Source of the DNA: a virus
Lineage: Duplodnaviria > Heunggongvirae > Uroviricota > Caudoviricetes
Length of the DNA stretch: 4,515 bases
Virus record (IMG/VR): IMGVR_UViG_2675903429_000009
Strand: one strand, 5' to 3'
Part shown: piece by piece, positions 1 to 4,515 of the stretch
Layout: each line of letters begins with the position of its first letter
How positions within the stretch are numbered: position 1 is the first letter of the stretch
Translations under genes and position numbers: made by a program
The notes under the pieces: generated by a model
The model's database searches: none
What the model was told of the DNA's origin: nothing
Seen by the model: the letters and a program-made list of their open reading frames with translations, nothing else

Positions 1-80
1 GTATAAAAAATCGATGGGGCTGGCAGTCCGGAAGACGTCAGGGTACAGAGATTTGACCCGCCCCTCCCTGTGCATGCGCA

Positions 81-114
81 CAATAAGTAACCGAAGGCGG
101 AATTCCGCCCTCGG
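81..114 (-). terminator. putative intrinsic terminator downstream of the 156-416 ORF
   Basis: Seen in sequence: perfect 14-bp palindrome GGCGGAATTCCGCC (96-109) with extended arms CCGA/TCGG (91-114, one mismatch). On the minus strand it is followed by TTACTTATTG (81-90), a moderately U-rich tail, about 40 nt after the stop of the 156-416 ORF. Confidence 0.4.
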
Positions 115-155
115 TACTCACATATGAGAAACGATATTTCTTCCACCGATACCCT

Positions 156-416
156 TTATTTGGGTATCGCGAGTAAGCCCCAAAATCTGGGTGTTACTCT
201 TACTACCCAAACTACGGGTAGTTTCCGTAGTTTCATAGTCGGTATGTTGCGCATATCCACGCCGTTAAGCTCAATACCGTCACGGCGCATTACCTCATCC
301 ACCACACGCGCATAATTTTCAGCGGTCACGCTGTCCGGTTGCATGGCCTGTTCGTCAACCTGCTGGCTGATTCCGGCGACGCGGCGGATTAATCCCAGTA
401 TTTCGGCTTCTGTCAT
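156..416 (-). CDS. hypothetical protein downstream of the capsid gene (86 aa)
   Basis: ATG at 416-414 preceded by a GGGGG Shine-Dalgarno-like run; stop at 156-158. The first ~60 codons use typical enterobacterial codons; the last ~25 codons are rich in rare codons (CTA, CGG, AGA, ATA) and coincide with a short-repeat array (199-233), so the 3' end is uncertain. No family recognised. The position after the capsid gene would fit a head-completion or connector protein, but that is inference only. Confidence 0.4.
   Translation of the reverse strand: MTEAEILGLIRRVAGISQQVDEQAMQPDSVTAENYARVVDEVMRRDGIELNGVDMRNIPTMKLRKLPVVWVVRVTPRFWGLLAIPK
199..233. repeat. array of 7-mer repeats with 9-bp period (AAACTAC / GTAGTTT)
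   Basis: Seen in sequence: TTACTAC (199-205, degenerate), AAACTAC (209-215), GTAGTTT (218-224), GTAGTTT (227-233). Two direct copies are followed by two inverted copies, each separated by 2 bp. A 9-bp stem AAACTACGG/CCGTAGTTT (209-217 with 225-233) could also form. Confidence 0.5.
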
Positions 417-511
417 TGTGCCCCCATCGCGCTGGTTAAGAAAACAAGCTCAGATTTTTTGTAAAGAATCTGTCACGCTAAAAGATGTCGAACAAAAATT
501 AACCACAATCA

Positions 512-1396
512 TCATCTNNNNNNNNNNNNNNNNNNNNNNNNNNNNNNNNNNNNNNNNNNNNNNNNNNNNNNNNNNNNNNNNNNNNNNNNNNNNNNNNNNN
601 NNNNNNNNNNNNNNNNNNNNNNNNNNNNNNNNNNNNNNNNNNNNNNNNNNNNNNNNNNNNNNNNNNNNNNNNNNNNNNNNNNNNNNNNNNNNNNNNNNNN
701 NNNNNNNNNNNNNNNNNNNNNNNNNNNNNNNNNNNNNNNNNNNNNNNNNNNNNNNNNGTCATTACCGTCAAGATAAGCCACCTCAATTGTGTCCGTTCCC
801 TGTGCTGAAAGCATGTACCATTGCTTATCACTGACTTCATCAAGGCGGGGATCGACAATAATATCCAGTTGTTTGTGGTACGGGTTATATGAACCACTGT
901 TTGTATCGGCACCGAAAGGCGTGGTTGAGTTAACCATTTGCAACGCTCTGTCTTCCAGAGCCGCAGGAACAAGAAGGAATTTTGGCACAATATTCAGCAC
1001 CTCACCGTTTTCATCCCTCTGTGTGCGCATTGCACGGCGTGCAATGCCAAGCCCTGTAGTGCTGACTCCGTTATCAATATCATTTCCGTGTTTTTTGCTG
1101 AACAGCGGTATACCGTCAGAAAGCTTTGTGTTTCCTGTCAGCACCAGATGAACCAGATTACCCACCGTTCTGGCGGCTGCTCGCCCCATTGCCTGTGGGA
1201 TAACTGTTAACTGATTCAGGTCATCGTTAATAATCGCCTGTCGGGTAATGCTGAAAATATTTCCGTAAGTTGCCAGCGCGATTGGTTCGCCACGGTCACT
1301 GGTGGTGATGTATTTATATTCCGCGCCTTCCGGCACTTTGTTTAATGTAGAGAAGCCATTCAGGCCAACACGACGTGCCTCATGGAAGTTTGACAA
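512..1396 (-). CDS. probable phage major capsid protein (3' end uncertain because of the N gap)
   Basis: Long minus-strand ORF (at least 213 real codons before the gap) immediately downstream of, and overlapping, the ClpP-family prohead protease gene, which is the typical protease-capsid gene order. Size is consistent with an HK97-fold capsid protein lacking its own delta domain. The only start codon in frame is TTG (1396-1394) behind an AAAAAAGG purine run; alternatively the ORF is reached by -1 frameshifting from the protease gene. Capsid identity rests on context and general sequence character, not a verified homology hit. Confidence 0.6.
   Translation of the reverse strand: MSNFHEARRVGLNGFSTLNKVPEGAEYKYITTSDRGEPIALATYGNIFSITRQAIINDDLNQLTVIPQAMGRAAARTVGNLVHLVLTGNTKLSDGIPLFSKKHGNDIDNGVSTTGLGIARRAMRTQRDENGEVLNIVPKFLLVPAALEDRALQMVNSTTPFGADTNSGSYNPYHKQLDIIVDPRLDEVSDKQWYMLSAQGTDTIEVAYLDGNDXXXXXXXXXXXXXXXXXXXXXXXXXXXXXXXXXXXXXXXXXXXXXXXXXXXXXXXXXXXXXXXXXXXXXXXXXXXXXXXXR
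518..757. other. assembly gap (240 N) inside the capsid gene
   Basis: Run of N from 518 to 757. Reading-frame continuity across it is unknown, so the 3' end of the capsid ORF (stop at 512-514 in the nominal frame) cannot be trusted. Confidence 0.99.
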
Positions 1397-2505
1397 TGAA
1401 CCTTTTTTCGTCCACTGGCGGAACGTTTCGCCGCTGTGTTCACGGATTTTTCAGCACCACCAGCAAGGATATAAGTAAAATCGCTGCTGCTGTGGGTGAA
1501 TGCCGCGTTTACTATCTGCGAGCGTGTGCTGTAGCTGCCTGTGCTTATGCCGCGATGGGTTAATGATGCCTGTGCCATATCGAAAAGGCTCATCATGGCG
1601 TAAGGGTTGCCGCGTTCTGCCTGTTCATGTCCCAGACGCGCATTAAGCCCCTGACGCATTGCATCGCCGGTTATGTTGCCGTTATCCGTGTACGCGTAGT
1701 AAAGATTTGCGGGGGTGGTTTTGTTTGTCGGTGTCGATTCTTTACCCATAGTGAGTAAAAGGCGTTCGCGTGCATCCTCAACGCTACAGCCTGAATCAGC
1801 AAGACAACTTATAGCCAGGTCGTTATATCTTCCATTGAACGTGCCAAACAATTCACGTATCCCGTTGAGTCGTTCCTGTTCTCCGCTGCCAGTTTTCTGG
1901 CTGATCATGCTTTTAATATTTTCCGGCATATTCGAAAAATCTCCGATTCGTTTTGATTCAATTCTGGCCATTGCTGTAATCGCGGGTATAACCTCATCTG
2001 CGAAGCCATTAGCCTTACACTCATTGCCATCCATCCAGGTTTCCGCCTCCATCATGGCGGTGATTTCCTGTTTGCTCCTGCCCGTTCTTCCGGCGTAGGT
2101 TTCCGCCATCGTGTCGCCCAGCTTGTCCATCAGGTCAGCAAAGCGGCGAACGTCGCCCGACACTCCGGCAGTAACACCACGGGGGGCATGTATCATCATC
2201 ATCGCGTTTTCAGGCATAACGATGTGATCGCCACACATGGCAATAAACGAGGCCATAGAAGCCGCCATGCCTTCAATGTGTACAATTTTCTTTGCCGGAT
2301 GATTTTTCAGGGCGTTATAGATAGCCAGCCCTTCAAAGATGTCGCCACCAGGTGAATGGATGCGAAGATGGATTTCAGGCACATTACCGCACGCGTTGAT
2401 CTCGTCAGTAAGTGCCGATGCTTTTACACCGTACCCGCCGATCTCGTCATAAATGCGTACATGTACAACATCAGCCATAGCCTTAATGGAAAACCATGTT
2501 TTCAT
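1360..2505 (-). CDS. ClpP-family (S14) prohead serine protease with a ~180-aa C-terminal extension (scaffold-like or N-terminal capsid region)
   Basis: The translation contains the ClpP-like catalytic motifs GMAASMAS (Ser) and MMIHAP (His), comparable to ClpP GQAASMGA and MIHQP. ATG at 2505-2503 is preceded by AGGAG 9 nt upstream and overlaps the stop of the upstream small ORF (ATGA). 381 aa. Confidence 0.85.
   Translation of the reverse strand: MKTWFSIKAMADVVHVRIYDEIGGYGVKASALTDEINACGNVPEIHLRIHSPGGDIFEGLAIYNALKNHPAKKIVHIEGMAASMASFIAMCGDHIVMPENAMMMIHAPRGVTAGVSGDVRRFADLMDKLGDTMAETYAGRTGRSKQEITAMMEAETWMDGNECKANGFADEVIPAITAMARIESKRIGDFSNMPENIKSMISQKTGSGEQERLNGIRELFGTFNGRYNDLAISCLADSGCSVEDARERLLLTMGKESTPTNKTTPANLYYAYTDNGNITGDAMRQGLNARLGHEQAERGNPYAMMSLFDMAQASLTHRGISTGSYSTRSQIVNAAFTHSSSDFTYILAGGAEKSVNTAAKRSASGRKKVHCQTSMRHVVLA
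1402..1408 (-). other. candidate -1 ribosomal frameshift slippery heptamer A_AAA_AAG
   Basis: Seen in sequence: the minus strand reads CGA AAA AAG GTT in the protease frame (codons R-K-K-V near the C-terminus), i.e. the X_XXY_YYZ heptamer A_AAA_AAG in the correct phase. The -1 frame continues as GGT TCA TTG TCA AAC TTC CAT..., which is exactly the capsid ORF frame. Confidence 0.4.
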
Positions 2506-2696
2506 AGCCAGGCTCCTAACGTTGCCCTGTACCAGTATTCAACCGCGCTTCTCGCAATCTGCCCTTTCGTGGGTACTGGCATTCCAGGGTGATGACTTTT
2601 AATGAACTGCTGATAGCGTTCGAGCTTCTCCATAGTTCCGGCGTCTATGTGCACTGTTGCACTTTTATCCGGTTTTCTGCTGTTGTTCTCTGGCAT
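2502..2696 (-). CDS. small ribbon-helix-helix-like protein, translationally coupled to the prohead protease
   Basis: The ORF is open from 2729, but the likely start is the ATG at 2696-2694, which sits 7 nt after a GGAGG (2708-2704); the ATG ATG at 2729 has no Shine-Dalgarno sequence. 64 aa. The pattern of a short beta-strand (ATVHID) followed by two helices (AGTMEKLERYQQFIKS and TKGQIARSAVEYWYRA) resembles the Arc/MetJ/CopG fold by eye. The stop overlaps the protease start (ATGA). Confidence 0.45.
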   Translation of the reverse strand: MPENNSRKPDKSATVHIDAGTMEKLERYQQFIKSHHPGMPVPTKGQIARSAVEYWYRATLGAWL

Positions 2697-2769
2697 AAGT
2701 CTGCCTCCGTTATGATTAACGGGCATCATTATTGATCGATAAAACTGGTAAATAAATCATTTTCTATCT

Positions 2770-2799
2770 AAAAATCAGATTATGTATTTTCTGATTTTT
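2770..2799. promoter_or_regulatory. perfect 10-bp inverted repeat AAAAATCAGA-N10-TCTGATTTTT (operator-like)
   Basis: Seen in sequence, 40-70 bp upstream of the RHH/protease/capsid operon start. On the minus strand it overlaps a weak sigma70-like candidate (ATGACA, about 16 nt spacer, TAATCT). Confidence 0.4.
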
Positions 2800-2893
2800 G
2801 TCATACCAGCAAAAGAATTGACTAATTATTGCCACGCCAGCACAATTAAGACTCATCATTTCGGTAGTGGCAGTATCCTTTGTCGCTGACAAA

Positions 2894-2928
2894 GCGCCTC
2901 CGGTGGCACCATCGGGGCGCTTTTTTTT
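2894..2928 (+). terminator. strong intrinsic terminator, plus-strand orientation
   Basis: GC-rich hairpin GCGCC(T)CCGGTG-GCAC-CATCGGGGCGC (2894-2920, about 11 bp with one bulge and one G-U pair) followed by T8 (2921-2928). An alternative hairpin GGCGC-T8-GCGCC (2916-2933) is followed by TGTTTTTT. In minus-strand orientation the hairpin is followed by only three U residues, so it is mainly a plus-strand terminator. Confidence 0.6.
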
Positions 2929-3126
2929 GCGCCTGTTTTTTGTAAATGCTTTCGGGAACGTTCCGGCGTCGAACAAAAAACAACCTAATTCGACACTAAA
3001 AATTTTTATTTTGCCATATATCAATAACTTAAACTGGTGGTGATGGTGACATAAAAATCAAAAAATACGCCTTTTTCCGCGAACCGCCCGCCCCGTGGAC
3101 AGGCCACCCCCACCAGGAGTACCTAC

Positions 3127-3149
3127 AAAAAAGCCGGATTGCTCCGGCT
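3127..3149 (-). terminator. intrinsic terminator of the orf81-ssb operon
   Basis: 7-bp stem AGCCGGA/TCCGGCT with loop TTGC (3132-3149). On the minus strand it is followed by UUUUU (3127-3131) and starts 15 nt after the ssb stop codon. Confidence 0.55.
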
Positions 3150-3164
3150 TCTGTCACTCGTTGC

Positions 3165-3587
3165 TTAAAACGGTATGTTATCCCCGTACGGATCATCATT
3201 CCCCGCCTGTTGTTTGGCCCTGTTCAGTGCATCAGTGGCCTGCCCCTGTTGGCCTTTTTTACCGCCCGGTCGCGCCGTTCTGGCACTGATTACACTGTCT
3301 GCGATAACCTGCCAGCCCTGCCGCGTTTCTCCGTTCTGGCCTGTCCACTGGCTTACCTGCATGTTACCCGCCACGCTCACCAGCTCGCCTTTCTGGTGCT
3401 TTGCCAGTGCGTCAGCCTGTCTGCCAAACGCCAGGACGGATAACCATATCGTCGCCGTTCCGTCATCTGCCTGGCTGCACGGCAGGGGAACCGCCATACT
3501 CGCCATCGTCATTTGCGTACCCTTGCTGGTGGTCTTTAACTGCGGGTCAGCCACCAGCCGCCCGTAAGCCGCTATCTGTGCTGTCAT
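3165..3587 (-). CDS. ssb: single-stranded DNA-binding protein (SSB family), 140 aa
   Basis: The N-terminal OB-fold region aligns by eye with E. coli SSB (IAAYGRLVADPQLK versus VILVGNLGQDPEVR; WLSVLAFGRQADALAKHQKGELVSVAGNMQVSQWTGQNGETRQGWQVIADSV versus [50 protein letters not shown]). A Gly/Gln-rich linker and an acidic tail ending NDDPYGDNIPF match the conserved SSB DDDIPF tip. GGAG Shine-Dalgarno sequence; the ATG overlaps the upstream stop (ATGA). Confidence 0.85.
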   Translation of the reverse strand: MTAQIAAYGRLVADPQLKTTSKGTQMTMASMAVPLPCSQADDGTATIWLSVLAFGRQADALAKHQKGELVSVAGNMQVSQWTGQNGETRQGWQVIADSVISARTARPGGKKGQQGQATDALNRAKQQAGNDDPYGDNIPF

Positions 3588-3829
3588 GCTGTCTGCTCTC
3601 CGGTTTTAACGTTGATGGTTGTCACCTGTTCCGCTTCGGCAATCTCCCGTTCTGTCAGCGTGGCAAAGTTTGCCGCCGTCGTGGTCATGAATGCGCTTAT
3701 CAGTTCGGGATGTGCTTTCGCGTATCCTTCCCCGGCGTTGCGGTCGATGATTTTTATCGCCACCCTCAGCCAGTGTTCTGTCAAATCAAGGGCGTGAGAT
3801 TGTGGTTTTTTGGCGTGCTTCGTTGTCAC
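3584..3829 (-). CDS. hypothetical protein (81 aa) co-transcribed with ssb
   Basis: GTG start at 3829-3827 with GAGG about 9 nt upstream; stop overlaps the ssb ATG. No family recognised from the sequence. Confidence 0.5.
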   Translation of the reverse strand: MTTKHAKKPQSHALDLTEHWLRVAIKIIDRNAGEGYAKAHPELISAFMTTTAANFATLTEREIAEAEQVTTINVKTGEQTA

Positions 3830-3874
3830 AGGCTTTACCTCACAGCAATAAAATAAAATTTTTGCATTTTAACC

Positions 3875-4103
3875 CTTCACCTGTTCACCTTTTGCAATTT
3901 TCCCTTTTTATTCATGATGTTAATGGGTTAACAGTTTCACAAAAACTATTCACCAACTGTTCACCACTGTTCACCCTTAAAGCTCAATAAAGAATCAAAA
4001 AGGTGAACAGTGAATAGTTTGGTGAACAGTTCATAAATAACTGTTCACCCTATAATATACTGATATAAAAGACATTTATTGCAGGGTGAACAGTGGTGAA
4101 CAG
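3875..4103. repeat. iteron array / putative origin of replication (P4-type TGTTCACC octamers)
   Basis: Seen in sequence: perfect CTGTTCACC at 3881-3889, 3957-3965, 3967-3975 and 4041-4049; perfect inverse GGTGAACAG at 4002-4010, 4021-4029, 4085-4093 and 4095-4103; degenerate copies at 3875-3881, 3947-3954 and 4009-4017. Adjacent copies are spaced 10 bp apart. The array is flanked and interspersed by AT-rich stretches (3841-3870, 3895-3950, 4051-4080). From memory, TGTTCACC is the phage P4 type I iteron bound by alpha protein at ori and crr. Confidence 0.75.
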
Positions 4104-4132
4104 TTATTCCATAAGTTTAATTTTTTCCATCG

Positions 4133-4429
4133 TCATTTGTGACCTATTGCACATGATGGCATCCAGTCTTCTGAATCCTCTGTCAGGGTCACATTTGAAC
4201 GCAAACCGTGCTTCGTTTTCCGTTTCATATACTCCCTGCCATATTCCGCCATTGCCCCCGGCATATCTTTACCGAAGCGCGTCAGTGTTACAGGTTTACC
4301 GAATCCGTGTGCCCTCATATATGCCAGATAGGCGTGATAAAGATACCTGCGCGGACTGAACGGAATAATTTCGGCATTACCCACTAACAGACCATCACAC
4401 ATTACCGACGACATGAGGTGTACTGGCAA
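4133..4429 (-). CDS. small ORF resembling the C-terminal region of phage/plasmid primase-helicases (possible gene fragment)
   Basis: The translation contains YLYHAYLAYMRAHGFGKPVTLTRFGKDMPGAM, which matches by eye the conserved Y-x-x-Y-x-x-W-x-(5-6)-x-P-x-S/T-x-x-x-F-G motif found near the C-terminus of P4-alpha/D5-type primase-helicases. The start is weak: TTG at 4429 or ATG at 4414, neither with a clear Shine-Dalgarno sequence, and an in-frame TAG lies at 4439-4441. The two other minus frames are open to the window edge, so a frameshifted longer gene is possible. Confidence 0.4.
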   Translation of the reverse strand: MPVHLMSSVMCDGLLVGNAEIIPFSPRRYLYHAYLAYMRAHGFGKPVTLTRFGKDMPGAMAEYGREYMKRKTKHGLRSNVTLTEDSEDWMPSCAIGHK

Positions 4430-4515
4430 TAGCGGACACTACCATTTGTTCTTTTTTTAAGCAGCCATCTGATGATATTTTTCCCTGAAGGCTGCCGGGG
4501 AGATATTCCCCAGAC

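Follow-up and report, generated by a model that had tools for sequence, protein, structure and literature searches.

Does a replication module that directly abuts a capsid module, with no portal or terminase gene between them, belong to a phage satellite or to an ordinary prophage whose other genes lie further away? We addressed this question for the window, a 4,515-nucleotide stretch of DNA that is an entire draft contig (CWTN01000233.1). The initial annotation, made from the sequence alone, was right about the gene order: everything lies on the minus strand and runs from a primase fragment through the origin, orf81, ssb, a non-coding stretch, orf64, protease and capsid to one small ORF (Table 1). 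It was also right that neither portal nor terminase separates the replication and head modules. Because the source assembly ends at the contig ends and the left half of the element is outside the window, flanks were read from relatives. With high confidence, we identify the window as part of a decayed, Shigella-type form of a classical Gram-negative phage-inducible chromosomal island (PICI) from the EcCICFT073 lineage, of which it covers the right 45%.

In complete-genome copies the intact element spans about 10.1 kb between att repeats and is inserted between cspD and clpS, which lie immediately outside the repeats. Two of the copies used here are intact (L004 and L008) and two carry insertion sequences (L003 and L009). 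In L004, attL and attR both contain ATGATAGTTAT(T/C)TATCAT, and the left end encodes a 412-aa P4-type integrase (Arm-DNA-bind_3 and Phage_integrase); downstream of int, intact copies carry a gene for a 69-aa AlpA (PF05930 Phage_AlpA). The intact order is int, alpA, small regulators, DUF4222, primase, iteron origin, orf81, ssb, terminator, cos site A, orf64, a protease/capsid fusion gene, cos site B and orf93. Portal, terminase, tail and lysis genes were absent from nine full copies by annotation and Pfam, and tblastn with phage terS, terL, W, portal, decoration and tail proteins found none inside PICI-context loci, except for a TerS-like gene in some genera. The satellite reading proposed at the outset is thus borne out by compact, att-bounded copies with a single capsid gene. 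The features used to recognize PICIs are present as well: judged on complete relatives, a small att-bounded island within the range of about 7.5-15 kb that encodes its tyrosine integrase; alpA downstream of int and mostly co-oriented genes; an own primase followed by an origin with two iteron sets around A+T-rich DNA; the absence of tail and lysis genes and of a full head or packaging set; and, as the means of hijacking helper packaging, a helper-type cos recognized by sequence, whose function is predicted.

Table 1. Features of the window, listed from its high-numbered end (coordinates in nucleotides).
Feature	Coordinates	Strand	Evidence and remarks
End of IS600 (IS3 family) in primase gene	4418..4515	-	Aligns to the IS in L003 and L009
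Primase/replicase C-terminal fragment (about 93 codons)	4133..4417	-	Pfam Pox_D5, E 3e-11
Replication origin, 10 GGTGAACAG iterons	3881..4103		8 exact, 2 with one mismatch
orf81, conserved small protein	3584..3829	-	phrog_1231, E 5e-49; overlaps ssb start
ssb, 140-aa single-stranded DNA-binding protein	3165..3587	-	PF00436 SSB, E 4e-16
Hairpin and T-run directly 3' of ssb	3124..3150	-	Minus strand reads AGCCGGAGCAATCCGGCTTTTTT
cos site A, cosQ-cosN-cosB-like	2972..3132	-	Homology to phage cos regions
Non-coding DNA specific to the island, 5' of orf64	2697..2971	-	Phage cos similarity ends at 2972
orf64, small protein	2502..2696	-	phrog_4934; stop overlaps capsid gene start
ClpP-like prohead protease/scaffold-like linker/major capsid fusion, pseudogene	638..2505	-	End at 638 extrapolated from L003
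Run of 240 N	518..757		Matching L003 stretch is 277 nt, 12831-13107
orf93, conserved last gene of E. coli/Shigella PICIs	156..416	-	phrog_1561, E 3e-53

The closest prototype is EcCICFT073 from E. coli CFT073 (PMC6092414, PMC6739421), with which the element is collinear. Both share the order int, alpA, Icd-like and other small ORFs, DUF4222, primase, iteron origin, orf81/85, ssb, small ORF, capsid gene, cos and orf93, as well as co-oriented genes, a length of about 10-11 kb, two cos-like sites and the lack of portal, terminase and tail genes. Protein identities to EcCICFT073 are 77% for the integrase, 57% for AlpA, 48% for the primase, 88% for orf81 (orf85 in EcCICFT073), 72% for SSB and 75% for orf93. 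The two islands differ in several respects. The capsid module of EcCICFT073 consists of a lambda gpE-like MCP and a gpD-like decoration protein, whereas the element has a single fusion of ClpP-like protease, scaffold and MCP. RppA and a private cosB are found in EcCICFT073; the element has neither Rpp nor TerS, and its site A keeps a helper-type cosB. The element lacks PerC, its cos sites are direct and those of EcCICFT073 inverted, and the att sites are ycfD-phoQ and cspD-clpS, respectively. Published tables list PICIs at cspD-clpS with the att core ATGATAGTTAT (PMC6092414, Table S1) and identify S. sonnei Ss046 922309-936578 as a PICI (Table S2), coordinates that are those of L009. The Ss046 island is the same element as the window, so the element is already known.

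The identification of the primase-like gene was correct, but only its last 93 codons are in the window, as IS600 interrupts it; the intact protein in L004 and L008 has 596 aa and is of the D5_N-DUF5906-Pox_D5 type. Compared with the intact copy, the fragment carries a 1-nt insertion at 4148, near the primase stop. The origin iterons lie in both orientations (inverted and direct) with A+T-rich DNA between the sets, in agreement with the published PICI layout (PMC6092414, Fig. 2 legend). The window holds 12 matches to GGTGAACAG against 0.96 expected, 10 of them within the 223 bp of the origin, a count reached in 0 of 200 shuffles. An Rfam scan of the window returned sub-threshold plant and animal miRNA models on the inverted iterons, which we consider spurious.

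Protease and capsid were initially taken for separate genes. Both domains are present; however, they are the two halves of one 626-aa fusion gene, intact in L004 and L008 and annotated in E. coli as [quoted passage not shown]. In the window, the protease ORF (1360-2505) matches PF00574 CLP_protease (E 4e-33), the capsid ORF, which runs from 1396 into the N run, matches PF25209 Phage_capsid_4 (E 1.5e-38), and the whole gene matches phrog_133 over its full length (E 1e-272). The frame is broken by a deletion of 13 nt at 1442/1443, and ~40 codons at the 3' end are hidden in the N run. A programmed frameshift between the two ORFs was considered and rejected, because the intact copies have one continuous ORF from which the window lacks these 13 nt. 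The fusion protein is under purifying selection (dN/dS 0.13 between intact copies) and keeps the protease Ser and His motifs. In a tree of 49 full-length homologs, the 8 PICI-context proteins formed one clade in 100 of 100 bootstraps; the island fusion genes are an old, monophyletic, purifying-selected lineage found in at least seven enterobacterial genera. Their scaffold-like linker is shortened by 34 aa. Copies of the PICI type covering at least 80% of the gene are present in 143 of 5426 complete E. coli genomes (about 2.6%). The single head protein of phages that share the cos site is 49-51% identical to that of the island over its full length; these phages arrange their head modules as terS, terL, W, portal, fusion, decoration and tail. 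Members of the EcCICFT073 lineage usually carry a single capsid gene behind the replication module, and an MCP gene was reported in 21 of 29 reference GN-PICIs (PMC10111431).

The gene orf64, whose ATG is preceded by GGAGG at a distance of 7 nt, appears to travel with the island type of capsid gene. Its homologs (38-69% identical) stand directly upstream of the fusion gene in all six PICI-context loci of other genera, and none matched in any phage-context locus; a large protein search returned six near-identical proteins only. The AF2 model has an extended-helix-helix topology (pLDDT 69). On the one hand, this is compatible with the ribbon-helix-helix (RHH) fold suggested by the initial annotation. 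On the other hand, Pfam gave nothing, a PDB sequence search gave a chance hit only, and Foldseek against PDB found nothing below E = 4.7; the RHH assignment is thus unconfirmed.

The window copy is heavily damaged. The alignment of the intact copies begins at window position 4417, and beyond this point the DNA belongs to a region annotated as "IS3-like element IS600 family transposase", with two in-frame stops in the primase frame. The N run, which covers the 3' end of the capsid gene and most of cos site B, is probably an assembly scaffold gap. At the other end, orf93 shares 75-90% identity with the last gene of EcCICFT073, EcCIIHE3034 and an E. coli relative (L001). Its frame is only 86 aa long here, as the window lacks 174 nt at position 241/242; the missing segment spans the IS21 insertion point of Ss046. 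A PDB search with orf93 gave a chance hit only. In complete Shigella genomes, including Ss046, IS1 and IS21 disrupt other parts of the element. Because IS600 splits the primase gene and the 13-nt deletion frameshifts the capsid gene, the window copy is unable to act as a satellite. Such damage would also be expected if the element were an immobile remnant that a deleted prophage happened to leave behind and that merely resembles a satellite. This origin is very unlikely, since the same compact arrangement is found undamaged at more than one att site and also in six other genera, the capsid gene shows the low dN/dS and the PICI-specific clade described above, and decay is confined to Shigella-type copies. 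The Shigella-type copies are dead relics of a satellite.

The stretch between ssb and orf64, 435-468 bp long, is indeed non-coding as first described, but the regulatory DNA assumed there holds a phage-type cos site. The hairpin and T-run that follow ssb are likely an intrinsic terminator; the hairpin also begins the cos-homologous block, and an equivalent one precedes cos1 of EcCICFT073. Site A, with the cosN-like core CCACGGGGCGGGCGGTTCGCGG at 3077-3098, is 74-91% identical to DNA between the lysis genes and terS, specifically between Rz and terS, in 1720a-02, CP-1639, mEp460 and Stx phages. It aligns with cosN of lambda and of EcCICFT073, and the record of phage mEp460_4F5 begins exactly at CCACGGGGCGGG. 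The island-specific DNA that follows contains the palindrome AAAAATCAGA/TCTGATTTTT at 2770-2799 and is presumed to be a promoter or operator region; in a sigma-70 scan of the non-coding regions, matches were no more frequent than in shuffles, and none lay on the minus (coding) strand. Site B was read in L004 at about 12965-13170. It is directly oriented relative to site A, 2.5 kb away, and diverged in its cosB part; two direct cos-like sites at this distance would sit poorly with cos packaging if site B were active. An ORF that overlaps the capsid 3' end in intact copies (orf72) was discarded as spurious, because it is a translation of cos site B.

These features bear on the satellite families with which the locus had first been compared, cf-PICIs and P4-like elements: a satellite it is, but of neither family. 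A P4-like satellite would account for the P4-type integrase, AlpA, the Icd-like protein and the D5/P4-alpha-type primase. According to the component list in PMC13612085, P4-like satellites have the capsid-hijacking genes sid, psu and delta and a P2-type cos. None of these three genes was found by annotation, Pfam or PHROG, the att sites enclose no gene of matching size, the cos is lambda-like rather than P2-like, and the capsid gene is of the lambdoid-phage type, which makes a P4-like identity highly improbable.

The window alone would be compatible with an ordinary full-size prophage, and genuine lambdoid phages have homologs of its capsid and cos. However, eight copies, complete or long, place the end of the element at attR beside clpS, ~0.25 kb beyond the window, and on the other side only the primase, DUF4222, small ORFs, alpA and int precede cspD. 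In complete-genome copies there is no prophage of over 30 kb with portal, terminase, tail and lysis genes; the flanks hold the integrase and att repeats that the initial annotation had proposed looking for. L001, a relative from E. coli, has similar limits: it lies between nfeF and a tRNA gene (annotated tRNA-Ile) next to mug; the window copy, unlike L001, is not at a tRNA gene, and a tRNA scan found none in the window. Moreover, phage-context capsid homologs always have terS, terL, W and portal immediately upstream, and PICI-context ones do not. With host genes directly flanking the element, the prophage alternative is excluded for practical purposes.

A cf-PICI, which would make its own capsids, package itself and borrow only tails, shares the int-alpA-pri left half, and the late operon of proteobacterial cf-PICIs such as EcCIEDL933 also opens with capsid and protease after the replication module; but the portal, head-tail adaptor/connector, HNH, TerS and TerL genes that cf-PICIs encode (bioRxiv 10.1101/2022.09.08.507074, PMC10085698) are absent from every copy, the element measures about 10.1 kb against 15.4 kb for EcCIEDL933, and it has a helper-type cos in place of its own terminase, so the chance that it is one is close to nil.

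Other islands place the classical PICI in context. EcCIIHE3034 and EcCI18098 share the integration site and att core of the element (PMC6092414, Table S1), with 97% identical integrases and 96% identical AlpA proteins, and the SSB of EcCIIHE3034 is 90% identical; however, EcCIIHE3034 has a lambda-type capsid module and a TerS homolog, and its primase is only 47% identical. These islands are thus mosaics whose modules can be exchanged. A natural link to the helper is seen in Kluyvera (L021) and Rahnella (L088), where the PICI type of the window lies inside the prophage's own protease/capsid fusion gene. This resembles 11capE in prophage 50icd, a GN-PICI with a homolog of the helper capsid gene and a helper-like cos region (PMC10111431), although 11capE is embedded in a helper prophage and has a lambda E-type capsid gene, whereas the window copy is chromosomal, at cspD-clpS. 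SaPIbov5 is also a cos-packaged satellite with a diverged homolog of the helper major capsid protein: its Ccm, homologous to the capsid protein of helper phage phi12, redirects capsid size and shape (PMC8569155). It is a Gram-positive SaPI of unrelated sequence, and Ccm, unlike the fusion, has no protease domain. In the literature searched, Ccm was the only precedent for the role of a satellite capsid-homolog gene.

How would an intact copy of this PICI use its helper? By analogy with EcCICFT073, a lambdoid helper phage would trigger AlpA-driven expression, the island would excise through its P4-type integrase and replicate from its own primase and iteron origin, and the helper terminase would package it as a concatemer. 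Because site A keeps the helper's cosQ-cosN-cosB, the helper terminase may recognize it directly, which would explain a variant with neither Rpp nor TerS of its own. The helpers are likely lambdoid phages of the CP-1639, 1720a-02, mEp460 and Stx1-phage head type, because their single head protein is 49-51% identical to that of the island; their heads are built from terS, terL, W, portal and one protease-scaffold-capsid fusion protein. The role of the island fusion is the weakest step. Most likely, it would enter or replace the helper shell on the helper portal and alter capsid assembly to the benefit of the island, as Ccm does for SaPIbov5, and we assign it to capsid building or remodelling only tentatively. 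The capsid gene of EcCICFT073 is dispensable for interference and transfer, with island DNA found in full-size heads (PMC6092414, PMC10111431), which by analogy counts against a remodelling role. A role in interference only seems more doubtful still. PICIs with orf64 and the fusion could also stand between classical PICIs and cf-PICIs as a "shell-only" intermediate, in which a self-sufficient shell protein (protease, linker and capsid in one chain) would build island-sized heads on the helper portal, and the helper terminase would be recruited through an unmodified helper cos, with no need for Rpp or TerS; taken as a whole, we think this unlikely. No description or test of a protease-capsid fusion subtype of PICIs was found in the literature searched, whose journal coverage was incomplete.

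As a discovery the element matters little, since both the family and the Ss046 island were published in 2018, and it is already known that the late gene found most often in Gram-negative PICIs is a lone capsid gene. Its use lies in annotation. A "protease" and a "capsid" in contigs of this kind are one PICI gene, and Shigella-type copies should be read as dead relics. The non-coding stretch between ssb and orf64 is a helper cos site and therefore a clue to the type of helper phage; here, its sequence points to CP-1639/mEp460-like phages, including Stx1-converting ones.

The analysis supports a satellite interpretation: the element is a classical Gram-negative phage-inducible chromosomal island (PICI) that is already present in the literature. 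Every credible open reading frame of the window lies on the minus strand, and these frames, together with their domain matches, bear out the order given in the initial annotation, in which a replication module leads into protease and capsid genes and the window holds no portal or terminase gene. The iteron repeat would be expected about once by chance across the whole window, and none of 200 shuffles reached the observed count; the layout of this origin fits the one published for PICIs (PMC6092414). The parts list itself did not stand in full: protease and capsid are one gene rather than two, the primase is cut by IS600, and the supposed regulatory DNA downstream of ssb starts with the ssb terminator, followed by a cos site.

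Features of the window and of the related loci, with positions in the sequence named
Feature	Sequence	Position	Strand	Remarks
End of insertion sequence	Window	4515-4418	-	IS600
Primase, final ~93 codons	Window	4417-4133	-	Pfam Pox_D5
Iteron stretch, 223 bp	Window	3881-4103		Ten GGTGAACAG repeats, both orientations
orf81	Window	3829-3584	-	
ssb	Window	3587-3165	-	PF00436
ORF-free stretch, 435-468 bp	Window	Between ssb and orf64		
Cos-like site A	Window	2972-3132		L004 10457-10617
orf64	Window	2696-2502	-	
ClpP-like protease ORF	Window	2505-1360	-	PF00574, E 4e-33
Capsid ORF	Window	1396 down into 240-N run	-	PF25209 Phage_capsid_4, E 1.5e-38; other frame, overlaps protease ORF
Cos-like site B	Window	N run		L004 12965-13170
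Last small ORF (orf93)	Window	416-156	-	86 aa
Prophage fusion gene halves	L021 (Kluyvera)	3236-3571 and 14500-16146		
Prophage fusion gene halves	L088 (Rahnella)	2660-2986 and 14124-15194		

The flanks were examined in relatives, two of which, L004 (CP044151.1) and L008 (CP179997.1), carry intact copies. In L004 the genes run from an integrase (412 aa, with a P4-type arm-binding domain) through AlpA (69 aa), two small leftward ORFs, an Icd-like ORF, orf106, DUF4222, a 596-aa primase (D5_N, DUF5906, Pox_D5), the iterons, orf81 and ssb to orf64, a single 626-aa ClpP-protease/capsid fusion gene and orf93. This island is directly flanked by cspD on the left and clpS on the right, and its ends, ~10.1 kb apart, both carry ATGATAGTTAT(T/C)TATCAT; the TGTTCG and GGTGTAGTTAAT motifs repeated beside both ends are presumed to be integrase arm sites. 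No portal, terminase, tail, or lysis genes lie between the ends. In an E. coli relative (L001, 91% identical), the right half is the same, the integrase is different, and the island, which adjoins a tRNA gene beside mug, likewise stops after orf93. An ordinary prophage with its portal and terminase outside the window, the alternative raised at first, is therefore excluded; the intact copies are islands of ~10.1 kb bounded by cspD and clpS. Identical copies of the SSB protein are encoded in many complete genomes.

The gene order is collinear with that of EcCICFT073, the prototype Gram-negative PICI from E. coli CFT073, and the corresponding proteins are 77% (int), 57% (AlpA), 48% (primase), 88% (orf81), 72% (SSB), and 75% (orf93) identical. 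Fillol-Salom et al. 2018 (PMC6092414) list two PICIs at cspD-clpS with the att core ATGATAGTTAT (their Table S1) and a 14.3-kb PICI of S. sonnei Ss046 at 922309-936578 (their Table S2), which is the element of our Shigella locus L009. EcCIIHE3034, also located at cspD-clpS, has int and alpA 97% and 96% identical to those of the island, but differs in its primase and in carrying a lambda-type capsid module (orf68, MCP, decoration protein, orf137, TerS). These islands are mosaics of modules. Of 29 reference Gram-negative PICIs, 21 carry a major capsid gene, the commonest late gene of the group (PMC10111431), and de Sousa et al. 2023 (PMC10085698) counted a "capsid or capsid-modification gene" as a core component of PICIs; for a PICI, then, a lone capsid gene right after the replication module is the normal arrangement. 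The comparators first proposed do not apply. Capsid-forming PICIs additionally require portal, connectors, HNH, TerS, and TerL (bioRxiv 10.1101/2022.09.08.507074; PMC10085698), whereas P4-like elements require sid, psu, and delta (PMC13612085); all of these genes are absent from the island, and both identities were rejected.

Copies of the Shigella type are relics: the primase is cut by IS600 at 4417/4418, and complete genomes have an additional IS1 beside int and, in Ss046, also an IS21 in orf93. A deletion of 13 nt (GCTTGCCGGATGG) relative to L004, at 1442/1443, causes a frameshift within the capsid part of the fusion gene. Six of the related loci (L002, L003, L005, L006, L007, and L009, the last being S. 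sonnei Ss046, CP000038.1) align to the window free of indels as far as its N run (wrc 1-3758, or only from wrc 818 in L005) and have both the insertion-sequence junction and the 13-nt deletion in common with it. Since the same lesion is found in other IS600-bearing copies, the pseudogenization is old and inherited. At 4148, a few codons ahead of the primase stop, the window also has a 1-nt insertion relative to an intact copy, which leaves the reading frame slightly longer. At 241/242 it lacks 174 nt that all eight related loci have, and orf93 is cut to an 86-aa chimeric ORF, the product of which is recorded in a single contig, CWTN01000233.1 (draft assembly GCA_001255375.1); with its 4515 bp, this contig is identical to the window. 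The missing nucleotides cover the IS21-family insertion point of S. sonnei Ss046, and the gap is probably a draft-assembly artifact (a collapse) rather than a real deletion. The N run (518-757; 240 N versus 277 nt in relatives) is probably a scaffold gap, because it lies inside a single contig record; it covers the last ~40 codons of the capsid gene and most of the second cos-like site.

The two cos-like sites flank the orf64-capsid module in the same (direct) orientation, 2.5 kb apart, and a terminator hairpin precedes each of them. On the minus strand, site A consists of GGTACTCCTGGTGGGGGTGGCCTGTCCACGGGGCGGGCGGTTCGCGGAAAAAGGCG followed by an A+T-rich stretch and aligns to lambda ACGGGGCGGCGACCTCGCGGG and to both cos sites of EcCICFT073; site B, a more diverged copy, lies just past the capsid stop in intact copies. 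The phage-type cosB part has been retained at site A alone. Two direct copies would complicate cos packaging; those of EcCICFT073 are inverted. That prototype depends on RppA and has a cosB of its own, whereas the island has neither Rpp nor TerS, and the phage cosB equivalent kept by site A would explain such a variant. Between site A and orf64, a strong hairpin followed by a T-run (2898-2934) reads as a plus-strand terminator, antisense to all island genes. A perfect palindrome with 10-nt arms (2770-2799; AAAAATCAGA(N10)TCTGATTTTT) precedes the orf64 start by ~70 nt; as a candidate operator, it might serve the ribbon-helix-helix (RHH)-like orf64 product.

Around site A, 160 bp show 89-91% identity to phages 1720a-02 and CP-1639 (the latter an Stx1 phage); against mEp460, phi458, several Stx2 phages, and VT1-Sakai the figure is 72-85%. 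The matching phage DNA sits between the lysis genes and terS, the position expected for cos, and the record of phage mEp460_4F5 begins at CCACGGGGCGGG. These phages also encode the closest phage homologs of the island fusion protein (49-51% identity over 99% of its length), in a head module composed of terS, terL, a W-like adaptor, portal, one protease/scaffold/capsid fusion gene, a decoration gene, and tail genes. Phages that share both the site A cos and the fusion-type head protein are the likely helpers.

A species scan with one genome per species returned 77 loci. In eight of them orf64 lies directly upstream of the fusion gene, and six of the eight come from other genera: Kluyvera (two), Yersinia artesiana, Buttiauxella, Moellerella, and Rahnella victoriana. 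The fusion proteins of these six are 57-62% identical to the query; int, alpA, or the PICI primase lies upstream in most, and portal lies directly upstream of the fusion in none. Full-length loci at ≤51% identity (L055 and L056, among the loci at this level, are incomplete) mostly have portal in that position, usually after terS, terL, and W. Neighbor-joining analysis of 49 full-length proteins placed all eight PICI-context sequences in one clade in 100 of 100 bootstraps, and the island capsid gene represents a satellite lineage of its own. In Kluyvera and Buttiauxella (L020 7433, L021 12111, L023 12182), a TerS homolog (35-41% identical to mEp460 TerS) comes after the PICI-type fusion gene, as in EcCIIHE3034; the E. 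coli/Shigella variant either lost TerS or never had one. In Kluyvera genomosp. 1 (L021) and R. victoriana (L088), the orf64-fusion PICI is inserted in the resident prophage's own fusion gene. Residues 1-112 of the prophage protein (1-109 in L088) are encoded left of the island and those from 98 on to its right, with ~12-15 codons duplicated at the junctions. Both are helper-embedded PICIs at the equivalent of lambda gene C, a configuration described by the Williams laboratory (PMC10111431), and the embedding is a natural pointer to helper type.

The DNA itself shows which parts are present and in what order, along with the att sites, the origin repeats, and the cos and capsid homologies. By analogy with experiments on EcCICFT073, a helper would trigger AlpA-dependent expression, the island would excise and then replicate from its own primase and iterons, and the helper terminase would package it by cos; site A suggests direct recognition by helper TerS. 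The least certain part of this mechanism is the role of the fusion protein. The intact gene, annotated in E. coli as [quoted passage not shown] matches phrog_133 along its full length, retains the ClpP serine (GMAASMAS) and histidine (MMIHAP) motifs, and has a dN/dS of 0.13 between two E. coli/Shigella variants. The PICI-type gene was found at ≥80% coverage in 143 of 5426 complete E. coli genomes. Between its protease and capsid parts, the island protein (L004 11083-12963) lacks a 34-residue linker stretch found in the phage mEp460 protein (L014 4352-6310), and this absence could affect scaffold function or head size. Tentatively, the protein may build or remodel capsids, for which SaPIbov5 Ccm, a satellite capsid homolog redirecting head size, is a precedent (PMC8569155). 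The capsid gene of EcCICFT073 had no detected role, with the island packaged in full-size heads (PMC6092414), and transfer did not need it (PMC10111431). Pure interference seems unlikely, and we assign the remaining weight to neither role. The element as a whole is of a known kind.

Follow-up and report, generated by a model that had tools for sequence, protein, structure and literature searches.

Why should a strong terminator for plus-strand transcription stand where every neighbouring gene is read from the minus strand? The question is raised by a 4,515-nt stretch of viral DNA (IMG/VR record IMGVR_UViG_2675903429_000009, here called the window), in which positions 2730-3164 had been proposed as a 435-bp non-coding locus for a divergent small RNA or a regulatory leader. 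The orientation of the neighbours was as described: the ORF listing and the annotation agree in placing all credible genes of the window on the minus strand. The interval also lacks a conserved ORF, because its T-runs vary from 6 to 9 bases among copies. Nevertheless it is not a 435-bp sRNA locus, since about 160 bp of it form a cos site and its left end belongs to the probable control region of the capsid operon. What the interval marks is the point where the replication zone of a phage satellite meets its late (capsid) zone; it holds a cos site, a probable control region for the capsid operon and, between them, a plus-strand cassette. The cos site and the late-operon control region are its main content and already known biology. 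We therefore treat these two first and then the cassette.

A satellite junction with a cos site and a probable late control region

The window is part of a phage satellite of about 10 kb, of the Gram-negative PICI or helper-embedded-satellite kind. Such elements are organised in integration, Bro, replication and late zones (Fillol-Salom et al., PMC6092414; Tommasini et al., bioRxiv 10.1101/2022.07.18.500453). In annotated genomes, the matching E. coli island is likewise about 10 kb long and carries integrase, HTH/AlpA-like, Icd-like, primase and SSB genes, a small ORF and a protease-capsid fusion gene; in one strain it adjoins a tRNA-Ile gene. A related satellite of O157:H7 lies within the terminase large-subunit (gpA) gene of a lambdoid prophage and is co-oriented with it (NZ_CP066759.1, 1752620-1762800), which is the helper-embedded configuration of Tommasini et al.

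Along the minus strand of the window we found the C-terminus of a D5-type primase (4133-4429), iterons GGTGAACAG between the primase gene and an 81-aa ORF (~3880-4105), the gene of a single-stranded-DNA-binding protein (SSB; 3165-3587; PF00436, E = 3.9e-16), which closes the replication zone, and a ClpP-protease/major-capsid fusion gene (from 2505 downward). The iteron stretch holds copies of GGTGAACAG and CTGTTCACC in direct and inverted orientation and resembles P4-type origin iterons; matches of Rfam miRNA families to it were discarded as spurious. The capsid gene of this island type looks frameshifted in the window: 13 bp present in the intact E. coli protease-capsid fusion gene are missing at ~1436-1445, both here and in an identical IMG/VR twin, so that the gene falls into two frames, a 381-aa ORF (2505-1360) and another from 1396 downward. 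A run of N (518-757), masked or unsequenced, also falls within the capsid part of the fusion gene.

When positions 2500-3600 were compared with 50,697 phage records, the match was limited to 2971-3131, where 23 lambdoid phages, including mEp460, 1720a-02, CP-1639 and Stx2 phages, aligned with 74-91% identity. In the two records inspected, mEp460 and 1720a-02, the matching segment is situated between the lysis genes and terS, stopping about 40 bp short of the start of terS. The minus strand carries a cosN-like 12-mer, GGGCGGGCGGTT, at 3082-3093; its lambda counterpart is GGGCGGCGACCT, and both have a CGCGG flank (3077-3081 in the window, minus strand). Likewise, minus-strand CACGGGGCGGGCGGTTCGCGG was aligned to the lambda left end, GGGCGGCGACCTCGCGG. 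A cosN-like sequence with its conserved flank and homology just upstream of terS, the marks of a lambda-like cos, are both found here. By this homology, 2971-3131 is a satellite copy of the cos site of a lambdoid helper, at which cleavage and packaging are predicted. The packaging site as outlined by phage homology and the lambda left-end alignment spans 2971-3126 on the minus strand, with a cosB-like part at 2971-3076 and the cosQ side at 3094-3126. It follows from the cos homology that about 40% of the supposed non-coding region is packaging signal. PICIs and helper-embedded satellites carry the helper's cos at this very position (PMC6092414, PMC6739421, bioRxiv 10.1101/2022.07.18.500453).

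Two satellite features border this site. A perfect 10-bp palindrome, GGAACGTTCC (2955-2964), stands between the plus-strand terminator and the phage-like part of cos; it is satellite-specific, invariant in 12 islands and missing from phage cos regions. On the other side, the replication-zone operon is ended by the ssb terminator GCCGGA-GCAA-UCCGGC-U6 (3127-3148, minus strand), which is kept even where the upstream gene differs (SSB, PerC-family or other). In several islands (L009, L010, L017 and L018, ~1125-1400), a PerC-family regulator replaces SSB just upstream of cos. Cos, both terminators and the cassette are unchanged beside the PerC-family gene; the block from cos to capsid behaves as a separate module.

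At the left end of the interval, the first small ORF of the late operon (2502-2696, minus strand) would encode 64 aa from ATG 2696 or 75 aa from ATG 2729, and overlaps the start of the fusion gene. It corresponds to phrog_4934, of unknown function, and gave neither a Pfam match nor a PDB sequence match. A role as Rpp was rejected by sequence, and the ORF matched no solved structure. The true start is probably ATG 2696, with GGAGG 7 nt upstream and RefSeq copies of 64 aa; this choice would make 2697-3164 the untranslated interval. The Shine-Dalgarno GGAGG (2704-2708) is partly enclosed in a leader hairpin CCGTT...AACGG (2706-2723; together 2704-2723, minus strand), which the scans list in the window and in islands L011 and L218 and which is nearly invariant in 12 islands. 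Overlapping the Shine-Dalgarno, it might limit translation initiation. An inverted repeat, AATCAGA-N10-TCTGATT (2773-2796), lies about 75 bp upstream of the capsid-operon start codon and probably serves the late-operon promoter, which it would precede, as an operator or activator site; even islands with a capsid of only 55-58% identity retain its half-site CAGATTA. All of 2697-2800 is nearly invariant among the 12 islands and includes A/T-rich promoter-like sequence. We infer that the capsid operon has its control region and leader here.

The plus-strand cassette and its predicted RNA

The hairpin that raised the question, GCGCC (2894-2898)...GGCGC (2916-2920) followed by T8 (2921-2928), is present as described and is listed by the scan as a plus-strand terminator-like site; four such sites were found, against 1.6 +/- 1.1 in shuffles. 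It has the form of an intrinsic terminator (2891-2928, plus strand): a 14-pair G+C-rich stem (core 2894-2920) directly followed by U8. Read on the minus strand, the same hairpin has A8 before it and only UUUGU after it. The stem is nearly invariant across 16 variants. It had been called the strongest terminator of the region, which is true for the plus strand only, the ssb terminator being a good one on the minus strand. A second, weak and conserved hairpin overlaps it at 2915-2942, listed by the scan as GGGCGC-T8-GCGCCT then GTTTTTTG (in RNA, GGGCGC-U8-GCGCCU then GUUUUUUG). Its 5′ arm is the 3′ arm of the main stem, so the alternative pairing proposed at 2916-2933 exists; its attenuator-like reading found no support, as discussed below.

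Two plus-strand promoters had been suggested upstream. One, TTGTCA (2798-2803) with ACTAAT (2821-2826), can be read in the window but is unconserved in related islands, and we dropped it. The other, TTGACT-17 nt-CACAAT, is also present, although its coordinates were one base low and are actually 2818-2823 and 2841-2846. This sigma70-like promoter (2818-2846, plus strand) has 9/12 matches and is the only such match in 1.3 kb, where 1.3 are expected by chance; since one match is the chance level, only its conservation counts. TTGAC of the −35 and A2 and T6 of the −10 are kept in 16/16 variants. Elsewhere the −10 reads CAATAT or CAGTAT, and in the commonest variant (B) it scores 3/6, for a total of 8/12, so that the scan does not call a promoter. 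With these key positions conserved, the proposed arrangement, a plus-strand terminator lacking a plus-strand ORF and preceded at about 70 nt by a sigma70-like promoter, is supported.

Variation was examined in the window, 11 E. coli islands and IMG/VR contigs, which together gave 16 distinct versions of the promoter-to-terminator segment; these stand for only 3-4 independent lineages, too few for a statistical test of structure. The window and viral contigs identical to it make up type A, and most E. coli islands, O157 included, are of type B; a B-like form (SCU171) and type C (SCU111) complete the set. A non-coding RNA of about 77 nt (2852-2928, plus strand) is predicted, its start placed from the −10. 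It would consist of a single-stranded 5′ end of ~14 nt, hairpin 1 (2866-2887), an A-rich linker and the terminator. The fold of 2852-2930 reached −32.3 kcal/mol (z = −4.1), equalled by 1 of 200 shuffles, and all four variant types folded as hairpin, terminator and U7-9 with z between −3.6 and −4.7. Hairpin 1 and the terminator are joined by the linker GACAAA or UGUAAAA. Hence the 3′ end typical of Hfq-type sRNAs, a terminator with 7 or more U that follows a hairpin and an A/U-rich linker, is found in every variant type. This is not so for the seed and target expected of such RNAs: the 5′ part is the most variable, and no significant target was detected in the window or in helper terS.

The pattern of conservation is uneven. 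Invariant in all versions are ATTAAG.CTC around the predicted start, TTTGTCG, the whole terminator, the T-runs, GCGCC, GTAAAT and the palindrome. By contrast, 2798-2890, covering the promoter spacer and RNA body, shows 58-65% identity versus 86-92% in the flanks and is the least conserved block of the spacer. A conserved seed would show the reverse, and a neutral spacer could also have this pattern. Two rare substitutions bear on the strand. The change of the last stem base from C to T in AR24 and that of GCGCC to GTGCC in SCU111 keep G-U pairs in a plus-strand RNA, while both would be A-C mismatches in a minus-strand RNA; hairpin 1 contains 2-3 G-U pairs in types A and B. These G-U-preserving changes hint at a plus-strand RNA. 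In the common variant v3, a G-to-A change breaks one stem pair. No covariation was seen among the 3-4 lineages, because the terminator stem, the sole one supported by RNAalifold, barely varies.

The cassette was present in 156 of 5426 complete E. coli genomes and absent from 50,697 phage and 72,556 plasmid records; it occurs in satellites only. Genomes that carry it include NZ_CP066759.1 (around 1,759,610-1,759,854) and NZ_CP027573.1 (around 3,910,000). A pattern scan of metagenomes returned nearly exclusively chance matches in unrelated G+C-rich DNA. Against 4227 Rfam families, at E up to 10, the interval produced only sub-threshold terminator or hairpin noise. An immunity RNA acting on the head operon had been suggested as a possibility; at the same limit the P4 CI, C4 and IsrK immunity-RNA models had no match in the whole window. 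Neither tRNA nor tmRNA was found. For a trans target among the mRNAs of the window, the best score was −21.9 kcal/mol, versus −18.9 +/- 2.1 in shuffles, and is insignificant. A 7-nt match to AUGAUG at 2729 was set aside as a target, being lost, by eye, in the B variant, and the RNA is neither antisense to helper terS nor a terS remnant, with no similarity or complementarity to it.

Any minus-strand transcript running through cos in the direction of the capsid operon, including helper late transcription in helper-embedded copies, would be perfectly complementary to the predicted RNA, so that an antisense role is conceivable. The normal capsid mRNA would not overlap it, because the probable late promoter lies beyond the RNA gene; the RNA is predicted to diverge from this head-operon promoter and not to overlap it.

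Competing readings of the cassette

In our preferred reading, to which we give a probability of about 0.45, the cassette works as a genuine small transcription unit that points away from the capsid operon, makes a ~77-nt Hfq-type RNA and shields cos by its terminator. In this model the moderate sigma70 promoter at 2818-2846 would fire on the plus strand and yield a satellite-specific sRNA with the architecture of Hfq-binding sRNAs, with a predicted start point, a presumed stability and a putative regulatory role. The terminator and U8 would stop plus-strand transcription before cos, and the terminase of the lambdoid helper would cut and package the satellite DNA through cos at 2971-3126. A bolder version, which we hold to be quite improbable, is that the fast-diverging 5′ end and fixed 3′ end mark a type-specific Hfq-type regulator that could pair with late transcripts, read-through or helper-driven, crossing cos into the capsid operon, or act on helper or host RNAs. 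Plasmid copy-control RNAs offer an analogy for such satellite-type specificities: changes in their loops alter specificity.

A simpler idea, unlikely in our view and still to be taken seriously, is that the cassette only insulates: a two-way terminator would keep the capsid operon apart from cos and the replication zone, the promoter hexamers would be chance or vestigial, and any RNA would be a functionless by-product. Its main argument comes from more distant satellites. Islands with 55-58% capsid identity retain cos, the ssb terminator and the late control region, and have a different terminator in the cassette's place, GCCGGA-U6-UCCGGC-U6, co-oriented with the capsid operon. What is shared, as judged from these sequences, is thus the presence of a terminator placed between cos and the late promoter. 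The A8 and UUUGU that flank the hairpin on the minus strand also recall two-way terminators; bidirectional intrinsic terminators likewise have a G+C-rich hairpin set between an A-tract and a T-tract (A8...hairpin...T8). Moreover, conservation is lowest in the RNA body, and the common variant has a weak promoter. Yet compared with bidirectional terminators the hairpin of the window is very unequal, having U8 and then a second U6 on the plus strand, whereas its minus-strand tail, UUUGUCAG, is poor, with UUUGU as its only tract. This asymmetry suggests an element built mainly against plus-strand transcription, which would need a plus-strand source nearby. A further argument against insulation is the invariance of TTGAC and of A2 and T6 of the −10 within an otherwise variable patch.

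The block 2891-2970, conserved as DNA with almost no compensatory change, could instead serve packaging: it would extend cosB in a satellite-specific way and be bound or bent by terminase or a protein of the satellite. This segment is invariant, holds GCGCC, GGCGC and GCGCC repeats, T-tracts and the palindrome, and abuts the phage-like cosB where helper terS would begin. In lambda cosB, the TerS-binding sites R1 and R2 form an inverted repeat, visible in the lambda sequence, which supports such a role. A PICI-specific cosB has been documented, Rpp-TerS recognising the special cosB of EcCICFT073 (PMC6739421). We consider the packaging role more doubtful still than the preceding proposals, since a G+C stem of 14 pairs with T8 behind it is what textbooks show as an intrinsic terminator, the phage-like cosB is complete without the block, reaching to ~40 nt before the start of phage terS, and divergent islands without the block yet keep cos. 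In addition, no Rpp homologue was recognised by sequence in the 4.5-kb window, where the small ORFs 2502-2729 and 156-416 gave no PDB match to RppC. Least credible of all is the attenuator or regulatory leader of the original prediction, in which the overlapping hairpins would switch to control a downstream gene. GGCGC (2916-2920) can indeed pair either with 2894-2898 or with 2929-2933, but the two structures are very unequal (14 pairs versus 5-6 around a loop of 8 nt), and the large hairpin persists when 2852-2945 is folded to minimum energy. Further downstream the plus strand offers nothing to attenuate: it runs through cos and then antisense to ssb and has no co-oriented ORF. Nor did any riboswitch or leader family of Rfam match. 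The attenuator is therefore disfavoured on both counts.

Relation to other satellites and to known small RNAs

Taken as a whole, the interval may be a locus of known kind plus a candidate sRNA, which would be a new member among the sRNAs of mobile elements; by sequence, we rate this at slightly less than even odds. Satellites of this kind spread virulence and defence genes. As they are packaged via cos, a map of cos, the two terminators and the late control region helps their engineering and annotation. How capsid (late) genes are switched on in E. coli PICIs and helper-embedded satellites is poorly understood; an sRNA gene back to back with the late promoter, if real, would give a handle on this switch. 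If the cassette is only an insulator, the outcome is routine annotation.

Among other satellites, a related Kluyvera element has a 249-aa gene that diverges from the same spot, next to the control region of the late operon; a divergent promoter there would thus not be unusual in the family. Loci of Kluyvera, Trabulsiella and Rahnella reached through the small late ORF were set aside, having neither cos nor cassette at that place. In divergent islands (L218, L221, L225 and L230), CAGGTGAAAA occurs in two direct copies between the terminator and cosN; they may be the repeats to which TerS binds in another type of cosB.

The cos site itself has close counterparts in EcCICFT073 (cos1 and cos2) and 11capE. 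There too, a lambda-like cosN with its flanks is found in a satellite without terminase genes of its own, between replication genes and captured late genes, and is homologous to the helper sequence upstream of terS. The cosB of EcCICFT073 differs and is Rpp-dependent, whereas the satellite of the window keeps the phage-type cosB side, with homology reaching to ~40 nt before the phage terS start.

For the RNA, the published EcOnc list (Table S2) names 63 orphan RNAs bound by Hfq in O157 Sakai. The satellite was not found in the Sakai prophages Sp6, Sp8, Sp9, Sp12 and Sp14. EcOnc12 (Sp9), and EcOnc10 and EcOnc11 (Sp12 and Sp10), are encoded in the gap from Rz to the terminase genes, on the strand opposite to late transcription. 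EcOnc12, an abundant Hfq-bound RNA, has homologous sequence ~200 bp from the mEp460 cos region, outside the satellite (L002, 361-420; L263, 5523-5570, minus strand). As a relative of the predicted RNA it was rejected: it stands beside cos in Sp9, yet is unrelated in sequence. Esr41, a known EHEC island sRNA, was also discarded, being located in SpLE1 and not in the island of the window.

A phage satellite with a small RNA proposed to control its gene expression is known in P4, whose CI immunity RNA (Rfam C4 / IsrK) is comparable in this respect. P4 CI is processed from the early-operon leader in the Bro zone and acts on seqA and seqC sites; the candidate described here differs in having its own predicted promoter and in standing at the cos junction. 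Similar in layout are AgvB and AsxR, prophage-encoded Hfq-binding anti-sRNAs of EHEC that were detected experimentally (Tree et al. 2014, PMC4104026). They are short RNAs of a mobile element (51-60 nt, versus ~77 nt predicted here) that oppose the late transcription of the element, and their 3′ terminator part is conserved while the 5′ part varies. The differences are that there is no sequence similarity, and that AgvB and AsxR occupy a moron site downstream of Q in prophages, whereas the predicted RNA would be encoded beside the cos site of a satellite.

Follow-up and report, generated by a model that had tools for sequence, protein, structure and literature searches.

The window, by which we mean the whole 4,515-nucleotide stretch of DNA that was analysed, carries genes on its minus strand only (Table 1). 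Judged by its gene content, it is a Gram-negative PICI-type phage satellite of the E. coli type. The features that mark such elements were assessed on the orthologous island L001 together with the content of the window; these are an integrase, an alpA-like regulator, a primase or rep gene with an origin, a cos site or other packaging function, a size of about 10 kb, and an attachment site. The element agrees with this picture. The window itself shows the C-terminus of the primase with its Pox_D5 domain, iterons, SSB, cos, and a capsid gene. The L001 island adjoins tRNA-Ile and holds an integrase, a small HTH gene, an Icd-like gene, the primase, SSB, and the operon that is the subject here.

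Table 1. Features of the window, with positions counted from its first nucleotide.
Feature	Position	Strand	Remarks
Protease/capsid fusion gene	512-2505	minus	ClpP-like prohead protease fused to major capsid protein; HK97-type capsid
86-aa gene, phrog_1561		minus	after the protease/capsid fusion
64-aa gene, phrog_4934	2502-2696	minus	first gene of the operon; RHH-like by fold comparison
Predicted operon promoter	2728-2756	minus	assigned by reading the sequence
Conserved upstream module	2757-2781	minus	YAATCTR-TTTTT-nGATAGAAA, about -36 to -60
Gene-proximal dyad arm	2770-2779		AAAAATCAGA; reads TCTGATTTTT on the coding (minus) strand
Dyad spacer	2780-2789		TTATGTATTT, 10 bp
Distal dyad arm	2790-2799		TCTGATTTTT
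Divergent sigma-70-like promoter	2818-2846	plus	TTGACT-17-CACAAT; from the promoter scan
Short plus-strand unit, about 78 nt	2851-2930	plus	strong intrinsic terminator, stem 2891-2923 followed by U8
SSB gene	3165-3587	minus	
81-aa gene, phrog_1231		minus	between origin and SSB
Iteron origin	about 3880-4110	both orientations	eight copies of GGTGAACAG/CTGTTCACC
Primase C-terminus	4133-4429	minus	Pox_D5 domain

The operon begins with the gene for a 64-aa protein. This gene has an ATG at 2696 with a GGAGG Shine-Dalgarno sequence, its RefSeq orthologue is a 195-bp CDS, and its stop codon overlaps the start codon of the protease (ATGA). In its predicted 5' UTR is a hairpin, CCGTTA-ATCA-TAACGG (2706-2723), that is conserved in the loci of the 64-aa type; the 3' side of this hairpin enters the GGAGG sequence, and it could therefore modulate translation. 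The protease/capsid fusion that follows has suffered, relative to the E. coli orthologue in L001, a 13-bp deletion near 1440. The resulting frameshift gives open reading frames of 381 aa and 294 aa in place of one of about 629 aa, and the same split is seen in contig L009, which is 99.97% identical to the window. In the window's lineage, the capsid gene has probably decayed to a pseudogene. The capsid part of the fusion gene also contains 240 consecutive masked positions (N, 518-757). Contig L009 has 174 bp (5620-5793) that are missing at 241/242 of the window. It also bears, at 746-3554, a second, tandem satellite-like element. This element has its own promoter block, from which the dyad is absent; its phrog_4934 gene encodes 69 aa, its protease/capsid fusion is intact at 637 aa, and a gene for 180 aa is divergent.

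On the other side of the control region, 2971-3131 matches the cos regions of lambdoid phages (1720a-02, CP-1639, mEp460, and Stx2 phages) at 73-91% identity. Within it, the minus-strand sequence GGGCGGGCGGTT (about 3083-3094) is what we take, by its likeness to the lambda cohesive end, to be a lambda-like cosN; its orientation is that of the operon. Together, SSB and the cos region are 87% identical to strains of the CFT073 lineage (clone D i14, Nissle). A terminator-shaped stem with a T-run follows SSB on the minus strand at about 3126-3150 (orientation read directly), and in several relatives the promoter block of the operon comes directly after the SSB terminator, with no cos in between. 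In contig L005, a gene for a PerC-family transcriptional regulator (1666-1938) takes the place of SSB, directly upstream of cos and of a control region that bears the dyad in the class B form described below. Between the plus-strand terminator and the cos-like region of the window is another perfect 10-bp inverted repeat, TGTTTTTTGT / ACAAAAAACA (2934-2982), whose 29-bp spacer contains the palindrome CGGGAACGTTCCGG. Further away, the origin-like iteron array sits downstream of the primase gene and includes a 36-nt inverted repeat (3942-3977/4083-4118). An Rfam scan of the whole window returned only spurious matches to miRNA models, on the iterons, and none at the dyad or at the plus-strand RNA.

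The dyad itself was first noticed in a preliminary description of this DNA as a perfect inverted repeat, and this proved correct: its arms are complementary at 10 of 10 positions around a 10-bp spacer. Its assignment to the control region of the small-protein/protease/capsid operon is likewise supported. The distance, however, had been given as 40-70 bp upstream of the first gene, which fits only an in-frame ATG at 2729 that is unsupported. Counted from the start codon at 2696, which has the Shine-Dalgarno sequence, the distance is 74-103 bp. Nor does the dyad overlap the conserved core promoter: it spans -49 to -78 relative to the predicted start site, and such a span is atypical for the operator of an autorepressor.

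The window contains the dyad once only, even when three mismatches are allowed, and it is single-copy in each full island examined. Of random windows, drawn as first-order Markov sequences with the composition of the window, 6.7% contain a perfect inverted repeat with arms of 10 bp or more and a spacer of 3-20 bp. In random 468-bp sequences with intergenic composition, the same criterion gives 1.3%. The dyad is only moderately unusual because its arms are A/T-rich. Chance statistics by themselves are, of course, no proof of function.

Several familiar kinds of site were compared with the dyad and set aside. By reading against the consensus sequences, it is not a LexA box, a CRP site, or an Lrp site. 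It is not a cosB or terminase R site; those were taken to lie within roughly 50-170 bp of cosN and to travel with cos, and the dyad is about 285-325 bp from the cosN-like sequence.

Relatives were collected from IMG/VR by scanning with a 30-nt anchor that adjoins the dyad, the dyad itself being excluded, and by scanning again with a profile of the 64-aa protein. With seven E. coli loci, these scans gave about 147 loci, some of them from the same contig fetched twice. Neither the protein nor the promoter anchor gave a match when a species-representative genome collection was scanned with each of them. The loci fall into classes. Class A comprises the window and four contigs nearly identical to it, all with the perfect dyad. 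In class B, which is the common form in E. coli, AATCAGA-N10-TCTGATT is kept with outer 3 bp that are asymmetric; here, the distal arm reads TCTGATTATT. The replication modules of class B islands vary (a primase or a RepA-family helicase), and the dyad is the same in each. The operon and its promoter block are also present in class C and in more distant relatives, but these have no distal arm; in its place is a minus-strand terminator (sometimes that of SSB) or unrelated DNA. At the equivalent position, class C has two direct AATCT units 9 bp apart (AATCTnATTAATCT). In complete E. coli genomes, the region 2690-2960 gave 307 matches, of which 144 span 80% of it or more; the partial matches, among those listed, end at about 2782, inside the dyad spacer.

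How sequence divergence is distributed between classes A and B is informative. It is 9-11% over 2687-2799, from the 5' UTR through both arms, then 44% in the next 18 bp and 31-36% across the 70 bp that follow. Thus, the conserved block ends exactly where the dyad ends, a pattern that argues for constraint on the dyad. The core TCTGATT is retained in all class A and B loci examined but one. Within class B, symmetry-related positions have changed in single arms, C2776T in about five loci and G2793A in one. These changes never occur together, which is to say that they are uncompensated. The spacer varies at 2784-2786 among relatives, and one class B locus has a spacer of 9 bp.

Conservation had been suggested in the preliminary description as a way to check the dyad, and the answer is divided. 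Sublineages A and B, though diverged, have each kept the two arms; class C and the distant relatives have no distal arm. Loss of the dyad from loci that retain the operon had been named there as an argument against an operator, and part of this is what is seen. In over half of the orthologous loci, operon and promoter persist without the distal arm, and the dyad as such is therefore dispensable for the operon. At best, it is a lineage-specific and probably protein-binding regulatory site, not an essential operator.

The proximal arm is another matter, as it is part of a promoter block found in all relatives. The predicted operon promoter has a -35 hexamer TTTATT (2756-2751), a spacer of 17 bp, and a -10 hexamer AATAAT (2733-2728), and would start transcription near 2721. 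Its -35 is weak (3/6), and it scores below the threshold of a consensus promoter scan. It is conserved as TTTAYY-17-RATMMT in 40 of 40 distinct promoter blocks. These 40 versions, from the roughly 147 loci, align without gaps, and read on the coding strand YAATCTR-TTTTT-n-GATAGAAA...TTTAYY (-35)-TACCACTTTT-nnn-GATC-RATMMT (-10), with AATC and GATC invariant. The proximal arm, at about -49 to -58 from the predicted start, overlaps the invariant AATC (plus-strand GATT, 2778-2781), which is made up of G2778, A2779, and the first two bases of the dyad spacer.

The invariant GATC (2734-2737) is between the -35 and -10 hexamers, within a near-palindrome, TTATCGATCAATAA. It suggests expression that is sensitive to Dam methylation or coupled to replication, or else a second operator in the promoter spacer. 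The adjoining TCGATAAAAC resembles the high-affinity motif of H-NS. An alternative promoter, ATGACA-16-TAATCT, overlaps the dyad; it was rejected as a general promoter because class C has no -35 hexamer there.

Directly beyond the dyad, and pointing the other way, is the only sigma-70-like promoter that the scan reported. Its class B counterpart is TTGACG-17-CAGTAT or TTGACG-17-CAATAT, where both hexamers are kept and the spacer has diverged. The predicted plus-strand start is near 2853, so placed that the centre of the dyad (2784.5) is about 68 bp from it and about 64 bp from the predicted minus-strand start. The unit downstream is a candidate small RNA. A stretch at its 5' end (AAGACTCRTCAT) is conserved, a hairpin lies within it, and it closes with a strong terminator whose stem is conserved and whose loop is variable. 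It folds at -32.3 kcal/mol (z -4.45), and its class B version at -30.9 kcal/mol (z -4.80). The candidate RNA matches no Rfam family, and no RefSeq annotation is found at its place in E. coli genomes.

This RNA unit is conserved in classes A and B only. In every locus that bears the distal arm, the plus-strand promoter and terminator follow at a fixed distance, and loci without the arm have neither. Classes A and B are, of course, one clade, so that the association of arm and RNA counts as a single evolutionary event. The RNA is antisense to any read-through from the SSB and cos side. It occupies the position where class C has a plain terminator, and may thus act as an insulator. A duplex-folding search for targets inside the islands ranked 2151-2190 first in the window, but this site was not reproduced in class B and the lead was given up.

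A protein that might read such a site is encoded next to it. The 64-aa protein and its relatives of 68-70 aa constitute phrog_4934, a family to which no function is assigned. Pfam gave no significant family for the protein, and Foldseek found no match in the PDB for its model. An exhaustive profile search of 1.84 billion representative proteins found 12 relatives, which leaves no deeper family that could be used to place it. The AlphaFold monomer model is of moderate confidence (pLDDT 70), with helices at 19-35 and 44-63 and an unstructured N-terminus; a monomeric RHH subunit would be expected to look like this. A profile search of the PDB gave weak matches (E 1.6-1.8) to ParD antitoxins of the CopG/Arc/MetJ family, in alignments that cover the region modelled as the second helix. 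Fold comparison gave RHH matches that are weak but consistent, the best being the omega repressor at 15% identity. An RHH fold is, from these models and matches, plausible.

RHH operators are expected to contain short repeated units, and such units are found, as AATCAGA-N10-TCTGATT in classes A and B and as direct AATCTnATTAATCT in class C. They are also expected to overlap promoter hexamers. This is not found: counted from the predicted starts, the dyad occupies about -49 to -78 for the operon promoter and -54 to -83 for its divergent neighbour, and touches no -35 or -10 element of either.

The explanation that we prefer, and hold only tentatively, is that two back-to-back promoters share the dyad as an upstream binding region, whose occupant is probably the RHH-like protein. 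The weak but deeply conserved TTTATT-17-AATAAT would drive the 64-aa gene and the protease/capsid fusion on the minus strand, and TTGACT-17-CACAAT would drive the terminator-ended RNA of about 78 nt on the plus strand. The proximal arm belongs to an old upstream module (AATCT plus T-tract) that precedes every operon of the family; the distal arm is a lineage-specific mirror copy, restricted to loci with the divergent RNA unit. The AATCWGA units would most probably be recognised by a small DNA-binding protein that works as a dimer. Foremost among the candidates is the RHH-like protein encoded by the first gene, two dimers of which would bind together as those of omega, Arc, and Mnt do. Binding would couple or modulate both promoters, and in relatives without the distal arm the same protein would use the direct-repeat AATCT units. 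The sequences directly show the anatomy, the pattern of conservation, the co-occurrence with the RNA unit, and a weak RHH fold match; where transcription starts, which protein binds, and in which direction regulation runs are inferred.

The operator for a dimeric regulator that the preliminary description had envisaged is retained in part. Its place in the control region and the keeping of both arms in classes A and B agree with it; the absence of the distal arm from many relatives and the distance of the dyad from the promoter core do not. Other observations also weigh against the preferred explanation. Class B tolerates mutations in single arms and one spacer deletion. A site without overlap of -35 or -10 is unusual for RHH repressors. 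The arms are 13 bp and 18 bp from their respective -35 hexamers, and hence are not in mutual helical phase. The lineage with the perfect dyad carries a broken capsid gene. Last, since the arms are A/T-rich, short repeats of the AATC type easily arise by chance.

Could the same anatomy arise with no dedicated regulator at all? The arms might be A/T-rich DNA, curved or resembling UP elements, one for each divergent promoter and contacted by the alpha subunit of RNA polymerase, the palindrome being a by-product of two similar upstream elements placed back to back. We judge this unlikely, if the most probable of the rivals. UP elements have two subsites, and the layout of the proximal arm at -49 to -58 followed by AAAA at -42 to -39 matches this. 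Class C matches, by reading, 7 of 11 positions of the distal subsite; the -35 hexamer is weak, as would be expected of a promoter that relies on upstream contacts; TCTGATTTTT is found at -54 to -63 of the plus-strand promoter; and the distal arm exists only where there is a second promoter. But the two arms differ by 5 bp in their distance from the -35 hexamer, the match to the consensus is only partial, and it is AATC, not the T-tract, that is invariant, which suggests base-specific recognition. Rather less probable, in our estimate, is a dyad with no function as a dyad, that is, a palindrome derived by chance or duplication in an A/T-rich spacer and inherited beside a constrained promoter block. 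About 7% of random windows contain such a palindrome. Most relatives do without the distal arm, the uncompensated changes and the spacer indel do occur, the outer 3 bp are asymmetric in class B, and the perfect dyad is found in the lineage with the broken capsid gene. An idle palindrome would not, however, lead one to expect that divergence leaps from about 10% to 44% precisely where the distal arm ends, or that the TCTGATT core should persist in all but one of the class A and B loci examined.

A regulator encoded elsewhere might instead use the dyad, be it an AlpA-type activator, a late regulator of the helper phage, or host IHF or Fis. By binding at about -64, it would switch on the capsid operon upon helper induction. 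A weak -35 with a dyad centred near -64 fits an activator-dependent (class I-like) promoter, and AlpA is the known activator of Gram-negative PICIs, with expression induced by the helper phage (PMC6092414). The full islands have no second dyad near alpA or elsewhere, so that nothing ties the dyad to AlpA. The dyad is the same across class B islands whose replication modules differ, and the operon persists in relatives that have no distal arm. As for IHF (core WATCAANNNNTTR), AATCAG resembles by reading the WATCAR core, yet the sequence AATCAG-ATTA-TGT has no TTR element, and the key C of the core (2776) is T in about five class B loci and varies in class C; an IHF site was rejected. So was a late promoter of the P2 Ogr/P4 Delta type, as TGT-N12-ACA, read directly, is absent from both strands of 2757-2810. 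To an outside regulator we give only a small chance. Smaller by far is the chance that the dyad acts as RNA, in the form of a weak bidirectional hairpin terminator or pause site that would insulate the operon promoter from transcription on the cos side, or insulate the divergent unit. An A5-stem-loop-stem-T5 layout is that of a bidirectional terminator, the two strands fold at -7.8 or -9.7 kcal/mol (z -3.4), and class C has a true minus-strand terminator in the same place. Against this, the stem has only two G-C pairs and the loop 10 nt, where an intrinsic terminator has a G+C-rich stem, a short loop, and a U run; the terminator scan did not report the dyad, and as an intrinsic terminator it was rejected. 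In class B the T and A runs are interrupted. The dyad is, moreover, upstream of both predicted starts, and hence may not be transcribed.

The preferred explanation, in which an RHH-like protein binds a site shared by two promoters, has partial counterparts in well-studied systems. The omega repressor, an RHH protein of plasmid pSM19035, binds WATCACW heptads that work in direct or inverted orientation. The units of the dyad, AATCAGA/AATCTGA, resemble these heptads, a likeness to be used as a lead only, the motifs being short, A/T-rich, and found in related sequences. The heptads of omega have to be contiguous and to overlap the promoter; in the window, the centres of the two units are 17 bp apart, and both lie upstream of the -35 hexamer. 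Identity between omega and the 64-aa protein is only 15%, and binding here is a proposal. In the immI region of phage P22, the RHH proteins Arc and Mnt are encoded adjacent to their palindromic operators, which they bind between the divergent promoters Pant and Pmnt, co-regulating both. The arrangement proposed for the window would be alike, with a gene for an RHH-like protein beside back-to-back promoters and a palindrome between them. The operators of Arc and Mnt, however, overlap core promoter elements, as the dyad does not. One of the divergent units here is a short RNA that looks non-coding, and there is no sequence relationship.

The late promoters of P2 and its satellite P4 offer a different comparison. 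They have a weak -35 and a partial dyad near -55, bound by the activators Ogr or Delta. Here too, a satellite's morphogenetic operon has a weak -35 and a dyad centred upstream. The Ogr/Delta motif is absent, though, the element is PICI-type rather than P4-like, and no Ogr or Delta homologue was seen in the full island L001. In kind, the element is the same as the EcCICFT073-like Gram-negative PICIs. L001 shares with them an integrase, an AlpA-like HTH protein, a primase with an origin downstream, a cos site, a gene for a capsid protein, and a position beside a tRNA gene. The element differs in that no rpp gene follows the cos-like site, unlike in the Rpp-type PICIs of the literature, and in that its capsid protein is a ClpP-protease/HK97-type fusion preceded by phrog_4934.

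The islands, their cos sites, the frequency of capsid genes among them, and AlpA have all been described (PMC6092414, PMC6739421, PMC9026076, PMC10111431), and most PICIs carry capsid genes (PMC6092414, PMC10111431). These four reports describe no promoter, operator, or RNA for this "late zone". They leave the timing of capsid gene expression in Gram-negative PICIs unexplained; what they cover is the autoactivation of AlpA at the left end.

In kind, then, the dyad is an ordinary candidate for an operator or upstream element; what is new is its context, since the late region of these Gram-negative PICIs proves to have an uncharacterised, conserved promoter block and perhaps a small RNA. Within the control of the capsid operon, the dyad is a minor and lineage-specific part. 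The promoter block, the candidate DNA-binding protein, and, in one lineage, the candidate small RNA are supplied by this analysis as targets for experiment. It is a doubtful idea that together they form a new regulatory module of Gram-negative PICIs, in which a narrow family of RHH-like phrog_4934 proteins would bind AATCW repeats upstream of a Dam-site promoter to control the capsid operon and, in one lineage, a divergent small RNA adjacent to cos as well. Were it true, phage satellites of this type would have a protein/RNA switch for the expression of their late genes.

Follow-up and report, generated by a model that had tools for sequence, protein, structure and literature searches.

A member of a conserved small-protein family encoded between the replication origin and ssb of an EcCICFT073-type chromosomal island

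Introduction

The phage-inducible islands of bacterial chromosomes known as PICIs are common in Escherichia coli, and drive gene transfer and phage interference. To our knowledge, the initiator and the origin are the only parts of their replication module that have been studied so far. The 4,515-nucleotide stretch of DNA analysed here, referred to as the window, carries an open reading frame (ORF) for an 81-residue protein between a replication origin and a gene for SSB, the protein that binds single-stranded DNA, and our literature search found no paper naming or testing this gene. The locus raises the question of what such a protein does, and in particular whether its partner is the SSB encoded next to it.

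Results

The ORF lies in a decaying Gram-negative PICI

The features needed below are the following (window coordinates).

3165–3587, minus strand: PICI-type ssb gene, 140 aa, OB-fold (PF00436, E = 3.9e-16; TIGR00621, 60.5 bits)
3584–3587, minus strand: ATGA overlap of the ORF stop and the ssb start, kept in all loci with an adjacent ssb (76/76)
3584–3829, minus strand: 81-aa ORF, member of the phrog_1231 family (ORF list and profile match)
3838–3841, minus strand: Shine-Dalgarno sequence GAGG, 8 nt 5′ of the GTG start (read from the sequence)
3882–4102, both orientations: replication origin with eight exact TGTTCACC iterons (exact octamer count)
4133–4417, minus strand: 3′ end of a P4-alpha-like primase/initiator gene with a C-terminal Pox_D5 domain (Pfam and homology)
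4418–4515, no strand assigned: end of an IS600/IS3-family element interrupting the primase gene (homology to the uninterrupted gene breaks off at 4417)

Megablast assigned the region to chromosomal islands of E. coli that are about 10–12 kb long, and the DNA of the 81-aa ORF was 100% identical in strain GB089. The close relatives L001 and L009 showed the island order integrase, small HTH regulator, YlcI/Icd-like genes, DUF4222, primase, iterons, ORF, ssb and capsid-type genes, and EcCICFT073 (L105) shared with them the order int-HTH-...-DUF4222-primase-ori-ORF-ssb-capsid genes. All genes called in the window were on the minus strand; int and alpA lie outside it, and were seen only in these three relatives. 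PICI origins are located directly 3′ of pri/rep, with sets of iterons flanking an A+T-rich region (Fillol-Salom et al., PMC6092414), and the window contains this arrangement, with the 3′ end of the primase gene followed by the eight iterons and A+T-rich DNA. Primase and SSB constitute the “Replication” category of the islands in a genomic survey (PMC10111431). An earlier note, made from the sequence of the window alone, had compared the locus with phages and plasmid leading regions; the island order and the match to EcCICFT073 (PMC6092414) replace that setting with a Gram-negative PICI satellite of the EcCICFT073 type, present here as a decaying copy. The corresponding EcCICFT073 gene, C_RS06990 (WP_001260558.1, 85 aa), encodes a protein 88% identical to the window protein over 72 aa and differing from it in the N-terminal 10 residues, and follows primase and ori and precedes ssb with a 4-nt overlap, as in the window. 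Unlike EcCICFT073, the window island is decayed, and has a protease/capsid fusion module in place of the capsid and decoration genes.

The decay is visible at two places. Annotated copies of IS600 were 97% identical to the stretch 4418–4515, and from 4410 on the DNA was about 99% identical to parts of Stx-converting phages that carry no annotation. The gene for a ClpP-like prohead protease/major capsid fusion (512–2505, minus strand) has a 13-nt deletion at about 1438–1442 compared with the intact L001 gene, splitting it into two frames, 1360–2505 and 512–1396. With an insertion sequence in the primase gene and a frameshift in the capsid gene, this copy of the island looks defective as read from its DNA. 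The capsid part of the fusion gene also contains a run of 240 N (518–757). A 75-aa ORF at 2502–2729 (minus strand) matched phrog_4934, which has no assigned function (E = 1.3e-46), and shares 4 nt with the start of the protease/capsid gene; for L001, the RefSeq annotation has only a 43-aa version of it. Between ssb and this next gene is a 435-nt non-coding gap (2730–3164) with two overlapping terminator-like hairpins (2898–2934, plus strand, antisense to the operon); a late promoter, a packaging site or an antisense transcript might lie in the gap.

The origin and ssb flank the ORF on either side. The spacer from the primase stop to the ORF is 303 nt long and 67% A+T, including stretches of 77% A+T at 3976–4001 and 4050–4084. 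The octamer TGTTCACC occurred eight times compared with 0.16 expected, a count reached in none of 200 shuffles, and the ORF begins 53 nt downstream of the iterons, bearing out the earlier placement of an origin next to it. In phage P4, this octamer bears the annotation “ori type 1 repeat”, and the crr/ori type 1 repeats there have a similar layout directly downstream of an alpha-like primase; P4 differs in having no homolog of the 81-aa protein and no ssb. A match of the Rfam model for a plant microRNA precursor at 3931–4044 (minus strand; 32 bits, gathering score 150) was discarded, being caused by the inverted iterons. The stretch from primase to ssb yielded no terminator on the minus strand. 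On the other side of the ORF, the SSB scored above the TIGR00621 cut-off of 53.95 bits and ends in a C-terminal tip, ...DDPYGDNIPF, resembling the SSB-Ct motif of the host protein. Comparison of the window SSB with its relatives from L010, L016 and L018 revealed at least two types of linker, …GKKGQQGQATDALNRAKQQ… and …GNRRKTTGTQGNQPPAGG…, and tips reading DNIPF, DDIPF or DDISF, which assort freely with other modules.

The ORF is a gene under purifying selection

The ORF starts with GTG (3829–3827), and its stop codon TGA (3586–3584) shares bases with the ATG of ssb (3587–3585), so that the translational coupling to ssb proposed in the earlier note rests on an actual ATGA overlap. The predicted product of about 9 kDa matched phrog_1231 over its full length (E = 4.7e-49; residues 2–80 on profile positions 4–82 of 83). 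Among 33 distinct enterobacterial alleles, pN/pS was 0.20 for helix 1, 0.07 for the loop and helix 2, and 0.16 for the C-terminal tail (residues 58–77), and dN/dS between divergent pairs was 0.14–0.4; free variation was confined to the last four codons, which are those overlapping the ribosome-binding site of ssb. Since the family match, the low pN/pS and the conserved start, Shine-Dalgarno sequence and ATGA junction coincide, the ORF is, by its pattern of conservation, a genuine gene under purifying selection. That it arose by chance within origin-flanking DNA, as its GTG start might suggest, is practically out of the question: relatives have ATG at the same start position with a Shine-Dalgarno sequence of their own, and a search recovered 666 family representatives, so that the conservation pattern appears effectively to refute a spurious ORF. 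The computed net charge of −1.1 and pI of 6.4 agree with the charge of about −1 given previously; the strongly acidic surface of a DNA-mimic anti-restriction protein of the Ocr or ArdA kind is lacking, and this candidate, already doubted in the earlier note, was set aside.

The protein belongs to a widespread family with a conserved hairpin turn

To place the protein, we searched sequence, profile and structure collections. Scans against Pfam, NCBIfam and PADLOC gave no match, and searching PDB sequences with the protein and with a profile of 56 sequences returned coiled-coil noise only (profile E ≥ 0.33). All 56 diverse relatives matched phrog_1231; in Pfam they gave just two marginal matches, each to a single member. 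In PHROGs v4, phrog_1231 has no assigned function, and it has neither a Pfam or NCBIfam model nor a solved structure; membership is therefore silent on mechanism. An exhaustive profile search collected the 666 representatives at E ≤ 1e-3, mostly 70–140 aa long and mostly located in small islands with integrase, AlpA and primase-helicase genes, and sharing the motif A-I-x2-I-D-x2-F-G-x-G-Y-A-K-x-H-P-E-L-I-A-A-F-M-x-T-A-A-x-D-F. Other searches added little: the only matches of a word-index search were “hypothetical proteins” of enterobacteria, a genome contig scan found matches only in Shigella and in one doubtful alphaproteobacterial fragment, and tblastn against 50,697 deposited phage genomes found no match. 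Among 5426 complete E. coli genomes, 1638 (about 30%) carried homologous DNA, with up to six copies per genome and with 2182 of the 2184 places chromosomal. The 81-aa gene adds one more copy to a family that is catalogued but uncharacterised, in an element of a known kind.

The AlphaFold model predicted a helical-hairpin core (residues 9–57, block pLDDT 83–91). The most conserved residues are D29, G33, G35, Y36, A37, H40, P41, E42, L43, F47 and M48; Y36, A37 and L43 were invariant among 74 sequences, and the other top positions were kept in at least 90% of them. A highly conserved polar cluster, I-D-x3-G-x-G-Y-A-K-x-H-P-E-L, maps to the hairpin turn. The N-terminus varies across the family, and the tail at residues 58–77 (...EREIAEAEQVTTINVKTGE), found in enterobacterial members only, was the part that the monomer model gave with low confidence. 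Neither an enzymatic nor a nucleic-acid-binding motif was recognised in the protein, and a fold search with the hairpin model gave generic matches only, none of them informative. Remote homology and structure prediction, the check proposed in the earlier note, accordingly yielded the phrog_1231 match and the helical hairpin, but no informative fold and no characterised relative.

Individual members depart from the common form. P0146 and P0264 are tandem duplications. In Nitrosomonas-type islands (L020 7001–7453, L021 6043–6234, L005 8248–8454), the family gene is followed by an overlapping gene of 63–68 aa with the motif ...HDLLQEWIADHP..RK.H..AYDLFKWLE.RSIGGIQDE, and in P0340 (L020 7001–7453; 150 aa) the two are fused, linking the family to a second small domain without known function. 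A C-terminus resembling the SSB tip, EDLPF, occurred in one of 344 family members (P0213, 149 aa, ...PVYPEDLPF); it may be due to chance, and was not taken as evidence.

We also compared the protein with small proteins encoded near the replication or recombination genes of other phages. Hhalign gave probabilities of at most 0.7% for the lambdoid-phage proteins Gam, NinB (Orf) and Ren; NinB/Orf and Gam, which act as SSB-interacting or recombination accessories, resemble the 81-aa protein in being small, helical, expressed early and encoded near such genes, with no detectable sequence relationship. For ORF106 of P4 (Cnr, DUF5375), a small regulator encoded upstream of alpha, the hhalign probability was 0.1%, and the two proteins are not related.

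The gene and ssb are mostly coupled in Enterobacteriaceae, and each occurs without the other

The tight coupling had been read as a sign that the protein is a stoichiometric partner of SSB. We collected 81 loci with the enterobacterial-type gene, many of them near-identical islands and hence not independent samples; ssb was the next ORF in 75, and with L051 added, the 76 loci with an adjacent ssb all had the 4-nt ATGA overlap. Three of the 81 stop short of the next gene, and the remaining three (L003, L041 and L042) had a 101-aa gene between the family gene and ssb. In L003 (Shigella flexneri CP182556), the inserted gene (8219–8524, no Pfam match) is the one that takes part in the ATGA overlap, and ssb begins 8 nt after its stop. 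The gene–ssb pair was kept in E. coli with either initiator, the P4-alpha-like primase or a RepA-family helicase.

Outside this group, the 18 non-enterobacterial loci, representing about 13 distinct contexts, included none with an SSB-like ORF within 6–8 kb. Conversely, the E. coli islands L106, L109 and L110 carry a PICI-type ssb and no family member anywhere in the island. Among these, L109 (NZ_CP028166) is a capsid-forming PICI-like island with a DUF927 initiator, whose ssb is 92% identical to that of the window; behind the initiator region and upstream of ssb, at about 9423–9460, it retains the last 12 or so codons of the gene (..TINVKTGEQTA*), which looks like a recombination scar inside the tail of the gene. 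In complete E. coli genomes, ssb DNA was found at 2372 places in 1821 genomes, compared with 2184 places in 1638 genomes for ORF DNA. Allele types of ORF, SSB and initiator assort freely in E. coli, making covariation uninformative. With islands having ssb alone and non-enterobacterial loci lacking it, the family gene and ssb are mutually dispensable in nature. The island SSB is not an obligatory partner of the 81-aa protein, and the ATGA coupling seems to belong to a single recombining module and does not prove a stoichiometric complex; the inference from coupling to partnership does not generalise.

The association with replication modules extends across lineages

The association with replication genes reached further. 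In 9 of about 13 distinct non-enterobacterial contexts, and throughout the enterobacterial ones, a replication initiator encoded on the same strand lay no more than two genes away from the family gene. The order int, ..., AlpA, family gene, one or two small genes, and a Toprim/DUF927 primase-helicase of about 950 aa was shared by five independent island types, beta-proteobacterial or metagenomic (Nitrosomonas and metagenomes), and there the family gene and the alpA stop overlap by 4 nt. Further contigs had the gene directly after a PriCT_2/D5_N/Pox_D5 primase or a Prim-Pol/DUF5906 primase-helicase. Three phage-like contigs departed from this pattern: two had the gene among small early genes away from replication genes, and a third had it beside Nu1/terminase genes on the opposite strand. 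This synteny, conserved in many lineages, backs a link between the gene and the replication module, as suspected in the earlier note. The initiators next to the family gene belong to at least four different families, and the protein core barely changes with them.

Discussion

We tentatively favour, at somewhat less than an even chance, a reading in which the 81-aa protein is a dispensable accessory of the replication module, probably dimeric, that uses the conserved patch at its hairpin tip to bind a conserved host protein of DNA replication or metabolism. The gene would probably be co-transcribed with primase and ssb, as these genes lie on one strand with no minus-strand terminator between them, and ribosomes ending the ORF would restart on ssb through the ATGA overlap. 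Two-helix hairpins would probably pair into a four-helix bundle, given the tandem duplications seen among relatives. The island’s own initiator is probably not the partner, which may rather be one conserved across hosts, because the core is nearly invariant beside unrelated initiators and alleles assort freely; a component of the host replisome or of DNA metabolism, contacted across Proteobacteria, would be an example. Several observations count against a replication accessory. The rep-ori segment of EcCICFT073 alone suffices to drive plasmid replication (PMC6092414), which implies that initiation can do without the protein; the gene is missing from entire islands that carry the same ssb; the three phage-like contexts place it in early accessory regions or beside terminase genes; the lack of a recognisable nucleic-acid-binding or enzymatic motif and the generic fold matches give it no support; and synteny with replication genes may mean only a position in the operon.

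The proposal that the protein is a stoichiometric partner or chaperone of the island SSB, with the ATGA junction fixing the ratio, could apply only to the enterobacterial branch. Its best argument is the enterobacterial tail, which is under selection and modelled with low confidence, as expected of a docking segment, and the invariable overlap with an adjacent ssb and the persistence of the pair with either a primase or a RepA helicase point the same way. We nevertheless regard it as quite unlikely, considering the absence of SSB-like ORFs from the non-enterobacterial loci, the three islands that have a PICI-type ssb (at most 92% identical) without the gene or with just its 12-codon scar, the three loci in which a 101-aa gene intervenes and, in L003, takes over the overlap, and the free assortment of ORF and SSB alleles. 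Regulation of the module, by a modulator of copy number or of the initiator like P4 Cnr or by a transcription factor acting with AlpA, appears distinctly improbable. The ORF lies directly beside the iterons, P4 has its small regulator gene ORF106 next to alpha, and the beta-proteobacterial genes overlap alpA; yet the comparison with ORF106 detected no relationship, no HTH or other DNA-binding family was detected, outside Enterobacteriaceae the gene does not keep its place beside ori, and the core does not co-vary with the type of initiator.

A factor for host takeover, counter-defence or interference with the helper, that is, a small inhibitor from the early operon directed at a host nuclease, a defence sensor or a helper function, would explain the accessory pattern, in which closely related islands differ in whether they have the gene, as well as its place among small early genes in prophage-like contigs and its variable N-terminus. 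Such a role would also have escaped the published lambda-interference screen of EcCICFT073 genes “after the ori”, whose clones run from c1499 onward (supplementary primer list, PMC6739421) and so include neither the orthologue of the 81-aa gene nor ssb. However, the core shows strong conservation all the way from Nitrosomonas to E. coli, unlike typical arms-race proteins, and the protein is not acidic and shows no similarity to Gam; the empty PADLOC result adds little, since PADLOC covers defence rather than anti-defence proteins. We consider this explanation unlikely, with the evidence on an anti-defence role as such pointing neither way. A bolder variant of the favoured accessory role, which we likewise think improbable, is that the family is an unrecognised and widespread adaptor, whose tip D..G.GYAK.HPEL would capture a component of the host replisome or SSB interactome for an SF3- or DnaB-type initiator, the enterobacterial tail providing a link to the island SSB.

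The findings point to no surprising mechanism, and the 81-aa protein is a well-defined candidate rather than a discovery. Its gene is among the most conserved of the island, is represented by an orthologue in EcCICFT073, a genetically tractable model island, and belongs to a family that spans Nitrosomonas to Escherichia without a match in Pfam, NCBIfam, PADLOC or the PDB or a function in PHROGs. Its binding partner would reveal how satellites plug into the replication machinery of their hosts, or would add a new class of early accessory proteins.

Follow-up and report, generated by a model that had tools for sequence, protein, structure and literature searches.

The 4,515-nucleotide stretch of viral DNA analysed here (the window) contains a cluster of short repeats that very probably constitutes the replication origin of an EcCICFT073-type phage-inducible chromosomal island (PICI), operated by an initiator akin to the alpha protein of satellite phage P4. 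Origin function is assigned by homology with P4 and with a PICI of a second iteron class (class B, defined below). The array falls within a known kind, that of PICI/P4-type iteron origins, and the current understanding of such elements is not overturned. The main value of the assignment lies in annotation, which can now identify the 230-bp cluster of intergenic repeats as a PICI origin and name the binding domain that goes with it. Modest new points are the compact ori1-plus-crr arrangement, the apparent mapping of specificity to a short C-terminal hairpin and possible cross-talk with P4-like elements. An earlier sequence-only reading had proposed an initiator-bound origin with P4-type iterons in a replication module, which is borne out here; its additional proposals of a promoter overlap and of autoregulation by the initiator found no support.

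The iteron array and its counterparts in satellite phage P4

Eight exact copies of the 9-mer CTGTTCACC span positions 3881-4103, four on each strand (plus-strand starts at 3881, 3957, 3967 and 4041; minus-strand starts at 4002, 4021, 4085 and 4095), and none occurs elsewhere in the 4515 bases. The chance expectation for the window is 0.04 copies, and none of 200 dinucleotide-preserving shuffles reached eight. In number and position the copies agree with the earlier count of eight perfect 9-mers, four per orientation, within about 230 bp. Its description of copies 10 bp apart applies to two pairs, 3957/3967 and 4085/4095, the remaining spacings being 11, 19-21, 34 and 43-44 bp, while its figure of three degenerate copies has to be raised to four (3873, 3926, 3946 and 4009) when up to two mismatches are allowed. 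The spacers of the array are 69-77% AT as opposed to approximately 50% in the rest of the window. The reading had also suggested counting the 9-mer across a complete replicon; a circular relative of 10,790 bp (L091, discussed below) contains ten exact copies, nine of them inside 223 bp, where 0.07 would be expected for the whole replicon. Across ten arrays with this iteron (class A, see below) from six genera, 81% of the iteron columns are invariant compared with 34% of the spacer columns, some of these arrays being close relatives and the columns not being independent. A search of the whole window against Rfam at gathering thresholds gave no match, and a literature search for the string TGTTCACC retrieved unrelated primer sequences only. 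Two plus-strand open reading frames that cross the array (3802-3990 and 4093-4359) were considered as genes and rejected for want of supporting evidence.

The array resolves into two modules, both assigned to the minus strand. The gene-proximal module (4002-4103) is ori1-like in spacing, orientation and alignment and comprises iterons at 4095-4103, 4085-4093, 4041-4049 (in the opposite orientation), 4021-4029, 4009-4017 (degenerate) and 4002-4010. It includes a 35-bp, 77% AT spacer at 4050-4084 where the DNA is predicted to unwind; of all 25-mers in the region 2800-4480, the one at 4051-4075 is the least stable, with a dG of -23.7 against a mean of -33.7 (sd 3.7). A central AT-rich spacer (3976-4001, 77% AT) separates the two iteron sets. 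The distal module (3873-3975), similar to a single crr unit of P4, roughly mirrors the proximal one and has iterons at 3967-3975, 3957-3965, 3946-3954 and 3926-3934 (one mismatch each), 3881-3889 and 3873-3881 (degenerate); the copy at 3926-3934 is exact in relatives.

The octamer TGTTCACC, which the sequence-only reading had named as the P4 type I iteron, is indeed annotated in the P4 GenBank record (NC_001609) as 'ori type 1 repeat' in both the origin and crr, the cis-required region. Six such repeats are annotated in the P4 origin (9310-9413) and ten in crr (4291-4590); eleven of them are exact TGTTCACC, against 0.35 expected, and five of the six origin copies contain the full 9-mer. P4 therefore has the same iteron 8-mer, and mostly the same 9-mer, as the window. 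The alignment to the P4 ori and crr regions that the reading had called for shows the proximal half to be collinear with ori1 (P4 9296-9426), the invariant alignment columns being the iterons, and the distal half to align with crr units. Spacings are 10/43/21/19 bp in the proximal module and 10/43/22/11/10 bp in P4 ori1, and both are oriented alike with respect to the initiator gene. Measured from the initiator stop codon in the direction of the gene, with arrowheads giving orientation, the iterons of the window lie at 31>, 41>, 84<, 105>, 124>, and then at 158<, 168<, 179(, 200), 244<, and those of P4 ori1, in the same orientation, at 18>, 28>, 71<, 93>, 104>, 114>. Both thus begin with two copies, followed by 43 bp of which an AT-rich spacer takes up 35 bp, an inverted copy, approximately 21 bp and further copies. 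The ori1 arrangement of six iterons near helical spacing beside an AT-rich region of about 35 bp is found in the window with one of the six iterons degenerate, and the AT content of the spacer is 77% here versus 83% in P4. The distal module aligns with both of the 120-bp P4 crr units over approximately 80 bp, including the T-rich spacer, and has spacings of 44 and 8 bp compared with 43 and 9 bp in crr.

P4 replication needs crr in cis and starts at ori1, not at crr (GenBank annotation; PMC2777425; PMC6092414). In position the array corresponds to crr, which in P4 likewise follows the initiator gene directly on its 3' side, and the crr units align with the outer half of the array. It might accordingly be asked whether the array serves only as a crr-like cis-acting enhancer or copy-control ('handcuffing') site while initiation takes place elsewhere in the island, as in P4. 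We consider this very unlikely, given that the gene-proximal half matches ori1 and not crr, and that intact relatives carry neither a second iteron cluster anywhere in their islands nor a 120-bp duplication. Furthermore, in EcCICFT073 the homologous gap and the initiator gene were jointly sufficient for plasmid replication: a plasmid with pri and the putative ori replicated, whereas delta-ori and delta-pri versions did not (PMC6092414). Judged by these alignments, the gene-proximal half of the array is an ori1 homologue and the outer half a crr-like unit.

The initiator gene and the island

The array is located directly downstream of the initiator stop codon, and 4133 is the end of a minus-strand Pox_D5 or 'primase C-terminal' ORF. 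This is the adjacent ORF that the reading had likened to a primase C-terminus, and it proves to be the C-terminal origin-binding domain of a P4-alpha-like initiator. The remnant (4133-4417, minus strand) comprises the last 94 codons and the stop codon, is assigned by homology to a winged-helix origin-binding domain, and is 98.9% identical to residues 511-598 of the intact initiator of a relative (L001, in E. coli RM10410). The L001 initiator is a 605-residue 'DNA primase family protein' in which Pfam identifies the domains D5_N, DUF5906 (SF3 helicase) and Pox_D5. It shares 50% identity with P4 alpha over 457 residues, with 65% in the helicase and 48.5% in the origin-binding domain, and its last 100 residues match the structure of the P4 origin-binding domain (PDB 1KA8) with E=2.4e-24, which identifies an alpha-type winged-helix binding domain; only this domain survives in the window. 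AlphaFold models of the fragment in the window had a pLDDT of 39 from the single sequence and of 53 from a 21-sequence alignment, and a Foldseek search with the binding-domain model returned 1KA8 only, at TM 0.32. Since these models are too poor to use, the homology rests on the sequence match to 1KA8.

The N-terminal part of the initiator is of a different kind from that of P4 alpha. Zn_Ribbon_Prim and Toprim domains were not found by Pfam in the intact L001 protein, and the approximately 145 residues that stand in place of the P4 Zn-ribbon/Toprim primase (residues 1-145; L001 16747-17181) have no Pfam match even at E<=10; their only match is phrog_2850, a family whose function is not known. 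Intact class-A islands have an extra exact iteron within the coding sequence of the initiator (L001 15930-15937; L091 4263-4271).

With its D5_N domain, SF3 helicase and C-terminal winged-helix origin-binding domain, all of them homologous to P4 alpha, the island initiator would bind the CTGTTCACC iterons through the origin-binding domain, and the two opposed sets of sites would assemble it on both sides of AT-rich DNA. Melting of the duplex would follow, most likely in the 35-bp spacer at 4050-4084, where the helicase would be loaded, and the SSB that the island itself encodes just downstream would coat the unwound strands. We infer the binding of the initiator at the array, the site of melting and the order of these events from the homologies set out above.

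Judging by gene content and gene order, the element is an EcCICFT073-type PICI and not P4. The L001 island is approximately 10.5 kb in length with DNA 93.8% identical to the window, and its genes are arranged in the order int, HTH/AlpA, BRO-N, icd-like, DUF4222, initiator, array, orf81, ssb and ClpP-protease/capsid fusion. A second intact relative, L091, is the 10,790-bp circular record NZ_CP148328.1, a 'plasmid' of E. coli Z1323HEC0475 that consists of one such island. The record may represent an island that has excised and replicates as an episome, or else an assembly of excised circles, and is suggestive of excision and replication induced by a helper phage; GC skew on the 10.8-kb circle was uninformative. 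Helper-phage-induced excision, replication and packaging have been demonstrated only for EcCICFT073 itself (PMC6092414). Both relatives have the unidirectional int-alpA-...-pri-rep order with the origin immediately 3' of pri-rep, and their sizes of about 10.5-10.8 kb fall within the PICI range (~10-15 kb); the window retains only the 3' end of pri-rep together with the origin, orf81 and ssb. The origins of E. coli PICIs are defined by two iteron sets that flank an AT-rich region immediately 3' of the initiator gene (PMC6092414), and the array likewise has two iteron sets around AT-rich DNA. The remnant in the window adjoins clpS, and cspD-clpS is listed as a PICI attachment site (EcCIIHE3034, EcCI18098). 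A P4-like satellite was considered as the identity of the element and rejected, in view of an initiator without the Zn-ribbon/Toprim primase, a gene order of the EcCICFT073 type and the absence of sid, delta, psu and epsilon, none of which is annotated in L001 or L091.

The copy in the window is damaged. Homology to intact initiator genes stops at 4417, and from approximately 4413 to the end at 4515 the sequence is that of IS600, an IS3-family insertion sequence, the end of which interrupts the initiator gene; this segment has 100% matches in thousands of records. Matching records are annotated as 'IS3-like element IS600 family transposase', and both OrfA and OrfB are present in one of the loci compared (L004). 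The identical truncated initiator ORF stands for 143 database member sequences, and the IS600-truncated allele is thus widespread. Draft contigs that carry it break at the IS, and the junction is absent from complete E. coli genomes among the matches listed. The origin itself is intact, yet IS600 has deprived it of its initiator gene, which makes this copy an orphan. With only the last 94 codons remaining, no cognate initiator is encoded in cis, and replication activity in cis from the window is excluded on its coding content. As the gene is destroyed, firing would take place only if a TGTTCACC-specific (class-A) initiator were supplied in trans. Elsewhere in the window, a gene for a fusion of a ClpP-like prohead protease and a major capsid protein (512-2505, minus strand), which is intact in L001 (629 aa), is split into ORFs of 381 aa and of roughly 252-294 aa that overlap near 1360-1396. 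The split suggests a frameshift and decay of the island. A run of masked bases (N) occupies 519-767, within the capsid part of the fusion gene.

Genes downstream of the array and transcriptional control

The replication-module context put forward by the sequence-only reading is confirmed, since the array lies between the 3' end of the initiator gene and the genes orf81 and ssb, all of them on the minus strand. The first gene downstream, orf81 (3584-3829), is a small conserved gene of the family phrog_1231, whose function is not known. It is followed by ssb (3165-3587), which encodes the single-stranded DNA-binding protein of the island (Pfam SSB, E=3.9e-16). The reading had placed the array over the promoter of an orf81-ssb operon, and one may thus ask whether the repeats are mainly operators of this promoter, bound by the initiator or by another factor that regulates transcription. 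The end of the array lies 44 bp upstream of the orf81 start, and nothing resembling a terminator was detected between the initiator gene and the array. A weak candidate promoter is present on the correct strand, with a -35 element (TGAACA) at 3887 inside an iteron, an 18-nt spacer and a TG-extended -10 element (AAAAAT). However, a consensus scan of 3100-4200 found no minus-strand sigma-70 promoter and no terminator, negatives that are weak because the same scan missed the hairpin after ssb, and the best sites in a lenient scan had 8 of 12 matches, one of them overlapping the iteron at 3881-3889. Moreover, the same kind of array occurs without orf81-ssb downstream in vB_KppS-Ant, in P4 and in Yersinia class-C loci. 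A primarily regulatory function for the repeats is hence very improbable. The array may have a secondary regulatory role, which would not be its main function. The promoter overlap is not sustained by these scans, nor is autoregulation by the initiator, which may nevertheless operate.

Two terminator-like hairpins, one after ssb (approximately 3127-3151, minus strand; fold z = -2.7) and one at 2898-2934 on the plus strand, sit between ssb, a cos-like site and the next gene. The region 2971-3131 shares 90.7% identity with the intergenic stretch that separates lysis from terminase genes in phage 1720a-02, and 76% with the right end of the mEp460 genome. It includes a cosN-like core at approximately 3077-3096 (minus strand), which reads ACG/GGGCGGGCGGTT/CGCGG compared with ACG/GGGCGGCGACCT/CGCGG in lambda cosN, a match that by itself has E=0.29. 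The region 2971-3131 is a probable candidate for a helper-phage cos site, in keeping with the packaging of PICIs by lambdoid helpers.

Iteron classes, initiator specificity and relation to known origins

Iteron classes were called de novo from about 80-84 loci with relatives of the initiator, from Enterobacterales and Zobellella, by taking the commonest 8-mers in the 500 bp after each initiator gene with no motif assumed. Three classes emerged, A (TGTTCACC), B (TGTCTACC) and C (TCTCCACC), with the common pattern T.T..ACC, and the ori1-type layout recurs with TGTCTACC and TCTCCACC iterons in other lineages. In 84 loci the iteron class tracks a short hairpin segment that follows 'EYGxxY' in the binding domain: KRK-TKHG-IRSN and variants in class A, RKKSTKGN-MRSN in class C, and RAKCTKGPDKGRVITN or TRKVKGVTQTN in class B, which is therefore served by two very different hairpins. 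The initiator of one class-B locus (L009) is 95-100% identical to that of the island through the helicase and only about 45% identical in the last ~45 residues. Nine Pantoea loci (L071-L079) have a class-A-like segment and no iteron cluster within 2.5 kb on either side. From this covariation, a segment of about 15 residues appears to determine iteron specificity within the pattern T.T..ACC. In winged-helix proteins of this type the DNA-contacting wing is located after helix alpha-3, and two conserved tyrosines mark alpha-2 (PMC2777425). From its position in the sequence, behind helix alpha-3, and the general winged-helix topology (PMC2777425), the specificity segment is presumably the wing.

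These comparisons also bear on the question of whether the repeats are bound by a different protein of the island, as integrase arm sites, AlpA operators, a partition centromere or terminase sites. Short repeats in two orientations are indeed found in attP arms, parS sites and cosB as well. Across the 84 loci, however, the iteron class does not track Int, AlpA or orf81, and the iterons co-vary with the C-terminus of the initiator only. EcCIIHE3034 (L094) and the class-A circle L091 have the same attachment site, integrases that are 97% identical and identical AlpA proteins, and yet both the iterons and the initiator of EcCIIHE3034 are of class B. The annotation of intact relatives shows no partition genes, and a separate cos-like site is located approximately 800 bp away. 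Recognition of the repeats by one of these other proteins is extremely improbable. As L094 and L091 match in integrase and AlpA but not in the initiator/origin cassette, the replication module has been exchanged as a unit. The small gene orf81 is 88% identical between class-A and class-B islands, including its EcCICFT073 counterpart despite the different iteron there; class-C loci and vB_KppS-Ant lack the gene.

The same iteron and homologous origin-binding domains are found in two families of satellites, and initiators and origins may therefore be interchangeable between them. Tentatively, and with the odds rather against it, PICI and P4 initiators and origins could substitute for one another in vivo, so that orphan origins such as the one described here would be fired by, or would titrate, the initiator of a co-resident satellite. 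If true, cross-activation or incompatibility between satellite families would be expected. The array was found in 646 of 5426 complete E. coli genomes (~12%) and P4-like elements in 1007 of the 5426; the helpers are lambdoid phages for this class of PICI and P2 for P4-like elements. A specificity segment of about 15 residues, if confirmed as such, would furthermore provide a simple handle for orthogonal replicons.

The 2018 PICI paper reported no more than a distant homology between Pri-Rep and P4 alpha, arguing for independent evolution (PMC6092414). On the basis of origin layout, helicase and binding domain, the replication modules of PICIs and P4 are clearly homologous. P4 keeps ori1 and crr approximately 4.5 kb apart, with crr as a duplicated 120-bp unit placed directly 3' of the initiator gene, whereas in the window, with the array in that same position, both modules are contiguous within about 230 bp. 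As a modest point, the split ori1 and crr of P4 would thus correspond to the two adjacent halves of one compact PICI origin.

Among characterised PICIs, EcCICFT073 shares the gene order of this element (int, alpA, icd-like, DUF4222, initiator, an interval of ~290 bp, a small ORF and ssb), and its 288-bp gap after the initiator has the same array layout, with two iteron sets flanking AT-rich DNA. It differs in its iteron, which is TGTCTACC and not TGTTCACC, and in its initiator, which is 66% identical to this class in the N-terminal region and only 33% in the origin-binding domain. Replication of EcCICFT073 has been shown by experiment, while that of the class in the window is predicted from homology. 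The origins of SaPIs and other Gram-positive PICIs are stated to have an identical organisation (PMC6092414). These islands differ in lineage and in the pattern of gene orientation. A wider parallel exists with the iteron origins of plasmids and phage lambda, in which short initiator-binding repeats are arrayed in roughly helical register beside an AT-rich unwinding element. In contrast to initiators of the Rep or lambda-O type, which recruit the host helicase, the initiator of this island is itself an SF3 helicase with a winged-helix domain.

Follow-up and report, generated by a model that had tools for sequence, protein, structure and literature searches.

The replication module of the satellite phage P4 is among the closest described counterparts of the locus considered here. 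The alpha protein of P4 (777 aa) carries an origin-binding domain that has been crystallised (PDB 1KA8), and alpha reportedly binds the type 1 repeats of the phage. In the P4 GenBank record, repeats with the core TGTTCACC are annotated as 'ori type 1 repeat' both in ori and in crr, the latter lying directly 3′ of the alpha gene, and most of the copies read CTGTTCACC. A second counterpart is found among the phage-inducible chromosomal islands (PICIs) of Gram-negative bacteria, of the type of EcCICFT073, where iterons separated by A+T-rich spacers come after the genes int - alpA - ... - pri-rep (PMC6092414), and in which Pri-Rep and the iteron ori constitute a working replicon (Fillol-Salom et al., 2018; PMC6092414). 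The third relevant system is an insertion sequence: IS600, of the IS3 family, makes pseudogenes in Shigella as a 1264-bp element with orfA and orfB, and it leaves a 3-bp duplication of its target.

In the window, that is, the whole stretch of 4,515 nucleotides analysed here, a 98-codon ORF on the minus strand (4133–4429, with a TTG start at 4427–4429 and its stop at 4133–4135) lies beside a cluster of iterons. We consider this ORF to be the 3′ fragment of a P4-alpha-like replication gene that was split by IS600 in a decaying satellite prophage of S. sonnei, and hence a pseudogene and a non-functional remnant; we put the probability of this reading at roughly 93%.

An earlier note on this DNA had recognised in the ORF a motif of the C-terminal DNA-binding region of primase-helicases, and had proposed an HMM search of the 98-aa translation. 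Indeed, the domain match is real. The translation matches Pfam PF03288 (Pox_D5) at 44.1 bits, well over the curated cutoff of 21.4 (E = 3e-11; ORF residues 20–89, profile positions 17–84 of 86), and ORF residues 10–91 match 1KA8_A, the origin-binding domain of P4 alpha, over chain residues 17–99 of 100 (E = 1.2e-22). Judged by these matches, the ORF is the C-terminal origin-binding winged-helix domain of a P4-alpha/D5-type primase-helicase, and nearly the whole of that domain is encoded by 4133–4413. What has been lost is its front, namely profile positions 2–16 of Pox_D5 and the first ~13 residues of the crystallised 1KA8 construct. A search of the 98-aa ORF against NCBIfam gave no match, and a single-sequence AlphaFold model of it was poor (mean pLDDT 38).

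In all relatives that we examined, this domain forms the C-terminus of a protein of 596–605 aa. The remnant protein is 99% identical to residues 506–596 of an intact E. coli protein of 605 aa, in which D5_N (162–291) and DUF5906 (325–433, the SF3 helicase core) precede Pox_D5 (496–591). Over residues 145–595 this E. coli protein shares 50% identity with P4 alpha, but it is shorter than alpha (605 versus 777 aa), and its first ~145–160 residues neither match a Pfam family nor align with the primase domain of alpha (L001 5321–7135; L010 7896–9713). Because the first ~145 residues resemble neither, primase activity can be attributed to these proteins by annotation only. In NCBIfam, the match of the full-length protein to TIGR01613 (P4-family primase) fell below the cutoff.

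The DNA that precedes the domain on the minus strand has another origin. When 3800–4515 was compared by megablast with complete E. coli genomes, only 3800–4417 was matched, at ~99% identity and covering a 'DNA primase family protein' together with the intergenic repeats, while hits at up to 43 places per genome indicated that the rest of the query is a repeated element. Indeed, the 98 nt from 4418 to 4515 are 100% identical to copies that occur in 2881 E. coli genomes and are annotated there as 'IS3-like element IS600 family transposase', and an alignment with the intact primase locus shows identity to 4417 and none past that position. As an independent reference for the ends of the element, we used the copy of IS600 that strain E2865 carries within ninF (L002), which is flanked by a GCG duplication, has the ends TGAGGTGTACTGG... 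and ...GGCTACCTCA (TGAGGTG...CCTCA), and places the transposase stop at the equivalent of window position 4457. By this comparison the right end of IS600 occupies 4414–4515 (minus strand), with a terminal repeat that starts TGAGGTGTACTGG and a body that runs off the window edge; within it the 3′ end of the transposase gene orfB (...LGNISPAAFREKYHQMAA) closes with a TAA at 4457–4459. The four bases at 4414–4417 (TGAG) are common to the IS end and the target by chance. One copy of a 3-bp target-site duplication follows at 4411–4413 (ACA on the plus strand, TGT on the gene strand), and the remnant of the replication gene itself, at 4133–4413 on the minus strand, begins with the final two bases of codon 508 and continues through codons 509–600 to the stop.

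Since the end of IS600 takes up 4414–4515, neither the TTG start nor the TAG upstream of it nor the open frames beyond are primase sequence; all of them belong to IS600. The 5′ end of the ORF, with the codons TTG CCA GTA CAC (4418–4429), comes from the element, as do the CTC codon at 4415–4417 and the first base (4414) of the ATG that follows. This junction ATG (4412–4414) was recreated by the insertion, and one gene caller starts from the junction a protein of 93 aa (L009). The features that the earlier note had listed here can all be seen, although their meaning changes. The frame read from 4513 (...HQMAA*KKNKW*CPLLPVHLMSS...) contains the in-frame TAG at 4439–4441 and also a TAA at 4457–4459, but the TAG lies inside IS600. 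The remaining two minus frames contain no stop between 4515 and ~4400, as described; this is a distance of only ~100 nt, there is no gene in either, and the sequence is that of the insertion element. The start signals are weak, again as described: direct reading of the bases revealed no Shine-Dalgarno-like sequence before the TTG at 4427–4429, the junction ATG at 4412–4414 or the next ATG, and a promoter and terminator scan of 3800–4515 returned nothing on the minus strand, including no sigma-70-like site. As a separate observation, IS600 orfB and the primase remnant share a reading frame, with only the TAA at 4457–4459 and the TAG at 4439–4441 between them, which is probably a coincidence.

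The window stops at 4515 because draft contigs break inside IS600. All draft contigs with the junction end within the element, both those from IMG/VR (L004, L005) and those from NCBI and Logan (L006, L007). An exact-pattern scan of genome contigs for the primase/IS600 junction gave 0 matches, no record among 5426 complete E. coli genomes spanned the junction when it was used as a query, a scan of viral contigs for the opposite junction (the left end of IS600 followed by the 5′ part of the primase gene) gave 0 matches, and the phages collection yielded IS600 matches only for the junction region. Long contigs of 4.8–4.9 Mb were found by looking up the neighbouring 81-aa protein. Four of these have IS600 at the site and are 99.97% identical to the window, namely CP151357.1 (L008), L009, CP014099.2 (L011) and CP000038.1 (L014), the last of which we take to be Shigella sonnei Ss046. 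In all four, a full IS600 of 1264 bp, 99.8% identical to the copy in E2865, stands in the same direction as the primase gene, with orfA/orfB and TG...CA ends. Its flanks read GCTATCTCATGT on one side and TGTCGTCGG on the other, where the uninterrupted allele has GGCTATCTCATGTCGTCGG, and this comparison identifies a simple transposition with a 3-bp TGT duplication. With respect to length, gene content and duplication, the insertion is an unexceptional case of pseudogene formation by IS600.

The gene calls in the long contigs comprise a 5′ fragment of 510 or 495 aa with D5_N and DUF5906, the orfA/orfB pair of IS600, and a 93-aa fragment with Pox_D5; the 510-aa version consists of 508 primase codons and a Leu-Arg-stop read from the IS end. 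When IS600 and one TGT were removed in silico, a continuous ORF of 600 codons was restored, identical over residues 1–596 to the uninterrupted allele in CP179997.1 (L012). The fusion of the origin-binding domain to D5_N and the SF3 helicase in one polypeptide is thus present in uninterrupted alleles and absent at this locus, where IS600 lies between the parts. The earlier note had suggested, as one option, a longer, frameshifted gene entering from beyond 4515, and a look past that position for helicase domains in another frame. The helicase part does lie there, in the form of D5_N and DUF5906, and the gene is a pseudogene, but the two parts are in the same frame on either side of the element. 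The gene found directly upstream of the domain is an unrelated one, IS600 orfB ending at 4457, and on the note's own terms this formally counts against a frameshift.

The alleles differ at the extreme C-terminal tail of the primase (4133–4150), outside the region aligned to 1KA8. Most E. coli alleles end in ...PSCASVTNDDGKN (605 aa), the CP179997.1 allele has TAG in place of TCG and ends in ...PSCA (596 aa), and in the window an additional A at 4148 makes the protein end in ...PSCAIGHK* (600 aa).

With respect to the presumed target of the domain, the window contains an iteron cluster, the putative ori, at 3881–4103. In it, GGTGAACAG / CTGTTCACC is present in eight exact copies and in two with one mismatch; both orientations occur, and the spacers are A+T-rich. 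Counted at ≤1 mismatch, GGTGAACAG occurs 12 times where 0.96 occurrences are expected, and in 200 shuffles the count never came to 12. The ORF had been noted to end close to the first iteron, and we measure 29 nt from its stop (4133–4135) to the nearest repeat (4095–4103), so that cognate TGTTCACC iterons adjoin the gene. Each related element has a single such cluster, which lies after the stop of the primase gene and before the 81-aa ORF. Several features are shared with P4: the origin-binding domains are homologous, the TGTTCACC core is identical, the form CTGTTCACC that prevails in P4 is the repeat found in the window, and a repeat cluster lies directly 3′ of the gene. The differences are that P4 has both ori and crr whereas this element has one cluster, and that the gene is split by IS600 at this locus. 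We infer that the C-terminal domain would recognise the TGTTCACC iterons just downstream of its own gene. The finding that a PICI-type island shares both this iteron core and a related origin-binding domain with P4 suggests that the two satellite families are connected more closely in their replication modules than 'distant homology' implies.

The course of events that we propose is as follows. The ancestral gene encoded a replication initiator of ~600 aa belonging to a small integrated phage satellite, with D5_N, the SF3 helicase (DUF5906) and the winged-helix origin-binding domain in this order from the N-terminus. By homology with P4 alpha, the C-terminal domain would seat itself on the iterons and so bring the helicase onto the A+T-rich ori. 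In the S. sonnei lineage, the 1264-bp IS600 then transposed into codon 508/509 and duplicated TGT. Because the element separates the helicase from the origin-binding domain, the initiator is expected to be inactivated and initiation of replication to be abolished.

Other explanations for a short ORF with a genuine domain have to be weighed against this one. The earlier note had considered a frameshift or a sequencing indel at 4400–4450 in a continuous primase-helicase gene, to which the absence of stops from 4515 to ~4400 in the other minus frames gave some encouragement. Since those frames are IS600 from 4414 on and the two halves of the gene stand in the same frame without any indel once the element is excised, there is no frameshift to account for; moreover, the same junction recurs in four contigs of 4.8–4.9 Mb and in several draft assemblies. 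A complete 1264-bp IS600 with a 3-bp target duplication explains the break, and we rejected frameshift and sequencing error as exceedingly improbable. The window itself shows just one side of the insertion, and the draft contigs with the junction (L004, L005, L006, L007) all stop in IS600, as would also be seen with an assembly chimera, or with an IS600-mediated deletion or inversion after which the 5′ part was missing from the genome. In the long contigs, however, both halves flank a single IS600 and the 3-bp direct duplication is perfect, which is the hallmark of simple transposition, and this leaves next to no likelihood for a chimera or for IS-mediated loss of the 5′ half, which we likewise rejected.

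A different question is whether the remnant is still made as a protein. The earlier note had raised the option of a domain expressed on its own as an iteron-binding or replication-regulatory protein. Such a product would act either as a regulator of replication or as a dominant-negative blocker of ori. Either IS600 orfAB or the primase fragment upstream would have to supply its transcript by read-through, with the junction ATG or the TTG serving as the start codon. Read-through transcripts are plausible, since the remnant is co-directional with both of these, and the regenerated ATG at 4412–4414, the 93-aa product called from the junction by one gene caller and the nearly complete state of the domain (residues 17–99 of the 100 in the 1KA8 chain) are in line with such a product. 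Against this stand the two stop codons between the remnant and orfB, the result that the TTG and both ATGs were seen to lack a preceding Shine-Dalgarno-like sequence and the strand a promoter-like site, the truncated front of the domain, its confinement in all relatives to the C-terminus of a 596–605 aa protein, and the decaying state of the host element. We therefore regard stand-alone expression as very unlikely and, because its start codons are accidents of the insertion junction, as unsupported by the locus. Given that read-through is possible and that residues 17–99 of 1KA8 are kept, a free iteron binder retains a low probability. A very unlikely extension would be that the freed domain, made by IS600 read-through and from the junction ATG, occupies the TGTTCACC iterons or forms mixed dimers with alpha-type initiators, so that incoming P4-type satellites, which share these iterons, would have their replication disturbed by the defective island. 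Most probably, the remnant of the IS600-split gene is not expressed as a functional protein.

The biological weight of this conclusion is small, since it adds one more IS-made pseudogene to an IS-rich Shigella genome, in a defective satellite prophage. An IS600-interrupted pseudogene of a known initiator family, in a known kind of satellite island, is already known biology. In practical terms, a short ORF with a real domain that is bounded by a stop and lies near the edge of a window or contig should be checked first for an IS terminus, and draft contigs that break inside IS600 hide the other half of the gene.

The surroundings of the gene fit a PICI-like island. In the long contigs the element lies between cspD and clpS clpA, in the order int - (IS1) - AlpA - ... 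- DUF4222 - primase::IS600 - ori - 81 aa - SSB - 64 aa - protease/capsid - ..., so that int, an AlpA-type regulator, the primase-replicase and an adjacent iteron ori are assembled in one small island (gene order and Pfam, L008–L014 and L003). This order is kept in relatives from E. coli at ~91% identity, in which the primase is intact and a 'ClpP-like prohead protease/major capsid protein fusion protein' is encoded. The order int - alpA - ... - pri-rep with iterons and A+T-rich spacers after it is that of EcCICFT073-type PICIs, and in CP015228.1 (L010) the allele is followed by Phage_cap_E, HDPD, AlpA and Nu1-type genes. The variant in the window differs by having the ClpP-like protease/major-capsid fusion and SSB instead, and in that its replication module is inactivated and the copy is predicted to be defective. 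As far as the precomputed Pfam assignments of the genes called in L008–L014 show, the P4 hallmarks Psu, Sid and Delta are absent, and a search of the whole window with Rfam at gathering thresholds found nothing.

The island is decaying at several points, as judged from IS600, IS1 and a deletion in the protease-capsid gene. The IS1 lies between int and alpA (3927–4624 in L008, L009 and L014), downstream of an integrase gene that looks intact. The deletion, of 13 bp near 1442 (1360–1450) relative to CP179997.1, is a second inactivating lesion and splits the protease-capsid gene, which is 626 aa long when intact, into parts of 381 and 252 aa. CP000038.1 has an additional IS21-type insertion near the clpS end (L014 13783–15752).

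Lastly, we observed several minor differences between the window and the longer records. At 241/242 the window lacks 174 bp that both the S. sonnei-type long contigs (L008 13626–13799) and the IMG/VR contig L004 contain, which may reflect either a real deletion or the way in which the window was produced; a 93-aa gene thereby loses its 3′ end and reads 86 aa in the window. Positions 518–757 are a run of 240 N, for which the long contigs hold 277 bases (L008 13073–13349), 37 more than the masked stretch; these bases span the last part of the capsid gene and the sequence that immediately follows. A G-rich sequence of ~74 bp (…CCTCCTGGTGGGGG.GGCCTGTCCACGGGGCGGG…CGCGGAAAAA…) occurs twice in direct orientation with 88% identity, once in the window downstream of SSB (~3061–3133) and once downstream of the capsid gene, at the place covered by the N run (L008 ~13213–13285). 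This repeat could be a packaging or regulatory site.
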